A model generated the notes under the pieces. The model was given only the letters and a program-made list of their open reading frames with translations. It ran no database searches and was not told the origin of the DNA. A stretch of DNA of 64,000 nucleotides from a virus: IMG/VR virus record IMGVR_UViG_3300009159_000053, positions 22,893 to 86,892 of that record. One strand, given 5' to 3'. The position numbers were made by a program, and so were the translations under genes. Of the stretch, positions 1-64,000 are shown piece by piece. Every line of letters starts with the position of its first letter. Within the stretch, counting starts at the first letter, position 1.

Positions 1-128
1 CCGCCTTCAATAAATGTTGGGGATGCTTCACGGTACTTTTTAATAACATTTTCTACATGGTCTTTAAATTGTGCTTGAGCAATATTCTGATCCCAACGAC
101 CATGAGGGTTGACTCCGAAGTAAGCCAT
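1..128 (-). CDS. Hypothetical phage protein, N-terminal part only (runs off the window)
   Basis: Hand translation MAYFGVNPHGRWDQNIAQAQFKDHVENVIKKYREASPTFIEG..; ATG just after the stop of 130..663. Confidence 0.6.
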   Translation of the reverse strand, partial: MAYFGVNPHGRWDQNIAQAQFKDHVENVIKKYREASPTFIEG

Positions 129-129
129 A

Positions 130-663
130 TTATGCCCACGCAGGTCTTAGATAGGCAAGCATTGCTTTACGGCGTGCATCAATGGTTCCTGGTTGGTCTG
201 CAACAGTGTTTGCTTTACCATCATTTACTAGATGTGGAGCAGGTGTTAGTTGTGTCTGTGGTGCACTTCTTTCTGACATATAAACAACTGCGCCATTTAT
301 GTTTACTAACTTTGCTTTCATTTGGCGTTCAATACCCGTCATTGGGTGTATTTGTTCTGGCCAATAATACATAGAAGGTTCAATGCGCTCACCCTTGTGA
401 ACACCACGTTGATAGGCCTTCTGATTTACACGGTTCTTAATAGAGTCTAATAGACGATCATCTCTTCGAGATCGCATTGTGCCAAGATAACCATCTGGAT
501 ACTCTGCAGAAGGAATGCGACCCATGCCCATGCGGGATTCATCAATTGCACTACGTGCTATAGGAGTTCCTGCACCACCTTGATTGTTATAACCGTAGAG
601 ACCTCCACCACCAAGAGATTGCCAGTTTTGTGATGCTGAAAGATTATTAACTCCACCAGCCAT
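130..663 (-). CDS. Hypothetical protein
   Basis: 177-aa ORF, TAATG-coupled to the upstream gene. Confidence 0.7.
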   Translation of the reverse strand: MAGGVNNLSASQNWQSLGGGGLYGYNNQGGAGTPIARSAIDESRMGMGRIPSAEYPDGYLGTMRSRRDDRLLDSIKNRVNQKAYQRGVHKGERIEPSMYYWPEQIHPMTGIERQMKAKLVNINGAVVYMSERSAPQTQLTPAPHLVNDGKANTVADQPGTIDARRKAMLAYLRPAWA

Positions 664-1238
664 TACACACCTCTATCTCTGCGGTTTTTTGCAATAGTTG
701 CATAGACCTCATTTACTGAAATTTTTTTACCCTTATATGTAGAGCCACGACTTATCTGAGATTGTTCTGCAAATTCTTGAGCCTTTGGTTTTGGTTCCAT
801 TCTTTCATACTCTGCTGTTCGATGAGCACTTGCTACAAACTCTGGGTTAGATTCAACACCAGGAACTTTGCGACCAAAATAAACATTACCACCCTGTGGG
901 CGCCTTACATCTGTTCCACCTAAATCATATCCAGCAATTTGTTTATTTTCTACACCAGCGGTACGTGCTCCTGGAAGGGTACTGTGTTTAACACTTATAT
1001 CTGCAAATATTTTTCCACCAGTTTTCCATGCACCTTGATAAACATCGCCTGTTGCTTTTGTTTTATTTTCTTCTTTAAAACTCTTTGCTTGTTCTGCAGT
1101 ATATGGTGCGTCAGTAATCTTTTCAGCACCAGGAATTGAAACCATAACTCCAGGACTTTTAGGAGATTCACCAGTCTTAAAACTTCTGCTGGCTCCACCT
1201 TCGTTGGCTAAATTAGCAAATTGTTCATTACTAAGCAT
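663..1238 (-). CDS. Hypothetical protein (starts MLSNEQF)
   Basis: Start moved to ATG 1238, which overlaps the end of the upstream gene. Confidence 0.7.
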   Translation of the reverse strand: MLSNEQFANLANEGGASRSFKTGESPKSPGVMVSIPGAEKITDAPYTAEQAKSFKEENKTKATGDVYQGAWKTGGKIFADISVKHSTLPGARTAGVENKQIAGYDLGGTDVRRPQGGNVYFGRKVPGVESNPEFVASAHRTAEYERMEPKPKAQEFAEQSQISRGSTYKGKKISVNEVYATIAKNRRDRGV

Positions 1239-1488
1239 TTGGGTTTCTACCACCAGAGTTAGGTGTAACTGATGTATTTGTAGAAGTATCATCCCAATTA
1301 AATGTTGTGCCAGCGGTTTTTTTAGATAATGATAAAGGTTTACCGCCACCAATACTTCTATTTTTCCATGCAGTTGCTTGAGCAGCAGATCCTGCTGTAG
1401 AAGAACTAAATGATAACGGCGTGTCTACATCTGGTGTTTGTGGCACCATTGAATTACTACCGCCGAATTGTGAATTCGACAATGGCAT
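1231..1488 (-). CDS. Hypothetical Ser/Thr-rich protein (starts MPLSNSQF)
   Basis: ATG 1488 directly follows the upstream stop. Confidence 0.6.
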   Translation of the reverse strand: MPLSNSQFGGSNSMVPQTPDVDTPLSFSSSTAGSAAQATAWKNRSIGGGKPLSLSKKTAGTTFNWDDTSTNTSVTPNSGGRNPNA

Positions 1489-1489
1489 T

Positions 1490-1906
1490 TTAGTAGGCGT
1501 CGCCCATTCCACCTTGGAAGTTAGGATTTTGACGTCCTGAAACCGAAGGAATGGTTCTTGCGTTAGTCATTGTTGATCCTGAACAAGGGTCAATACAAGG
1601 CATTGTTGTAGTAATTCTATGTGCAGCACCTTTGCGCTCAGACGCTGCTGAATCTGCTACAAGTACATTCTTTCTATTTGCTTTTGTACCGTACATTGGT
1701 TCTGCTGCTTGAGTGTTCTTCTTTGGCATCAATGTACCAACAGAAGGTGTACCACTTACATTAGTAAATGTTGCATTTGCACCAGATGGGGTGTATTGAT
1801 CTGGGCTCATATCTTTTTTCATTTTAGTACCTGCTGACTCTAGATGGTTTGAAGGTGCGCCCATGCGACGTCGCATTGCGTGACCCATATCTGTCCAATT
1901 TGCCAT
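1490..1906 (-). CDS. Hypothetical protein
   Basis: 138-aa ORF with AAGGAG RBS. Confidence 0.7.
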   Translation of the reverse strand: MANWTDMGHAMRRRMGAPSNHLESAGTKMKKDMSPDQYTPSGANATFTNVSGTPSVGTLMPKKNTQAAEPMYGTKANRKNVLVADSAASERKGAAHRITTTMPCIDPCSGSTMTNARTIPSVSGRQNPNFQGGMGDAY

Positions 1907-1943
1907 GGTGACTCCTTAGTGTATGTCTAAGGATAGAACTAAA

Positions 1944-2240
1944 TTAACTTGCTGTAATGGCGAATACAATGGCGGAAATTTCTCCATCACGGGATTCAAT
2001 AGTGGTAAATCCTGGTTTGCAGGTTAAATCTAAACCCCTAGGGGCTACATAGCCACGAGATATAGCAATTGCTTTAACTGCTTGATTTACTGCTCCCGCA
2101 CCTACGGCACGTAATTTTACTTCGTGTTTTTCGTAAATAACATGAGCAATTGCTGATGCCACACTTTGAGGATTTGAACTTGCACTAACTCTTAAAAACG
2201 GTTCGTCAGTAGAAATAGGAATTTCAGGTGAAGTTGTCAT
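1944..2240 (-). CDS. spoVS: SpoVS-family protein (Alba-like fold)
   Basis: LRVSASSNPQSVASAIA...RAVGAGAVNQAVKAIAISRGYVAP.GLDL.CKPGF matches the SpoVS signature along its length. Confidence 0.88.
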   Translation of the reverse strand: MTTSPEIPISTDEPFLRVSASSNPQSVASAIAHVIYEKHEVKLRAVGAGAVNQAVKAIAISRGYVAPRGLDLTCKPGFTTIESRDGEISAIVFAITAS

Positions 2241-2295
2241 GTCTAGTAGTCCTTTGAGTCGAATTTATGTACCGCTCCTAGAATATAGGGTAAGG

Positions 2296-2883
2296 CTAAA
2301 GTCTTGGGGCGTCTCTGTATTTAGGATCTTTCATTTGTTCGGCAACTGCCTTCTCGACCTCATTATAGAAGTTTTTTCCTAAGAGCCTTGCAAGAGCGTA
2401 AGAATCTGCGGCATTGTCATCATTAAATTCTATGCCCCATCTCTTGTATATTTGTAGCAACATCTCTTGTTTTTTTGCATTACCTTTTCCTGCAGCAAAC
2501 TTTTTTAAGGTCATAGGTGGAACTTTTAAGGGAAATTTTCGAGGATCATCCTCTTCAAAATAATCAAAAATAGTTAGTCTGACGGTGGCTGACAACTCTC
2601 CCAATACGAGGGCTGCATGACTAGCAAGAACGGTGCCCTCCATTGCTATGTCTAAAATTGTATTATTATTTTCTTCAAGATAATCTAGATGATCTACTAA
2701 CCATTGTCTAATATCAGCAAGTCTTTCAATTCCAAAATAAGGTGATTTATAAACCCATGTAATATATTTTGTTGGATCTTCAAATTGAAGTGCAGTTAAT
2801 GCAAAGCCAGTAAGTGATTGATCTATTCCTATTGTTACGTTACAGTCTTTAGGTAAATTACCATCAATCGCTTTGGTTGGCAC
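2296..2883 (-). CDS. RuvC-like Holliday junction resolvase
   Basis: IGIDQSLT, AMEG, LKKFAAGKGNAKK, DNAADS motifs; GTG start at 2883 preferred. Confidence 0.85.
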   Translation of the reverse strand: MPTKAIDGNLPKDCNVTIGIDQSLTGFALTALQFEDPTKYITWVYKSPYFGIERLADIRQWLVDHLDYLEENNNTILDIAMEGTVLASHAALVLGELSATVRLTIFDYFEEDDPRKFPLKVPPMTLKKFAAGKGNAKKQEMLLQIYKRWGIEFNDDNAADSYALARLLGKNFYNEVEKAVAEQMKDPKYRDAPRL

Positions 2884-3160
2884 GGCGTTCTCTTTCATCT
2901 ATGACCATTTGCACAGTCCCTAGATAACCCGCCCCATCAACTAGGTTGTCTCTCTTTTGTTGGTGCACTTCACGACAAATTTTTACCCATGCCATTGCTA
3001 ATCCAACCTGTTCTTCAGTTACTTTAGTATTAAAAATAACTTCCCAACCTTTAGCAATACGATTAAAATTGTCTAACGGATGATCGTAAGACTTGTTACG
3101 ATCACCCGTTATCAAACGCTGTGCTTCTTCAAGCACCGTCTCGTTATGGAACTCTGACAT
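2864..3160 (-). CDS. DUF6378-like phage protein
   Basis: LEEAQRLITGDRNKSY..P..NF.RIA..W...K..R....DNLVDGAGY pattern. Confidence 0.7.
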   Translation of the reverse strand: MSEFHNETVLEEAQRLITGDRNKSYDHPLDNFNRIAKGWEVIFNTKVTEEQVGLAMAWVKICREVHQQKRDNLVDGAGYLGTVQMVIDERERRANQSD

Positions 3161-4037
3161 ACCGCCCAGTCACAAATTCATTCTTTGCCTCTGTGGTTGT
3201 AGCCATGATTGCATTAAAGGTCTCATCAAAGGTTGCTTTTTTATTTAACAACCACCAACCTGCTAATGCTGCTGCAGAGTTAGATGTACCAACAACAAAC
3301 TTAGTAGATCCATCTGTAAGTTTTGTGTAGTAACGAGCATTCAAATAGAAATCTACTTGACCCTGTGCGCCATTACTGTATCGAGCAATGTATGGAGCAG
3401 CCGCTGCATCATAAGCATATGGTTCAGATCCTGACCATGGATTATCAGTTGCACCAACTGCCACAGTATCTGGCAAACATGCTGGTGAGAATACGGCTTT
3501 TCTATTTGAGTCATTACCAACTGCGGCAATAACAGGAACATTTACTGCCTTTAATGTTGCAATAGATTCGCTCATTCCAGCAGGAACTCTGCAGTTACCC
3601 ATCACAGCACCCTGTGCAAGTAATACTACTGAGATGTTGTACTTTGCTCTGTTTGTAATAATCCAATCTAAAGCATTCTGCACATCATTTAAGTTATACA
3701 GACCAGCAACTCCTGCTGGAGTCATTCCAACAATTCTTATTGGAATAATCTTTGCCGATGGATTTACAGCCGTGACAATAGACGCCATCTGTGTTCCGTG
3801 ATTTAACATCTTGTCATTTGTAGGAGCAAGGTTTGCAGCCCCTGGACCTTCCATAATGCTCTGTTGATTTGGGCATCTAGGAAGATTGATTAGACAGACT
3901 TCATATGCAATTTTATTTGCAAATAAAGAAGTAGCAACACCGCTATCAATTATTGCGATTGTTGGTTCGCTGTTTGCTTTTGCAGGTGATATAAGTCCAG
4001 TTATTAAAACTAGAACAAGCATCATTATTTTATTCAT
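3144..4037 (-). CDS. Secreted subtilisin-like (S8) serine protease
   Basis: Signal peptide ending AKA; Asp IAIIDSG, His HGTQM, oxyanion AAVGN, Ser GTSNS. Confidence 0.88.
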   Translation of the reverse strand: MNKIMMLVLVLITGLISPAKANSEPTIAIIDSGVATSLFANKIAYEVCLINLPRCPNQQSIMEGPGAANLAPTNDKMLNHGTQMASIVTAVNPSAKIIPIRIVGMTPAGVAGLYNLNDVQNALDWIITNRAKYNISVVLLAQGAVMGNCRVPAGMSESIATLKAVNVPVIAAVGNDSNRKAVFSPACLPDTVAVGATDNPWSGSEPYAYDAAAAPYIARYSNGAQGQVDFYLNARYYTKLTDGSTKFVVGTSNSAAALAGWWLLNKKATFDETFNAIMATTTEAKNEFVTGRYVRVP

Positions 4038-4498
4038 GTTATGAATGTATCCCTCCGTCCCATTCGGGACTCGTTTGTTCTCCGTGTTATTTCCCTCGAA
4101 ACTAAAGTGATATCCCGTTCTTGATTTGAGAGCATCATCTCTAAGATCTTGCGATAAGCATACCGTTCCTCATAGGTATCTCCTAATTGGATAATCTCTG
4201 GATCGGTAGCAATCTGAGCCTTGGCTAAACTTACGGTTGAGCCTTTTGAGGCTGCTCCCATCTTGAGTATGAGCAGTTTGTTCTCAGCCATGTCTAAGGC
4301 TCTTTGAGCCTCACGCTCACTAAGTTGAGCCTGAACTAACTGCGAAGCAAAGTAATCGGCCCAACCAGTAAGAGTAGTAAACATTATTGCTAAATCTTCA
4401 CTGCTCAACTCTGTAATGTCAGGTGGTAATACTGCTTGTTCGTACTGTGGCTTTGGTAGGGCAAGACCCCTCTTCATTAAGACTTCTATCTCACTCAT
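4034..4498 (-). CDS. Helical protein in the recombination module (possible recombination mediator)
   Basis: Coiled-coil character and position next to the nuclease and RecA; function inferred. Confidence 0.5.
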   Translation of the reverse strand: MSEIEVLMKRGLALPKPQYEQAVLPPDITELSSEDLAIMFTTLTGWADYFASQLVQAQLSEREAQRALDMAENKLLILKMGAASKGSTVSLAKAQIATDPEIIQLGDTYEERYAYRKILEMMLSNQERDITLVSREITRRTNESRMGRRDTFIT

Positions 4499-5340
4499 TA
4501 TTTTCCAATCAAAGAGCAGTACTTACAGCCAACAGGATCGACATTACAGGCAGGTGAAACACCTGCATCAACTGCATCTATAACTTTCTGTGCAGCATTA
4601 AAGATTCTTTCTACTACGTAGTAGTCAGATTTAATTGTGAACTCTTTATAATCTTGGTCTGCTTTTAATTCATAAATAAAAACAATTTCATTGGGAGCAT
4701 CATCGCCAAATTGTCTTTTGGCTAACTCTAAGTACATCTGTCCTTGAAGTAAGTGAGTTCTAAATGGACGGCGAATGTTTTTCCAAGCCTTTGTTAAGTC
4801 ACCGTCTGCATCATAGAGTAACTCTGGCGCTTCAAACCTAAGTGTTCCTGCCCCAATAGATTTGATTTCAATTAAACAATCATCTCCAATACCTTTGACC
4901 CAACCATCTGCATGACCATGAATACGAAGGGGTTCATAAACTAAAGGAACCTCTTTGTACTCAAAGACTGATGGGCCATTATTTACCTCAGAACTAACTC
5001 CCCACTCAGATCTATCATCTGTTTCACAGTACCAGTTTCCATACAAGACACCCATATCTGCTAATCGATTTTGCCATTTAGCATGGATGAAATGTCCTTC
5101 ATCAAATATATTTTGAAGGCGAAGATTAGGTTTTTCTTTCTTGGCCTTACCACCATTTAATAGATAATAAGCATACTTGTGACACCAGTCGGCTTTAATA
5201 ATTTCAGAAGGATGAAGTACGTCCGTCCTTCTATCTGACTCTGGCTGTCTCATTAGGTGACGTTCTATGTCTCCTATTAATCTAGTATCAGCCTTTTTAG
5301 TATCAAGGAACTTCTGTAAGTCTGTCTTAGGTGTTGCCAT
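4498..5340 (-). CDS. Cas4-like PD-(D/E)XK exonuclease
   Basis: HPSE..WC, GHADG, IEIKS, QGQMY and C-terminal C......CKYC (candidate Fe-S ligands). Confidence 0.8.
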   Translation of the reverse strand: MATPKTDLQKFLDTKKADTRLIGDIERHLMRQPESDRRTDVLHPSEIIKADWCHKYAYYLLNGGKAKKEKPNLRLQNIFDEGHFIHAKWQNRLADMGVLYGNWYCETDDRSEWGVSSEVNNGPSVFEYKEVPLVYEPLRIHGHADGWVKGIGDDCLIEIKSIGAGTLRFEAPELLYDADGDLTKAWKNIRRPFRTHLLQGQMYLELAKRQFGDDAPNEIVFIYELKADQDYKEFTIKSDYYVVERIFNAAQKVIDAVDAGVSPACNVDPVGCKYCSLIGK

Positions 5341-5663
5341 TAGTATTCCTTGTCTGTACTGAAAATAAATTCTCTTAGGGACATTTTCTTTTTGTATTTC
5401 TTTTGCCACTTTCTCATTAAAGCATTACGTTCTCTGTGGCTTAACCCACCCCAGATTCCGTGTGGCTCATCTCTTTTAACGGCATCCCACAAACATTGGG
5501 CACGTACTGGACAATGGTTTTTTCCTGTCTCACCAAAACAAAATGCTTTGGCCTGATCAGCAATGTCCTTGTACTGCTCTTTATCACGAGGAGGGTAGAA
5601 GATGTCGGTGTCTTGTCCCGAACATCTTGCTTCGTATCTCCAGGCATACTCTGGTTCATCCAT
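5340..5663 (-). CDS. whiB: WhiB-family Fe-S transcription factor
   Basis: W...ARC...D.DIFYP..AKAFC..CPVRAQCL..A...EPHGIWGGL...ER. Confidence 0.95.
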   Translation of the reverse strand: MDEPEYAWRYEARCSGQDTDIFYPPRDKEQYKDIADQAKAFCFGETGKNHCPVRAQCLWDAVKRDEPHGIWGGLSHRERNALMRKWQKKYKKKMSLREFIFSTDKEY

Positions 5664-5666
5664 GTG

Positions 5667-5984
5667 TTAGGCATCCTTGACTTTCTCTAGCATTTCTATG
5701 AAGTCGTCTTCAAGGAGAACCACGTAATTCTCCCCATCTAAATGGATACCAAGTACTGGCATTCTTCCATCTAAAATTGCCTCTCTTACTATTTTTTTTA
5801 AGACCGTAGACTTTATCGTAGTCTGTTTTTTACCAGTCCACTTATGTTCAATCAGCAGGTCGGCTGATCTTACATCGCCTTTACGTGACCAAAACGCACC
5901 AGAAGCAGCATTACGAGAACCGTTAACTTTTTTAGCGAGTCTCTTCTCATGCTTCTGAGATTGTTTTTGTCCTTCAGTCTTCAA
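5667..5984 (-). CDS. Hjc/PD-(D/E)XK-type resolvase or nuclease
   Basis: HEKRLAK..SGA..KGDV..LIEHK motif. Confidence 0.75.
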   Translation of the reverse strand: MKTEGQKQSQKHEKRLAKKVNGSRNAASGAFWSRKGDVRSADLLIEHKWTGKKQTTIKSTVLKKIVREAILDGRMPVLGIHLDGENYVVLLEDDFIEMLEKVKDA

Positions 5985-6222
5985 GTTCTATTTTGCCACT
6001 CTCGTAGCCCTCCAGCAAACGAGGAACAATATAGAACATTGTTTCACGCCAAAAACAAGGAGAACAACCACAAAATGGTTCTCCTGAAAGCGTTTCTAAA
6101 ATTTCATCTTCGTCACCTTCCCACACGGCTTCAAAAAGCATGTCTGTATAAGTTTCTACACCTTTTTCTAAATCATGCGCCCATGCTTCATCGTTTACTA
6201 TAAATTTTTTACTTTCAATCAT
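5974..6222 (-). CDS. Hypothetical protein with CGCxxC motif
   Basis: Start moved to MIESKK; contains FCGCSPC. Confidence 0.6.
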   Translation of the reverse strand: MIESKKFIVNDEAWAHDLEKGVETYTDMLFEAVWEGDEDEILETLSGEPFCGCSPCFWRETMFYIVPRLLEGYESGKIELED

Positions 6223-7264
6223 TGTCAAAACCTCCAGCCATCGGTACATCGGAGGAACTAAGTACAACCTTTTGTAGTTCTTCCTTGAGATCAATTTCGC
6301 CACGGATACTATCAATGACTGGTTCAATTCCCTGCCATTTTCTTTCTCCATAGTAATACCACCCACCTTTACGATCTATTATTCCTTTTACAACTGCTAG
6401 TGCTGCAATTTCTTTTGCAAAATCGTATTCTCCTGGCAAACAATGGCCTCCATCTGCAAAATAAAAATCAAAATAAGCAACTCTTTGTGGAGGTGCTGTT
6501 TTATTTTTTAATGTTCTAACTTTAATTCTTTGTCCAATACGAACCTTATTACCGCTAGGTCCAACCTCAATCCATTCGTCTCTGCGAATTTCACATCTTG
6601 TAAAGAAGGCATAATTTTTTCCTTCTCCTCCTGGAGTTGTTCTTGGGTCGCCATGCATTACGCCAATCTTCATTCGATATTGGTTAATTATTAATCCTAA
6701 AACAGGACGTTCATCTTCTACAAGACTTCTTTTAATTGCAGAACCAACAACTCGAAAAAACTTATTGGTAAGCAATGCACCTCTACCAACAGTCATTTCA
6801 TTCATATCTTTTTCCATTTCAGGAGCAGGAGATAGAGCAGGCAAAGAATCAATAACAATTGCATCTACTGATTTTGATTCAGCAAATTCAATTACAGCCT
6901 GATACGCCTCTTCCATAATATTTGTTTCAATAACAATTACCCTAGAAGTGTCTACCCCACACATTTCTGCATAGTCAGGTACCCATTGTTCTGCGGCTAC
7001 CCACACTGTTGTGTGTTCTGGGTTTAACTTTTGATTTGCTGCAATAGTTTTTAAAGCAACTGCAGTTTTTCCGTGAGAAGGTTCTCCTATTAATTCATTC
7101 CATTGATTTCCAGGAAATCCCCCTCCAAGAACATAGTCTAAGGTAGTTGAACCAGACGTAATTCTAGGAACCAAATCACTACGAATATCGGAAGCAATTA
7201 CTACAACATTATTACCAAACTTTTTATTTAATTGAGCAACAATCTTTTTGGCTTCGTCATTCAT
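6215..7264 (-). CDS. recA: RecA-like recombinase
   Basis: GSTTLDYVLGGG, Walker A GEPSHGKT, VIDS, INQYR, TPGG, KNKTAPP, GGWY. Confidence 0.95.
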   Translation of the reverse strand: MNDEAKKIVAQLNKKFGNNVVVIASDIRSDLVPRITSGSTTLDYVLGGGFPGNQWNELIGEPSHGKTAVALKTIAANQKLNPEHTTVWVAAEQWVPDYAEMCGVDTSRVIVIETNIMEEAYQAVIEFAESKSVDAIVIDSLPALSPAPEMEKDMNEMTVGRGALLTNKFFRVVGSAIKRSLVEDERPVLGLIINQYRMKIGVMHGDPRTTPGGEGKNYAFFTRCEIRRDEWIEVGPSGNKVRIGQRIKVRTLKNKTAPPQRVAYFDFYFADGGHCLPGEYDFAKEIAALAVVKGIIDRKGGWYYYGERKWQGIEPVIDSIRGEIDLKEELQKVVLSSSDVPMAGGFDND

Positions 7265-7638
7265 TACTCTATTCTCCCAATTATTCCTTGTGGATTCCAA
7301 TTACTTTGCGTGTCATTACCTATAGAAGATTTTATATTTCCTTCTACTTTTGCACCAGTTAGTGATCCAAATTTACTTCCTGATTGTTGTAAAGGATATC
7401 CGCAATCGTAACATCTTGGAGCAGCGTTTTGAACAGCCATGTAGTTATTACTATTACAGTCAGGACACGACTGAGTTTGACCCGTGCTTCCAATACGAAT
7501 ACTTGGTTGTTGAGGTTGTGGTGGAACATATGGAGTCATAGGTTGTTGAGAAGGAGGCATTGGAACATTCTCAGTTCTTGGTTGTACAACCTGTGGTTGT
7601 GTTCCAAGTTGTTTAGCCCACCAATCTGAGTTACTCAT
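7264..7638 (-). CDS. Zn-ribbon protein with Pro/Gln-rich N-terminus
   Basis: CPDC...CYDCG. Confidence 0.7.
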   Translation of the reverse strand: MSNSDWWAKQLGTQPQVVQPRTENVPMPPSQQPMTPYVPPQPQQPSIRIGSTGQTQSCPDCNSNNYMAVQNAAPRCYDCGYPLQQSGSKFGSLTGAKVEGNIKSSIGNDTQSNWNPQGIIGRIE

Positions 7639-7787
7639 TTTTGTTTTAACTCCTTTGCAATGGCACGACGCAATCTTCGTCCAGTTAATGTTGAAACTTG
7701 AACACGAGATGATTTTCCATGTCCAACAAGTGAAACTTTCCTTATTTTAGGAAGGTCTTTATTTAAAGAGTTTTTAGTAACAATCAT
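7635..7787 (-). CDS. Small basic protein, 50 aa (not in ORF track)
   Basis: MIVTKNSLNKDLPKIRKVSLVGHGKSSRVQVSTLTGRRLRRAIAKELKQK; ATGA overlaps at both ends. Confidence 0.65.
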   Translation of the reverse strand: MIVTKNSLNKDLPKIRKVSLVGHGKSSRVQVSTLTGRRLRRAIAKELKQK

Positions 7788-9784
7788 TTTGCCTCTCCCC
7801 ATTTGTCTACTATTTTTACATCGGCAATTAGTGGAACAATAATTGCTGGGATGTGTACGCCTTCCATTGATTCTCTAACTGCTTCGGCAACCGATTCTGC
7901 TAGATCTTCACGAGCAACTGTAACAAGTTCATCATGCACAGTCAAAATTACATTGGCATCAGGTTCTGTTACTAAACAAGAGTGGGCTCTAATAATTGCT
8001 AACTTCATTAAATCTGCTGCAGATCCTTGAATTACTGTGTTAAATGCTTGTCTTTCAGCCCTTGCTCTTAAACCTATCTCTTTACTTTTTAAATCTGGCA
8101 AGTATCTTCTGCGTCCATATACAGTGGGAACATATGGGACTGGACTTTTTGCCAAGGCTTGTCTAATAATTTTGGCTTTATATTTTGATATATCGTGAAA
8201 CTTTTCTGTAAATCTATTTAATAAATTTTTTGCATCAGTAACTGTACAGCCAATACTTGCTGCAATTTTTTCTGGGCCAACACCGTAAGCAATAGAAAGA
8301 ACAAGAACCTTTCCCGCTTTACGATCTACTCCCATTGTATTGCCAATTGTTGTGTAGATATCTTCTCCATCTAAATAGTTTTTTACCATAATTGGATCTT
8401 TAGAAAAAGAAGCAATGATTCTAGGTTCAATCTGAGAGTAATCAGCAACTATTAATTTATATCCAGGAGGTGCAACAAATAGGTTTCTAATTAACTTTCC
8501 ATACTCTCCTGCACTAGGTATGTTTTGTAAATTTGGATCGCTGCTGGAGAATCTGCCAGTTTCTGCTCCGTGGGCTTTAAAGTTGGTATGAACTCTGCCA
8601 TTAATTAACAAACTTTTTTTATCAAAAACTTTTTCTTTACCCATTGTAGTTCTTGTAACTTCTCCACCTAAATATGGCATAACGTAAGTTGTCATTAATT
8701 TATTTAAATCTTGATACTCAAGAATTGCATCGACTAACTCATCTTTAGACCTATAAAATTCAAGAGCATCTGATGAAACAGAGTAATGATAGATAGTTAA
8801 GTTACTTGCATCAGTTGCTGCAACGGCTTGTCCTCTTGCAGTAAGGGCTACCCGTACACGTAAATTTGGTTTAATGCCACGACCTTCTGGTTTGGAAGAG
8901 AACAACAATTCTTGTTTTTCTTTTACCGAATTCATAGCAAAAGGTTTTCCAGTTAATTTCCAAGCCTTAGCCTTTGCTAAATCAATGTCTTTTTCAAGAC
9001 TTGCTTTTAAAGAAGTAAGTTCTTTTACATCAATTGTTGCACCAGTTAATTCCATATCACATAATGCTGGAATTAATCCCATTTCTAAATCCCATACATC
9101 TTTTAATCCGTTTTGTAATTTTGGAGAAAAAGTTTTATATAAATTCCAAGTTACTTCTGCATCTATGCCTGCATATTTAGCCACGACAGAAAAAGCGTGA
9201 GCCTCAACTTCTGCACCTACGCCTTTTTCTACTTTTAAACTTAACTCTCTTTCAGCACAAGCAGCAAGATTTAAGGCTATTCTATTTCTATTGTCAATGA
9301 TAAACGCTGCCATTAGAGTATCAAAAAATGGTTTTGAGGGAACAACACCACGATAATATTTAGCAATTGATTTTAAATCAAATTTAATGTTATGTCCTAT
9401 TTTTAGTTTGTCACTAAAAAACAATGGTTTTAATGCTTGAAACACTTCACCAGGTAGTAACTGTTCTGGTGGTAAATCAAATACTGGTTTCCATTTTGCT
9501 TGGTTTTTAGAATAGTCGGCATCTGTTAAAGGTTTACCAGCAACTGCCTTGCGTTGACCACTTAACAAAATTTCTTTATCCCAACTTAAAAATTCCCCAT
9601 TAGGATGACCCATGGGAATTACATCTGTTCTTCCTTCTGTTGCTAAAGAAATCCACAATACGTCGTTTACCACAGGTTGAATTCTGTTTTCTCCAACTGT
9701 TTCTACATCAAATGCAAATGCATTTACTGATGAGTAATACTCGACCAGATCTCTTAGTTGTTCTTTAGTTGTAATAATGTTCAT
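7784..9784 (-). CDS. polA: DNA polymerase family A with 3'-5' exonuclease
   Basis: FDVET, HNIKFD, YAGIDA, TGRFSSSDPNLQNIP, DYSQIEPR, RKAGKVLVLSIAYG, VHDE. Confidence 0.96.
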   Translation of the reverse strand: MNIITTKEQLRDLVEYYSSVNAFAFDVETVGENRIQPVVNDVLWISLATEGRTDVIPMGHPNGEFLSWDKEILLSGQRKAVAGKPLTDADYSKNQAKWKPVFDLPPEQLLPGEVFQALKPLFFSDKLKIGHNIKFDLKSIAKYYRGVVPSKPFFDTLMAAFIIDNRNRIALNLAACAERELSLKVEKGVGAEVEAHAFSVVAKYAGIDAEVTWNLYKTFSPKLQNGLKDVWDLEMGLIPALCDMELTGATIDVKELTSLKASLEKDIDLAKAKAWKLTGKPFAMNSVKEKQELLFSSKPEGRGIKPNLRVRVALTARGQAVAATDASNLTIYHYSVSSDALEFYRSKDELVDAILEYQDLNKLMTTYVMPYLGGEVTRTTMGKEKVFDKKSLLINGRVHTNFKAHGAETGRFSSSDPNLQNIPSAGEYGKLIRNLFVAPPGYKLIVADYSQIEPRIIASFSKDPIMVKNYLDGEDIYTTIGNTMGVDRKAGKVLVLSIAYGVGPEKIAASIGCTVTDAKNLLNRFTEKFHDISKYKAKIIRQALAKSPVPYVPTVYGRRRYLPDLKSKEIGLRARAERQAFNTVIQGSAADLMKLAIIRAHSCLVTEPDANVILTVHDELVTVAREDLAESVAEAVRESMEGVHIPAIIVPLIADVKIVDKWGEAK

Positions 9785-9808
9785 TATTTTCCCTCACTAA
9801 TAAGTTAA

Positions 9809-9848
9809 GTGGTGGAGCCTGAAAACGGAAATAAACAGGCTCCGCCAC
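9809..9848. promoter_or_regulatory. 13-bp stem with 14-nt loop between the SSB-like gene and polA
   Basis: GTGGTGGAGCCTG-N14-CAGGCTCCGCCAC. Confidence 0.65.
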
Positions 9849-9861
9849 ATTGGAATCTTGG

Positions 9862-10521
9862 TTAAACCAAGGAACGAGCAATCTTAAGCATTTCGGAGCG
9901 AGGGGTCTCTCGAATTACTTCGGCTGTATACGGAACAGCCCGTGCTACTAGTTCTTGAACCTCATCGAGGTTCAACTTCCATTCCTCCGCTAGGTCACGA
10001 CCACGAACAAACTCCATAGTGTAGTTTGTTGTAGGCCCTGTACCCATCCGAGAAATTTCCCAGAACTCTTTTGACAGAGGTCCTTTGCGCTCATCTTCAT
10101 GAGACTTTTTAATTAGTCTTGCAAGTGTTGGAGGTGCTGTAAGAATCTGCACACCCTGTGCTTCGCCAGTTAGTACAAGCACATTAAATGCAAAACGTGA
10201 ACGTGGTTTACTTCCAAGGATGTCAGTAAACGGATCATTTTCTGCTAAAGCAACAAAAGATTTTTTGCCTGTTGGCCGTTCAATCCAATGCTGCTCGTAG
10301 ACACGGAAGGGTCCATCCTCTAAGAATTTAATTAATTGTGGTTGTTCAGAAAAACGAAACTCTGTTGGAAACTCTGAGGAATTCTCAGTTAAGAGAGCCT
10401 CTGCTGCTTCCCAACCTTGTTGAACTGTAGTACCAATCTTTGGTTCTGCAGTTTCGCTGTCTTCATCTAAATAATTTGCAGGATTTTCTGCAACATCATT
10501 TGTTGGTTTGGTTATTGGCAT
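9862..10521 (-). CDS. Probable single-stranded DNA-binding protein
   Basis: IKFL, YEQHWI, FAFNV, ISRMGTGPTTNY resemble gp32-like phage SSBs; adjacent to polA. Confidence 0.55.
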   Translation of the reverse strand: MPITKPTNDVAENPANYLDEDSETAEPKIGTTVQQGWEAAEALLTENSSEFPTEFRFSEQPQLIKFLEDGPFRVYEQHWIERPTGKKSFVALAENDPFTDILGSKPRSRFAFNVLVLTGEAQGVQILTAPPTLARLIKKSHEDERKGPLSKEFWEISRMGTGPTTNYTMEFVRGRDLAEEWKLNLDEVQELVARAVPYTAEVIRETPRSEMLKIARSLV

Positions 10522-10581
10522 TTGTTTCTTCTTTCGGTAATGAGGCACGGAGGATGTTGTATCACTGTACAAACTTAATCA

Positions 10582-11058
10582 CTACTGGCTCTCTAGGTTT
10601 GTGATTTCCTTCCAACGACTTATTAAAGCCTCTGTTAGGTCATCTTGGTTAGACCACTCTACACGAGCAGACCCTAGTAATCCACGTTTTGAAAACTCTT
10701 CAATAGCGGACTCAATTAATGGTCTGGTGTACACCCTATTTCCTCCAATTTTTTCTCCCTTTAGAGTTTTAGACCGAAGTCTATAAGGTGCTCTAGGTAT
10801 GTAGCCTTTTCTTTCCCATAAGCGAACAGTAACAATTGTTTTTTCTAACGCTAGTGCTAATGCACTAATAGTAAAAACCTCTGTTTCTTTTCCACTTAAT
10901 GTTTTAATGATCGGATTTGCATCCCAACCATTACTCTCCCCGTTTTTACGGCGAGAAACTTTTGGATCTTCTTCACGGCGTTTTCTTTTAGAACCTGGAA
11001 TGTATTCTAAATCAGCAAACGCTTCTAAAATTTCATCGTCTCCACGTAATCCAGCCAT
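10582..11058 (-). CDS. MerR-like HTH DNA-binding protein
   Basis: FTISALALALEKTIVTVRLWERKGYIP...RVYT. Confidence 0.75.
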   Translation of the reverse strand: MAGLRGDDEILEAFADLEYIPGSKRKRREEDPKVSRRKNGESNGWDANPIIKTLSGKETEVFTISALALALEKTIVTVRLWERKGYIPRAPYRLRSKTLKGEKIGGNRVYTRPLIESAIEEFSKRGLLGSARVEWSNQDDLTEALISRWKEITNLESQ

Positions 11059-11060
11059 AA

Positions 11061-11501
11061 TTATCTCTTATTTAAAATTAAAGCCCATACAATTTTTTGT
11101 GGATACATTAAGTCAACCTCTTCTTCAGTTAACTTTCCCTCATACAATGCGGCCATTAAAGCATCCTCATCAATAATCTGAATAGTTTTATACAACTCAG
11201 TTTCAAGACCTTTAGACACAATTAAATTATCAGCCATTTGTGGATCAATTTTACGAGACACTCTTCTTTGTTTTTGTAACATGGTTACGCCGTCTATTTC
11301 ATTTGGAAGTTCTACAAAAATATTTCCATTGCCATCGACTTCACCCTTGGTGTCTACAACTTCAAATATTTTTTCTTTGAGCAGTTTTAATTCTGACTCA
11401 AAATACTCAACTTGTTTTTTAAAAAATATATATTGTTTAGCCTGTGCTTCAAGGTCATCTATTGCAGCCACTCTAGGTTCTTCTTTTTTTATTCTTGCCA
11501 T
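11061..11501 (-). CDS. Hypothetical protein
   Basis: 146-aa ORF with GAGGGG RBS. Confidence 0.65.
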   Translation of the reverse strand: MARIKKEEPRVAAIDDLEAQAKQYIFFKKQVEYFESELKLLKEKIFEVVDTKGEVDGNGNIFVELPNEIDGVTMLQKQRRVSRKIDPQMADNLIVSKGLETELYKTIQIIDEDALMAALYEGKLTEEEVDLMYPQKIVWALILNKR

Positions 11502-11511
11502 GTTAACCCCC

Positions 11512-13083
11512 TCAAGGTCTCTGTTGTTGTAGGAAACTTATCAGACTTCCCACGGTTAGGTCAATTCCTCCTTTAGAATTGATTCCCGTTCCATCCATTA
11601 CTGCGTCTGCTACTGCATTTTTTTGTTGAAGCATTTCAAATTGTCGTTCTTCAATAGAGTCCTTTACAATAATATCTTGAATAATTATGCTTGGCCATCT
11701 ACTTGATGCTCGTTTAATTCGTCCATTTCTTTGTACGGCTAAACCCGCAGACCAAGGCAGATCATAGTTTATTAACAAATTTGCAATAGGTAAATCTACA
11801 CCGTAGCCACCTGCATCTGATGAAATAAACACACGACAATCTGGGTCTGTAAGAAACTTTTCTTTACTTGCTTCTTTCTCTTTTGCATTCATACTTCCCG
11901 TATATATAGTCCCACCAGTAACTTCTTTAATTCTAGAAAGCATGCCGACCCAAGATGTAAAGATAACTACTTTTGCTTCTGGATCAGTCTCTAAATGATC
12001 AGCCACATAACTTTTTAATACATCTAATTTTGGTTGTTTAGTTATGTTTTCTAACAACGAACGTTCTTTTAAACTGTATGCATAGGCACTGCCTTCGCCT
12101 TCTTGTTTTAAAAATTTTTCAGAACTATCGATCAATAAACTGGGATGATCACAAAGCATTCTTAAAGAAGTAATCTTAGACATAATAGAACCCCGCATCA
12201 TGTCTGCTGGACCACCTGGCTTACTATCGTGTCCGTAGTGTGCTAGTAAAGAAAAGTTTGCTCCAAGTAATTGTTGTGCTTCATATAATTCTTGACTCAA
12301 TTCATTAGCAATTAAGTTGTATAACTCAGAGGTTTTTGTGTCAAAAGAAATTTGAATTGGATCTAGATGAATTGTGTCGGGAAGATAGGGAGCGACGTCT
12401 GGATCTGTTTGTACTTTTCGGACCGACGCTTCTTTCATTTTTGCGTGAAATATATTTAAGTTTCTATACCGTTGAACACCACCAAAGTGATTTCTTACAA
12501 TAAAAGTTTGATCAAACAAATCAAATCTTCCAAGTAATTTTGAATCTACAAATTGCATAATGCTATACACCTCTTCTGGTTTACCATTTTCTATTGGGGT
12601 GCCCGTAAGAGCAAATCTAATAGGTACATTTGCAGATAACTTTTTTACAGCCTTTGAACGTTTAGATCTAAAACCTTTAATGGCTGTGGCTTCATCGCAC
12701 ACAACCGCTCCCCAGTCTTCGTCTTTAATAGAGTCCCAATCATTAACAACTGTTTCATAATTACAAATAATATAATCTGCAGATCGTACTCCACTAAGTT
12801 CTCTATCCCAACGAATTAACCGAGTACTTTTTGAACCGTCTATAACTACGGTTCTTGCGTCAGAAAACTTTTGAATTTCTTTTTCCCATTGATATTTTAA
12901 ACTAGATAAAGCAATTATTAAAATAGGTTTAGTTAACTCTCCGTTCTCTTTTAATTTTTCAAGTGCTGCAATAGTCATACAGGTTTTTCCAAGACCCATC
13001 TCATATGCAACAAGCATTCGTTTACGATTAACCATTTTGTCTACTGCTTCGGGTTGATATGGTTTTAAAATTCCTTTAAACAT
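11512..13083 (-). CDS. SNF2-family helicase
   Basis: LKPYQ, EMGLGKT, CDEA, LTGTPIEN, GGYGVDL, NYDLPW, QRNGRI. Confidence 0.92.
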   Translation of the reverse strand: MFKGILKPYQPEAVDKMVNRKRMLVAYEMGLGKTCMTIAALEKLKENGELTKPILIIALSSLKYQWEKEIQKFSDARTVVIDGSKSTRLIRWDRELSGVRSADYIICNYETVVNDWDSIKDEDWGAVVCDEATAIKGFRSKRSKAVKKLSANVPIRFALTGTPIENGKPEEVYSIMQFVDSKLLGRFDLFDQTFIVRNHFGGVQRYRNLNIFHAKMKEASVRKVQTDPDVAPYLPDTIHLDPIQISFDTKTSELYNLIANELSQELYEAQQLLGANFSLLAHYGHDSKPGGPADMMRGSIMSKITSLRMLCDHPSLLIDSSEKFLKQEGEGSAYAYSLKERSLLENITKQPKLDVLKSYVADHLETDPEAKVVIFTSWVGMLSRIKEVTGGTIYTGSMNAKEKEASKEKFLTDPDCRVFISSDAGGYGVDLPIANLLINYDLPWSAGLAVQRNGRIKRASSRWPSIIIQDIIVKDSIEERQFEMLQQKNAVADAVMDGTGINSKGGIDLTVGSLISFLQQQRP

Positions 13084-13246
13084 TATCTATTGGCGTTGGA
13101 GCAGTTGCTAAACTGCCACACAAGGCGCACTCCATATCTAACATATATAAAGATACTTCTCCATCTTCAAACATTGCTTTTACATTCCACAAAGTAGAGC
13201 CGCAAATACATACGTGTAAGGGTTGATCTTTATCTCTTAAGTCCAT
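13076..13246 (-). CDS. Small Zn-finger protein, 56 aa (not in ORF track)
   Basis: MDLRDKDQPLHVCICGSTLWNVKAMFEDGEVSLYMLDMECALCGSLATAPTPIDNV; TAATG-coupled to the primase. Confidence 0.75.
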   Translation of the reverse strand: MDLRDKDQPLHVCICGSTLWNVKAMFEDGEVSLYMLDMECALCGSLATAPTPIDNV

Positions 13247-14178
13247 TATAGGTAAGCGGCTTTTCCATGCAACATGTGTTTTGCAGTTTCTAGTCCAGTC
13301 AATATTTCTGACGGAGTCATATCTCCCACATCTTTTACATCAACACCCGTGTAATTAAAAAACAATAAATCAAAACCATATTTACGAGCATAATCTCGTA
13401 TTTGTTCACAGGCTTTTTTTCCAGCAGGATCATTATCAAATGCGGCTATCACTCTTTTTGCTCTACGAATTATTTTTGCTTGCTCTTCACTCATCATTGC
13501 GCCATAAATTGATACGGATCCACAAATTCCGACAGAATCTAACCTCACCACATCTAAGGGAGATTCAACCACTATTAATTGTTCCTCGTTTAAATGTTGA
13601 ACTCCAAAAACAGTTTTAGATTTTTTAACTCCAGCAGGTTGATTTTTAAAAAATCTCCCTCTAGCGCCTTTTTCTTGCCAACCTAATAATGAAAAGGTTT
13701 CGGGATCACGAATAGGTAATATCCAGGCTTCATTTGTTTTGTCCCATAAAACTTCATATTTATTTACGGCCTCTCGTGTTAAAAATCTTTTCTTTAGTTC
13801 TATGTCGGGCGGCTCTCCGTATACCGCTAATCTAGCCTCAGACATTGGTATGGTTTCTTCAGCAACAACGTACTGTGGTAACTCTTTAATTCTTTTCATT
13901 AAAGAATCAATAGGAACTTCTGCGGTATCGTCAATGTAGTCTCGTGCATCATGATAATCAATACCTTTTATATCTGAAATTAAAGTATAAATATTTCCTT
14001 TATAACCACAAGAAAAACAAATGTGAGCGCCTGTTTCAGAATTTATCCACCAAGAAGGCCTGTGATCATCTTTACCTGTTCTTTGTTTATGCATTGGGCA
14101 TAAACCATTAACTTCAGAACCTCTTTGTGCGTGAAGAGGTACCTCTAAAAATAAAAGAATTTTTTCTACATCAATCAC
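13246..14178 (-). CDS. DNA primase (CHC2 Zn finger plus TOPRIM)
   Basis: CPMH..CFSCG, VVESPLD, FDNDPAG, KDVGDM; GTGA overlap with the helicase stop. Confidence 0.9.
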   Translation of the reverse strand: MIDVEKILLFLEVPLHAQRGSEVNGLCPMHKQRTGKDDHRPSWWINSETGAHICFSCGYKGNIYTLISDIKGIDYHDARDYIDDTAEVPIDSLMKRIKELPQYVVAEETIPMSEARLAVYGEPPDIELKKRFLTREAVNKYEVLWDKTNEAWILPIRDPETFSLLGWQEKGARGRFFKNQPAGVKKSKTVFGVQHLNEEQLIVVESPLDVVRLDSVGICGSVSIYGAMMSEEQAKIIRRAKRVIAAFDNDPAGKKACEQIRDYARKYGFDLLFFNYTGVDVKDVGDMTPSEILTGLETAKHMLHGKAAYL

Positions 14179-15425
14179 ACACGGCCCCAATCAGAACAAA
14201 ATTTGCATTTCATCATTTGTTCTTCGTCATGAAAGCAACCTGTTTCCCAACGCCAAGTTAAAGCAGTTTCACTAGGACCACAGTTACGGCTGGCAACAAT
14301 TTTTAATAATCTAATATCTTCATCTTCTTCAACTGGCTCTAATCCTAAAATAACATCAGAGTCTTGAAAGAAAGAAGATGAGTAACCAATTGAGTCGGCA
14401 GTAACCTTTCCAGCACGCATTTTCCATAACAAGGTTTGTGTTGTAATGATGATTGGTTTGTTTACTCTTTGGGCTAACCGTTTTAACGATCGAGTAACAT
14501 TTGTTATTGCTTGTGGTGTATTCATTTCTCCACTTACTTCATCCAACATTAAATAAACACCGTCTACAAATACTATGTCTGGTTTTGTTTGCTCAATCTT
14601 TGCTGCTAAGGCTGAGACCGTAATTCCATTTACAGCATCAATTAAATGAAAAGATGGTTCGGTTTCCATTTTATTTAAAATATCTATATACCTATCTTCT
14701 TCTGCTGGTAATAGTTTTCCACGACGTAATCTGCCATGAGAAATATTTGCTCTCATTGCATCGTGTCTTTGTTGTTGTTCATGGTTGTTCATTTCAAAAG
14801 ATTGAAACATTGGAATAAATCCCTGCATATGAACATTGACAGCCATCTTTAATGCAATCTGCGACTTACCAGTTTTTGGTGGAGCAATTATTGTTATTAA
14901 TTGACCGCCTTGTAAACCTGCAGTTGCTTCGTCGATCTTTGAAAAACCAGTAGGAATACCTAAGAACTCTTCGTTCTGTAGGGCTTGATATTCTTTGTAA
15001 CGTTGTTCTGTATTTTTAGTTAAATCTATTTCATGTGTGCCAAGAATGCCTTGTTCATTAACCTTGGTAATAGTTGCTTCCATCGCAAGAAGAGCGGCAT
15101 CGTGATTATTGTCCTGTAATTGTTCAACTGCAGTTTCAAGTCCCTGTCGAGTAAGTAATCTGCGACGAAAGTCAACCATGGTATCCAAGAGGTACTCAAG
15201 ATTGTCTTGAACATCCAAAACTTTGTAATTGGGATAATGATCTTTGACTGTTACGGCAGTAGGAACTTCGCTGTACTCACCATAGTGTTTACGAACAAAT
15301 GACCATGCTTTACGGTTGTCGTCATCTAAAAACCAAGACTCATTAACACCACGCTGTAGTGCTGGAACGATGTCTCGATCACGGATGACCTTACTGACTA
15401 AACGATGTTCGTTGTCAGATGCCAT
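14175..15425 (-). CDS. DnaB-like replicative helicase
   Basis: GIPTGF, APPKTGKS, SFEM, VFVDG, LKRLA, QDSD, ASRN. Confidence 0.92.
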   Translation of the reverse strand: MASDNEHRLVSKVIRDRDIVPALQRGVNESWFLDDDNRKAWSFVRKHYGEYSEVPTAVTVKDHYPNYKVLDVQDNLEYLLDTMVDFRRRLLTRQGLETAVEQLQDNNHDAALLAMEATITKVNEQGILGTHEIDLTKNTEQRYKEYQALQNEEFLGIPTGFSKIDEATAGLQGGQLITIIAPPKTGKSQIALKMAVNVHMQGFIPMFQSFEMNNHEQQQRHDAMRANISHGRLRRGKLLPAEEDRYIDILNKMETEPSFHLIDAVNGITVSALAAKIEQTKPDIVFVDGVYLMLDEVSGEMNTPQAITNVTRSLKRLAQRVNKPIIITTQTLLWKMRAGKVTADSIGYSSSFFQDSDVILGLEPVEEDEDIRLLKIVASRNCGPSETALTWRWETGCFHDEEQMMKCKFCSDWGRV

Positions 15426-15438
15426 TTAGTGCCCCCTC

Positions 15439-15855
15439 TTACAAGTTATCTAGTTCTATTCCTGCTGATCCGTATCTTGCTACTCTCCATTGAACATCTA
15501 CTACGCCACGAAGATTAGCACGGTAAGGAAGTTTTCTAACTAACTCACCTGGGTCCTCGTAGAGGTTCCAATAGTTAAATGGATTGACTACTTCTCTTTC
15601 TAACTTTTCAAAGGCTTTTTCAAGTAACTCTTTGGTCCACCCTTGATCAGCATAACCTGCTAACTCTAAAGAGATACCATAATTGTTTGATAACAACCAG
15701 AGTTTGTTAGCACCCTGAAGATTTATTTCCCCTAACTTTAAGCCAACTTTTGTAACTAATAATTTCTTAGTAACTTCTTCTACTAAAGGAATTACTACAT
15801 CTGTTACACAAATGACTTGCGGAGAGGAGACGTTTGATATGTCTCCATTTTTCAT
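15439..15855 (-). CDS. Hypothetical protein
   Basis: 138-aa ORF in the operon. Confidence 0.65.
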   Translation of the reverse strand: MKNGDISNVSSPQVICVTDVVIPLVEEVTKKLLVTKVGLKLGEINLQGANKLWLLSNNYGISLELAGYADQGWTKELLEKAFEKLEREVVNPFNYWNLYEDPGELVRKLPYRANLRGVVDVQWRVARYGSAGIELDNL

Positions 15856-16160
15856 AGTACCTCGACTTTAGCATACCTAACTACAAAATCACGAAATGCC
15901 TTTGGGTCAGAGTTGGCTTGTGAGGCTAACTCTTCTGGGATTTCTTCTGGCACAAGGATCGAATAATGTCCGTTGTTCATTCTCATTTTATTGTTAACAA
16001 AAGAGACGTGCTTACACTTTAAACTCTTTTTCCAAACAGGGCAACTACACCTGACTCTTTTTGTTCCAGTATCAACCTCAACCTCAAACACGCCCGCAGC
16101 CTGAGAAGAGATAAACAATTGAACTGTCCGCCAAGGACTATCCATGCTCATCCCTTTCAT
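15852..16160 (-). CDS. SWIM Zn-finger protein
   Basis: CSCP......CKH. Confidence 0.8.
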   Translation of the reverse strand: MKGMSMDSPWRTVQLFISSQAAGVFEVEVDTGTKRVRCSCPVWKKSLKCKHVSFVNNKMRMNNGHYSILVPEEIPEELASQANSDPKAFRDFVVRYAKVEVL

Positions 16161-16879
16161 TGTGCTGCTCTTAAATCTGCACCGACTATTGGAACTCGAA
16201 TAAAGGCTTCGTTAGCAAAACTTGCCATTGCTTCCTTATACTCTGCTTCCCAATTCTCTAATTTTACATTGGTTGTAATAATTGTTGGCAGAGCCTTGTC
16301 GTATCTAAGACGTAGTATCTCATCAAATGATGAGTCATCGTACTTAGAACCGTATTCTTTTCCTAAGTCATCGATTACAAGAATTCTTACATTTAACCAA
16401 TCAAATTTAGATCTGCCATGAAAGCCATCTATCTCATAGACAGATTGCTTCTTATCCTCAAAGTCAGAATCAAAGGTTGCTTTCTTTCTAGATAAGAATT
16501 CAGGATAAGTCATGTAGTACACAGGCCTAGCGCCAAGACCAAAGTCAGATGCACTCATGCCCAATACTCTTGCAGCATCAGCATCAGTATCAGGAAGGCG
16601 GCGAACAAACTCCATAGCAGCAACTACTGCGTGGGTCGTCTTACCAATTCCAGGTCCGCCATCAAATAGAAGACCAACTCCATTAACTCCGATATGGCCG
16701 ATCTGCTTTATAACCTGACCGCTCACACAGTCATCTATCCACGTACTCACCTCGTCAGGAAAGGATCCCGCTCTGTCCACAAGGTCTTGTGGCTCAAGGC
16801 CGAGGAAGCGACGTGGGATATTTGAGTTACGAAGTAGCCAGTGCTTCTTTAAGGCTGAGAGTTGATTGATGTCATACAT
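16157..16879 (-). CDS. DnaC/IstB-like AAA+ helicase loader
   Basis: GGPGIGKT, LVIDDLGKE, RY...PTIITTN. Confidence 0.88.
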   Translation of the reverse strand: MYDINQLSALKKHWLLRNSNIPRRFLGLEPQDLVDRAGSFPDEVSTWIDDCVSGQVIKQIGHIGVNGVGLLFDGGPGIGKTTHAVVAAMEFVRRLPDTDADAARVLGMSASDFGLGARPVYYMTYPEFLSRKKATFDSDFEDKKQSVYEIDGFHGRSKFDWLNVRILVIDDLGKEYGSKYDDSSFDEILRLRYDKALPTIITTNVKLENWEAEYKEAMASFANEAFIRVPIVGADLRAAQ

Positions 16880-17018
16880 CGTCGTCTTCAAACTCATACT
16901 CATACATACCGCCATAGCGCATGCCTACATTTAGGATCCAGGAACCAATCATTATCATTACATCGCCAAAAAATCTAAGCGCTCTATTATTAGTTGGATA
17001 AATTAATCTGTTACTCAT
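16872..17018 (-). CDS. Small protein, 48 aa (not in ORF track)
   Basis: MSNRLIYPTNNRALRFFGDVMIMIGSWILNVGMRYGGMYEYEFEDDDV; fills the gap with short overlaps. Confidence 0.55.
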   Translation of the reverse strand: MSNRLIYPTNNRALRFFGDVMIMIGSWILNVGMRYGGMYEYEFEDDDV

Positions 17019-17160
17019 CTGACCCTCTGTCTACTATGACCTTTTCCCAATCGGTATTACAAGAGTAACACTTAAAATCCATATTCATGCTACCTCGTTC
17101 AACTGCTACGCCTTGTGTCTTGTCTTTACAAGAAGGGCAAAAGAAACTGAACTCGAGCAT
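17011..17160 (-). CDS. Small Zn-ribbon protein, 49 aa (not in ORF track)
   Basis: MLEFSFFCPSCKDKTQGVAVERGSMNMDFKCYSCNTDWEKVIVDRGSDE. Confidence 0.65.
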   Translation of the reverse strand: MLEFSFFCPSCKDKTQGVAVERGSMNMDFKCYSCNTDWEKVIVDRGSDE

Positions 17161-17163
17161 TAT

Positions 17164-17445
17164 TTAAGATCTAAAAGTTACAACGCCAACAAATGATGTT
17201 GGCTTTCCTTTAGCGTCTTTTCCTTCGCCTGCAATCATCTTCACGCTCTTGCGTGGTGTAAGTGCTTGCACTTGGCTTTTGACCCAGCGCTTGCCTGCTG
17301 ATGCGTTTGACCATGCAGCCATGTTCAGTGTCTCTGTGCCATCTATACCTTCAGTTGTTACACTGATGATAGCCATCCATGCGCCACCCTTTTCAACATT
17401 TTTATTTAGATGTGCACTAAATGTCTTTACTACCTTTTTAGCCAT
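17164..17445 (-). CDS. Hypothetical basic protein
   Basis: 93-aa ORF with AAGGAG RBS. Confidence 0.65.
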   Translation of the reverse strand: MAKKVVKTFSAHLNKNVEKGGAWMAIISVTTEGIDGTETLNMAAWSNASAGKRWVKSQVQALTPRKSVKMIAGEGKDAKGKPTSFVGVVTFRS

Positions 17446-18424
17446 TTACATTCTCCTTTAGTCGTTTTTCGTATCTTGCTAGTTGTGCTCTACCAGAAAG
17501 TGAATTCTGGAAAGTACGTCCATCACTTGCTTGCATTGTTCCCATCTTAACTGATGTATCTATTGGGGCGTTAATTTTATTAAGACCAAGGTTCTCTCTG
17601 GCTTGATTCATCTTCTTCCCAAAAGAAGCAAGGTACATCTTATACAGCATAGGTGCTTCATCGCCAATGTTCTTAAAGTTTCTCTCATCTGCCATAAACA
17701 GACGGAGTAACTCTAACTCAATGAGGGCGTTGGTTTCGTATTGCTTTCTAAATTTAGCGAGGGCTCCTGAGAGTTGTTTGACGCTAACTGTTCCAGGGAG
17801 TAAGGGGTACTTGCGCCCGACACGATAAGAAAACTCTGCAGCGACATCCATTGGAGTCCACTCATGCTCTGGTCGTCGTCCCCTAGTCTTAGGATCGGAT
17901 TTTCTGATCTTAGGGCCTGGAACATCTTTCGGTTCGACGAGTCCAAAGCCTGCCAGATTATCTCCATCATCTTGATATTGTCTCATAGGTACTCGTATCT
18001 CTTTCATTAGAATCCCTTTGGATTCAGAATCTTTTAATTTATTACTATCTTTACTATTAGGTACTAATGACTTATTAGTCATACTACTATGTGACTTATA
18101 GTCATGTGAGGTGCGGTAATTTTCAGTGCGGTAATCTACTGCATCCTTTTCTGTAGTGCGGTAATTTTCCACCACTTCATACCAGTCCATACCTTTAAAA
18201 CCATTAGCCCTCTTGCTGGGAGTTCTAATAAGTAGCCCATGCTTCTCTAAGGCTTTGAGAGCACTTCTAACGGTTCGGTCAGAAGTTTTGTTAGTCTGTC
18301 TACACAACTCCTCTACTGAGGTCTTAAAACGGTCTTTGGAGCCCGATAAATGGCAAATTACAGCAAGCAGTCGGAACTGATAATCGGTAAGGGGAACTGA
18401 ATAAGCCTCTAAAGGGATTTTCAA
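17438..18424 (-). CDS. Replication initiator-like protein (N-terminal winged HTH)
   Basis: SVEELC..SDRTVRSALKALEKHGLL HTH; repeat-containing linker; upstream of the DnaC-like loader. Confidence 0.7.
   Translation of the reverse strand: MKIPLEAYSVPLTDYQFRLLAVICHLSGSKDRFKTSVEELCRQTNKTSDRTVRSALKALEKHGLLIRTPSKRANGFKGMDWYEVVENYRTTEKDAVDYRTENYRTSHDYKSHSSMTNKSLVPNSKDSNKLKDSESKGILMKEIRVPMRQYQDDGDNLAGFGLVEPKDVPGPKIRKSDPKTRGRRPEHEWTPMDVAAEFSYRVGRKYPLLPGTVSVKQLSGALAKFRKQYETNALIELELLRLFMADERNFKNIGDEAPMLYKMYLASFGKKMNQARENLGLNKINAPIDTSVKMGTMQASDGRTFQNSLSGRAQLARYEKRLKENVNG
18067..18170. repeat. Iteron-like repeats and palindromes inside the initiator gene
   Basis: GTGCGGTAAT at 18111, 18126 and 18156; ATGACT-N4-AGTCAT at 18067; TGACT-N3-AGTCA at 18092. 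Confidence 0.65.
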
Positions 18425-19011
18425 GGGGTGTCTTCCTTAAAGGGGGATATGTCTTTGCCCCCATCTCCCTCTTCAATGCGCTTGGCTACTTCAATGGCTA
18501 ACACATCAAGCACCGTGGTCATTATGTAGTCAGCCATGTGTTCCACAAAGACACCCATACTATCCATCATTGCGGTATACAGTTCGTCAGTTCCTACCTC
18601 TGAGTAATCAACCTCAATCTTATCTAATCCTTCTGAGATATCCCAGACCTCTATACCAAAATCTTCAACAGCGCCAAGTATTAGATGAGCCTGTGTCGAG
18701 TTGTCCCACGCTATTCCAATTACATCATTAGGAGTTATCTGGCGAATAATTTCTTTTACTGGGTTATCGGTAATAACTATGTCATCCGCAGCAATGAGTA
18801 GATGATCTATTTCAAAAGCATTTACTATAAAGCAAGTTATCTTTATAGAGTGCTTCTTACATACCTCTATAACACTCTCAGCAAAATGGTTTTCATTTCC
18901 CGTTACTGGAATAAAGACCTTTAACTCATTAGTTGCGCCGTATTTATTAATGAGGGCTTCCATACCCTCATCAACACATACGTCTTCAAAAGAGATAACT
19001 CCTATATTCAT
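18421..19011 (-). CDS. Hypothetical acidic protein
   Basis: 196-aa ORF with GGAGG RBS. Confidence 0.65.
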   Translation of the reverse strand: MNIGVISFEDVCVDEGMEALINKYGATNELKVFIPVTGNENHFAESVIEVCKKHSIKITCFIVNAFEIDHLLIAADDIVITDNPVKEIIRQITPNDVIGIAWDNSTQAHLILGAVEDFGIEVWDISEGLDKIEVDYSEVGTDELYTAMMDSMGVFVEHMADYIMTTVLDVLAIEVAKRIEEGDGGKDISPFKEDTP

Positions 19012-19018
19012 ACGCCTC

Positions 19019-19297
19019 CTACAGTTGTGATAAACGAGTAGGTGATTTAATCACTACTGGTTTGTTTAAGTACATTCCTATTGCTAAAGATACAAAAGTT
19101 GCTGCAGGAACTAAAACAAAAAAATCATAATACAAATCCATTTGCGCCCAAAGACCTAAGAAACTTAGAGGTAGCGCAAAGTATTTGTTTAAGGTTGGCT
19201 TAGTAATAAAGCCAGAAATAAATAGATCTAGAAATTCAATTACGTAAGTAACTGCCATTCCTGTGAGTAATACTGGGATAACTATGTCTGTAGTCAT
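19019..19297 (-). CDS. Small membrane protein (about 3 TM, holin-like)
   Basis: Three hydrophobic segments. Confidence 0.55.
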   Translation of the reverse strand: MTTDIVIPVLLTGMAVTYVIEFLDLFISGFITKPTLNKYFALPLSFLGLWAQMDLYYDFFVLVPAATFVSLAIGMYLNKPVVIKSPTRLSQL

Positions 19298-19308
19298 AGC
19301 CCAAGATC

Positions 19309-21519
19309 CTACACCGTAGTGGTGGTGTACTCCACTCCATCATAGGTGCGTAATCTCCAGAAGGCATTCTGGGGTACCCAGTCATTCATAGTCTTACCTA
19401 ATCTAGGAACTTTTTTAGGTTTATTTGGGTACAAATGGGTATAAGAAGCATCATCAGTTCCTTCCCAAACCGCTCCATACTCTGAAGGCAATGACCCATC
19501 AAAGTAATCTGTGGCTATCTGAGACTGTTCAAACTGAATCAAATCAAGAAAAATGGTTCCAGCGGTAGTTCCATAAAAAGAAACCTTGGCATAAGAAGCA
19601 TTTGATGCGGAATCTGTTAATCCAGTTAAAGTAAAATTTGCAAAAGATGTGGTTACAGATATAACTTCAGTTACCGTTTCTACAACAGAATCAGCATCAT
19701 TGTAAAAAGTAATTTTTAAATTTGCAGATAAAGCGGCCAACGCTTTTATGGATGCAGATAATGTGTAATATTTTCCAACAGTAATAGGTATCTCATAGTC
19801 AGTAGTAATACTCCATGGGTTTGTTACTACAAATCGACCACTGTAATCTCCTGAATATCCATATGTTGGAACACTAGAGTTTTGTGTAAAGGTTGCCCCA
19901 CTTAATGCCCACGTAGTTGAGTTGACCTCAAAAGATGGATTTTTAATATAGTTTGTTTTTAAAGGAAGTAAAAACACATCAATTGCACGTGCTTCATCGT
20001 AAGCAACAACGGCGCCCTCCTGCATACAGACCTGGTCTATATAATAAGTACCAGCAGCGCTGTAATCAATTGAAATTCCTGCATAACTAGAGTCTGCATC
20101 AGACGTTGCAGTTTTGCTTGCAGACTTCCACGTATTATTAGCAGCAACAGCAGTAGAACTTTTTGCTGCTGATGTAGGTTGTCCATCTTTATTGTAAAAT
20201 GTAACTGATAAAGTTATATTTCCCGCACTTGCTGGAGACTTTAATTTACAAGAAACAGTGTACTCAGTGTTTGGTAATACTGGAACACCTTGTGTAATTA
20301 CATTGCCACCTCCCACAACTGCAATAACTGAACCATTAAGAGCAGAAGCGTTATAAGAAGTAGTTGCAACTGTTGTTACATTAAACTGATTACTTGCTGG
20401 AACAGTAGTGATAGAATATGTTCCATTAAAATCTGAAGTTAATCCTGAAAGAATAACTGTTTGACCTACTGAATACCCGTGGTTTGCAACAGCAACTTGA
20501 AGAACGGTTGTACCTGCATTTCGTTGTAAACCAGTTACTGTTTTTGCGGTTGGGTTTGCATAACCCAAAGCCATACTGCCTGCGGCTGATGCAACTACTT
20601 TTCCAGTCTTTGTTGTGTCAATTTGGTTTGTATTTGAGTCAGGAACTTGTTCAGTGCTAGAGGTTAGCACTGCGTTACTAACAATCCAATTTCCAACTCC
20701 TCCATAAAAAGTCGAGTCTTGAACTGTTAATAATAAGTTTTCAGAAACAGTAATAGTTGGTTCAAATCCAGTCAATGATTCAGCATATGTTTCAATACCG
20801 TTTTGAGTTCCTTTATGAGTATACATATAAAGGGCTTCACGAATTAATCTTTTTTGATTTTTAACTGGCAAAGCAGATTCTGAAAGTAATCCGTAGTTTG
20901 TAACTTCTGCTGGTATTAATTCAAAAGGAGTTTCTAACCCCGTATGTCTTGGCTTTAATAGATCAATCAAAGTGTATAATTCTTCTTGAGCAAAAGTTAA
21001 TCCCGACATAAATTTATAAAGGTCAGAATCTACATCAACTGCTCCCAAGGGTTCTTGAGATTTGCTTGTAAAAACTCTTGGAATAGTTGCCATAAACCTA
21101 TCTTGTATACCGTGGTCTGACGGAACAATTGCTGTAATAGAACCAGCAACTTTCCAGACTAAAGTATTAGTAAACAAAAACATTCTGTAATAAACTTGTC
21201 TGCCAGGAACTAAAGGTATATCTGTTGGGTTATCTTCTCCATCAATAATTGATGTTCTACTAACAGTTCCTTCTGTTGCAAATTCATCATAAATAATTAC
21301 GCCGTCTTCAGAAGTTTCGGGAAATCCTGCTTGATTTCTTACAAGTCTTATGCGAGTAAATTCACCTCTAGGGGTTTGCCATTCAACAAGCACTTTCGAA
21401 AAAGAAGACACCGTAGATAGTTCTGTTGCCAATACTGACATTGGTTGAACAGAGAATCTAAGATTAACAAAAGACCCATAACTAGATGAGCCGTAATAAT
21501 TTACGCCATATTTTGCCAC
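19309..21519 (-). CDS. Baseplate wedge protein (P2 gpI-like) with carbohydrate-binding-like domains
   Basis: RLIREA..Y.HKGT.NGI; NYIKNPSFE; YYIDQV; YFDGS. Confidence 0.7.
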   Translation of the reverse strand: MAKYGVNYYGSSSYGSFVNLRFSVQPMSVLATELSTVSSFSKVLVEWQTPRGEFTRIRLVRNQAGFPETSEDGVIIYDEFATEGTVSRTSIIDGEDNPTDIPLVPGRQVYYRMFLFTNTLVWKVAGSITAIVPSDHGIQDRFMATIPRVFTSKSQEPLGAVDVDSDLYKFMSGLTFAQEELYTLIDLLKPRHTGLETPFELIPAEVTNYGLLSESALPVKNQKRLIREALYMYTHKGTQNGIETYAESLTGFEPTITVSENLLLTVQDSTFYGGVGNWIVSNAVLTSSTEQVPDSNTNQIDTTKTGKVVASAAGSMALGYANPTAKTVTGLQRNAGTTVLQVAVANHGYSVGQTVILSGLTSDFNGTYSITTVPASNQFNVTTVATTSYNASALNGSVIAVVGGGNVITQGVPVLPNTEYTVSCKLKSPASAGNITLSVTFYNKDGQPTSAAKSSTAVAANNTWKSASKTATSDADSSYAGISIDYSAAGTYYIDQVCMQEGAVVAYDEARAIDVFLLPLKTNYIKNPSFEVNSTTWALSGATFTQNSSVPTYGYSGDYSGRFVVTNPWSITTDYEIPITVGKYYTLSASIKALAALSANLKITFYNDADSVVETVTEVISVTTSFANFTLTGLTDSASNASYAKVSFYGTTAGTIFLDLIQFEQSQIATDYFDGSLPSEYGAVWEGTDDASYTHLYPNKPKKVPRLGKTMNDWVPQNAFWRLRTYDGVEYTTTTV

Positions 21520-21531
21520 TAGGGAATCCCC

Positions 21532-21981
21532 TTAACAGCCAGCGAGTAAGAAAGAACTAATTGTTTCTCCTGTTGCGTTAACCGCAGCCCAAGAGGCGGC
21601 TGTTCCGTTAGTGGTTAAATAGTACCCACTATTTCCTGTTTGAGAAGGTAACGCATTAATTGTAGTCCAAGAAGTTGCATAATCACTACCAGATGATTTA
21701 GTTAATACTTGACCTGTAGATCCACCACTGGGCACTGCTCCCCAGACATCTGTTAACCCGTACTCAATATTAGTAATTCTATCTTTTAAAGTATTCCAAG
21801 CCGTGGTTACGGTGTCATAGTTACCTACACCACCAGAGCCTGTCTTTATATTAGTTCCGAGGTTAGCCTGTATAGAATTTACTTCTTCTTGAAGGCTATT
21901 AACGTGTTCGGCCAGAACGGTATCAGTAAAGTCAACTTTTGTAGTAAAAGACTTTACCGATGCTGGATATGATGCTGTCAC
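21532..21981 (-). CDS. Short tail fibre or baseplate accessory protein
   Basis: AEHVNSLQEEV; GGSTGQVLTK; LPSQTGNSGYYLTTNG fibre repeats. Confidence 0.6.
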   Translation of the reverse strand: MTASYPASVKSFTTKVDFTDTVLAEHVNSLQEEVNSIQANLGTNIKTGSGGVGNYDTVTTAWNTLKDRITNIEYGLTDVWGAVPSGGSTGQVLTKSSGSDYATSWTTINALPSQTGNSGYYLTTNGTAASWAAVNATGETISSFLLAGC

Positions 21982-22047
21982 TTAATTTCCTCTCAGACCT
22001 AACGGTCTATTTTCTCTTGTTTGTCTCCTATTTACTGTCTTAACTCC

Positions 22048-22578
22048 CTACCCATTGGTTGTATGGGTATGCCCACCAGTAGTTCTTGTTGCTAAAGTAG
22101 ACTTTAAAGTACTTACTGTGCTCTCTAAAGTAGTTATCTTTCCTTCTGCCGTTGTCATACGTGTCTCTAAACTTTTTACCTTATTTGCTAAAGCCATAAA
22201 GGTAGCGGTCAAATCTACTTCTGTAGTTCCGTCAGATTTTTTGACAGTTATAATATGAGCCGATAGTCCAGTTAAAGAGGTTGTATTAGCCAGAGGTTTG
22301 ATAAATATCTTTTTATTCTTACCCTGGTTTTTACCAAATGATCCAATCCAAATAGGGTAGTTTAAACTACCTCCAATAAATTGAATCCAAACACCCTGAC
22401 CTATAACGGGAACGTCAATACTTAGATTAGAGGGTTCTACAGAATCAATCCAATCCGTTATCTCTGTCCCTGTAAGTTGTGGAATAGAAACTTTTAGACG
22501 TCTTTGATCTTTTGGATCCCTATTGTTTTTAACAACTCCCCTATATATTCCAAAGTACAGATTATCTGTATTCATCAA
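22048..22578 (-). CDS. Baseplate spike protein (gp5/Vgr OB-fold)
   Basis: YFGIYRGVV.NNRDP...RLKVSIP..VP.IG..VWI.F.GG...PIWIG. Confidence 0.85.
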   Translation of the reverse strand: MMNTDNLYFGIYRGVVKNNRDPKDQRRLKVSIPQLTGTEITDWIDSVEPSNLSIDVPVIGQGVWIQFIGGSLNYPIWIGSFGKNQGKNKKIFIKPLANTTSLTGLSAHIITVKKSDGTTEVDLTATFMALANKVKSLETRMTTAEGKITTLESTVSTLKSTLATRTTGGHTHTTNG

Positions 22579-24134
22579 ATCTCACTAAGGTTTACGTTTT
22601 CTTCTAAGAAACGAAATATTTCATCAGGTTCTCCTATTAGCGTTGTTAAAGAAGATCCTGCTCCAAACTCATACAGAGCAGTAACCGTTACGGTTTCTAT
22701 ACCTGGGGCTTGTTGAACTACAAACTCAATGTCTCTAGGATAAATCGTGTCTTCAAATGCCATATTTACATAACCAAAACCTGTAAGCAAAGCATTCTTT
22801 ATGTTTTCTTCTGCTTCGTCAGTTGTGTAGGTTTCTAATTTTGTGTACTGCATAGTGACAACTGCGTCAACATATGTAGGAGGTTGAATTGTTACAGTGC
22901 TTCCAATCAAAACCTTGTCAGCAAGATACTCGGAAACATCTTCTTGAAGTCGAGTAAATTCCGCTGTTGGGTCCTCATTGTCATCTAACCCAGGAGCAAT
23001 GTCGGTATCTTGCGCTGTTCTAGTTGGAGCAAGGTATAGAGTCACTGATGTCCAAACATTTGCAGTTGCATTTGCTTTTCCTACTCCACTTACCGAAACC
23101 GCAAGATCAGAAAAATCTTTTAATGTTACGGCTCTATTTCCTGAACGCAGAGACGATGGAGCAGCAACACGGATCTGTTCATTACTTTCAGGATCTGAAC
23201 CACCTAATCCAACAGCAGCATTTGTTAAAGTAATTGCACCTTGAATTGCGGTTGTCTGACCTTCGGATAACCCAGGAATATAATCAATACTATCTAAAGT
23301 ACTGGCTGATATATTTCCAATAGACCCTCCACCAACAGTGTACCTAACTCTAATTTCTGAGTAGTTTGTAGGAATCGCTCCTGATACACCGTCACCAAAA
23401 TTTATAGTAACAATATTGTCTGAGTCAGAAAAAACTGAGTAAACAAGATTTGTTGGACCGTAATCTAACAAGTGTTGCACTTGTGTCCATTTAGAAAATA
23501 TGTCTCCATCTTGAACAAATACCTCAATTGTTCCATCAACTACTGGTGTCTCTCCAAGTTCAAAAGACATATTCGGAGTGCCATCTGCTGTTCCAACTAA
23601 CTCTCCATATGTAGTTACATCTTCAGCAACAAGAATTACTGATCGTCCCTGTGTTGCTCCCACCGTATATGTACCAGGAGTTTCTCCAGCAATAGCGGCT
23701 ACAACAGCCTCCGCATCAGTAGTAAAGTAAACGGTTTCAACAGTGTCTTCAATAACAACTGTTCCAGTTAGTACAGTTCCTGCGGGTATGGTTACCGAAC
23801 TTGCTGATGTATTTGAAAAAATAACATCAACGGTTGCTGCTCTATAGCCAGCGGGAGTATAGCCATAAGTTAAAGCAATATTTAAAATACTATCTCTTTG
23901 AGTAGCAGTTGCTAAGAAAGCCTCATTAGCGGTTCTATCTATATAGTAAGAGACTAAGTCTCCCATATATGCAAAAGCCTCAACTAAAGCAACACCAAAG
24001 TCTGCAGGATCTGCTGCGGTCCACTCAGGAATTCGATCTTGAATTCGGGCAATCAGTGCGTCTCTAAGCGAATAGTAATCCCTACCAGTGTAATCAACTG
24101 ATACTGGGATATTAGATACTGGGGCTATGGTCAT
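22575..24134 (-). CDS. Baseplate J / T4 gp6-like wedge protein
   Basis: DYTGRDY, PEWT..ADFGVALVE, FGDG, GGSDPES, RAVTLKDF. Confidence 0.9.
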   Translation of the reverse strand: MTIAPVSNIPVSVDYTGRDYYSLRDALIARIQDRIPEWTAADPADFGVALVEAFAYMGDLVSYYIDRTANEAFLATATQRDSILNIALTYGYTPAGYRAATVDVIFSNTSASSVTIPAGTVLTGTVVIEDTVETVYFTTDAEAVVAAIAGETPGTYTVGATQGRSVILVAEDVTTYGELVGTADGTPNMSFELGETPVVDGTIEVFVQDGDIFSKWTQVQHLLDYGPTNLVYSVFSDSDNIVTINFGDGVSGAIPTNYSEIRVRYTVGGGSIGNISASTLDSIDYIPGLSEGQTTAIQGAITLTNAAVGLGGSDPESNEQIRVAAPSSLRSGNRAVTLKDFSDLAVSVSGVGKANATANVWTSVTLYLAPTRTAQDTDIAPGLDDNEDPTAEFTRLQEDVSEYLADKVLIGSTVTIQPPTYVDAVVTMQYTKLETYTTDEAEENIKNALLTGFGYVNMAFEDTIYPRDIEFVVQQAPGIETVTVTALYEFGAGSSLTTLIGEPDEIFRFLEENVNLSEI

Positions 24135-24532
24135 AGCAACTCCTCATAGATTGGTTTAGTACCTTGAATAAGAACCAATCCGACGACGGTACTTACTATT
24201 TCGTCGTTTGGTAATCCATATATTACTTCTATAGTTAGAACGTTTGTGTATGGGTCACTGGTTACGTTAACTTTTTCCAGAGTTAATAACGCTAATTGCT
24301 CTGTAAATGCTTTAGTTACCTCTGACTCTATTTCAACAGCCGCTGTGTTTTCTGTGTTAAAAAGAGAGTAAGGAATTAAAGTACCAAAATTAGGACGCAT
24401 AACTCTTTCTCGTAATGTAGTGCCTAATACTGATTTAACTTTATCTGACCAAATTTTTGATTGAGATTGGCTTGAAGCCACTCGACCATATGGGTCAATT
24501 AAAAAAGGAAGAGAGATCGCTTTTTCAGCCAT
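24131..24532 (-). CDS. gp25/GPW-like baseplate protein
   Basis: LGT...ERVMRPNFGT. Confidence 0.88.
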   Translation of the reverse strand: MAEKAISLPFLIDPYGRVASSQSQSKIWSDKVKSVLGTTLRERVMRPNFGTLIPYSLFNTENTAAVEIESEVTKAFTEQLALLTLEKVNVTSDPYTNVLTIEVIYGLPNDEIVSTVVGLVLIQGTKPIYEELL

Positions 24533-25782
24533 TATTTACCTGTCCACTTTCTTGGGGTAACTTTGTAACCAGCAGATCTTTGAGACACTAGTGGCGACTT
24601 AGCACTTAGTTTAGTGGATGTTGCCTTCCCCTTGGCCTGAGCGTTTTTCAAATCTCTTGTTGGAACAGTACCAGCATTAGAAGGTCTAAATGCACTAGAT
24701 TTGTTATCACCAACTCCATCGGTTACACAAACAAACTCTACTTGGTATCTACCATCGGCATGCATATAGTGTTGTACTTTTTTTACAATCCAAAAGCCAT
24801 CACTATTGTCTCCAGTACCCCTTACTTCAATAGTTCTCCAAGGAGCGATTCTTGGGTCCCCTTGTCCAACACCCGTTGCTGGAATTTTAAATCTTCCCAA
24901 ATGAGATGCGGCTTCAGATAATGATCTAGCCATTGCGTTACTGTTTACCACAACGGTGGTTTTATTTTGAAAAAATAATGGGTCTTTTGTATTTTGTCTT
25001 AAAGACTTTCCTACTTTATTTGGTGAAGTTGTTGATGAGTAAACTTTACCAGTTACTGGATCAACACCGCTGACTGTGTTTCTGGTTCTATTGTACTCAT
25101 CTGGATTTTCAATATAATCTCCAATACGGCTTTCAAACACATCTAGAGTAGGTGCGCTGTAATAATTAGATGGAGATGTTAACAGATCTTTAAATGCCAT
25201 AACTGGAATTACGGTCATAAATTGATTTATCATTTTATCTATAGGATGAAAATGTAATTCAGTTCCTGATACTTGCATTCCATAACCAATTTGATTTGCT
25301 AATTCATTTAATTTTTCCCAGTAAGATTGACCAGCCAAAGACTGTTGAGTAAATCTAGTTGGATGAGATGTAACTACTGGTTTTAATTTAAACTTTCTAG
25401 CAATATCAATAGCAATCTCAGGGGCTGTTTTATTTATCCATACCTTAGAAGACTGTTCTTTTAAAGGATAGGATGCTCCTACACAAATAATTTTTAATTC
25501 ACGATATTGATCTTGTTTAATTGGAAAAGAAACTATGTTTGTATATCCCCTAAAGATGCCAGATACTTTATCGTTTTTCCAAGTAATCTCAACGGGCACT
25601 CCAGTCTTTATACTTTTATATAAAGATGTTGTAACACTTCTATATTTAATTTCCACAATGTCATGTTTACCCATTTCTTGATGTAAAGTAATGCTGCGTG
25701 GTAAAGATGTTATAGAAGGAAAGTCTGGATAGGTAACTTTAAAAGAAGTACTTCTTCTATTTTGAAGTCCTGGATTAAGCAT
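24532..25782 (-). CDS. Baseplate hub (gp27/GpD-like)
   Basis: Q..QSYWEKL..LA..IGY; GDPRI; GFWIVKKV.H; position in the module. Confidence 0.75.
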   Translation of the reverse strand: MLNPGLQNRRSTSFKVTYPDFPSITSLPRSITLHQEMGKHDIVEIKYRSVTTSLYKSIKTGVPVEITWKNDKVSGIFRGYTNIVSFPIKQDQYRELKIICVGASYPLKEQSSKVWINKTAPEIAIDIARKFKLKPVVTSHPTRFTQQSLAGQSYWEKLNELANQIGYGMQVSGTELHFHPIDKMINQFMTVIPVMAFKDLLTSPSNYYSAPTLDVFESRIGDYIENPDEYNRTRNTVSGVDPVTGKVYSSTTSPNKVGKSLRQNTKDPLFFQNKTTVVVNSNAMARSLSEAASHLGRFKIPATGVGQGDPRIAPWRTIEVRGTGDNSDGFWIVKKVQHYMHADGRYQVEFVCVTDGVGDNKSSAFRPSNAGTVPTRDLKNAQAKGKATSTKLSAKSPLVSQRSAGYKVTPRKWTGK

Positions 25783-26050
25783 TTGGAATCCTTAATTGTG
25801 TACCTGGTTGTATTGTGTCTGGATTTATAATTTTAGGATTAATGTCTAAAATTTGCCACCATAAACCAGGGCTTCCTAAAAATTTAGTTGCTAATATATC
25901 TAGTCGATCAGTTTCAACCCACTCATATATAAAATAACTTTGTAAATAATCTGGGTAAGTTCTAAAAACTGTTAAGTGATACTCTTGTTTTTTAGCATGC
26001 CAAGCCTTAAATAGAGGTCCATCAGCGTATCTGCTATCTAAAAAGATCAT
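25775..26050 (-). CDS. LysM/gp53-like baseplate protein
   Basis: DRLDILA.KFLG...LWWQI.DINP....P..I.PG..LRIP. Confidence 0.82.
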   Translation of the reverse strand: MIFLDSRYADGPLFKAWHAKKQEYHLTVFRTYPDYLQSYFIYEWVETDRLDILATKFLGSPGLWWQILDINPKIINPDTIQPGTQLRIPNA

Positions 26051-26052
26051 TT

Positions 26053-27429
26053 TTAATCCTTTATTTCTGGAGGGTCGTAGAATCTATGACAACTAATTTG
26101 TACGTTAGAAATAATAGGAACCATTCTGTCATTAAATACAGTGTGATTTATATTTATGGAACCTATTCTTACCAAGTACCTAAGTCCATCACCTAAATGA
26201 AGTTCTACTTGAGCACCCGTTAAGTAACCTCTATCTGCAGTTTTATCATTTAGACTAGATGTATAAGTTGCGTTTGGTCCATTTATTGTTCTAAACAAAT
26301 ATTCTAAATCATACATAGTACCTTTTTTATAAATCATTTTTAAATCTTCTAGTTTATTAAAGTTTCCTGGATAAGGATTCTCTGCACCAGTTATAAATCC
26401 ATTAGAATCTAGATAAGTCATGTCGCCAATTCTATTTAATAACAAAGTAAAATCTACAGTGCTTTGATTTAATCCAGCACCTACAGGAGTTATACCCCCA
26501 TCAGCACCGCTCTGTACAACTTCTGGGTTAAATCCTTCGGCAATTCCCCACCCCATACTTACCTCTGTTGGATTGTATAGAAATTTAAATCCATACATTT
26601 TAGGATCAATTGATGAGTCAGTTTTTTTATTATAAAACTGTGTATTATCTATACGACTACGAGACATTTGAATAGTTCCCTTAGCGGCAGGCGCTGACTC
26701 AAGTACTGTTCCAGTAATTGGGTCGTATTTAATTGGGGTATACATATTTTTTGCATCTGTGTAATTGCCTGCATCTGAAATTCCCCTAAAAGTATTTTCA
26801 CTTTGAGGACCCTTACTTCTAAAATATGCGGATCTAACCATTGGTGCGTTGTAGGTATAGAAAGGTGTTGGAGGTGTTGTAGTTGGTGGAGGGTCTTCTG
26901 TAGCACCTTTTATTGGTTTTTCTACAGATTTCTTTCCACTTGGCTTTTTTGTTTTTGGATTAATCACAGGTTTTCTTGCATCAAATTCTTTTTTTGCAGC
27001 AGCCTGAGAAGAAGATATTAATTGATTTTGAATAGATTTCTTTAAAGTTTCAGCCGTATTTATTCTAGTTGTAAGAACAGCGATTGCTGAATTCATTGCA
27101 TTTATATTACCTATAGCCGTATTTAAGTTTGCTTGTTCCCCCGCAGAGTATGGAGGCGGTGCATAAGCGGTGTAAAGGTTTCTTAAGGTAGTTTCTAATC
27201 CAGCCAACTCTACATACCTTGCTTTTTTTGCAGTTGTTAGTACGTCAAACTCAAAGACCGCTGCTTGTAATGCCTTCTGTTGTTTTGCTTTTTCAGCCTT
27301 AATGTTCTTTTCTTCATTAACTCGTTGCTGTTCGTTTTGTACGTTAGAAATAATTTGGGCTGTAGTTAAACTAACAGATCCTGGTCTAGCATATTTATTA
27401 GGGCCACTTGTTATTAATCTACCAGCCAT
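26053..27429 (-). CDS. Tail-tube initiator-like protein
   Basis: C-terminal FKFLYNPTEV domain; N-terminal coiled coil; follows the tape measure gene. Confidence 0.6.
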   Translation of the reverse strand: MAGRLITSGPNKYARPGSVSLTTAQIISNVQNEQQRVNEEKNIKAEKAKQQKALQAAVFEFDVLTTAKKARYVELAGLETTLRNLYTAYAPPPYSAGEQANLNTAIGNINAMNSAIAVLTTRINTAETLKKSIQNQLISSSQAAAKKEFDARKPVINPKTKKPSGKKSVEKPIKGATEDPPPTTTPPTPFYTYNAPMVRSAYFRSKGPQSENTFRGISDAGNYTDAKNMYTPIKYDPITGTVLESAPAAKGTIQMSRSRIDNTQFYNKKTDSSIDPKMYGFKFLYNPTEVSMGWGIAEGFNPEVVQSGADGGITPVGAGLNQSTVDFTLLLNRIGDMTYLDSNGFITGAENPYPGNFNKLEDLKMIYKKGTMYDLEYLFRTINGPNATYTSSLNDKTADRGYLTGAQVELHLGDGLRYLVRIGSININHTVFNDRMVPIISNVQISCHRFYDPPEIKD

Positions 27430-29468
27430 TATTTACTCCCCATCGCTTGAAGATCTTTATCATTTAATAGTATTTCTTTTATTTTTTTGGCTAGAGAGTT
27501 AGCCTCTGCTATTGATGCATTGGCTAAATTTACATTTACATTTACGGTGTTTGTTCCAACACTTGCGGTAGATACTCCTGAAGTATGTTGCAAATACTTT
27601 CCACTAGTATAGGTAGTCCATGGATTAAAGTTTGTTCCACCTTTAGAAATATCATAAGCAATTTTTGCATTTATAGTTGGATCTTTAAGACTTTCAGGTC
27701 CTGTGTAACCTATGGATTTATATTTCTTTAGATAAGCCTCATTACGTTTTACGCCCATATTAGGATTACGAGGATCATTGTTCTCCATATTAATTTGAAA
27801 TAATCCGTAAGACTTATCAAGACCTGTTGGATTGTATGCGTTTGCTCTTCCACCAGATTCAGCCTTTACAATTCCGTAGGCTGTATTTAAGGATGCTCCG
27901 CTAAACCCAGCATTTTGTAGAGTTTGTACTAAACCAGGATCCATTCCAGCCGCCATCTGTGTTCCTGTTTGAGATGTTTGGACTGCGTTAGCAGGAGTTC
28001 CAAACATACTTGCTAATGCTTTAGTACCTAAATAACCAAGGCCAGATAAAATTCCCCCACCAATTGCTCCAGGAACTGCGCCAATTCCACCAAAGAATGC
28101 TCCACCAATTCCACCAGCCGCAGCACCTATGCCAACTGTGCTTAAAAATCCCTGACCAGTTGCTGCACCAACAGCGCCACCAAGCACTGGTACTGCTCTT
28201 CCTAACCCTGTCATACCAACCTTAGCAGCAGTTGCAGCGCCACCAGATGCAAGCACACTCGTCGCACCCTTTGCAGCCATTGCAGCCATTGCTTTCCTTG
28301 CGCCAGCGGCTATTGCAACTGTGGATACACCCGCAGCAATTCCTCCAGCAACTCCACTGACAACTGACCCGCCAGGTGTATTAGAGAATCCTTGAACAAA
28401 TCCTTTTGCTTTAAAGAACCCATCAGGCAATCTTTCTAACTGTGCATTTAATGCGGCCGCTGCAGTTGCTGCATTATTAAACCCAGCAATCATTGGCTCT
28501 GTACCCCGCTCCATCAATGACGTCATTGATGTAGCAATTTTCATTTGTGCATTTAATGGGTTATCAGGATTAAAGGGTGCATTTTCTAAATCAATATTTC
28601 TTTTACCTGCAGCCATGTCTGTGAGCAGGGTTCCAAACATTTCTTGTTGTGATTGAGAAAATCCTAGAGCCTTTAAAGATTGTCCTGCAAAACCCTCACG
28701 CAAAGCCACCGACATTTGTTCAGCAGTTACTTTTCTACCTTGCGTCATTCTGTCAAAGAGTTGTTTAGCAATGTCTCCAGTAGATCTGGCTTTTCCAGTT
28801 TTTGGATCAAAAGTACTAATACCATATTGATAAAGATTTCCACCCATTGCACCAGTGTGCAAACCACCTATAGCCTGAGCAGCAGTAGCATTTGGCATAC
28901 CTAAGTAACGTGCAGCGCCACCAACTTCTTGCATTGCTCTAGTAAAGTCTGCAGTTCCTGGCATGTAATTATATCCTTGGACAAGCATTGCAGCGGCTGC
29001 GGCATCTTCACCAGGACCTGTAATTCCTCCACCCAAAGCACCAAAGGTGGCCCGTGCTAATCCAGCACGATTCATGGCTCCAGCACTACGAAGTGATGCG
29101 GTGTAAAAACCAGATGCACGAGCAATAGTTGTTCCAAGATCTGGAATTGCATCGTACATTCCGCCAGCAACACCTAAACCAAACTGAACTCCACCAACTG
29201 CAGCAGCACCTTTTTTAGTGTATAGCCATGGCATCATTCCGCCTTGGCTATTACCTGTTCCATTACTAAACTGAGCGTTGTTACTTCCTAAACCTAAACT
29301 AGATCCTTGGCCAACACTTGGAGTTAAGATTGAAGTTACAGATTTTAAAGTGGTACCAGCAAGTCCACTTAATCTTTTTAATGCCGACTCTATAGAACTT
29401 AATTTTTTTACAGTATTATCTAGACCTGCATTAAGCCCAGATACTTGGGAGATAGGGTCTTTAGCCAC
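27429..29468 (-). CDS. Tape measure protein with C-terminal lytic transglycosylase domain
   Basis: Gly/Ala-rich body; KAESGG...SYGLFQIN...NA...W..Y. Confidence 0.85.
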   Translation of the reverse strand: MAKDPISQVSGLNAGLDNTVKKLSSIESALKRLSGLAGTTLKSVTSILTPSVGQGSSLGLGSNNAQFSNGTGNSQGGMMPWLYTKKGAAAVGGVQFGLGVAGGMYDAIPDLGTTIARASGFYTASLRSAGAMNRAGLARATFGALGGGITGPGEDAAAAAMLVQGYNYMPGTADFTRAMQEVGGAARYLGMPNATAAQAIGGLHTGAMGGNLYQYGISTFDPKTGKARSTGDIAKQLFDRMTQGRKVTAEQMSVALREGFAGQSLKALGFSQSQQEMFGTLLTDMAAGKRNIDLENAPFNPDNPLNAQMKIATSMTSLMERGTEPMIAGFNNAATAAAALNAQLERLPDGFFKAKGFVQGFSNTPGGSVVSGVAGGIAAGVSTVAIAAGARKAMAAMAAKGATSVLASGGAATAAKVGMTGLGRAVPVLGGAVGAATGQGFLSTVGIGAAAGGIGGAFFGGIGAVPGAIGGGILSGLGYLGTKALASMFGTPANAVQTSQTGTQMAAGMDPGLVQTLQNAGFSGASLNTAYGIVKAESGGRANAYNPTGLDKSYGLFQINMENNDPRNPNMGVKRNEAYLKKYKSIGYTGPESLKDPTINAKIAYDISKGGTNFNPWTTYTSGKYLQHTSGVSTASVGTNTVNVNVNLANASIAEANSLAKKIKEILLNDKDLQAMGSK

Positions 29469-29637
29469 TTGTCATCCTTTCGTATCTAACTCGGGCAACC
29501 TCTAACCAGTTACTTCTCTCTCGTCGAGACATGTCCTTTATCTCTGAGAGAGACCAACTGTCGTACAACTCACTTATGGCAGACCATTCAGAGAACAATC
29601 TGACATAACCAATTACATTAGAACTGAAATAAGGATC
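29461..29637 (-). CDS. Second tail-chaperone reading frame (probable frameshift extension; not in ORF track)
   Basis: Open frame ...SEWSAISELYDSWSLSEIKDMSRRERSNWL...; no ATG near its 5' end and no RBS. Confidence 0.7.
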   Translation of the reverse strand, partial: DPYFSSNVIGYVRLFSEWSAISELYDSWSLSEIKDMSRRERSNWLEVARVRYERMTSG

Positions 29638-30421
29638 CTAAATTAATAGGAACCGTTACCTCACTTCCTGTGTCAGGATCAACAACTACCACATCCTCAA
29701 ACTGAGGACCTGGTGCTCTCTTGTTAATCTCGTCAATAATTTTTCTACGATCAATTACGCTAAGTGCAAGCACTTGGCTCTTGCTATATACAGGGTTCTC
29801 ACCAATACGGACAACGGTGTTCTCTAGAACAATTGTGCTTAGTTCTGCAGGTGTCTTCTCCATATTGTTAATCATTTCTCGCTGTACAACTCCATTAGGA
29901 AGTTTGACTGTGTAGTCAATAGACTTTCCTTTAACAGTAAATACCCGCTCATTTATTGGGTCAGTAAGAAGTTTTACTTTAATATCTGTATTGACATCAA
30001 CTTCTACAAGTTTATCTTCACCATCAACAAATATTGGGATCTTTATTTTGCTACCAAAGGTTGCTTTTAAAATTCCAAGAAGAATGGCATCTCTATCACC
30101 AACTAGTAGATCATCAAGGATCTTGTCTGTGGCTGGTTCATTACCAATCTTTACAGTTCCTAGTTGTAGAACTGTAAGAATTGCTTTACCTAAATTATTA
30201 GTCTTTGAAATTGTCTCTTCATCTTTACCGTTAAGTTCACGAACTTCTGCGGTTCTGATGACCTCCCCAGCGGCGTTTATATAGCCGCCAGGAAGTTCAA
30301 CAGTAGTATCTGAAGGAGATACAATTTCAGGCGTTCTTTCTTTTGGCGTTTCATTTATCGCCTTGTTTAACAGTTGATTTGCTAATGCGGGATTAACCGC
30401 TGCACTAATTGTGTTCGTCAT
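29618..30421 (-). CDS. Tail assembly chaperone
   Basis: VELPGG, VRELNGKDEE, LLVGDRDAILLGI; lies between the tube and tape measure genes. Confidence 0.75.
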   Translation of the reverse strand: MTNTISAAVNPALANQLLNKAINETPKERTPEIVSPSDTTVELPGGYINAAGEVIRTAEVRELNGKDEETISKTNNLGKAILTVLQLGTVKIGNEPATDKILDDLLVGDRDAILLGILKATFGSKIKIPIFVDGEDKLVEVDVNTDIKVKLLTDPINERVFTVKGKSIDYTVKLPNGVVQREMINNMEKTPAELSTIVLENTVVRIGENPVYSKSQVLALSVIDRRKIIDEINKRAPGPQFEDVVVVDPDTGSEVTVPINLGSLFQF

Positions 30422-30444
30422 TGTTATCCTTTGTTAGATTATGC

Positions 30445-31068
30445 TTAGAACGCTGCTGCGTCTGTAGATAAGTTTGCTGCCCAGTTAACATTAAAGCCCT
30501 CATGGACTAGAGTCATCTGTTCAACAAGTAGAGCATTATCACCTGCGTTTAGATCTGAGTATGCCACAGCAGTTGGCCAGCAGTTGTAAACTTCAAAACG
30601 CATTGCTACGTGGTCTGTTGCTGCTGGAGAGTTTTGAGCAGTCTCACCTGCTGATGGAACTGGATGAGATAAGACTTTAATCTCTAGATCGCAACGGAAG
30701 TTTTCATTCTTAGCACGGGTTGAACCCCCACCTTGAACTGTTGCGAATAGGTTACGCATCCATTCCCAGTTTTGATTTGTTCCAAGAATTACGCCACGTT
30801 GTAACGTAATAGGAGCAAACGTAGTCTGTCCAGGAATCTGGTGAACGGTAGTGTTGTATCCACCTTCACGGTAAGGAATGGAGTCGGTTGTAACCGCCAT
30901 TCCAGAGATTGATGTAAAACCAAAAGTAACTGCATTAGCAAGATTGTTAGTTGCAGTACTAGTTGGTGCACCACCAACACTTGTCAATGGTTTAAACGTA
31001 ACTAAAAATCTAAAGTTACGTAACGGATCGGTAATTAAATTTGACCGATTATTAATGATTGTAGGCAT
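30445..31068 (-). CDS. Tail tube protein (T4 gp19-like)
   Basis: DPLRNFRF, YREGG, ITLQRG, NCWP, L.HEG. Confidence 0.93.
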   Translation of the reverse strand: MPTIINNRSNLITDPLRNFRFLVTFKPLTSVGGAPTSTATNNLANAVTFGFTSISGMAVTTDSIPYREGGYNTTVHQIPGQTTFAPITLQRGVILGTNQNWEWMRNLFATVQGGGSTRAKNENFRCDLEIKVLSHPVPSAGETAQNSPAATDHVAMRFEVYNCWPTAVAYSDLNAGDNALLVEQMTLVHEGFNVNWAANLSTDAAAF

Positions 31069-31089
31069 TTATTTATTATCTCCTTCGGG

Positions 31090-32601
31090 TTAGTTCAGCG
31101 TCTTTTGGCTGAGATCGATGACGATGAACTCTGCTGGATATTGAAGAGCAACACCAACTTGAATGTGAACTTCACCATTTGCAATATCTGCATCTGAGTT
31201 GTTCTCTGCATCGCACTTTACAAAGTAAGCCTGTGCTGGAGTTGCTCCACGCAGACCACCCTGATTGCGATACTCATTTAAGAATGATCCAAGATTTGTG
31301 TTTATACGTGCCCACAGTCTTTCATCATTGTTTTCAAATAATGCAAACTCTGTTAAGTTCTTTAGGTTCTTGCGGATGTAAATTAAAGAACGACGCATGT
31401 TCACATACTTGTTTGCAGTTCCATCTTGCTTTAATGTACGAGCACCCATTACAGAAAGTCCAGCACCAGGGATTTGGCGAATTGGATTTACTGGGGATGT
31501 GCTTGCATTCATTGTGTCTAACTCTGCAGAGGTAAATGACTTTTCTACAGAAACGATTCCTAGTACTGGAGTTGAGATACCAGCAGGAGCCTTGAATACG
31601 CCACGGCTTGCATCTGTTGATAGGTAAAGACCAACAACTGCGCCAGTAGGTTCAATCTTACGAAGTGCTCCAGAACTACGTCCTAGTGGATCAGAAATGA
31701 ACACGTTAGGATAGTAGACAGCAGCATTGCTTGTATCTGCAAGAGAACCAGCAAAAGAAACAGCATTTGCAACTGTTAAATCTGGATCGGTTCCAATTAC
31801 AACAAAGCCGTTACTGTCTTCTGCCCAAGATGTTGCAGCATCAAAGACTGAAACTGTTCCAGATGCTAATGCATTTGCAACAGGTAGGAATAGTACTAGT
31901 GGACGGTCTAGTGAGGTAAAGCGCTCAAATACTGACGAACCACCAGCCTTGTAGTTGGTGTAGTCAGTAGCAGCGGTTGCTGTGCCATTTGAACCACTTG
32001 TTAGTGGGTAGGTTGCTAGAGTAATAGATGCACCAGCATAACCACCAGCAACAGATACTGAGATGTTTGGTGAAATAATGTTAATTACTGTTGGAGCATA
32101 ATCACTTGAAGCAGCGTCATTAAATACAATATTTGAATATTGTTCAAGAAGAATGTCATCAGAAATGTCGTTTGCTACACCTGACTCTTTGTAAAGAGTA
32201 AGTGTATAAGTGCTTGCAACGTCACCAGCAGTCAATACAACACGAAGGTTGTTACCATCTGTTCCAGCGTTCTTTGAAGTAACAGTCGCAGCAGTTGCAC
32301 CGCCACCATCTGTTAAGTTTCTAGAAGCAGCAACAGCGTTAGCCGCAAGCAGACGTTGAACATAAAGTTCACGTCCACCATTACTAAAGAATGAGCCAAC
32401 TTGGAAGGTGGCTGGATAGGTTGCGTTGTAACCTCCGAAGTACTTGGTAAATTCATACCAAGAGTTAACAAGGGTTACTGTTTCTGGGCCTTGTGCAAAA
32501 GGTGCAACAATTGCGCCAGCAGCATTTGCAGTAACTCCACTTGGGAGTACTGGTGGTAGTAGGCGTTCACTTATGTAAACACCTGGACGGCTATAAGCCA
32601 T
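31090..32601 (-). CDS. Contractile tail sheath protein
   Basis: PGVYI.E, AAVYYP, RGVFKAPAG, GARTL, FENND, AYFVKCD, PAEF. Confidence 0.95.
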   Translation of the reverse strand: MAYSRPGVYISERLLPPVLPSGVTANAAGAIVAPFAQGPETVTLVNSWYEFTKYFGGYNATYPATFQVGSFFSNGGRELYVQRLLAANAVAASRNLTDGGGATAATVTSKNAGTDGNNLRVVLTAGDVASTYTLTLYKESGVANDISDDILLEQYSNIVFNDAASSDYAPTVINIISPNISVSVAGGYAGASITLATYPLTSGSNGTATAATDYTNYKAGGSSVFERFTSLDRPLVLFLPVANALASGTVSVFDAATSWAEDSNGFVVIGTDPDLTVANAVSFAGSLADTSNAAVYYPNVFISDPLGRSSGALRKIEPTGAVVGLYLSTDASRGVFKAPAGISTPVLGIVSVEKSFTSAELDTMNASTSPVNPIRQIPGAGLSVMGARTLKQDGTANKYVNMRRSLIYIRKNLKNLTEFALFENNDERLWARINTNLGSFLNEYRNQGGLRGATPAQAYFVKCDAENNSDADIANGEVHIQVGVALQYPAEFIVIDLSQKTLN

Positions 32602-32632
32602 TTTTTCTCCTAACTAGTTTGGGGGAGGGACC

Positions 32633-33532
32633 TTATGGTGCCGATTGAGTGTACGTATCGATGGTAGTGAACTGAGAGCGACCAAGGGTCTGACTTCCAG
32701 TTGTACCTGTGACGTTTAGTTGCAACACTTTGTACATCTTATTGAATGTTTCAGCCGCAATCTCAGATGAGACACGGACTGTTATTGCATTTACAAATAG
32801 TCTTTTTCCTTGTTCTGTAATATCTCTCTTAGAAATATCAAGAACATCCAAACGACGAGTTGTTCCAAACACAGTATTTGGTCCTGTATCTAAAACAGCA
32901 AATCGTAATGGAATCTTTGAGTAAAGAAGTTGTGCCAAAATTTGACGGTCATGTCTTGGTTGGCGAGAAAAAGAAGTTATTTGATAATCAATGTTTACTG
33001 GAATTGGATAGTTTATATCCCAGTTATGCTCATCAGTATCCCAAGCAGTATTTGTACCAATGACTGATGGGTTAGTTAAATAGGCTGGCTTTACTCTACC
33101 TCTCATGGCACGAGAAAAGTCTTCAGAGATATCAATCATATCAATAGTTATATAAGGATAAGACTGCGCTCTGATTTCCTGATCGGGTTGTCCAAACCAT
33201 ACTCCTACTTTTCTAGTAGTTCCTGGAGTAGCAGTGCCACCTGAAGCAACTCTTGCAATGTTTGCATTTGTTTTTGCATATTTAAATGTAGTAGAAGTTG
33301 GAATTAACGTAATGTTGTAGGTGCCATTAAAGGGCGTTGAAGCACCAGCAATTGTAACTGTGTCTCCAACTTCAAAGCCGTGCTCTGTAGATGTAGTTAT
33401 TGTAACTACATTGGTAGTAAGCGCTTTGTGTGTAATAGTTTTTGCCGTTGCAGATGCAGCCTGTTGATCAGTAACGGTCATCTCCTTTAAGAGATTTCTT
33501 AGTGCTTCATCTTCATCTAATAAGAATGTCAT
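32633..33532 (-). CDS. Tail terminator/completion protein with an inserted beta module
   Basis: YPYITID; P.NIDYQI...R..RHD; directly upstream of the sheath gene. Confidence 0.6.
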   Translation of the reverse strand: MTFLLDEDEALRNLLKEMTVTDQQAASATAKTITHKALTTNVVTITTSTEHGFEVGDTVTIAGASTPFNGTYNITLIPTSTTFKYAKTNANIARVASGGTATPGTTRKVGVWFGQPDQEIRAQSYPYITIDMIDISEDFSRAMRGRVKPAYLTNPSVIGTNTAWDTDEHNWDINYPIPVNIDYQITSFSRQPRHDRQILAQLLYSKIPLRFAVLDTGPNTVFGTTRRLDVLDISKRDITEQGKRLFVNAITVRVSSEIAAETFNKMYKVLQLNVTGTTGSQTLGRSQFTTIDTYTQSAP

Positions 33533-33849
33533 AGGTGACCATCCAGATGTCTCATAGCACGATTAACTAAAAACTTTTCAGCCTCAGTCTGTCTGTTATT
33601 AAATCTACGTATAGCAGCAGTTGGCTGTGTATCTGGGGTTCCGTATTCAAGATCTAGGATCTGAACTTTATGGGCTGGGTTTCCATGAACTGTAAAGGAT
33701 CCATTATCATGGCGAACATGCAGGTGCTTAACAATCTTTTCTGGCCAACCAGAAGCACGGGCCTCTGAACGCAAGTGAGCGCCCATGAAGCGTGTAGTTT
33801 CTACACTGGCTTTAGTTAGGGATTCTTTGGCTCTCTTTAGGTAGGTCAC
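33529..33849 (-). CDS. Probable neck/tail completion protein
   Basis: LEYGT motif; position. Confidence 0.5.
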   Translation of the reverse strand: MTYLKRAKESLTKASVETTRFMGAHLRSEARASGWPEKIVKHLHVRHDNGSFTVHGNPAHKVQILDLEYGTPDTQPTAAIRRFNNRQTEAEKFLVNRAMRHLDGHL

Positions 33850-34052
33850 TTCTTCTTCTTCGCTTTCGCCTTCGCTTTTGCGCCAACGTACACAGCACCA
33901 GCAAGATAGGCTGCGGTTGTACCTGCAAGAATCGATGCGATAGCGGGACGTTTTTCTTTAGGGCGGAATCCAAACACACCCCGAATAAACTCTTCACGTT
34001 CGCCTTGATTATTCATCTCAGCGACCTGTTCGTACCAAGGCTTATAAGCCAT
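33846..34052 (-). CDS. Small protein with a hydrophobic helix and Lys-rich tail
   Basis: Start moved to MAYKPW. Confidence 0.6.
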   Translation of the reverse strand: MAYKPWYEQVAEMNNQGEREEFIRGVFGFRPKEKRPAIASILAGTTAAYLAGAVYVGAKAKAKAKKKK

Positions 34053-34130
34053 AATAAATAACCCCTTTATCGCAACCTGTGGGACAGTAGTCAGGCACCG
34101 CAGCGGTGTTCTGATATAGCAATGATAAAT

Positions 34131-34154
34131 GAAAAAGCCACCCGTAGGTGGCTT
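34131..34154 (-). terminator. Intrinsic terminator closing the basic-peptide array
   Basis: AAGCCACC-TACG-GGTGGCTT followed by TTTC. Confidence 0.85.
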
Positions 34155-34159
34155 AGTCA

Positions 34160-34405
34160 TTACTTCTTTTTCTTTTCTCGCTTGTCTTCAGCCTTCTCGC
34201 CTTTTTTACCTTCTTTGGCTTCGTGCTTCTTAGATGCGGATTTAATCTTCTTTATATTAGCAACATCCATCTTGCGGTCATCCTCTTGGGACTTAGGCTT
34301 GCGATGCTTCTTATCCATCTTTTCAAACTTGGCCTTCTCTTCTTTATCCAATCCCTTTGTGGTCTTGGCATCCTGCTTCTTGTCAGAGGCCTTGGTGTAC
34401 TTCAT
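34160..34405 (-). CDS. Lys-rich charged small protein
   Basis: 81 aa; TAATG coupling. Confidence 0.8.
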   Translation of the reverse strand: MKYTKASDKKQDAKTTKGLDKEEKAKFEKMDKKHRKPKSQEDDRKMDVANIKKIKSASKKHEAKEGKKGEKAEDKREKKKK

Positions 34406-34524
34406 TAGACGATCTTCTTTTTCTTCTTCTTCTTTAGCGCTTTAAAATCTGCGCCAGTAATTTTATCAGCAGGCTTTGCAGCGTTAGCAATCTTCATCTG
34501 CTTAGGGCTTAGTGACTTCTTCAT
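34405..34524 (-). CDS. Lys-rich peptide, 39 aa (not in ORF track)
   Basis: MKKSLSPKQMKIANAAKPADKITGADFKALKKKKKKKIV; TAATG at both ends. Confidence 0.8.
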   Translation of the reverse strand: MKKSLSPKQMKIANAAKPADKITGADFKALKKKKKKKIV

Positions 34525-34589
34525 TACTTACCCTTCTGGCAAGTGGAACACTTGCACTTGCAGTTCTTCATTGTGCACTTAAGAGCCAT
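34524..34589 (-). CDS. Cys/Lys peptide, 21 aa (not in ORF track)
   Basis: MALKCTMKNCKCKCSTCQKGK; TAATG at both ends. Confidence 0.7.
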   Translation of the reverse strand: MALKCTMKNCKCKCSTCQKGK

Positions 34590-34708
34590 TATTTTTTGTC
34601 CTTCTTTTTCTTGTCTGTCTTCTTCTTAGCATACTTCTTATTAGCAGCGGCTAGAGTCTTCATGCCGTGCTTATCTTTTGGCTTCATACAGCCACAGGTG
34701 CTACACAT
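34589..34708 (-). CDS. Cys/Lys-rich peptide, 39 aa (not in ORF track)
   Basis: MCSTCGCMKPKDKHGMKTLAAANKKYAKKKTDKKKKDKK. Confidence 0.75.
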   Translation of the reverse strand: MCSTCGCMKPKDKHGMKTLAAANKKYAKKKTDKKKKDKK

Positions 34709-34710
34709 AT

Positions 34711-34887
34711 TTATTTACCTTTCGTCTTAGTCTTCTTAGCCTTTTTAGCAACTGCTGCATTATCGACTAAGTTTGGGTAGGGGCGTCCTGCTGCCTTGGC
34801 TCTCGCCTTAGCCGCAGACTTCTGAGATGGTGTTAACTTCTTATCTTTACCTGAAGGATCTTTTGTATTCCAAAATGCTTTTGCCAT
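34711..34887 (-). CDS. Lys/Ala-rich small protein
   Basis: MAKAFW...AKARAKAAGRPYPNLVDN; TAATG start. Confidence 0.8.
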   Translation of the reverse strand: MAKAFWNTKDPSGKDKKLTPSQKSAAKARAKAAGRPYPNLVDNAAVAKKAKKTKTKGK

Positions 34888-35147
34888 TAACAATCCCACT
34901 TTCTTAATGCTAGTGCCTTACGAGTTGGCTTGCCATTCTTTTCCATTGGTCCCTTGACCCCACCCATTCTTGCACAAAATGATTTACGACGTGCTGCTTT
35001 TTTAGGAGACTTCTTTGCCTCTTTTGCCGATACTGGAGGTTTTAATGTTCCGCCAGTTTCACGCTTATAGGATGCACGACCCTTTGCATTTAATCCACCC
35101 TCTGGATTCTTACCTTCCTTGCGTTGCCATGCTGCTGTCTTTGCCAT
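34887..35147 (-). CDS. Basic small phage protein (DUF6321-like)
   Basis: AWQRKEGKNPEGGLNAKGRASY...RRKSFCARM...LRKWDC. Confidence 0.8.
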   Translation of the reverse strand: MAKTAAWQRKEGKNPEGGLNAKGRASYKRETGGTLKPPVSAKEAKKSPKKAARRKSFCARMGGVKGPMEKNGKPTRKALALRKWDC

Positions 35148-35398
35148 TATCGTCCCTGACTTCTATGAGGATTGCTTTTGTGCCAACTCTTTACAGCCTT
35201 GACACCTTGCTTAACAGTCTTTGATCCGCCCATTTTTGTGAGATTGATTTTATCCCACTTACCTTGATTGGTATTGGTGTGCTCAACAACCACATCACCC
35301 TTTTTATTTTTAGAAACTTTATGAACTACCTTGGCTTTTTTCTTAGGAACACCAATAGCAAGAGTTACTGGCTTTTCTGGCTTCTTCTTATCAGCCAT
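35147..35398 (-). CDS. Lys-rich small protein
   Basis: 83 aa; TAATG coupling. Confidence 0.8.
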   Translation of the reverse strand: MADKKKPEKPVTLAIGVPKKKAKVVHKVSKNKKGDVVVEHTNTNQGKWDKINLTKMGGSKTVKQGVKAVKSWHKSNPHRSQGR

Positions 35399-35580
35399 TA
35401 AGCCACCGACTTCTTATGCTTATAACGAATTGGGGCTTTAGGTTTTCTCACTATGCCGCCCTTCTTTCGTTTTAATTTAGCACCGCCAGCCTCGTATTTA
35501 CTCTCAGTAACATTTGTTTGAATATTCTTCTGTGGCTGCTTACCAGCCCTTGCTCCAATGTTCCTGCGCCGTCTTGCCAT
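35398..35580 (-). CDS. Arg/Lys-rich small protein
   Basis: MARRRRNIGARAGK...; TAATG coupling. Confidence 0.75.
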   Translation of the reverse strand: MARRRRNIGARAGKQPQKNIQTNVTESKYEAGGAKLKRKKGGIVRKPKAPIRYKHKKSVA

Positions 35581-35762
35581 TACTTACTCTTCTTCTTCTT
35601 TGACATTCCCGCTTCGCTCATTGCAATAGCAACAGCCTGCTTCTTTGATTTAACAACTGGGCCTTTACCAGGACCCCTCTTACCTGAGTGCAACTTTCCT
35701 TCTTTGTACTCCTTCATAACCTTTTCAACTTTGCCTTTTGCTTTTTTAGTTGCCATCATCAT
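35580..35762 (-). CDS. Basic small protein (DUF6496-like)
   Basis: KVEKVMKEYKEGKLHSG...VKSKKQAVAIAMSEAG. Confidence 0.8.
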   Translation of the reverse strand: MMMATKKAKGKVEKVMKEYKEGKLHSGKRGPGKGPVVKSKKQAVAIAMSEAGMSKKKKSK

Positions 35763-35843
35763 CCTCTTCTACTTGGTCATCTAATTCTACCGCATCAAAC
35801 TCAAAGAGAGATGGGTCTAATAACTCTTCAAAATTTCCCAAGG

Positions 35844-36377
35844 CTAGTTTGCGTATGCTTGGAACTGAGGATCATTTACTAACTCCTCTGAGTTGACTAG
35901 GTTGCAGTCTATAGTTACTACTGAATAACGTTCGGCGTATCTTCCACGAGGTAAGACTCTGGTAGGAACAAATACTGCATCTTGGAATACGACACGATCC
36001 TTAATGTGTTGGTTTGGATCGGTGACCATTGCAGGGAGTAATCTATTTATATCTGCTACAGAAACAACGAGGCGCAGAGTATCTACTACGTAGAATCCTC
36101 GTTCATTCATTATGTTTGTACCACGCATTAATTGCGCCAAAATTACGGGCAAATCAAAGGGGTCATTCCATCTGCGGCCCTTAGTAGGATCTTGATTTGA
36201 TACATCGTAAACTGGATCTACGTAATTGGCATAGTCAGCAGCAAGTGCTGCATCATCCCAACTCCACCAATCAACAATTGTTCCTACAGGATCACGGAGT
36301 TCATCGACCATACCCTCATCCATAGAGAGAGTCTCAAAACCTATCTTAAATCGTCCTTGGACTTTTGAACCACGCAT
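35844..36377 (-). CDS. Probable head-closure/neck protein
   Basis: 177-aa ORF; assigned from position and DPVYD/DRVVF pattern. Confidence 0.5.
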   Translation of the reverse strand: MRGSKVQGRFKIGFETLSMDEGMVDELRDPVGTIVDWWSWDDAALAADYANYVDPVYDVSNQDPTKGRRWNDPFDLPVILAQLMRGTNIMNERGFYVVDTLRLVVSVADINRLLPAMVTDPNQHIKDRVVFQDAVFVPTRVLPRGRYAERYSVVTIDCNLVNSEELVNDPQFQAYAN

Positions 36378-36415
36378 GGTGTGGATTATCCCCTACCGTT
36401 ATTTTTATAAAAGGA

Positions 36416-37777
36416 TTAACTATTAGGATAACGAATAATTACTAAACCTGAACCGCCTGCTCCACCATTACCGTTGCTGTAACCGCCACCACCACCACCA
36501 CCGCCAGTATTAGCAGTACCAGCAGTTCCAGCAGTTCCATTACCTGCACCACCAGCACCTCCACCACCAGTACTTGCTGCACCACCAGTTCCAGTACCTC
36601 CAGCGCCCCCTGCGCCACCACCGCCACCGCCAGCGTAAAAATAAGTATTATTTGAAATTTGACCAGTTACAGTTGCATAACCCCATGCAGAAGCAGCGGA
36701 TGAACCAATACCTCCAGCACCACCTGCTCTACTACTAGTTCCATCTCCACCTACGCCCCCTGCGCCACCACCGCCACCAGCACCGTAGTTTGCACTTGCA
36801 CTATTTGTACCTGAATAACCACTATTGTTTCCTTGTGAAGGAGACGTTGATGGTATATTACCTAATCCAATATTTGATGTTGTACCAAATCCGTTAGTTC
36901 CTCCACCTGAACCACCATCTTCAATTCCTGAATAATTACCGTCTCCACCAATTCCACCACCACCACCAGTTGATGTAATAGTAGAAAATACAGAATTTGA
37001 ACCATTGGTTCCATTATTAACTGAAATAGAACCACCATTACCACCTGCACCAACAGTTACTGTGTAAGTATTTCCTGCTGGTAATAATAAACCAGAAACA
37101 ATACGGAACCCACCTGCTCCACCACCACCAGCATAGTTTCTTCCACCCCCACCACCACCAGCAATTACAAGTGCTTCGGCATTTTTAATTTTTTCATTTG
37201 CAGTAAAAGTACTAGTAGAAGTAAATGTATGATAAGTGTAAGCGCCATCAGCAGTAATAGTTCCACCAGTGGCACGAGTACCACCTACGCCGTATAGGTA
37301 AGCAGTTGAGTGTTGGTCAAAAGTTCCAGCACCAGCAGTTATAGTAATTTTTGTTATTGCTGAAGAATCACTCCACTGAGAAGCACTTATTTGAACATAA
37401 GCGGTAGTCGCATTGTTTTCAGTTACTGTATCCACACTAACAGATTTATTATTTGAACTTGTATAATTTGAAATATAAACAGAAGAACTGCCAAAAACGC
37501 TAGCAGTTGAACTAGCATAATTATCAAAAGTTTCAAGAAAAGACGTAACTTGATCACTTGATGTAGCAGTAGCGCCATTACCTCTTAAATAGCGGTTAAG
37601 ATAATTTGAGGTGCTATCGTTAAAAGTAATTTGAGCAGTAGCAGAATTACCTGATTCTCTTAAAGAATGAACTAATAATAAATCTGTATAGGTTGCTGGG
37701 ATATTGTTAAAATTAATACTAGCCGCACCGCCACTACCAACAGTGACTGCTCCAATTAATTGATATGACTGTGCCAT
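36416..37777 (-). CDS. Glycine-rich fibre/adhesin, type C copy 2
   Basis: IPATYTDL N-domain plus ATGG..YHTFT..VIAGGGGGG..GGSGLVIIRY. Confidence 0.75.
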   Translation of the reverse strand: MAQSYQLIGAVTVGSGGAASINFNNIPATYTDLLLVHSLRESGNSATAQITFNDSTSNYLNRYLRGNGATATSSDQVTSFLETFDNYASSTASVFGSSSVYISNYTSSNNKSVSVDTVTENNATTAYVQISASQWSDSSAITKITITAGAGTFDQHSTAYLYGVGGTRATGGTITADGAYTYHTFTSTSTFTANEKIKNAEALVIAGGGGGGRNYAGGGGAGGFRIVSGLLLPAGNTYTVTVGAGGNGGSISVNNGTNGSNSVFSTITSTGGGGGIGGDGNYSGIEDGGSGGGTNGFGTTSNIGLGNIPSTSPSQGNNSGYSGTNSASANYGAGGGGGAGGVGGDGTSSRAGGAGGIGSSAASAWGYATVTGQISNNTYFYAGGGGGGAGGAGGTGTGGAASTGGGGAGGAGNGTAGTAGTANTGGGGGGGGYSNGNGGAGGSGLVIIRYPNS

Positions 37778-39126
37778 TATGCTGAGTACCTCACAATCAC
37801 AATACCCGAACCACCAGCACGTGAACTTCCACTGCTAGGAGAACCTCCGCCACCACCGCCGCCAGTATTTACTGTTCCAGCAACTAAACCAGCACCGCCG
37901 CCGCCTGTTCCACCTGAACCAGCGCTGACTCCACTGGCAGAACCTCCACCACCGCCACCTGCGAAGTAGTAGTTACCGCTAGATAAAACTCCAGTACCAG
38001 TTGCTAAAGCCATTGCGTTTATAGTTGCGTAATTGGCGTAACTAACGCCACCTGCACCGATTCCACCTGCACCAGATTGTCCACCTGTTCCATTGGCACC
38101 AGCAGCACCTGCGCCTCCACCACCGCCTGCGTATGAATTGCTTGATGAATTACCATTACCACCAGCGTAACCTTCTACAGGAGAATATGATCCAGCGTTA
38201 CCTGCTCCACCAAATCTTTGTGCACCATCTTGAGACAAACCACCACCACCTGAGCCGCCTGATCCTCCAGCACCATCTCCACCGCCAGTAGCACTAATAG
38301 ACCCTAAAGATGAGTTAACCCCACTGGAACCTGAAGCCCCACCCGCTCCAACTGTAACTGTATAAGATTGTCCTGATAAAGATTGAGATAAAAGAACACG
38401 GAATCCACCTGCTCCACCACCTCCACCTGTTTCTGCTGAACCACCTACAGATGCACCTGCACCGCCGCCTGCTACTACCAAGTAATCAGCGGTAATTCCT
38501 TGAGTAGGTGTAAATACTCCTGAAGAAGTAAATGTGTGATACCAATAAGTTCCATCTGTTCTTACTGTATTTCCACCAGTTGCTTTTGGCTTTAATGCTG
38601 CTGCTATTCCATAGAGTGTTGCTGTGCAACCCGATGCTAAATTATTAACGCCAAAATCTCGACTTAAAGTAACTGAGTCAATAGCACTAGTAGAACGCCA
38701 TAAGGTTGCATATGCTTCCACTACACTGCTTGGAGTATTTCCTCTTGATATAAATGTTTTATATGTTGTTGTATTTGAATAGTTCATAAAATTAATTATA
38801 ATAGTTGATAAACTTGTACTACTAGTTTGAGCAATATCTGCTGGTTCAAAAAATGCAGTACTAGTATATCTAGTACCGCTAGCCGTAGAACCATCACCTT
38901 TTATTGGAGTTCCTGAATAATTTGAGCCAGTATCACCATTAACTCTACATCTAAAACCATTTGTTGCAGAACCTGTAGTCGTACTTTTTCCAGTAAATAC
39001 AATAACTAAATCTGTATAATTTTGTGGTATATTAGAAAACGTAATCGATGCCGTCGCACTACCTAAAGTCTGACTAGCAATTTTTGTATATGTAGGACCT
39101 GCATTATAGTTGTATACAACAGCCAT
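37777..39126 (-). CDS. Glycine-rich fibre/adhesin, type B copy 2
   Basis: IPQNYTDL, NYSNTTTYKT, LWRSTSAI plus Gly-rich domain. Confidence 0.75.
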   Translation of the reverse strand: MAVVYNYNAGPTYTKIASQTLGSATASITFSNIPQNYTDLVIVFTGKSTTTGSATNGFRCRVNGDTGSNYSGTPIKGDGSTASGTRYTSTAFFEPADIAQTSSTSLSTIIINFMNYSNTTTYKTFISRGNTPSSVVEAYATLWRSTSAIDSVTLSRDFGVNNLASGCTATLYGIAAALKPKATGGNTVRTDGTYWYHTFTSSGVFTPTQGITADYLVVAGGGAGASVGGSAETGGGGGAGGFRVLLSQSLSGQSYTVTVGAGGASGSSGVNSSLGSISATGGGDGAGGSGGSGGGGLSQDGAQRFGGAGNAGSYSPVEGYAGGNGNSSSNSYAGGGGGAGAAGANGTGGQSGAGGIGAGGVSYANYATINAMALATGTGVLSSGNYYFAGGGGGGSASGVSAGSGGTGGGGAGLVAGTVNTGGGGGGGSPSSGSSRAGGSGIVIVRYSA

Positions 39127-39726
39127 TTATGCTCCTCGAATTCCGTATAGGGCAAAATGGCTGTATTGAGAAAATGTGCCTGAACTTATAATAATTTCTA
39201 TTGTTGTAATTGCGGCTGGGGTAGCAGACCATAGACCTGAGTAAAGACCTAAAGCACCACTTCCATTAGCATCAAAACCTTCTAATATTTTTACAGTTTT
39301 ATTTTTAGAAGTTGATGTGTAATCCAATATATCAACAATACCTCCGTTAAATGTACTTGATGCACTAGTAAATCCTTGCCCTGATAAAACTATCGCATTG
39401 AAAGAACTTCCCGAATACGCTTGTGCGCCCAGTGATCCGCCACCACCACCATAAAGTTCGTGTGTATAATAATTGGTGCTGGTATCTGAATTAAATCTTA
39501 AACGACTATAAACAGTACTGCTTGAACCACGACCAATATACCTAATTTGTAAATGTTTATAATTTTGCGGAATATTAGAAAAAGTAATGGTACTAGCACC
39601 ACTGCTATCAACTATTGCAGTAGAGATACTTTCAAATGTACCTGGAAAAGTTTCTTGGTCCCAGAGTTTAGATGACTTTATAACAGCACTAGAGATGCTG
39701 GCTGAAGTAAACTTTCTAACGCTCAC
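39127..39726 (-). CDS. Fibre-cassette protein, type A copy 2
   Basis: YKHLQIR, DILDY, FALYGI. Confidence 0.7.
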   Translation of the reverse strand: MSVRKFTSASISSAVIKSSKLWDQETFPGTFESISTAIVDSSGASTITFSNIPQNYKHLQIRYIGRGSSSTVYSRLRFNSDTSTNYYTHELYGGGGGSLGAQAYSGSSFNAIVLSGQGFTSASSTFNGGIVDILDYTSTSKNKTVKILEGFDANGSGALGLYSGLWSATPAAITTIEIIISSGTFSQYSHFALYGIRGA

Positions 39727-39759
39727 AGGACAAATCCTTTTCTAGAAAAAGGGGGAAAC

Positions 39760-39990
39760 TTAAATTACTAGTACTGCTGCTTCTTCGGCAGTTAAAGGTT
39801 CTCCTGCAATTAATTTTGCCTTTGCAGATTCTTTTAGCGCAGCCTTTGCAGCAGCCTCTTCTTCACGAGCCTCTTGTGCTTCTAGTGCAGCAGCAGCATC
39901 TTGATCACGTTGTGCAATTTCTGCAGCAGTTAGTGGAACAATCTGTGTTTGACCAGTAGCGCAATTTACAATTACTTTTGTATCAGCCAT
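39760..39990 (-). CDS. Small fibre-associated protein
   Basis: 76-aa Ala-rich helical ORF. Confidence 0.65.
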   Translation of the reverse strand: MADTKVIVNCATGQTQIVPLTAAEIAQRDQDAAAALEAQEAREEEAAAKAALKESAKAKLIAGEPLTAEEAAVLVI

Positions 39991-40364
39991 TATTCAGTTA
40001 CCTCTTTCCAGGATGTGGTTGCTTCGTCCCATGTGAAGAACTTTCCTTCTTCAACAGGCATTGGTGTTGGTGCCTCCCAAAGGCATGTGTCATTGTTTAA
40101 TGTCCATGATGGGAATGGCTTTGGTGGAATGAATGCATCTTTTACAGCATCGTACTTGTATCCGATGCCAGCATAATTTTTGCGATAGGCAGTTCCACCA
40201 CTTGTGTGTACTCCACCAACGGTGTTGTATGAAGTCTTCTTCCAGGTGCCACCTAATCCTAAATCATCTGCCAAAAATTCTTGGCCACGATTCTCTTGAT
40301 CATCAGCAACAACTAGAACACGAAGTACTATTCCAGCGTTATCAATCTCGGCAAAATGTGCCAT
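39990..40364 (-). CDS. Fibre-associated protein (possible assembly chaperone)
   Basis: MAHFAEI..RKNYAGIGY.YD..FIPPKP.PSW..WDE...W. Confidence 0.65.
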   Translation of the reverse strand: MAHFAEIDNAGIVLRVLVVADDQENRGQEFLADDLGLGGTWKKTSYNTVGGVHTSGGTAYRKNYAGIGYKYDAVKDAFIPPKPFPSWTLNNDTCLWEAPTPMPVEEGKFFTWDEATTSWKEVTE

Positions 40365-40373
40365 TGTTTCTCC

Positions 40374-40547
40374 TTAATTCAATCCACTGTAGAGTGAAAT
40401 ACTATCCTTTAATTCTACATCACGCTTGGTAACGTAGCCACCATCTTTATCTAATTTTTCTTTTGCAGCCTCTTCATCCTTAGCCAGAATTTGAATTAGC
40501 ATCCTTACTTCATATGTATAACAGGTTGTAGTTTCATCTTGCGCCAT
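40374..40547 (-). CDS. Small protein, 57 aa (not in ORF track)
   Basis: MAQDETTTCYTYEVRMLIQILAKDEEAAKEKLDKDGGYVTKRDVELKDSISLYSGLN; AAGGAG RBS. Confidence 0.75.
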   Translation of the reverse strand: MAQDETTTCYTYEVRMLIQILAKDEEAAKEKLDKDGGYVTKRDVELKDSISLYSGLN

Positions 40548-40558
40548 TTATTTCTCCT

Positions 40559-41851
40559 TTAGCCTTTATATCTTACAACAATGATACCTGAACCACCAGC
40601 AGATTGATCACTACCTCCACCACCGCCAGTATTTGATTTTCCATTGGCTACAGATCCACCTCCACCAGCGCCACCAGTTCCATATGTGGCGTTACTTGGA
40701 GCGCCACCGCCACCTCCTGCAAAATAAGTGTTTCCTGAAACAGTTTCTCCAGCACCAATAGAGCCTATAGAATTTATAAGACCACTTGTTCTACCAATGC
40801 CACCATTGGCATCTGTTGCTGCTGCTCCAGCGCCTCCACCACCGCCAGCCCTTTGACTTAAATTGTAGGTATAACCATTATTTCCTTGACCAACGGTTCC
40901 AGTACCAGCGGTTCCTGTTTGTCCACCACCTCCACCAGAGCCACCATTCTTACCATTACCCCCGCTAACACCGCCACCGCCACCGCCACCGCCAATAGTT
41001 TCTGTTAAAGATCCAAATTGTGAGTTACTGCCATTATTTCCAGGGATATTAGTTACAACTCCAGTTGCTCCTGCACCAACAGTGCAAGTATAACTGTTAC
41101 CACTTGATAAAGACTGTAATGCAAACTCTAGTACTCCACCACCGCCACCGCCTGCGCCAAAGTATGATCCAGCACCACCACCACCTGCAACTACCAGTAC
41201 GTCAGCAGTTAATGGTTGAGAAGGAACAAATGCACCAGTAGAGTTAAACACATGGTAAACATAAGTACCATCAAAGGATATGTTTCCACCTGTGGCTTTT
41301 ATTGAGTTGCCTGCTGTCTGCCGTGCATTTTTTATGCCGTAGAGTGTGAAAGTTGAATGTTGGGCAAAGGCTGTTTGTCCTGCGGTAAGAATAATCTCTG
41401 TTACTGGATCTGTTTTTGTTGTTGAGACACCGCCTAGCATTAGTCTTAATGTAGTATCGTTATACTCAGGCACAGCCTCATAAATAATACTTTTGGCATT
41501 ATTTAACGTGTAATTTGGTATATCTACGTTAACGCTTGCAAAGGTACTTGCGGTAGAACCGCTGCCATTTAACCAGTATATAGGCTGTGATGTCGCTACT
41601 ACAGAATTAGTAGTGGAGTACGCCGCAGTTCCGTTTGCACCAAGTATTCTTTCAGTCCAGGTGTATGACGTAGAGCCAAAACTAAAACTTATAGTTCCGA
41701 GTTCGCTGCTGCCACCGACGCCACCCGTTGTTCTTCCAGATACAGATATTTTTAGGTCCGTGTATGTTTGCGGTATATTAGAAAACGTCACACTTGCAGT
41801 ACTAGTACTTAATGTAGTAGTAGCCAACTTTGTCATTGTTTCTAGACTCAT
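40559..41851 (-). CDS. Glycine-rich fibre/adhesin, type C copy 1
   Basis: IPQTYTDL, IPNYT..KS plus Gly-rich domain. Confidence 0.75.
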   Translation of the reverse strand: MSLETMTKLATTTLSTSTASVTFSNIPQTYTDLKISVSGRTTGGVGGSSELGTISFSFGSTSYTWTERILGANGTAAYSTTNSVVATSQPIYWLNGSGSTASTFASVNVDIPNYTLNNAKSIIYEAVPEYNDTTLRLMLGGVSTTKTDPVTEIILTAGQTAFAQHSTFTLYGIKNARQTAGNSIKATGGNISFDGTYVYHVFNSTGAFVPSQPLTADVLVVAGGGGAGSYFGAGGGGGGVLEFALQSLSSGNSYTCTVGAGATGVVTNIPGNNGSNSQFGSLTETIGGGGGGGGVSGGNGKNGGSGGGGGQTGTAGTGTVGQGNNGYTYNLSQRAGGGGGAGAAATDANGGIGRTSGLINSIGSIGAGETVSGNTYFAGGGGGAPSNATYGTGGAGGGGSVANGKSNTGGGGGSDQSAGGSGIIVVRYKG

Positions 41852-43194
41852 ACTGCATACCTCACAATTACAATACCTGAAGCACCATTAGATCCCTCAC
41901 GACCATTGACTGAAACATACGCTCCTCCGCCACCGCCACCACCGCCATTAATTGTTGGACTTGTTGGATTTACGTTTCCACTTGAAGTTTGTTGTCCACC
42001 AGTTCCAGCATTTGTACCAGCAGTTCCTGCTGTACCAGTAGAACCACTAACATAAATACCGCCAGAACCTCCAGAACCAAAATGTGTTAAGCCTGAAATA
42101 GTTAGTCCAGAAAATATATTTGATAAGGCATATCCCTGTCCGCCAGCACCTGAAACACGAGTAGATGCATTTGCGGCTCCACCAGCAGAGGTTGCACCTC
42201 CACCTCCACCACCAGCATATCTTTCAGGTCCGCTACCTACTGCAAAACCTGCACCACCAATATTTGTATTAGAACCTGAAGCGCTACCGCCAGCACGGCC
42301 TAAAGCACCACCGCCACCTGAGCCACCAGTTTGTCCAGCCTCATTAGCAGCAGATGCATCACCAGTTCCACCGCCACCTCCACCTAAAGATGATGTATCA
42401 CTTGCAAAAGTTGTAGTTACACCATTTGCACCTGCAGATGAGGTGCTGGTTGCTCTAGCGCCACCGCCACCAATAGTAACTGTTTTAGTAACTCCAGAGG
42501 CAATTGATAGACTACTAAGGATATCTACTTCACCACCGCCACCGCCACCTGCGTTATTCCATCCTCCGCCACCGCCACCGCCAACAGATAGAACATCGCA
42601 AGTTAATGCCTTACTTGTAACAAGAGAACCTGAAGCGGTAAAAGTGTGATACCAATAATTACCATCAGATGATATATTCCCGCCAGTTGCTTTTGGTACT
42701 CCTACACCAATTCCATATAGATCAAAGGTTGAGCCTGCTGCCCAACTACCTGTATATGGTGCAATTGAAATAATGTTAATTGCGCTAGTTGAACGCCATA
42801 AACCAACAGCGCTTCTTAAAGATACTGAAGGCGCATGACTTTTTGACAAAACTGTTTTGAAAGTAGTGCTATTAGAATAATTTATAAATTGTAACACTGT
42901 ATTTCCAGTAGATGTGCCACTTGTTGATATCAATACATTCAGATAACTTGTACCTGTATCTCTATAACTTGCTGCTGATGTTCCATTGCCATAGATTTCC
43001 GTCATAGAATAGTTATTACCAGTATCTAACGAGTTATTACCAACTCTAATAAGACTACCAACCTCGCCACCACTAGCAGTATTTCCTGTTACTACAACTA
43101 TCAAATCAGTATAATCCTGCGGTATACCAGAAAAAAGAACACTACTAGCAGAAGTGCTTAAGACTATTGATTGTATTGGTTTGTAGGTTGCCAT
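41848..43194 (-). CDS. Glycine-rich fibre/adhesin, type B copy 1
   Basis: IPQDYTDL, NYSNSTTFKT, LWRSTSAI plus Gly-rich domain. Confidence 0.75.
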   Translation of the reverse strand: MATYKPIQSIVLSTSASSVLFSGIPQDYTDLIVVVTGNTASGGEVGSLIRVGNNSLDTGNNYSMTEIYGNGTSAASYRDTGTSYLNVLISTSGTSTGNTVLQFINYSNSTTFKTVLSKSHAPSVSLRSAVGLWRSTSAINIISIAPYTGSWAAGSTFDLYGIGVGVPKATGGNISSDGNYWYHTFTASGSLVTSKALTCDVLSVGGGGGGGWNNAGGGGGGEVDILSSLSIASGVTKTVTIGGGGARATSTSSAGANGVTTTFASDTSSLGGGGGGTGDASAANEAGQTGGSGGGGALGRAGGSASGSNTNIGGAGFAVGSGPERYAGGGGGGATSAGGAANASTRVSGAGGQGYALSNIFSGLTISGLTHFGSGGSGGIYVSGSTGTAGTAGTNAGTGGQQTSSGNVNPTSPTINGGGGGGGGAYVSVNGREGSNGASGIVIVRYAV

Positions 43195-43209
43195 TTTATA
43201 TACCCGCTT

Positions 43210-43821
43210 TTATTTAATTCCATAGAGGGCGAATTGAGTATGTTGAGCAAAATTATTGCTAAATTCTACTGTTAATGTTATTGAATTAATTGCAGAAGTA
43301 CTCATCCACAGACCAGATATAAATCTAATACTACCACTTCCGTTAAGGTCTTGTCCGTTAAGGCATCTTGTTACTTTATACTTGTTTGTATTTGCATAAT
43401 CTAAAATATCGCAAATCCACACACTATACACATTTGCGGTATTTCCATTATTTAGAAAGTAAGCATTTGCTATTTTATTTATAGCCCCAGTTGAAGTACC
43501 ACTAGCAACCGCAAAAACACTACTACCATCTCCACCAATTTGTTTATACCCTCGATAATTAGTACCAGTATCGCTATTAAAATTCATAAACAAATCAGAT
43601 GAACTGGCACTAGCACCAGTATTTCTTAAAATACTTCTTATTTGTAAATGCGTATAAGTTGAAGGTATTGAAGTAAACTCAACAGTAGCAGCACCAGCAG
43701 AACCAACTGCCACAACACCTAAAGTATCAATAGAAGATGTAGCGGTTTTGCCATCCCACAAGTTATCGAACTTTGGAAGGCCATCTTGTATAGAAGCGTC
43801 TGATAATCTGCTAATCGCCAT
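43210..43821 (-). CDS. Fibre-cassette protein, type A copy 1
   Basis: YTHLQIR, DILDY, FALYGI. Confidence 0.7.
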   Translation of the reverse strand: MAISRLSDASIQDGLPKFDNLWDGKTATSSIDTLGVVAVGSAGAATVEFTSIPSTYTHLQIRSILRNTGASASSSDLFMNFNSDTGTNYRGYKQIGGDGSSVFAVASGTSTGAINKIANAYFLNNGNTANVYSVWICDILDYANTNKYKVTRCLNGQDLNGSGSIRFISGLWMSTSAINSITLTVEFSNNFAQHTQFALYGIK

Positions 43822-43836
43822 TACTAGCGACCTCCT

Positions 43837-44181
43837 TTAAGAAATTTCAGAACCGAATGCGGAGAAGGACATATTTGCAGATGATGCATACACTGAAACG
43901 ATGTCCCCATTAGTACCATTATGATCTAAGGTAAGTCCTAATGTTAGTGCAATTGTATCATTTGCTGCAATTGGTGTGTCATAGGCAATGTAGTGTTGTG
44001 CTGCTAATGATGCTGAATATTGACGAACTGCAATGCGGAATGTTCCTGCAGTTGAGGCTTGGTTACAAACGGTGATTGTAGAAACAACAGTATCAGTTCC
44101 TGAAGTTGGCACTGTATAGAGTGTGGTTGCTGTTGTTGCTGCTGGGTTTGATTGCCCTAGCGTTTTGTATACTGTTGGCAT
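43837..44181 (-). CDS. Beta-sandwich virion protein heading the fibre cluster
   Basis: MPTVYKTLGQSNP..TLYTVP..VSTITVCN..FSAFGSEI; AAGGAG RBS. Confidence 0.7.
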   Translation of the reverse strand: MPTVYKTLGQSNPAATTATTLYTVPTSGTDTVVSTITVCNQASTAGTFRIAVRQYSASLAAQHYIAYDTPIAANDTIALTLGLTLDHNGTNGDIVSVYASSANMSFSAFGSEIS

Positions 44182-44214
44182 GAGACTCCTTCGAAGGGGA
44201 TAAGCATAGGTTAG

Positions 44215-44250
44215 TTGGTACAAGAATACTATGTGGGCTAAAGTGTCCCT
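44215..44250 (+). promoter_or_regulatory. Putative leaderless sigma-A-type promoter of the plus-strand operon
   Basis: TTGGTA-N18-TAAAGT-N6-ATG, no RBS. Confidence 0.45.
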
Positions 44251-45252
44251 ATGAATTTGGTGCAAAAATCGGTTTCTCAAGGGGGCAAATTAGCGCCCCT
44301 AATTCTACCTCATTCAACCTCATACGGTATGGGTCTAATGAATCCATCTATCTTTATTGATCATGATGGCGATATATTAGTAAATATTCGTCACGTAAAT
44401 TACACGCTCTATCACTCTGAAAAAGATCAAAGATTTTTTAGTCCTTGGGGACCTCTCTCTTATCTACATCCTGAAAGAGACCAACGACTAGTTACGACCA
44501 ATTACCTAGGCCGTCTTGATAAGGATTACAATTTAATTAATTTTACTAAAGTTGATTATTCTAAATTTGATGTTCCACCTATCTGGGAGTTTGTTGGTGA
44601 AGAAGATGTCCGCATTACTCAGTGGGATGGTAACTACTACCTGATCGGGGTACGGCGTGATACCACGCCCAATGGGCAAGGTCGCATGGAGTACTCCAAA
44701 ATAGAATTAGATAAAACCAATTGGACAGCCAAAGAGGTACAACGAGTTCGTATCCCACCTCCTGTAGATGTTAATTCTTATTGTGAAAAGAATTGGATGC
44801 CTATCCTTGATATGCCATATCATTTTGTTAAGTGGGCTATGCCTACCGAAGTCGTTTGGGCTGATCCTGATAAGTCTGAATGTAAGCAGATACAAGTAAA
44901 AGAAACTCCGCCGATTTCTCCTGATCAACGTGGTGGCACTAACATCGTTGCATGGGGCGATTATTATATTGCATTTACTCATGAGGTTAGATTGTGGAAA
45001 AATTATTTAAATCAAAAAGACTCTACATATCGTCATCGAATGATTGTGTGGGATAAAGAGTTTAACTTTGTTGGCGTGACAAATCCATTTGCATTTTTAG
45101 ATACACCTATTGAGTTCTGTGTTGGCGCAGCAATTCTTAAAGGAAAATTATTACTAACATTTGGTGTTCAAGATAACTGTGCATTTCTTCTTGAGGTTCC
45201 TAAGAAGGTTGTGAACGGGATAATTACGGAGGCCATGTCTTATGGACGTTAA
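44251..45252 (+). CDS. GH130-like five-bladed beta-propeller glycosidase/phosphorylase
   Basis: MNPSI, EDVRI, EKNWMP, RGGT, IEFCVG, FGVQD. Confidence 0.7.
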   Translation: MNLVQKSVSQGGKLAPLILPHSTSYGMGLMNPSIFIDHDGDILVNIRHVNYTLYHSEKDQRFFSPWGPLSYLHPERDQRLVTTNYLGRLDKDYNLINFTKVDYSKFDVPPIWEFVGEEDVRITQWDGNYYLIGVRRDTTPNGQGRMEYSKIELDKTNWTAKEVQRVRIPPPVDVNSYCEKNWMPILDMPYHFVKWAMPTEVVWADPDKSECKQIQVKETPPISPDQRGGTNIVAWGDYYIAFTHEVRLWKNYLNQKDSTYRHRMIVWDKEFNFVGVTNPFAFLDTPIEFCVGAAILKGKLLLTFGVQDNCAFLLEVPKKVVNGIITEAMSYGR

Positions 45253-45805
45253 AGAGTTGGCTTTAAAACTGGCTGAAAATCCTAATGATCCTCAGATTAA
45301 CTTTGATTTAGCATCTGCTTATGAAGAGCAGTTACAGTACGCATCTGCAGCAGGGTTTTACTTAAGAGCCGCTGAACACGGGTATAAAACCCACCCATTA
45401 ATTACCTACACATCTCTGTTAAAGATGGCTCTATGTTGGGGTGCTCAAGGAGATAGAAACCGCACCGTGTACAACAACATTATGCAGGCTATTGCTTATT
45501 TACCAAATAGACCAGAGGCATACTTCCTGCTCTGTAGAATTAAAGAACGAAATAAGGAGTATCAAGAATGCTATACCTATGCTGAACTAGGTCTGCTATT
45601 TGCTACTACTACCTATAATCAGCCACTGCCAGGATATGTTGAATACAACGGCTCATACTGCCTACTATTTGAGAAGGCTGTTGCTAGTTGGTGGATTGGG
45701 CGTAGAGATGAAAGTAAGATTCTGTTTGAACATCTGTTAGATAATTATGAGATGTCTCAAGAGTATGTGAATGGATGTCTTAACAATATGAAGTTGTTTA
45801 ACTAA
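45242..45805 (+). CDS. TPR-repeat protein
   Basis: SAAGFYLRAAE; AIAYLPNRPEAYFLL. Confidence 0.75.
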   Translation: MDVKELALKLAENPNDPQINFDLASAYEEQLQYASAAGFYLRAAEHGYKTHPLITYTSLLKMALCWGAQGDRNRTVYNNIMQAIAYLPNRPEAYFLLCRIKERNKEYQECYTYAELGLLFATTTYNQPLPGYVEYNGSYCLLFEKAVASWWIGRRDESKILFEHLLDNYEMSQEYVNGCLNNMKLFN

Positions 45806-46338
45806 TGTTTCCTAATTGGTTTAAAGATGTAGAGAAGTACTTCAGACATGTACCAAGTGTTCCACTTCGTGCACTGCAGATCGGCACCTACACAGGAGAC
45901 GCCACGCAGTGGCTACTTACTAATCGAGAGATTGAATATCTAGATGATGTAGATACATGGGAAGGCAGTGAAGAGACCGCCCATGAAGATTTAGATTTTG
46001 TTTCAGTAGAGGCTTACTATGATTCAAGATTCCCAAAGGATGGAAGAATCTTAAAGCACAAGATGACCAGTGATGACTTCTTTATTCGTAACGCTAGTTC
46101 ATATAACTTCATATACATAGATGGCGACCACACCGCTCTGCAGACCGCTATGGATGGCTTAAATGGCTTCAGGCACCTGGAATCAGGTGGGGTGATGGCA
46201 TTTGATGATTACCTCTGGAACTACGGCGGAGGAGAGTACAGAGAGCCAAAGAGGGGCGTGGATTGCGTTCTTAATCTCTGTAAAGGCGAGTACACAATGA
46301 TTGAATCTGGATATCAAGTATGGATTGAGAAGTGCTAG
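45805..46338 (+). CDS. Class I SAM-dependent methyltransferase (Methyltransf_24-like)
   Basis: LQIGTYTG, VDTW, FIYIDGDH, GGVMAFDDY. Confidence 0.88.
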   Translation: MFPNWFKDVEKYFRHVPSVPLRALQIGTYTGDATQWLLTNREIEYLDDVDTWEGSEETAHEDLDFVSVEAYYDSRFPKDGRILKHKMTSDDFFIRNASSYNFIYIDGDHTALQTAMDGLNGFRHLESGGVMAFDDYLWNYGGGEYREPKRGVDCVLNLCKGEYTMIESGYQVWIEKC

Positions 46339-47063
46339 ATAACGCCTGCTTTGAGGTCTTTCATACTGATACTGGAAATGAACTAAGAAACAAATCTTAT
46401 GAGGGCATTTTAAACTCTATGTCCTTCTTGCCACGCCTTGGCTCTGAGACTATGTATCTAAATACAGCAGAGAAGGCTGAAGCATTTATTAATCAAACCC
46501 CAGAGTTTAAAGTAAATACGGTTACTGATTTCTGTAAGCCAGGAGAGACCTTCCCTCCAAGTTCTGGTGTTGTGGGAGTTTGGGCAAGTACTTACTTGGC
46601 ATATAAAAAGTTTTTAGAGTCTGATAAAAAGGTATTAATATTGTTTGAAGATGACATAGTCATAAGTAAAAACTTTAAAGGTATTGCAGAGTTATACATG
46701 AGCGAACTAATGCCTATCTGGGATTTCTTTTCTTTTTTTGTACCTGATGATTCACTCTTTGCATATAATGAATCTGAGCATGATTTAAGTGAAGAGCACA
46801 TTTGCAAGTCTTATCAGCAGTGGTCTTGTGCAGGATATGCTGTAAGTAGACGTGGGGCAGAAAAAGCAATTGCAGATATTAAATTACAAGGAATTAACTG
46901 CCCTATAGATTGGTATATATTTAACTTTAGAATGAAGCAAGAAAAAAATCAAATGCGATTTAATACCTTTACAGTAAAACCACAAATATATAAACCTATA
47001 AAGTTTTTATCAGAAGCGGCTCAACACAGCCAAATTCACAACGGCAGTACAGAACTACTTTAG
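46332..47063 (+). CDS. Glycosyltransferase, GT25-like
   Basis: GVWAS..AYKKF, LILFEDD, AGYAVSRRGAEK, PIDW. Confidence 0.78.
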   Translation: MLDNACFEVFHTDTGNELRNKSYEGILNSMSFLPRLGSETMYLNTAEKAEAFINQTPEFKVNTVTDFCKPGETFPPSSGVVGVWASTYLAYKKFLESDKKVLILFEDDIVISKNFKGIAELYMSELMPIWDFFSFFVPDDSLFAYNESEHDLSEEHICKSYQQWSCAGYAVSRRGAEKAIADIKLQGINCPIDWYIFNFRMKQEKNQMRFNTFTVKPQIYKPIKFLSEAAQHSQIHNGSTELL

Positions 47064-48416
47064 TTACATTCCACCGTACAACAACACTGTAGTTGTTGGA
47101 TCAGCAGCAACTTGTCCAATAGTTCCTTGTGTACCTTGAGTACCGTTAGTTCCGCCAATACCTTGGGTACCTAGAGTACCTTGAGTACCTTGAGTACCTT
47201 GTGTTCCTTGTGAACCTACCGTACCTTGGGATCCATTAGATCCTACAAAACCAGCAGTACCTTGAGTACCTTGGGCTCCATTAGATCCTACAAAACCAGC
47301 AGTACCTTGAGTACCAACACTTCCCTGAGCACCAACAGTGCCTTGAGCACCTGTGTCACCCTTGTCACCAGTACGAGCAAAGGTAATTAAAATATCATCA
47401 GAGTTAGATAATGTTCCATTTCCAGAAACATAAGCAATATTAACAGTAAACCAACCTGTGTTATCTGTAAGAGAAGAAATTGTATAAAGTTTAAATACAC
47501 TGGTATCTAATTTCTTTGATACACGGAAGTGTCCTTTAATTGTTGAAGTAGAATCATCAATTGTTTGTAAGAAGGAAGAGATGTCTGTAGAATCATCATT
47601 ACTTGCATCAATGTACATAGCAGTTGCTGTTGTAGGAGATGCGTTAAATCTTAAGTTTCCAGTTCCTGGATCAGCATTAGTAGTACTTGTTAAAAAAGTG
47701 TAATCAAAGGTGGCTCCACCAAAACTACCAACAGTACCTTGGGTACCTAGAGTTCCTTGAGTACCTGTAGTTCCTTGAGAACCTACAGTTCCTTGTGCAC
47801 CAACAGTACCTTGGGATCCAGTAGAACCATTTAAACCTTGAGTTCCTTGTACTCCTTGGGTTCCCTGAGTTCCTTGAGTTCCCTGAGTTCCTTGTGTACC
47901 TTGTGTACCAACACTTCCTTGTGTTCCTGTAGTTCCTTGAGCACCTAAAGTTCCCTGTGTACCTTGAGTTCCCTGTGTACCTTGAGTTCCTGTTGGTCCT
48001 TGTAATCCCTGTGTACCTTGAACGCCTTGAGCACCTGTAGTTCCCTGTGCACCAGTAGTACCTTGAACTTGAGTTACAGTTGTATTAATTACCTGTGTTC
48101 CAGCATCGTAGGTAAATGTAATACCTGTTTTACTGCCGCTATTTAAGGCATTTGCAATACGTGTATTTGTAGCATATTTATTTACAGTACCTTCAGAAAG
48201 ATCGTCTGTAGTGCTTAATGCTGAACCTGCGATAAGTGCAGCAATTGCATCCTCATCAATAAAGTATGGCAAAGTAGCATAAGCAGTACTGCCATCACCA
48301 ATTTTAAATGTCTTATTTGTAGTGTCGTAGCAAACTTCACCAGCATATGGCGTTGGATTATTTGCAGTCCATTGACCAGCGGTTCCTCGTCGTACTTGAA
48401 TGCGTACTGATGCCAT
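47064..48416 (-). CDS. Collagen-like fibre with Mtd-N-like N-terminus
   Basis: IQVRRGTA.QW..NP...GE..YDT...KIGDG; (GTQ)n tracts; one globular module. Confidence 0.85.
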   Translation of the reverse strand: MASVRIQVRRGTAGQWTANNPTPYAGEVCYDTTNKTFKIGDGSTAYATLPYFIDEDAIAALIAGSALSTTDDLSEGTVNKYATNTRIANALNSGSKTGITFTYDAGTQVINTTVTQVQGTTGAQGTTGAQGVQGTQGLQGPTGTQGTQGTQGTQGTLGAQGTTGTQGSVGTQGTQGTQGTQGTQGTQGVQGTQGLNGSTGSQGTVGAQGTVGSQGTTGTQGTLGTQGTVGSFGGATFDYTFLTSTTNADPGTGNLRFNASPTTATAMYIDASNDDSTDISSFLQTIDDSTSTIKGHFRVSKKLDTSVFKLYTISSLTDNTGWFTVNIAYVSGNGTLSNSDDILITFARTGDKGDTGAQGTVGAQGSVGTQGTAGFVGSNGAQGTQGTAGFVGSNGSQGTVGSQGTQGTQGTQGTLGTQGIGGTNGTQGTQGTIGQVAADPTTTVLLYGGM

Positions 48417-48697
48417 TAAATTACTCCTCCACCATCATACGAAAGGGCATAAACATCTGACCCACCTGCTTCATTTCCGCCATCAATTGTTGCTGAATAA
48501 GAATCACTTCCTCCAGCCTCATCTCCGCCTTCAAGTATATCTGCTGCTGCGTTAGTAACAATCTCAAACCACTGTGCACCATCAAATACAAATAGATTCT
48601 TTGCATCTGTGTTGTAGTAGATGTCACCAGCGTACCTGCCTGTAGGCTCTGTGCCTATGGCAAGTACGTTGATAGGTACTAAGGCTCTTTTACTCAC
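48416..48697 (-). CDS. Small fibre-associated protein with acidic DGG/EGG repeats
   Basis: GDIYYNT..LFVFDG..W; EGGDEAGGSD / DGGNEAGGSD. Confidence 0.65.
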   Translation of the reverse strand: MSKRALVPINVLAIGTEPTGRYAGDIYYNTDAKNLFVFDGAQWFEIVTNAAADILEGGDEAGGSDSYSATIDGGNEAGGSDVYALSYDGGGVI

Positions 48698-48700
48698 GTA

Positions 48701-51457
48701 TTAAGCCTTTACTACGACCCGATAAGTTTCACCTGAAGTAGGAGCAACTGCAAATCCGATAGTTACAGCAGATGTAGTTGATGCAATTACATCAGTAACT
48801 ACTTCGTTGTAAGTAGCGTCTTGAACAGTTACTAACACATCTCGTGTTCCAAGGCTGTGTGTAATTGTAAATGTTGTTGCTGAGTATGGAGACACTGGAG
48901 TAATAGTCTCTGCGTAAGTTCCAAGTTGACCAGAGATACCTTGAGTTCCAAGAGTTCCTTGGGTTCCTGTTGTACCTTGAGAACCAACAGTTCCTTGTGC
49001 ACCAGTCGTACCCTGTACACCAGTAGCACCGTCTAAGTTAATTGACCATGCAGAGTATGTTCCTGAACCTCTAACGTCATTAACGTTTACAACAAGTGTG
49101 TCAGTGTTTGATGTGTAACTTACTACAGTTGCAGACATGTTGTTGTTTACATCGTAAGCAACTACTACGTCTTGACCTACTGAGTATGAAAGATTTGGAT
49201 CAACTAGTACAAAACTTACGTTGTTTGCTACTGCAATTGAACGTGAAGTTGTAGAGGTAGTCTTGTAGCGATCAGATTGTCCTTGAACACCTTGAGCACC
49301 AAGGGTACCTTGAGTACCTTGAGCACCTAAAGTTCCTTGGGTACCTTGAGCACCTACGGTTCCTTGAGATCCAACTGTGCCTTGAGCACCTACTGTGCCT
49401 TGAGCACCGACAGTTCCTTGAGCACCGACAGTTCCTTGAGCACCTACAGTACCCTGTGCACCAACAGTTCCTTGTGAACCAACTGTGCCTTGGCTACCAA
49501 CAGTACCTTGAGTTCCATCAGTACCTTGAGTACCTTGGGCTCCTAGTGTTCCTTGAACGCCTTGAGTTCCTTGAGAACCGACAGTTCCTTGAGCACCAAC
49601 TGTACCCTGTGTACCTTGAGCGCCAGTTGTACCTTGGGCTCCAAGAGTACCTTGGGTTCCTTGGCTACCAACTGTACCTTGTACGCCTTGTGCACCTGTT
49701 GTACCCTGAGCACCAGTATCACCCTTGTCACCAACTCGTGCAAATGTTAAATATGCTGGATCAGTGTTACCAATTGATAGAGAACCAGAAACGTATGCAA
49801 TTGGAACCGTAAAATATGCACCAGAGTTCTCATTGTGAGTACCAACAATCTGGAAGAACGCATAGTTAGCATTAGGCTCGTCTGCACCTGATATCTTAAT
49901 TGTTCCTTTGATGCCTGATGTTGAGTCATCAATAGTTTGTAAGAATGAAGTAATGTTAACTGCATTTCCATCGATATTATCAATGTAAAGTGCAGTTGCC
50001 GAAGCAATTGTTCCATTGTTAAATTTAAAATTACCTGAACCTGGGTCTGTGTTTGAGGTACTAGTTAGGAAATCGTAGTTGAAAGTTTCTCCACCAAATG
50101 TACCTGTAGCACCTTGAGTTCCTAATGTTCCTTGTGAACCAACAGTACCTTGAGCACCAACAGTTCCTTGAGCACCTAATGTACCTTGAGTTCCTTGAGT
50201 ACCAACTGTACCTTGTACGCCTTGAGATCCAACAGTTCCTTGTGTACCTTGTGTGCCGACACTTCCTTGTACACCTTGAGCACCTACAGTACCTTGAGTA
50301 CCTTGGGCTCCTACAGTTCCTTGAGAACCTACAGCACCTTGAGCACCAAGGGTACCTTGGCTACCAACGGTTCCTTGAGATCCAATTGTTCCCTGTGAAC
50401 CAACGGTACCTTGAGTACCTTGAGAACCAACAGTACCTTGTGATCCAACGGTACCTTGGGTTCCTTGTGAGCCAACTGTGCCTTGTACTCCTTGAGAACC
50501 AGTTGTTCCCTGGGTTCCTTGAGCACCAACATCACCTGTACGAGCAAATGTAAATAAAAGTTCTTCGCCATTGGTAAATGTTCCGTTACCAGATACGTAA
50601 GCAACTTCTATATCAAACCAATTTGGGGCTGAGTCTGTAAGACCAGCAATTGTGTAAAGTGCAAAGACAGATGTATCAAATTTCTTAGATACTTTTACGT
50701 GACCTTTAATTGTTGATGTTGAATCATCAATAGTCTGTAAGAAATTAGAAATATCGTAGTTACCATCAGAAGGATTATCATCTAATGCAATGTGTGAAAC
50801 TAAAGTTAAGTTAGCATTGTTTAGACGAGCAAAGTTGTCGCCTGGGTCTGACATAGTTGTGTTATTACTATATGTATACTCAACAGTAATACCACCAAAT
50901 GAACCTTCAGTACCTTGAGTACCCTGAGTACCATCAAGACCTTGTGCACCAGCAGTTCCTTGAGTTCCTTGTGAACCTAAAGTTCCTTGAGTACCTTGTG
51001 AACCTAAAGTTCCTTGAGTACCTTGTGAACCTAGAGTTCCTTGAGTTCCTTGTGAACCAACAGTTCCTTGTGCACCTAAGGTACCTTGTGTACCTTGAGC
51101 ACCATTAGAACCGTTTAAACCTTGTGCACCAGCAGTTCCTTGGGAACCTACTGTGCCTTGTGAGCCAACTGCTCCTTGTGAGCCAACAGTACCTTGACTA
51201 CCTACCGCACCTTGTGTTCCAAGAGTTCCCTGTGCACCAAGGGTACCTTGTGTACCTTGTGCTCCAGTAGTTCCTTGCGAACCTTGACTTGCATTAATCC
51301 ATGCAGTGCCATTCCATGTACGTAGATATAATAATACTGTGTCAAAATAAACTTGACCAACTACGGGAGATGCTGGGGCGGTCGCTAAGTTTTGTATTCT
51401 TGCATTTTGTAATTCTAATTTGTTTAAATCAATCGGGGTTAAAAACTTACGGGCCAT
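48701..51457 (-). CDS. Long collagen-like fibre protein with repeated globular modules
   Basis: G-X-Y tracts (GTQ, GSQ, GAQ, GTV, GTL) separated by FLQTIDDST modules. Confidence 0.88.
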
Positions 51458-51470
51458 CTACATTATCTCC

Positions 51471-51785
51471 TTAAGATAAATATGCTTTTCCTGAAAAGGC
51501 TTGAGAAAACGAGACCGTAAGTGAGTTCGAATTAGTGTATGTTATTTCACCTTCATATATTGTACCCCCAGAGTCTACAACTGTAACGTTAGGCTTAAAG
51601 CCTAAATTATGAGTTATTACCCAAGAAGAACTAACTGCATTTTGAGTATGCTCATACGCTAAGGCTTGTGGCTCTAGTGCACCGCTAGTTGTTCCAAAGT
51701 CTTGAGTACCAGAGGGTGTAGTTATTAAGATTACGTCATTTACTACAATTGGAACAGTAGTTCCTGGTCTTACGTACTGACTCAT
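51471..51785 (-). CDS. Small virion protein
   Basis: WVITHNLG..PNVTV resembles the ITHSLG C-terminus of the adjacent collagen protein. Confidence 0.65.
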   Translation of the reverse strand: MSQYVRPGTTVPIVVNDVILITTPSGTQDFGTTSGALEPQALAYEHTQNAVSSSWVITHNLGFKPNVTVVDSGGTIYEGEITYTNSNSLTVSFSQAFSGKAYLS

Positions 51786-52837
51786 TCTGTTACCTCTTCT
51801 GTCTTAAATATCTTTCCTCTAACATATGTTTGAGTGACCCCGTCTTTAGTTAACTGAACATCATAATAAGAGGTTCGAGGTAACATACGTGTCTGTGTTC
51901 CAGTGAGTGCTAATTTTAGAGTACGAAGGCCTGCTCCGTCTGCTGTACCGACATTTGGAAATGTAATTGTAAAAGTTGTTATAACTCCAGGAATACCTAC
52001 TCCTAGAATATCTGCTTTTGCGGTATAGGTATCCACTTCAAAATCAAGAACGATAGTAAACTCGTAGGCATCTCCCTCATAGACAAAGAGGTCCTGAGTA
52101 ACAATTGATACTGGAGTTTCCACATTGCCATAGGTAGGAGTAGGCAGGTGGACACGGGTAGCGGCTGAGCGGTCGTCGATCTCTTGTGGTTGAAAGATTG
52201 GTACGTAGTGATTAGTAGTCTTAGAAATTCTGCGGAAACTAAAGACATCAATTTTATAAAGACCAATACCAAGTTGGGAACACAACTCTTTGTACTGCTG
52301 TTTTCTAGATTCAATCATCTGCATTAATTGTTGATAACGTTCAGACCTTGGAATTGTTACACCATCTGGAGCAAAGACGTTAATATCAAAAGCAGCATCA
52401 TTAGCCAATGCATAAAGCGCTAGAGTTGATGCGTAAATAACTACGGGATACTCTTCAAGTGCAGGCATATTCTGCAGACTAACACTGCGACCGTAGGCAT
52501 CGGTGTGGAAGGCTGAGTGTTCTAAAAACGCTGTGCTTATGTAAGATTGAACTTCGGTTGTTGTAAAGTATCTAAAGTAGTTTCCAGCAACAATTATTGC
52601 AGCATCTGCCGCAGGCACCGTATCAAAAACAATATAACCAGTTGCTTCTTCAACCTCTACATCATCAGATACATCTGTTCCGTTTAAGTTAATTATTAGA
52701 TTTAATCCATCTAAAGGGGAGTAAGGAATTAGGTAGCGGTTAGTAGTCCCATCAGCAGTAAACTGATAAACAAAAGACTTTGGGATATCGCCAATTTCAG
52801 ACCGTAATCGATCCGCTAGGCTTGCAATCGTAGCCAC
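51782..52837 (-). CDS. Probable head-tail connector/neck protein
   Basis: LADRLRSEIGD; IPRSERYQQL; C-terminal YYDVQLT..TYVRG Ig-like domain; follows the capsid genes. Confidence 0.6.
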   Translation of the reverse strand: MATIASLADRLRSEIGDIPKSFVYQFTADGTTNRYLIPYSPLDGLNLIINLNGTDVSDDVEVEEATGYIVFDTVPAADAAIIVAGNYFRYFTTTEVQSYISTAFLEHSAFHTDAYGRSVSLQNMPALEEYPVVIYASTLALYALANDAAFDINVFAPDGVTIPRSERYQQLMQMIESRKQQYKELCSQLGIGLYKIDVFSFRRISKTTNHYVPIFQPQEIDDRSAATRVHLPTPTYGNVETPVSIVTQDLFVYEGDAYEFTIVLDFEVDTYTAKADILGVGIPGVITTFTITFPNVGTADGAGLRTLKLALTGTQTRMLPRTSYYDVQLTKDGVTQTYVRGKIFKTEEVTE

Positions 52838-52895
52838 ATAACCTCCGTTAAAATTCTATGCCAATCATCTCGTGTATTAAGAATTTATTCAGCGC

Positions 52896-52955
52896 AAAAA
52901 TAAAAAGGTCCAACTCCCAACTGGGAGGAGGGCGGGAACCAGTTGAGAGTCGGAC
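52896..52955 (-). terminator. Intrinsic terminator with 17-bp stem and C-rich loop
   Basis: GTCCGACTCTCAACTGG-TTCCCGCCCTCCTC-CCAGTTGGGAGTTGGAC-CTTTTTATTTTT; two G-U pairs on the minus strand. Confidence 0.85.
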
Positions 52956-52974
52956 TACTAGCGACGGCTAGTCT

Positions 52975-53346
52975 TTAGTTTGGCCGCCAAATGTAACCTA
53001 GTTGTTCTAGGTAATCGGCAAGAGATTTTGGAACCCTGTACTTAACACCTGCTTTAAAGGTGTAGGTATTGCCAACTCCATAACTCATATCATCAATGTC
53101 GGTGATTGTGCGAATGACAACCATGTCACCTGCAGTTGAAACTCCAACATTCTCGATTTCATCCAGCACTAATGGTGCATCTGGTTTTTTAGGATCAAAG
53201 ACATCTTTTTCTAGACTCTCTGATTCAAGTTGAGTAGCGATAGAAATTTCTTCTTTACGCTTTTTTAATGCTTCTGCATTTTTCTTTGCTGCTTGCTCCG
53301 CTGCTTTGCCTGTTGCATCAAGCGGACTTGTTTGTGTGTTTGCCAC
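52975..53346 (-). CDS. Capsid-operon accessory protein
   Basis: 123 aa; AGGAG RBS; follows the MCP gene. Confidence 0.7.
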   Translation of the reverse strand: MANTQTSPLDATGKAAEQAAKKNAEALKKRKEEISIATQLESESLEKDVFDPKKPDAPLVLDEIENVGVSTAGDMVVIRTITDIDDMSYGVGNTYTFKAGVKYRVPKSLADYLEQLGYIWRPN

Positions 53347-53372
53347 GGTGTTTATTCTCCTAAGTTAGTTAG

Positions 53373-53415
53373 TGATGGCTGGGAGCCAAAAAAGGAGTAA
53401 GGCTCCCAGACATCA
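53373..53415 (-). promoter_or_regulatory. Stem-loop downstream of the MCP gene
   Basis: TGATGTCTGGGAGCC-TTACTCCTTTTTT-GGCTCCCAGCCATCA. Confidence 0.7.
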
Positions 53416-53429
53416 GGTAAAGCGATTTA

Positions 53430-54557
53430 TTAGTTGGTGTAAACCTTAACAATTGCTTGATCGGTAATTACGCCAAGACCCCAAATTGCATACCAAGCAA
53501 GAGCGTGCTCACGACCGAAGTCAAGAACGCCACCATCACGAAGTTCAACTGGAAGAGAGATTGCGTGACCAAATGCGTTGTCACCAATCATGATTGATTC
53601 GTAAACTTCAGCACCGTTACCAGTTGCTGATGTTAGGTAACCTTTTTCTGCTGTGTAATTTGCAGACTCTGGGTTTCCACCACTTCCTGGAGCAGTGTTA
53701 GCCTTAACAGGAACTTCAATTTGAGATGCTGGAAGACCAACAGAAGTTGAAGTTGTGTATGCAGCGTTAACTGATAGTTTTTTAACCTGTGTTGTTTCGA
53801 TGAATACTACGTCGTATAGACGACCGATTTCACCTAGCATGAAGTTACCTGGAGCAGCGTACTTAGTTACTTCGATGAACTCTGGGTTCGAACGAATATC
53901 ACGTGACTGCTTTGGGTGTACGAACTGTACGTATGTCTCGCCTAAACGAGGGATGTTCTTACCAGCAAGGGTAAGAGCAGCATCCTTTACAGCACCAGTT
54001 GATAACTTGTAGTTACCATCAAGGTCTGACATTTGTGTTGCTACTGTACCTTCGTTGTACCAGTCATTAACACCTTGTACTGATGAACGGTCATAACCGA
54101 ACACTGCAGAAGTTGCTGCAGATAAAGTGTTACGTGCTTGTACATCTAGGTATTGCGCCATTTGGCGTCCTAGAAGACGAGATGCTGAAGCCATTACATC
54201 ATCGAATGATGCATTAAGTAGCAATTCAGAAACAGCAACGGCATAACCGTGTTCTGCTACTGTGATTGCAATTTGCTCTGCAGTAAGTGCATTCGTAGTC
54301 ATACGAACACCTTCTGTTAGAGGAGTTGGATCTACTGCGAAGTTCTTGTAACGAAGGAAGTTCACACGAAGACCAGGTGCTACACCTAGTTCAGTCTTCT
54401 TAACTGCGAATTGTTCGAAACGAAGAATTGGCATTGCCTGGAACAAAATTTCTTTCGACCAGATTGTTTGAATTGCTTGGCTCAGGCTTGTATTTGAGCC
54501 TGAGTATGCGGTTGGGGCTCCTGCGAGTTGCCCTGTACCTGTAATTGCACTTGCCAT
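53430..54557 (-). CDS. Major capsid protein (N4-gp56-like)
   Basis: LTEGV, EHG.AV.VSE, VHP.Q..DIR, GEIGR...V.FIET, DFGR...AWY. Confidence 0.92.
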   Translation of the reverse strand: MASAITGTGQLAGAPTAYSGSNTSLSQAIQTIWSKEILFQAMPILRFEQFAVKKTELGVAPGLRVNFLRYKNFAVDPTPLTEGVRMTTNALTAEQIAITVAEHGYAVAVSELLLNASFDDVMASASRLLGRQMAQYLDVQARNTLSAATSAVFGYDRSSVQGVNDWYNEGTVATQMSDLDGNYKLSTGAVKDAALTLAGKNIPRLGETYVQFVHPKQSRDIRSNPEFIEVTKYAAPGNFMLGEIGRLYDVVFIETTQVKKLSVNAAYTTSTSVGLPASQIEVPVKANTAPGSGGNPESANYTAEKGYLTSATGNGAEVYESIMIGDNAFGHAISLPVELRDGGVLDFGREHALAWYAIWGLGVITDQAIVKVYTN

Positions 54558-54591
54558 TTAGGTCAAGTCCTTTCCTAGTAGTTGTTTGGGA

Positions 54592-55359
54592 TTAACCGAA
54601 CAGTCCCTGACCACGATTGCTGGCTGCTGTGCCAAGTAGTTTGGCTCTTTGTTTCGCATAATCCGCCAATGACATTTCCCTGATCGAATCAGGTGAGTAC
54701 GATTTTTGTTCCGAATCATTATCGAGGGGTCCTGCGGCAGGATTAGTAATTCTAGTTCCTGCCATTTGTTGTCTTGCGCTTTGCATTGCTTGTTGAGCAG
54801 ATGACAAAATTCGAGCAGATTTTTCTTTCAACATTGCGATGCTCTGCTCTACTTCATCTGCACTGTTGCCGTCAATCAAGTCAATCAATTCAGGAACAAT
54901 ATTGTCCCGCTCTTGCTCAACTCTTTGTTGACGATAATTCATAACTTCTTGGAACTTACGTTCCTGTTCTAATAGAGCAAAGGCACGTTCTCTCTCAAGA
55001 CGCTCAGCCTCTAATTGAGACTGAAATTCTTGCTCCTTCTTTTTTAGGAGGTCTTTAAAAGAAAGTTCAGATTCCTCTTCTTCTTTCTTTTGTGCTTCTT
55101 TGCGAACTAACTCTTCAGCAACACGTTGTTCACGTTCTGCTTCTTTAGCGGCTTGTTCTTCACGAGCCTTCTTTAAAGATGATAGTTCTTCTTTCATCTT
55201 TTCCATCTGAGGGTATAACTTTGCTTTCTCTTGTTCACGAGCCTTAGCAATGTCTTCTGCGCTATACACAGAACCTACCTCACTTGGATTTTCTTGTGCT
55301 GGTATTGCTGCCAGAATTTCTGGTGACAATAGATCAGCGGTTTCTACTGTATTTTCCAT
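54592..55359 (-). CDS. Capsid scaffolding protein
   Basis: Charged coiled coil upstream of the MCP; MSLADYAKQR C-terminus. Confidence 0.8.
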   Translation of the reverse strand: MENTVETADLLSPEILAAIPAQENPSEVGSVYSAEDIAKAREQEKAKLYPQMEKMKEELSSLKKAREEQAAKEAEREQRVAEELVRKEAQKKEEEESELSFKDLLKKKEQEFQSQLEAERLERERAFALLEQERKFQEVMNYRQQRVEQERDNIVPELIDLIDGNSADEVEQSIAMLKEKSARILSSAQQAMQSARQQMAGTRITNPAAGPLDNDSEQKSYSPDSIREMSLADYAKQRAKLLGTAASNRGQGLFG

Positions 55360-55489
55360 AGGTTTCACTTATCTTTCTTGGGTCGTTGTCCGAATGCCTT
55401 TCGGCGTATCACTGGTTTTTAACAAGATAATTGCAGTCTATTAAACTGCATATGTCTCGGTAAAATCTGATTTTACATCAGAATTTTAA

Positions 55490-57226
55490 TTAATCCCTGT
55501 CTACTGTTCTTCTTTGTGGAATTTTTGTTCCATAAGCGTCAGTGACAAGTTTGTTTCTTATCTCAGCCTCTGCTTCAACTTCCATGCCTTTTGTTTCTTG
55601 ACTGGCTGGATTTAAAGGATTATCAGCATCTTGAGGGCCCTGCATTCCGTCACCCATCATGTCTCCATCACCTATAACGGTAGGCTGCATTGGAATAGCA
55701 CTATTACCATCGGGTCCTGGCATCATGCCAGTCATGTCCATAATCTGTTTTTGAATTTGAATTTTTATAAGTTGTAGAGCACCATCAGCCTCAGCATCGG
55801 CCATGAGTTCTTTACGAATTTCTTGCAACTTCTCTTCAGGGAATTCTTCACCAAGTTGACGTAATGCACCCTCTTTAGACTCAAGTCCCATACCCAATTT
55901 AGTTTGAAGTTCATTAAGAACAATTAGTTTATCAAGAGGTAGAGGTTGTGGAAACTGTGCATAGTTAATGTAAGTAACGGGATCATTAGGATCTAGTTGT
56001 GGATACTGACCTTCTTTGATTGGTCCATCTTCATCTGGATTATAAATAAATGTCTGTGGTTCTTTAACTGCAAGAGTCTTCATTACTAATTCGTTTATCT
56101 TTTCTAAACCTTTACCATACTGTGCAACTTTTTGGGAGTAACGATTCATCAATGGTTGGTATTGAATAGAAAGAGCAACGCCAGAAGTATTTGAAATTGG
56201 TTGAACTTGTCCCAGTGCGGTTTCTGGAATGTTCATAAGTTCATGCATTGAGCGCTTTAATAGTTCTAGGTACTTTAAGGCTCCGTCTATACCTTGTGCA
56301 CCACCTTCTAAGTTGAAGACTTGAGCATCTTTTGGAAGACCGCCCCAAACCTTCTTAGCGCCTTTTTCTAAGTTAGAGGCTTTAGCACCCACGATTACCG
56401 TTACTGGCGATGCGTGGTAGTTAATGATGTCTGCAACATCAGTGCTAATTTCGTTATATGCACGGTTTATAGTGATGATGTCGTGTGCGTCCGAGAGACC
56501 CCACGGCGATCCTGAAACAGGAACATTAGGAATATGAACTACAGGAATTACGCCCAAAGGATTTGGACGTGAATCAATTAGTTCATCATTTACGTACTCT
56601 TCAATAATGTCATCAGTAAGAATTTCAGTATAAGTAAATACTTGACGAGTACCTTCTAAAGATGTACCCCAGAAACGATATTTTTGTTTAAATCTTAAAA
56701 GTCTATTTCTATCATGTGGATGAAATTCTGGAAAACAGAAAGAGGAGTTCATAGGAAGAATACGAACACGACCAGGATGTAATAATCCTGCAGAGTCTGT
56801 CCAAGGTTCTTCGTATGCTACTTTAACAAAACAATCTCCTGTAATTCCGCCTTGCTGTCCCATTTCAAGTAGGACACGCATCTTGTCATTATCTACCGTC
56901 CAAACCCGTTCCAACCTGTCAGGTACAATCGCTTCAGTCGCTTTCGGAGACCTGTAATGCACCCCACGACCAAAAGTAAAACGGGAAAGATAATCATTAA
57001 ACGCCCGATAGTAGTTAACAGCAATTTGCATTTCGCCTTGCTCACGACGGTACCCCCAATGGTGACCTAGATACATTGCCCAATTTAATGAATAACGGTT
57101 TAGGCGAGGACCATGAACTTCAAATTCTTCGTCAGCAAGTTCTACTAATCCAAGTGGAGAAATAGAAATAGTTAAATCAGATGATGCCGCTCTATATGAC
57201 GGCGGACTAAAGTCCAAAAATGACAT
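55490..57226 (-). CDS. Portal protein (SPP1 gp6-like)
   Basis: NPLGVIPVVHIPN, WGLSD, NTSGVAL; position. Confidence 0.9.
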   Translation of the reverse strand: MSFLDFSPPSYRAASSDLTISISPLGLVELADEEFEVHGPRLNRYSLNWAMYLGHHWGYRREQGEMQIAVNYYRAFNDYLSRFTFGRGVHYRSPKATEAIVPDRLERVWTVDNDKMRVLLEMGQQGGITGDCFVKVAYEEPWTDSAGLLHPGRVRILPMNSSFCFPEFHPHDRNRLLRFKQKYRFWGTSLEGTRQVFTYTEILTDDIIEEYVNDELIDSRPNPLGVIPVVHIPNVPVSGSPWGLSDAHDIITINRAYNEISTDVADIINYHASPVTVIVGAKASNLEKGAKKVWGGLPKDAQVFNLEGGAQGIDGALKYLELLKRSMHELMNIPETALGQVQPISNTSGVALSIQYQPLMNRYSQKVAQYGKGLEKINELVMKTLAVKEPQTFIYNPDEDGPIKEGQYPQLDPNDPVTYINYAQFPQPLPLDKLIVLNELQTKLGMGLESKEGALRQLGEEFPEEKLQEIRKELMADAEADGALQLIKIQIQKQIMDMTGMMPGPDGNSAIPMQPTVIGDGDMMGDGMQGPQDADNPLNPASQETKGMEVEAEAEIRNKLVTDAYGTKIPQRRTVDRD

Positions 57227-57489
57227 TACTTCTTGCCTTTATCTTTTTCTTTTTTAGAATTCTTTGTGTCTTTGTTACTTTCACGTTCTTTATTTTTTGC
57301 GTTCTCTTGTTTTTTCTTAGCCATATTTGCCCGACGACTTGCTTCAGTTGTTTCAACATACTGTCCGCCTGCTTGTTGATACTTTTTACTTACCCATGCC
57401 GATGCTCCAGGATTTGGATAGTTAGAATATTTTGCTCGTGCTTGAGCAACAAACATCGCATACAGTTTTGGGTTAGCAGGTTTACGCAT
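57226..57489 (-). CDS. Small Lys-rich protein coupled to the portal gene
   Basis: PANPKLY..ARAKY..YP...SAW..KKY...GG.Y; TAATG overlap. Confidence 0.75.
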   Translation of the reverse strand: MRKPANPKLYAMFVAQARAKYSNYPNPGASAWVSKKYQQAGGQYVETTEASRRANMAKKKQENAKNKERESNKDTKNSKKEKDKGKK

Positions 57490-57500
57490 TTACGTCTCCT

Positions 57501-57549
57501 CCGTAGATGACCAATCTCCGCTCATACCTTATAGTATGAACGGAGTTGG
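57501..57549 (-). promoter_or_regulatory. Intergenic stem-loop
   Basis: CCAACTCCGTTCATAC-TATAAG-GTATGAGCGGAGATTGG. Confidence 0.6.
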
Positions 57550-57564
57550 GTGTTAATAAGTAAC

Positions 57565-57960
57565 TTAGTCGTTTACGACTGTTGGGGACTGACGTTGAGT
57601 CCGTCCACCTGAACGAGCAACTGTCTCAATCTGTGCTGCTGAGTAGTCGTTCATTGTTCCATGAGCAAACTCACCAAGAAATGTTGGTGCTTCTGTCCAT
57701 GATGCAGAACCTACGTGAGCACGTTCAGCAAGTGTTTCTGCAGCAGGCTTTTGCCATACTGGTGCATTACGGTTTGGACGTCCTGCAGCAACGGCTGAAC
57801 CTTGTTGCATTCCTAATTGAAAATCGTTTGGAATATCGGTATCAGTTGCGACACCCTCTTCAAAACGTAGTGGTCCACGGCGAGTTGCATTATCTGCACC
57901 CTTGCGCTCATAAACCTGTGGTGCACGCTCTGGGAAGCGAGGTGCTGGTGATATTGTCAT
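57565..57960 (-). CDS. Hypothetical protein between terminase and portal
   Basis: 131 aa; AAGGAG RBS. Confidence 0.75.
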   Translation of the reverse strand: MTISPAPRFPERAPQVYERKGADNATRRGPLRFEEGVATDTDIPNDFQLGMQQGSAVAAGRPNRNAPVWQKPAAETLAERAHVGSASWTEAPTFLGEFAHGTMNDYSAAQIETVARSGGRTQRQSPTVVND

Positions 57961-58043
57961 TTATGACTCCTTAAGGATTGAATTGGGAAAGGCCTTTTCC
58001 TTGGTAATAGTTTCCACCCTTTTTGGTCTAAATTGTTGTTTAA

Positions 58044-59630
58044 CTAGAAAAAAGGATTGCTAGAGGCTACTACTTCTGGCATTACTAAGTCTTGGGTTAA
58101 GGAACAAGCAATGGATAAAGAATCTACAAAATCGTCATGTGCGTAGGATTCATCGGGGGCTGCTACAAGAAAATTTGGACCCTTATATTGTACTTCTGCA
58201 TCAACCATCTGTTGATAAAACCGTTTCCATGTACGTAGGCGCCTAGTTTTTGCATGAGCAGGCCACGCAATCATCTTACGTTGAATTAATGCTTGTAGGT
58301 GTTTCCATCGTTTTGATTGTTCAGATGGGCTAGACGTTAAAGACATAACCTCTGCTCTTGGTAATAAAAGTTTTAAACGTTGGGCAACAGCATCTCCTAC
58401 ACCGTTAGCGTCTACACCAACAGCAAGTACATCATAGTTACTTAAAAAGTTTACTATTTGATAATACTGCTCTTCCCAATCATCTCCTTGCATTTCTAAC
58501 CAGTTAAGAATTCGATGATCAAAATAACCAAACTCATCAGGACGATCCCAATCAACCCAGACAACAGTAACAACTGTACTGTCAGTTTTACGAGCAGGGT
58601 CAATACCAACAACAACTGGGGTCTTGTGCCATACCTTGACAAGTTCTTGAGACGTGTCGCCTAAGTCATCCATAATTGAAGAGGTAACAAACATTCCTCT
58701 TTCTAAGAGCCACTTACAGTTATAAGACATTTGAAACTCATCGGACTCTTCTCCAATACGCAACATCTCTTTACGAATAAACTTTTCGTAGTTTGGATTA
58801 AATTTTGCTACATCTTTCCAATCCCATTGGAAATGATTTTGCCTGTTACCTTTTGTAGTTTGACGTCTGCGATTTAATTGAATAGATCTATAAAAATTAT
58901 TTTTAGTTGTAGTGGGAGTTCCTGTCTTAACCATTGTTCCTGCGTAGTATGCAAGCATAGGAGAAATAGACTTAGAAACTACAAAGTCATCTGCTTCTTG
59001 ACACTCATCCACAACAATCAAATGAAAAGACTTAGACTCAATCTTTGCTCGTGGGTTTGCAGTCATCATGGTTATTGTTGAACCTGATTTCTTTAATTTT
59101 AGTTGTCTAGTTACACCGCCAACACGAACTGCAGAATCGTCAATTTCGACATCGCCCATAATATCTACGGCTCTTTCAGAGGTTAAACGAGTTACAGCAC
59201 GACCAAACAATGTTTCGGCCTGAGATTCAGTTGGGGCAAATAACCCAACCCAAACTCCATCTTTAAACTTACCTAATAAATCAGGATATAACTTAGCAAG
59301 ACGAGGTAAGAGAATCATCAGTGTGGCTACAGTGTCAGCGACGGTTTCAGACTTACCAGACTGACGTGAAGCAAGAGCAGTTACTTCTTCACCGTCGTTG
59401 ATAATTACTGATTCCATAATACGACGGGCTAGAGGTTTCTGATAAGCATGCAAATCATGCCCGACAAGAACCTTTAAAAAGTCCATCATCTTATCTATTA
59501 ATGTATCTACAAATTTTTGCGATAACTCATCGAGTAAATCTTCTACAGGATCTTCTACAGGTTTTTCTTCAGCCTGATAAAACTCAGGACTAATCTCTTC
59601 AAACTTATCTTTGTCGTATTTAGATTCCAT
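58044..59630 (-). CDS. terL: Terminase large subunit
   Basis: RQSGKS, VVDECQ, GTP, VGIDPA..DST, HDDFVDS. Confidence 0.95.
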   Translation of the reverse strand: MESKYDKDKFEEISPEFYQAEEKPVEDPVEDLLDELSQKFVDTLIDKMMDFLKVLVGHDLHAYQKPLARRIMESVIINDGEEVTALASRQSGKSETVADTVATLMILLPRLAKLYPDLLGKFKDGVWVGLFAPTESQAETLFGRAVTRLTSERAVDIMGDVEIDDSAVRVGGVTRQLKLKKSGSTITMMTANPRAKIESKSFHLIVVDECQEADDFVVSKSISPMLAYYAGTMVKTGTPTTTKNNFYRSIQLNRRRQTTKGNRQNHFQWDWKDVAKFNPNYEKFIRKEMLRIGEESDEFQMSYNCKWLLERGMFVTSSIMDDLGDTSQELVKVWHKTPVVVGIDPARKTDSTVVTVVWVDWDRPDEFGYFDHRILNWLEMQGDDWEEQYYQIVNFLSNYDVLAVGVDANGVGDAVAQRLKLLLPRAEVMSLTSSPSEQSKRWKHLQALIQRKMIAWPAHAKTRRLRTWKRFYQQMVDAEVQYKGPNFLVAAPDESYAHDDFVDSLSIACSLTQDLVMPEVVASSNPFF

Positions 59631-59647
59631 GGTGTCCTTATAAAACA

Positions 59648-59678
59648 GCGAAACCCATCACTAAGGATGGGTTAACGC
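59648..59678. promoter_or_regulatory. Hairpin upstream of terL
   Basis: AACCCATC-ACTAAG-GATGGGTT, extendable by GCG/CGC. Confidence 0.6.
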
Positions 59679-59706
59679 CTGACCTGTAAGAGAGTAAGAC
59701 AGTTAA

Positions 59707-59949
59707 TCATAGCACAGACTTAGATCTACGCTTTAACTCTTTAGCAATTGCATGGAAGACTTCGGCGCCCATAAGAATTTCATCAAGGTCTGCTTCACTC
59801 TGTTGTCTTTGCCAGATTGTAATGTGTTTTCCAATCGTATACATCGACTGCTCCATCCATGAAATCAAATCTGGAGTAGGGATTGTTGCCACCCGCTTCT
59901 CTATCCGAGTCTGGGGCTGGTGTCCATCCTGCTTCTTCCGTAAAATCAT
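59707..59949 (-). CDS. Hypothetical helical protein
   Basis: 80 aa; GAGG RBS; overlaps the upstream gene. Confidence 0.6.
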   Translation of the reverse strand: MILRKKQDGHQPQTRIEKRVATIPTPDLISWMEQSMYTIGKHITIWQRQQSEADLDEILMGAEVFHAIAKELKRRSKSVL

Positions 59950-60193
59950 CGTAGGTTACTTCCCGCTTTCCTAGTGCCATTGTTAATGCTTCTTCTTCAT
60001 TTTTTGTACCAGTCCACTTTCCAAACACTAACGCTTTATATCGTGGCAAGCGTACTATAAAGGGAGTGGATGTGCGAAATGGGTACTCAATTTCTTGAGT
60101 CCAACCACGAACAAAGAACTTAAAACCCCATTTAAAAGGAAAATTTGTTAATTGTACGAAATGTTTTGGTCCAATTTTATGTACCTTGGGCAT
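59795..60193 (-). CDS. Hypothetical protein
   Basis: 132 aa; TAATG start. Confidence 0.7.
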   Translation of the reverse strand: MPKVHKIGPKHFVQLTNFPFKWGFKFFVRGWTQEIEYPFRTSTPFIVRLPRYKALVFGKWTGTKNEEEALTMALGKREVTYDDFTEEAGWTPAPDSDREAGGNNPYSRFDFMDGAVDVYDWKTHYNLAKTTE

Positions 60194-60951
60194 TATTTCC
60201 TTTTCTTAGGCGGACGTCCTCCATAGTTTAATTGAGCAGCACGAGTAAACCTGTAGAAAGTTTTTCTAGCATTTGCAGATAAACTAGAAACATCCGCAGC
60301 GCCACGAGGTTTGTAATCTAGAAACGTATAGATGTACTGGCCCTTAGAAACTACAGACTTAAACTTTTGCCAATCTCCTGCCGAACATTCGTAGTAATTG
60401 TAGAAGGTTCCATCTCTAAACACAACTGTAATAACCTCACGGGTATTGTCGTAGCCTGCGGCGACGGTACGTGGCCGTGCTGGATCAGAGGTACTAGTTG
60501 GAACAACTGTTATGGGAGCAGGGGCATCGGACTCACCAAATTGAGGTCCCTTTTCACCAGGAACAATTAACTCACCCGTATCTTCATCAACGTCGTAAGA
60601 CTGGCGATACGCAGACCTATCAACAAAGTTTCCATCTTTGTCTACATAATAAACATCACTATCAAGATTTGGGGCTAATGCTTCTCCCGCTAAGTTTGCA
60701 ACTTTTTTTGTGCCAGTGTAATAACGCATTGTGTCATTTGCTTTAGTTAAAGATATAAACTCACTAAATTCACCAACAGAACTTGCGGTTGGTAGACCAG
60801 CAAACATACTGGCGCCTGATCCTGTTATTTTAGAAATTCCTGCGGTTTGTTTAGAGCCTAAACCGTAAAACGCTCCTAATAATTCTTGAGCAGAAGGAAG
60901 AGCAGCCCGTTTATTACGACGAGCCGCTCCTCCACCTGCAATACGTGCCAT
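60193..60951 (-). CDS. KTSC-domain protein
   Basis: AGYD....ITVVFRDGTFYNY......W..F....SKGQYI. Confidence 0.8.
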   Translation of the reverse strand: MARIAGGGAARRNKRAALPSAQELLGAFYGLGSKQTAGISKITGSGASMFAGLPTASSVGEFSEFISLTKANDTMRYYTGTKKVANLAGEALAPNLDSDVYYVDKDGNFVDRSAYRQSYDVDEDTGELIVPGEKGPQFGESDAPAPITVVPTSTSDPARPRTVAAGYDNTREVITVVFRDGTFYNYYECSAGDWQKFKSVVSKGQYIYTFLDYKPRGAADVSSLSANARKTFYRFTRAAQLNYGGRPPKKRK

Positions 60952-60970
60952 TTGTCTATTTAGACTCCGA

Positions 60971-61642
60971 TTAAGATGCTGCTGCGAATGGTGTAATTGT
61001 TACTGCTGCACCTACAGAGATGTTGTTTGCTCCTGCTGCAACTGATTGAGTCTTTATAGTTCCTGCAACTCCAGCAACGGTTCCAGAAAGACCAGATGCG
61101 TTATATGAAGTAGTTGCAGTTGTTGTTACGTTAATTTGGTTTGCACTTGCAACAGTAGTAACTGAATAGGTTCCATTGAAATCAGCACTAAGTCCTGCAA
61201 GTGTTACTTTTTGACCAATAGAATAGCCGTGACTTGCTACAGCAACTTGAAGAACGGTTGTACCTGCAACACGTTGTAGAGCAGTTACTGTCTTTGCAGC
61301 ATTTGTTGCTGCTGTTGCAGTTGTTGGAACAAGACTTGCATCTTTCATTGCGTCAGTTGCTTCTGCTGTTGTTAAACCAACTACGCTTGGTACAAGTACG
61401 TAATCGGTTGGACCTGCGACATCTTCTCCTGCACTGTTTTCGGCAAATAAAGGATATCCACCCCATCCAGATAGAGCGGTGATGTGATTATCTAATAATG
61501 GATCAAGACGACCTGGTGTGCCAACTGCACTTACGGCATTTGGACGAACGTCGTTTGGTTGCATAGGAAGATTTCCCCATACAAAATCAATTGCGACTTC
61601 ACCAGCGGTATCTAAAAGATTACCGTTGTTATTTACTGCCAT
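60971..61642 (-). CDS. PASTA-like domain protein with an inserted beta module
   Basis: VPSVVGLTTAEA...[insert]...GTIKTQS..AG....GAAVTI. Confidence 0.7.
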   Translation of the reverse strand: MAVNNNGNLLDTAGEVAIDFVWGNLPMQPNDVRPNAVSAVGTPGRLDPLLDNHITALSGWGGYPLFAENSAGEDVAGPTDYVLVPSVVGLTTAEATDAMKDASLVPTTATAATNAAKTVTALQRVAGTTVLQVAVASHGYSIGQKVTLAGLSADFNGTYSVTTVASANQINVTTTATTSYNASGLSGTVAGVAGTIKTQSVAAGANNISVGAAVTITPFAAAS

Positions 61643-61735
61643 GTTTTCTTCTTTCTCTAGAGAGGTTTATTTTCCCCATGCGCTTAGGGGACCCTTAAAA
61701 GTAAGTATCCAAGAAGATAGGTAAAATGTCAGGGT

Positions 61736-61975
61736 TTAATCATCCCACTCATCACATTGATGCTCTTCTAACTCTAACTCTTCTAGAATACGTTCACAAT
61801 CTTTACATTTAAAAAACCTGACATCATCTAATGCCACATGTAAAGAATCAGCATGTTCAAGGTCCTGCTCCATTTGTGGTCCCGCTAAAACTTCTGGAGG
61901 AAATGGACCCCTAGGAGCATGAGAAGACTTTGGAATGGCATGGCCTTGCACTGCAAACTTACGAATTAACTTCAT
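61736..61975 (-). CDS. Small Zn-binding protein
   Basis: CKDC...H.C. Confidence 0.65.
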   Translation of the reverse strand: MKLIRKFAVQGHAIPKSSHAPRGPFPPEVLAGPQMEQDLEHADSLHVALDDVRFFKCKDCERILEELELEEHQCDEWDD

Positions 61976-62227
61976 TTATTTTTCCGACTTTTTAGATGCA
62001 GCCTTCTTCTTTGGTGCTTCAACGGATTCAGTAGTTGCAGGTTTTAAAGCCGCAAGTGCTGATGTTTGATCTTCCTTGTACTCTTCGGTAATAGTTAACA
62101 ACCCTGCTTTTTTACGTTCATTTAAAAAGGAAGGCAAACACTTACCACAATACAAAATAGATTCTACTTTTGAAATTTTATACTCAAACATTGCTCGTCT
62201 GTCACAATTAACACAATTCATTACCAC
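61976..62227 (-). CDS. Small Zn-binding protein
   Basis: CVNC...YCGKC. Confidence 0.65.
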   Translation of the reverse strand: MVMNCVNCDRRAMFEYKISKVESILYCGKCLPSFLNERKKAGLLTITEEYKEDQTSALAALKPATTESVEAPKKKAASKKSEK

Positions 62228-62571
62228 TCCACTCCATGAGAAAACTGTTTACCATAAACATCTACAGGTGCTCCACCAGTCATTGGTCCTGGACGTGATG
62301 GTTCAGAAAATATCCTAGACAGTTGTTCCTTAGATTGTGGGTCAACCTCTGGGTGATCTGACAGGTTTTGAGCACGAGTCCAGAACTCAGGTGGGTACAT
62401 ACCAAAATTACGTAGTATCTGACCATGAGTCTTTATTGCTGGATTTCTTGAAACTTTCATAGCAAAGTTTAAAATCTTTTTATCAATCGCAGATAGCGGC
62501 GCTTGTTTTGATTCAGCACCAGAGTTAAAATCATTATAAGACTGATGGCCTTTGTCTATTGCACCAGCCAT
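62221..62571 (-). CDS. Hypothetical protein, possibly DUF3263-like
   Basis: LS.IDKKILNF...I...FGM....F......L.DHP. Confidence 0.5.
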   Translation of the reverse strand: MAGAIDKGHQSYNDFNSGAESKQAPLSAIDKKILNFAMKVSRNPAIKTHGQILRNFGMYPPEFWTRAQNLSDHPEVDPQSKEQLSRIFSEPSRPGPMTGGAPVDVYGKQFSHGVEW

Positions 62572-62966
62572 TACGGAACTTTCTTTCCGCCTCTTACTTT
62601 CTTAACAGGAACTCTTCCTGGTTTTGAAACAGCAGTAGGAGTTGGCATTTTAGAGGTATAACTTGCAGACGCATCTCCATACTTTACAGATACTTGTGTT
62701 CCTGGTTGTGCAAAGCCATGGACGCTCTCTGCAAAGTGCATTGTTCTTCCGTGCCCTGCTTTTGCAGATCTTTCAGTAAGACGTGCTTGTTGAGCGGTGC
62801 TTCTAGTTGTTGCCTCATGTTGAGCCGCATGCATTGCTAGAGTTGTTTGAGTTAAGTTCATTTGATCAGAGTCACGTTGAGAACGTGCCCCCTCTTTGTA
62901 CTTGCTAGCCAAAAACCTACCTGCTATAGCGAATGGGTTTGGATCGTTTGGGGTCTGCATACTCAT
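62571..62966 (-). CDS. Hypothetical protein
   Basis: 131-aa ORF. Confidence 0.65.
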   Translation of the reverse strand: MSMQTPNDPNPFAIAGRFLASKYKEGARSQRDSDQMNLTQTTLAMHAAQHEATTRSTAQQARLTERSAKAGHGRTMHFAESVHGFAQPGTQVSVKYGDASASYTSKMPTPTAVSKPGRVPVKKVRGGKKVP

Positions 62967-62980
62967 AGGTATATCATCTC

Positions 62981-63352
62981 TTAAACAGGTTCTTTAGACT
63001 TGCTAACTGATAGATGTTCTTCAATACTAATTAAACGCTCTCCCATTTCAACAAAGGCCTCCATTAGGACTCCCTGGTTGTCATACATTTTATTTACTAC
63101 ATCTTTTGTTGAACTTCCTCCATTACTGGAAAGTTCTCCGTCTAGGCGATTTAATCTTTCCATAACTCCTGGAACACGATCTCGGCCTGGAGACTCCTCT
63201 TCTCCAGACCAATCTCGTTTAAAATCTTCAAACCAACTCATAAATAAATCTGCCTTTTTTTTGTAAGGTTCAACTAATTGACGAAGCCCTAATAGGGCTG
63301 CGGTTATTATTCCAACCGTTGCAAAGACAGTGATTATCATATTGTTGGTCAT
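62981..63352 (-). CDS. Membrane-anchored protein (lysis-cassette type)
   Basis: N-terminal TM; DW.GE..PG..RVPGVMERL..NGGSS.KD. Confidence 0.65.
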   Translation of the reverse strand: MTNNMIITVFATVGIITAALLGLRQLVEPYKKKADLFMSWFEDFKRDWSGEEESPGRDRVPGVMERLNRLDGELSSNGGSSTKDVVNKMYDNQGVLMEAFVEMGERLISIEEHLSVSKSKEPV

Positions 63353-63376
63353 CCGACTTATGTACCTTTCTTGAAG

Positions 63377-63571
63377 TTACTTCTTAGCGCCAAATCCGTA
63401 GGACGCATCCTTTGGATTTAATGCTTTGGCTAATGGGCCGAGAAGACCTGCAAGAAAAGCATTTGCTAAAGTCTTTGGGTCTGTAATACCGCTCATATAC
63501 AAAGCGGCAACTGCTGCTGCTGCTGCACGTAGGTACGTACCTGCTGCGGCTTCTAGTGCTTTCTTATCCAT
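63377..63571 (-). CDS. Putative holin
   Basis: YLRA..AAV.ALY..G.TDPK.L..A....LNPKD..YG; AAGGAG RBS. Confidence 0.65.
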   Translation of the reverse strand: MDKKALEAAAGTYLRAAAAAVAALYMSGITDPKTLANAFLAGLLGPLAKALNPKDASYGFGAKK

Positions 63572-63614
63572 ACATCTCCTTACAAAGTGCCCAACCTCAA
63601 GAACAAATAATCCC

Positions 63615-63779
63615 TTAATCTTCTCGATTACGCAGTGGATACGTAACTGCCCATGCAATTAAAGTTCCAACAATTGCATATCCAACTATGGTTTTTGCAC
63701 TTCCGTCTAAAACTACCCAGGCAATAAACATGCCGAGTAGTGTCCAGAGTTGGTCAACCATATCTTTTAATATTTTCAC
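63615..63779 (-). CDS. Small 2-TM membrane protein, 54 aa (not in ORF track)
   Basis: MKILKDMVDQLWTLLGMFIAWVVLDGSAKTIVGYAIVGTLIAWAVTYPLRNRED; GTGA overlap. Confidence 0.75.
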   Translation of the reverse strand: MKILKDMVDQLWTLLGMFIAWVVLDGSAKTIVGYAIVGTLIAWAVTYPLRNRED

Positions 63780-64000
63780 GGCTTACGTCTCCTAACCGTT
63801 CTCTTTGGTTTGTCATTGCCAGCGGCAGGGCCGCCAGCACCTCCACCACTTGTTGGTGTTGTTCCCCCTGTTGTAGTTCTTGCTGCACTAACTGCAGCAG
63901 ATGTTGCTGCACCTGTTGCTGCGTTAATTGCTGCACCTGTTGCAACCACTGTTGCAACAACCATCTTTGTTGCTTCTTCACGTTCTTCTGTACTCATGTC
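63776..64000 (-). CDS. C-terminus of a larger membrane-anchored protein (5' truncated)
   Basis: EEREEATKMVVATVVA hydrophobic anchor followed by a basic tail. Confidence 0.6.
   Translation of the reverse strand, partial: DMSTEEREEATKMVVATVVATGAAINAATGAATSAAVSAARTTTGGTTPTSGGGAGGPAAGNDKPKRTVRRRKP

What the first reader, a model, noticed from the sequence alone, without database searches (positions are those of the whole stretch)
34131..35762. Array of nine translationally coupled Lys/Arg-rich micropeptide genes: candidate phage protamine-like DNA-condensing kit
Seen: nine consecutive unrelated 21-86 aa ORFs, all strongly basic. Seven of the eight junctions are exact TAATG stop/start overlaps, and a C(UACG)G terminator closes the array. 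Three members are missing from the ORF track, including MALKCTMKNCKCKCSTCQKGK and MCSTCGCM..., which could bind metal or cross-link. By eye, Lys codons are mostly AAG as in the MCP, unlike the AAA-rich replication genes, which suggests high expression. The array sits among virion genes. Inference: an expandable cassette of polycations that are packaged to neutralise DNA, or ejected to bind host nucleic acids or ribosomes.
Basis: partly seen in the sequence, partly recalled or inferred. Interest (0 to 1): 0.78.

Follow-up and report, generated by a model that had tools for sequence, protein, structure and literature searches.

The report
Lysine-rich micro-gene cassette, lake phage
A lake phage that probably infects actinobacteria carries, inside its particle-building operon, a row of nine real genes for tiny, very positively charged proteins led by one tiny acidic gene; they are most likely packed inside the phage head with the DNA, but nobody has tested this.

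Summary
Nine minus-strand ORFs of 21-86 aa (window 34160-35762) are all strongly basic (net +6 to +19, +128 together). Seven of the eight junctions are TAATG, and a hairpin terminator closes the row. All nine are real genes: in 52 distinct versions of the locus from related lake phage contigs each frame is conserved, with pN/pS 0.17-0.45 (neighbouring gene 0.24). Content varies at a fixed site, with 3-12 basic genes drawn from at least 23 recurring families.

g1 is DUF6496 and g4 is DUF6321. In other aquatic phages g1-, g3-, g4- and g5-like modules are fused to each other. Some are fused to a head maturation protease or to ART-PolyVal proteins. They also lie between scaffold and capsid genes or next to terminase genes. 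One DUF6321 protein, S-CREM2 ORF137, was found in purified virions.

Best reading (about 0.5): head-internal polycationic cargo that travels with the DNA. DNA condensation is inferred from charge alone. The AAG codon bias is real but confined to Lys. This scan has reported very similar cassettes on other genomes.

The parts
35746..35841 (-). Acidic leader micro-ORF (31 aa, net -13, TTG start in this window). It starts 2 nt after the stop of the upstream 177-aa gene and overlaps g1 by 17 nt.
Evidence: Listed. It is the same peptide as the ATG-started copies in relatives and shares the motif FE-x-x-LDPSLFE. An acidic frame is present in 50 of 52 locus versions, 26 with an ATG start and 24 open without one. 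pN/pS is 0.39.
35580..35762 (-). g1, 60 aa, net +15, DUF6496 family
   Evidence: Pfam PF20106 at 43.3 bits (cut-off 24), E 4.9e-11. phrog_2423 at 8.9e-5. pN/pS 0.24 over 43 distinct DNA versions. A g1-like module is fused to DUF6321 plus a head maturation protease in P0033.
35398..35580 (-). g2, 60 aa, net +18, Arg/Lys-rich, no known family
   Evidence: No Pfam, PHROG or PDB match. Conserved in 28 distinct DNA versions with pN/pS 0.29.
35147..35398 (-). g3, 83 aa, net +17. It has a conserved core with three invariant His and is a module also found inside large proteins.
   Evidence: Alignment A1 shows 19 invariant columns. pN/pS 0.29. 215 representative clusters match at E <= 0.001; of the best 150, 80 are over 400 aa. 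27 of 43 longer homologues also carry DUF6321.
34887..35147 (-). g4, 86 aa, net +19, DUF6321 family
   Evidence: Pfam PF19846 at 93.8 bits (cut-off 28.5). phrog_4689 at 5e-27. tblastn matches in 423 phage records. 7405 longer proteins match at E <= 1e-5. pN/pS 0.29.
34711..34887 (-). g5, 58 aa, net +14, phrog_34011
   Evidence: phrog_34011 at E 3e-22. Present in only some relatives, where a 'CW' module often takes its place. Fused to DUF6321 in 9 of the 122 long proteins examined. pN/pS 0.23.
34589..34708 (-). g6, 39 aa, net +12, invariant N-terminal M-C-x-x-C-G-C followed by a Lys tail
   Evidence: 30 distinct DNA versions, pN/pS 0.18, variable sites by codon position 15/14/39. Alignment. No Pfam or PHROG match.
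34524..34589 (-). g7, 21 aa, net +6, five Cys (C-x6-C-x-C-x-C-x2-C)
   Evidence: 15 distinct DNA versions, pN/pS 0.17, variable sites 6/7/16. It matches the C-terminal half of the 28-41 aa Cys peptides of relatives.
34405..34524 (-). g8, 39 aa, net +12
   Evidence: 39 distinct DNA versions, pN/pS 0.45. No family match.
34160..34405 (-). g9, 81 aa, net +15, Lys/Glu/Asp-rich, last gene of the row
   Evidence: 34 distinct DNA versions, pN/pS 0.35. Absent from many close relatives. No family match.
34125..34154 (-). Intrinsic terminator: an 8-bp stem, UACG loop and U-rich tail
   Evidence: -20.7 kcal/mol, z -5.2, 0 of 200 shuffles as stable. A perfect-stem hairpin with a T-rich tail sits at the same place in 38 of 46 relatives that have the downstream gene, and the stem sequences differ between them.

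Best explanation
The unit is one late transcription unit inside the virion operon: an acidic leader, nine translationally coupled genes and a terminator. It makes a set of small, mostly Lys-rich polycationic proteins that are loaded into the phage head, sit with the packaged DNA as protein counter-ions or cargo, and leave with the DNA at infection.

Shown:
- The genes are real and under purifying selection.
- The set is exchangeable at a fixed site.
- The modules recur across aquatic phages, both free and fused.

Inferred:
- Late, fairly high and stoichiometric expression. This rests on operon position, one-base stop/start overlaps and Lys codon use.
- Head location. This rests on fusions and gene neighbourhoods in other phages and on one virion proteome.

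Inferred from charge alone: partial neutralisation of DNA. One copy of the set carries +128. About 136 copies of each protein would offset 10% of the 173,784 phosphates of the 86.9-kb genome and would add roughly 8 MDa of protein; this is my own arithmetic.

How the proteins get into the procapsid is unknown. Co-assembly with acidic scaffold or with the acidic leader is a guess.
For: 1. Real genes. All nine frames are conserved in 52 distinct locus versions, with pN/pS 0.17-0.45 and excess change at the third codon position; the flanking 177-aa gene gives 0.24.

2. Operon. The junctions are TAATG, there is a terminator, and the unit lies between fibre/neck and sheath genes. The terminator position is conserved in 38 of 46 relatives.

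3. Head link by gene fusion.
- P0033 (509 aa) combines a g1-like module (phrog_2423, 3e-21), DUF6321 and a head maturation protease (phrog_3778, E 5.9e-115; DUF2213).
- 3 of 10 long DUF6321 proteins scanned carry ART-PolyVal. Iyer et al. 2017 (PMC5512222, passages read) predict that this class is packaged and injected.
- 17 of 122 long proteins examined hold two or more cassette families.
- 27 of 43 longer g3 homologues carry DUF6321.

4. Head link by position.
- In pelagiphage HTVC022P, small basic ORFs including DUF6321 lie between the scaffolding and capsid genes. S-RIP1 is similar.
- In pelagiphage Hodr, a basic array lies just upstream of the large gene that looks like the terminase.
- Syn9 gp114 and S-CREM2 ORF137 lie between the small and large terminase genes.

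5. Virion proteome. S-CREM2 ORF137 carries DUF6321 at residues 415-488. It is listed in the CsCl-purified virion proteome with 4 unique peptides and 4.1% coverage (PMC10665884, Table 3 text).

6. Expression. The AAG share of Lys codons is 0.70, against 0.35 genome-wide and 0.77 in capsid + sheath + tube. Contigs from 4 of 4 laid lake RNA libraries (of 6 RNA runs listed) cover parts of the array, and two hold pieces identical to the window. These are contigs only: the strand is unknown and DNA carry-over is not excluded.
Against: - No protein of this window has been seen in any virion.
- The only proteome hit concerns a 490-aa fusion protein, with low coverage. The authors of that paper themselves warn that abundant non-structural proteins can co-purify.
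- PHROG's 'head maturation protease' and Pfam's ART-PolyVal are annotations, not tests.
- The fusion evidence covers g1, g3, g4 and g5, plus the relatives' CW and f13 modules. It does not cover g2, g6, g7, g8 or g9, which had 0 hits in the long proteins.
- No shared N-terminal capsid-targeting peptide is visible.
- No head protease was identified in this genome. PF09979 was not found, and the control for that search did not ring either. The 258-aa gene between portal and capsid has no match.
- g3 and g4 look like folded domains with specific conserved residues, which suits specific targets as well as bulk charge.
- The nearest cultured relatives by sheath, the Streptomyces myophages, lack the cassette, so it is not needed for this virion architecture.
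- The codon signal is restricted to Lys and is stronger next to other Lys (0.70 against 0.59 over the 52 related versions). This fits poly-A avoidance.
Confidence: 0.5

Rival explanations
1. Injected effectors with specific host targets. Each module is packaged but acts on a particular host molecule after ejection, such as a defence system, RNA polymerase, ribosome or RNA. The positive charge is incidental or serves nucleic-acid targeting rather than DNA condensation in the head.
For: DUF6321 is a terminal module of ART-PolyVal proteins, which Iyer et al. 2017 read as injected conflict proteins. g3 and g4 have conserved cores with invariant His, Cys and Trp. The rapid presence/absence turnover at a fixed site resembles arms-race loci. 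g3 occurs in proteins of 1000-2400 aa (43 of the best 150).
Against: No enzymatic or known binding domain is present in any of the nine. Uniformly extreme charge across at least 23 unrelated families suggests that charge itself is selected. The 21-39 aa Lys-tail peptides have little room for specific recognition.
Confidence: 0.2
2. Late intracellular helpers that are not packaged. These would be small nucleic-acid-binding or assembly-assisting proteins that act in the infected cell, for example by compacting concatemeric phage or host DNA, chaperoning RNA, or assisting scaffold, capsid or neck assembly. They would be left behind at lysis.
For: The late operon position and coupling show co-expression with virion genes, not incorporation. 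The authors of the S-CREM2 proteome caution about co-purifying abundant proteins. A Streptomyces relative builds a similar tail without the cassette.
Against: Fusion of g1- and g4-like modules to a head maturation protease places them inside procapsids in those phages. The recurrent position between scaffold and capsid genes or beside terminase genes in unrelated phages also argues against this reading.
Confidence: 0.15
3. A hotspot of unrelated accessory ('moron') micro-genes. On this reading the site between neck genes simply tolerates insertions, and the genes have no shared function. The similar composition would reflect what short, harmless, easily translated ORFs look like, and the Lys tails would double as purine-rich ribosome-binding sites for the next gene.
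For: Content varies greatly. HNH and endonuclease VII genes and extra fibre genes are inserted at the same site in some relatives. The C-terminal Lys runs lie just upstream of the next start codon.
Against: The order of families is collinear across versions, and each is under purifying selection. The same families co-occur and are fused in distant phages. A scan of the whole 86.9-kb genome for small Lys-rich basic ORFs found them clustered here; the one other of convincing length is an 87-aa ORF next to the portal gene. AAG bias is also present away from the tails (76/37).
Confidence: 0.1
4. Not genes: chance ORFs in an A/G-rich spacer or regulatory region.
For: The ORFs are very short and low in complexity, and six of the nine have no family match.
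Against: Frames are kept open and substitutions concentrate at third positions in 9-43 distinct DNA versions per family. Two reach Pfam gathering scores.
Confidence: 0.02

Closest known systems
Phage T4 internal proteins IPI, IPII and IPIII, and the polymorphic ip locus of T-even phages (recalled knowledge; bubblegram paper PMC7697877 seen as abstract only)
   Same: Both are small basic proteins made late, and the T4 proteins are carried in the head with the DNA and ejected with it. Both are encoded at a locus whose content differs between close relatives.
   Different: T4 internal proteins share an N-terminal capsid-targeting sequence that the prohead protease removes. No shared N-terminal peptide is seen here. 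The proteins here are smaller (21-86 aa) and more numerous, they are chained by TAATG overlaps and led by an acidic micro-ORF. There is no sequence similarity, and packaging here is inferred rather than shown.
Multi-module DUF6321 proteins of T4-like cyanophages: Syn9 gp114 (called T4-GC119, a 'hypothetical protein', in PMC3037559, passages read) and S-CREM2 ORF137
   Same: g4 is the same Pfam domain. The relatives' CW module directly precedes DUF6321 in gp114. ORF137 was detected in purified virions.
   Different: Those are single chains of 443-490 aa lying between the terminase genes. Here the modules are free-standing micro-genes between neck and tail genes. Table S8 of PMC3037559, which would say whether T4-GC119 was detected in virions, is a supplement I could not open.
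Polyvalent proteins of phages and conjugative elements (Iyer, Burroughs, Anand, de Souza, Aravind 2017, PMC5512222; abstract and passages read)
   Same: DUF6321 occurs at the end of ART-PolyVal-bearing proteins of 399-1214 aa. g3 occurs inside proteins of up to 2409 aa. That class is predicted to be packaged and injected.
   Different: The defining feature, several disparate domains in one polypeptide, is absent here because each gene is one module. No enzymatic domain is present in the cassette.
Protamine-like core proteins of eukaryotic dsDNA viruses (adenovirus VII/mu and baculovirus P6.9, recalled; ascovirus P64 paper PMC6163548 seen as abstract)
   Same: Both are small polycations proposed or shown to neutralise encapsidated DNA.
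   Different: Those are Arg-rich and are single or few proteins. These are Lys-rich (146 K against 24 R), belong to many families, and show no homology. Condensation is untested.

Membership tests
Pfam DUF6321 (PF19846), for g4 | Score above the curated gathering cut-off over the full domain | tested here: met
   93.8 bits against a cut-off of 28.5; profile positions 1-72 of 72.
Pfam DUF6496 (PF20106), for g1 | Score above the curated gathering cut-off | tested here: met
   43.3 bits against a cut-off of 24; profile positions 4-49 of 58.
T4-type internal proteins | Shared N-terminal capsid-targeting sequence removed by the prohead protease | tested here: not met
   The nine N-termini (MMMATKK, MARRRR, MADKKK, MAKTAAW, MAKAFW, MCSTCGC, MALKC, MKKSL, MKYTK) share no common peptide of about 10 aa. 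No prohead protease was identified in this genome.
T4-type internal proteins | Physical presence inside the mature head and ejection with the DNA | not testable with these tools
   Only indirect evidence is available: fusions and one proteome of another phage.
T4-type internal proteins | Locus content polymorphic between close relatives | tested here: met
   3-12 basic genes per version, and at least 23 families seen in two or more of the 52 versions.
Polyvalent proteins (Iyer et al. 2017) | Two or more biochemically disparate domains in one polypeptide | tested here: not met
   Each ORF is a single module of 21-86 aa. Only homologues elsewhere are multi-domain.
Protamines and viral protamine-like core proteins | Arg-dominated polycation that condenses DNA | tested here: not met
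   Composition is 146 Lys against 24 Arg and there is no homology. DNA condensation is not testable here.
Metallothionein or zinc-knuckle peptides, for g6 and g7 | Match to a known Cys-rich family, and metal binding | tested here: inconclusive
   No Pfam or PHROG match at E <= 1. The Cys positions (M-C-x-x-C-G-C and C-K-C-x-C-x-x-C) are conserved across relatives. Metal binding is not testable here.
Ribosomal protein uL24 / KOW, for g3 | Significant sequence match to the family | tested here: not met
   The single sequence gives E 0.094 against PDB uL24 chains. The family profile is weaker, E 0.8. No Pfam match.

The most novel reading that the evidence does not exclude
Aquatic phages carry a modular, exchangeable kit of genome-encoded polycations, either free micro-genes or beads on larger cargo proteins. 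The kit, with an acidic escort peptide, would replace or supplement polyamines and Mg2+ as counter-ions for packaged DNA in phages of nutrient-poor waters. It would be loaded into the procapsid by charge pairing with acidic scaffold or leader proteins and handed over to the DNA as this enters. The kit's size and make-up would then tune head pressure, particle stability in low-salt water and the first moments after ejection. This would be a mode of DNA charge management not described for tailed phages.
Probability: 0.15. Interest if true: 0.85.

Novelty: new variant of a known kind. Interest (0 to 1): 0.6.

Why it matters
If these proteins are head cargo, tailed phages of lakes and oceans routinely carry dozens to hundreds of copies of small polycations. 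Standard tryptic virion proteomics would miss them, because Lys-rich peptides are cut into fragments too small to identify. Gene callers often skip them as well; three of the nine here are 39 aa or shorter.

That would bear on three things: how DNA charge and pressure are handled in capsids, what enters the host cell together with the DNA, and the function of several very widespread domains of unknown function. DUF6321 alone is found in 423 phage records and in over 7,400 longer proteins.

The fixed-site, mix-and-match architecture also offers a natural experiment on which modules are interchangeable.

Tried and rejected
- Ribosomal protein mimicry (g3 against uL24/KOW). E was 0.094 with the single sequence and weakened to 0.8 with the family profile. 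Rejected.
- PDB sequence searches. g1, g2 and g4 gave nothing meaningful. Three giant g3-bearing proteins (P0140, P0133, P0192) gave no match at E <= 0.001.
- ESM Atlas search with g3. Only viral 'hypothetical protein' clusters at scores 0.80-0.82, below the level of a lead.
- Pfam on the relatives' extra families (Cys peptide, CW, f13, f14, f15, f21, acidic leader). No match at E <= 0.1. My recollection that f13 and f14 belong to DUF5872 was not borne out by this Pfam copy. PHROGs place them in phrog_17747 and phrog_14910, both of unknown function.
- Structure prediction of g3 from alignment A1.
- DUF2213 (PF09979) in this genome. No match, but the control genomes did not ring either, so this says nothing.
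- Synteny with the cultured relative. Streptomyces phage GiJojo (sheath 46% identical over 61% of the query) has no such cassette before its tail terminator and sheath genes.
- RNA evidence. Only Logan contigs were available, with no strand, ends or levels. Parts of the stretch without cover in X19, X21 and X22 mean nothing. Depth differences in X20 are not interpretable.
- Literature. No paper in the held library contains DUF6321, DUF6496, PF19846 or PF20106. A generic search on small basic, internal or DNA-condensing phage proteins returned 177 papers; the 15 listed did not describe such cassettes. Searches on Syn9 gp114 and on freshwater actinophages gave no mention either. The S-SCSM1 paper text did not name the relevant ORF.
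- No tRNA genes in the window. The sigma-70-like promoter scan was not above shuffles (3 found, 4.7 expected).
- Complex prediction (acidic leader with basic peptides) was not run, because I do not claim that they bind.
Full report
**What is there**

The finding lies on the minus strand. Between the stop of a 177-aa gene (35844-36377) and a hairpin terminator (34125-34154) there are nine consecutive ORFs of 60, 60, 83, 86, 58, 39, 21, 39 and 81 aa. All are strongly basic, with pI 9.4-11.8 and net charge +6 to +19. Together they hold 146 Lys, 24 Arg, 20 Asp and 22 Glu in 527 residues, a net charge of +128.

Seven of the eight junctions are a one-base TAATG stop/start overlap, and g5 to g6 has a 2-nt gap. 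On the rest of the same strand only 9 of 71 long-ORF junctions are of this kind (p = 3e-5). The terminator has an 8-bp stem and a UACG loop and folds at -20.7 kcal/mol (z = -5.2).

A scan of the whole 86,892-bp genome for small Lys-rich basic ORFs found them clustered here. The only other one of convincing length is an 87-aa ORF abutting the portal gene.

A 31-aa very acidic ORF (35746-35841, net -13) has a TTG start in this window. It begins 2 nt after the upstream gene and overlaps g1.

**Context**

The genome is an IMG/VR virus record with 40% G+C, estimated 87% complete.

Gene order on the minus strand is:
- terminase (58044-59630), portal (55490-57226) and major capsid protein (53430-54557);
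- collagen-like and Gly-rich fibre genes;
- the 177-aa gene, then the cassette;
- a 68-aa membrane-type protein, a 106-aa gene and a 299-aa gene;
- tail sheath (31090-32601), tube (30445-31068) and the baseplate.

Two WhiB genes score above the Pfam cut-off. The best cultured matches of the sheath are Streptomyces myophages. These point to an actinobacterial host. Near-identical DNA occurs in freshwater and lake metagenomes.

**Are the micro-ORFs genes?**

I fetched 150 loci from IMG/VR using the two flanking genes as queries. Ninety loci plus the window hold both flanks, and they collapse to 52 distinct sequences. I chained ATG-started ORFs and clustered them.

Every one of the nine families recurs in 9-43 distinct DNA versions. 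Change concentrates at third codon positions, and pN/pS is 0.17-0.45. The tiny g6 and g7 score 0.18 and 0.17, and the flanking 177-aa gene scores 0.24. One caveat applies: families were defined by protein similarity, so decayed copies would not be counted.

These are genes.

**A variable cassette at a fixed site**

The versions are collinear. The order is: acidic leader, g1, (f15/f23), g2, g3, g4, (g5 or a 'CW' module), (f13 f14), a Cys peptide, g6, g7, g8, g9, terminator.

Members come and go:
- There are 3-12 small basic genes per version (median 8).
- Summed net charge runs from +36 to +158.
- At least 23 basic families are seen in two or more versions, plus 15 singletons.
- 231 of 420 junctions are the one-base overlap.
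- The acidic frame is present in 50 of 52 versions. It carries a conserved FEPELDP-x-LFE-type motif.
- A terminator-like hairpin lies at the same place in 38 of 46 versions by a strict rule, and the stems differ.
- HNH and endonuclease VII genes, or an extra fibre gene, are inserted in a few versions.

The Cys peptides are themselves modular. g6 keeps an invariant M-C-x-x-C-G-C head. g7 equals the C-terminal C-K-C-x-C-x-x-C half of the relatives' 28-41 aa peptides.

**What the families are**

- g1 is DUF6496 and g4 is DUF6321; both score above Pfam's cut-offs.
- g5 is phrog_34011.
- The other six have no Pfam, PHROG or PDB match.
- g3 has a conserved core with 19 invariant columns, including three His. 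It is not plain low complexity.

No paper in the held library mentions either DUF name.

**Links to the phage head**

1. DUF6321 is found by tblastn in 423 phage records, mostly cyanophages and pelagiphages.
   - In pelagiphage HTVC022P three small basic ORFs, including DUF6321, lie between the scaffolding and capsid genes.
   - In cyanophage S-RIP1 DUF6321 and a homologue of one of those ORFs follow the 'head assembly' gene.
   - In pelagiphage Hodr a basic array lies just upstream of a 501-aa gene that looks like the large terminase. The array holds DUF6321 and a 132-aa fusion of f13 and f14.
   - In Syn9 and S-CREM2 a 443-490-aa protein ending in DUF6321 lies between the terminase subunit genes. 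In Syn9 gp114 the CW module directly precedes DUF6321.

2. 7405 proteins of 152-2000 aa match g4 at E <= 1e-5.
   - Of ten that I scanned, three carry ART-PolyVal and one carries DUF2213.
   - That one, P0033, reads as a g1-like module, then DUF6321, then a head maturation protease (phrog_3778, E 5.9e-115). The PHROG profile itself spans the DUF6321 part.
   - 17 of 122 long proteins hold two or more cassette families: g1, g5, f13 or CW together with g4.

3. g3 matches 215 representative clusters. Of the best 150, 80 are longer than 400 aa and 43 longer than 1000 aa. 27 of 43 longer homologues also carry DUF6321.

4. S-CREM2 ORF137 is listed in the proteome of CsCl-purified virions with 4 unique peptides and 4.1% coverage (PMC10665884, Table 3 text). 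The authors caution that abundant proteins may co-purify.

5. Iyer et al. 2017 (PMC5512222, abstract and passages) predict that phage polyvalent proteins are packaged and injected.

Together these make a head-internal location the best reading for g1, g3, g4 and g5. For g2 and g6-g9 it rests only on their being chained in the same unit.

**Expression**

The Lys codon claim holds. AAG/AAA is 102/44 in the array, 23/7 in capsid + sheath + tube, 45/178 in replication-side genes and 494/901 in all long ORFs.

Other codon pairs do not follow the capsid pattern. AAC is 4/14 against 47/29, and TTC is 0/4 against 23/22. Across the 52 related versions the AAG share is 0.70 for Lys next to Lys and 0.59 for isolated Lys. 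The longest A run in the array is 6. Part of the bias is therefore probably avoidance of poly-A tracts, and 'high expression' is only partly supported.

Contigs from four of four laid lake metatranscriptome libraries cover parts of the array. Two hold pieces identical to the window. These are contigs without strand, and DNA carry-over is not excluded.

**Mechanism and rivals**

Best reading (0.5): the cassette encodes late, coupled, head-internal polycations that accompany the DNA. Charge neutralisation is inferred from composition only. Offsetting 10% of the genome's phosphates would take about 136 copies of each protein (my arithmetic).

Rivals:
- Injected effectors with specific targets (0.2). 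This fits the conserved cores, the ART-PolyVal link and the arms-race-like turnover.
- Non-packaged late helpers (0.15).
- A hotspot of unrelated accessory genes (0.1).
- Not genes (0.02, refuted).

A role for the acidic leader as escort or chaperone is a guess and was not tested.

**Against the reading**

- No protein of this window has been seen in a particle.
- No shared capsid-targeting peptide is visible.
- No head protease was identified here.
- The Streptomyces relatives lack the cassette.

**Known relatives and novelty**

The closest known kinds are the T4 internal proteins with their polymorphic locus, the multi-module DUF6321 proteins of cyanophages, and polyvalent proteins. Membership in each fails on a defining feature: no targeting sequence, and single-module genes. 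The cassette is best called a new variant of a known kind, namely free-standing, chained micro-gene versions of head cargo modules.

This scan has already reported very similar cassettes on other genomes. I took leads from those notes (S-CREM2 ORF137 and polyvalent proteins) and checked them myself.

Noticed in passing
window 57226-57489 (-): A tenth small basic ORF lies outside the cassette: 87 aa, net +15. It sits between the terminase-side genes and the portal gene, and its end abuts the portal start. It contains an S-A-W-V-S-K-K-Y-x-x-A-G-G-x-Y stretch that resembles the f13 module of the relatives' cassettes. No PHROG match.
   Followed up: partly
window 34053-34124 (-), between the terminator and the 68-aa gene: The leader of the downstream gene holds a block (CAGAACACCGCTGCGGTGCCTGA) that is nearly the same in the relatives printed. 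One relative (L066) changes both ends of the small hairpin in a compensatory way. This may be a conserved RNA element or promoter region.
   Followed up: no
L144:5039-5422, L138 (same family), L037:4748-5221: Homing-type endonuclease genes are inserted inside or at the end of the cassette in three relatives. HNH scores PF01844/PF13392; endonuclease VII scores PF02945, E 3e-19. The site therefore also takes up mobile genes.
   Followed up: partly
L116:4143-4436: In one relative the g3 gene carries an N-terminal extension that resembles the start of g1 (K-G-K-V-E-x-V-M-K-x-Y-K-x-G-K-L). This is a natural g1-g3 fusion within the same lineage.
   Followed up: no
L138, L141, L144, L069, L071 (between the 177-aa gene and the acidic leader): Some relatives have an extra fibre-like gene of 125-400 aa inserted just upstream of the acidic leader; several are collagen-like.
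   Followed up: no
window 33846-34052 (-): The gene after the terminator encodes a 68-aa protein with one hydrophobic helix and an A-K-A-K-A-K-A-K-K-K-K tail. It is conserved in 46 of 52 versions (pN/pS 0.37). The longer 104-aa ORF listed from 34160 runs through the terminator and is probably not the real start.
   Followed up: partly
genome G000:C1:28310-28534 (-) = window 5418-5642, and G000:C1:9680-9874 (+), outside the window: The phage carries two WhiB genes, both above the Pfam cut-off.
   Followed up: partly
L155:4219-4365 (-) and L154:4192-4368 (+): A 48-58-aa basic peptide (M-A-K-[RK]-G-L-Y-A-N-I-H-A-K-R ...) is shared by a T7-like pelagiphage and a T7-like cyanophage. It lies next to DUF6321 in both. 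This is another travelling module that is not present in this window.
   Followed up: no
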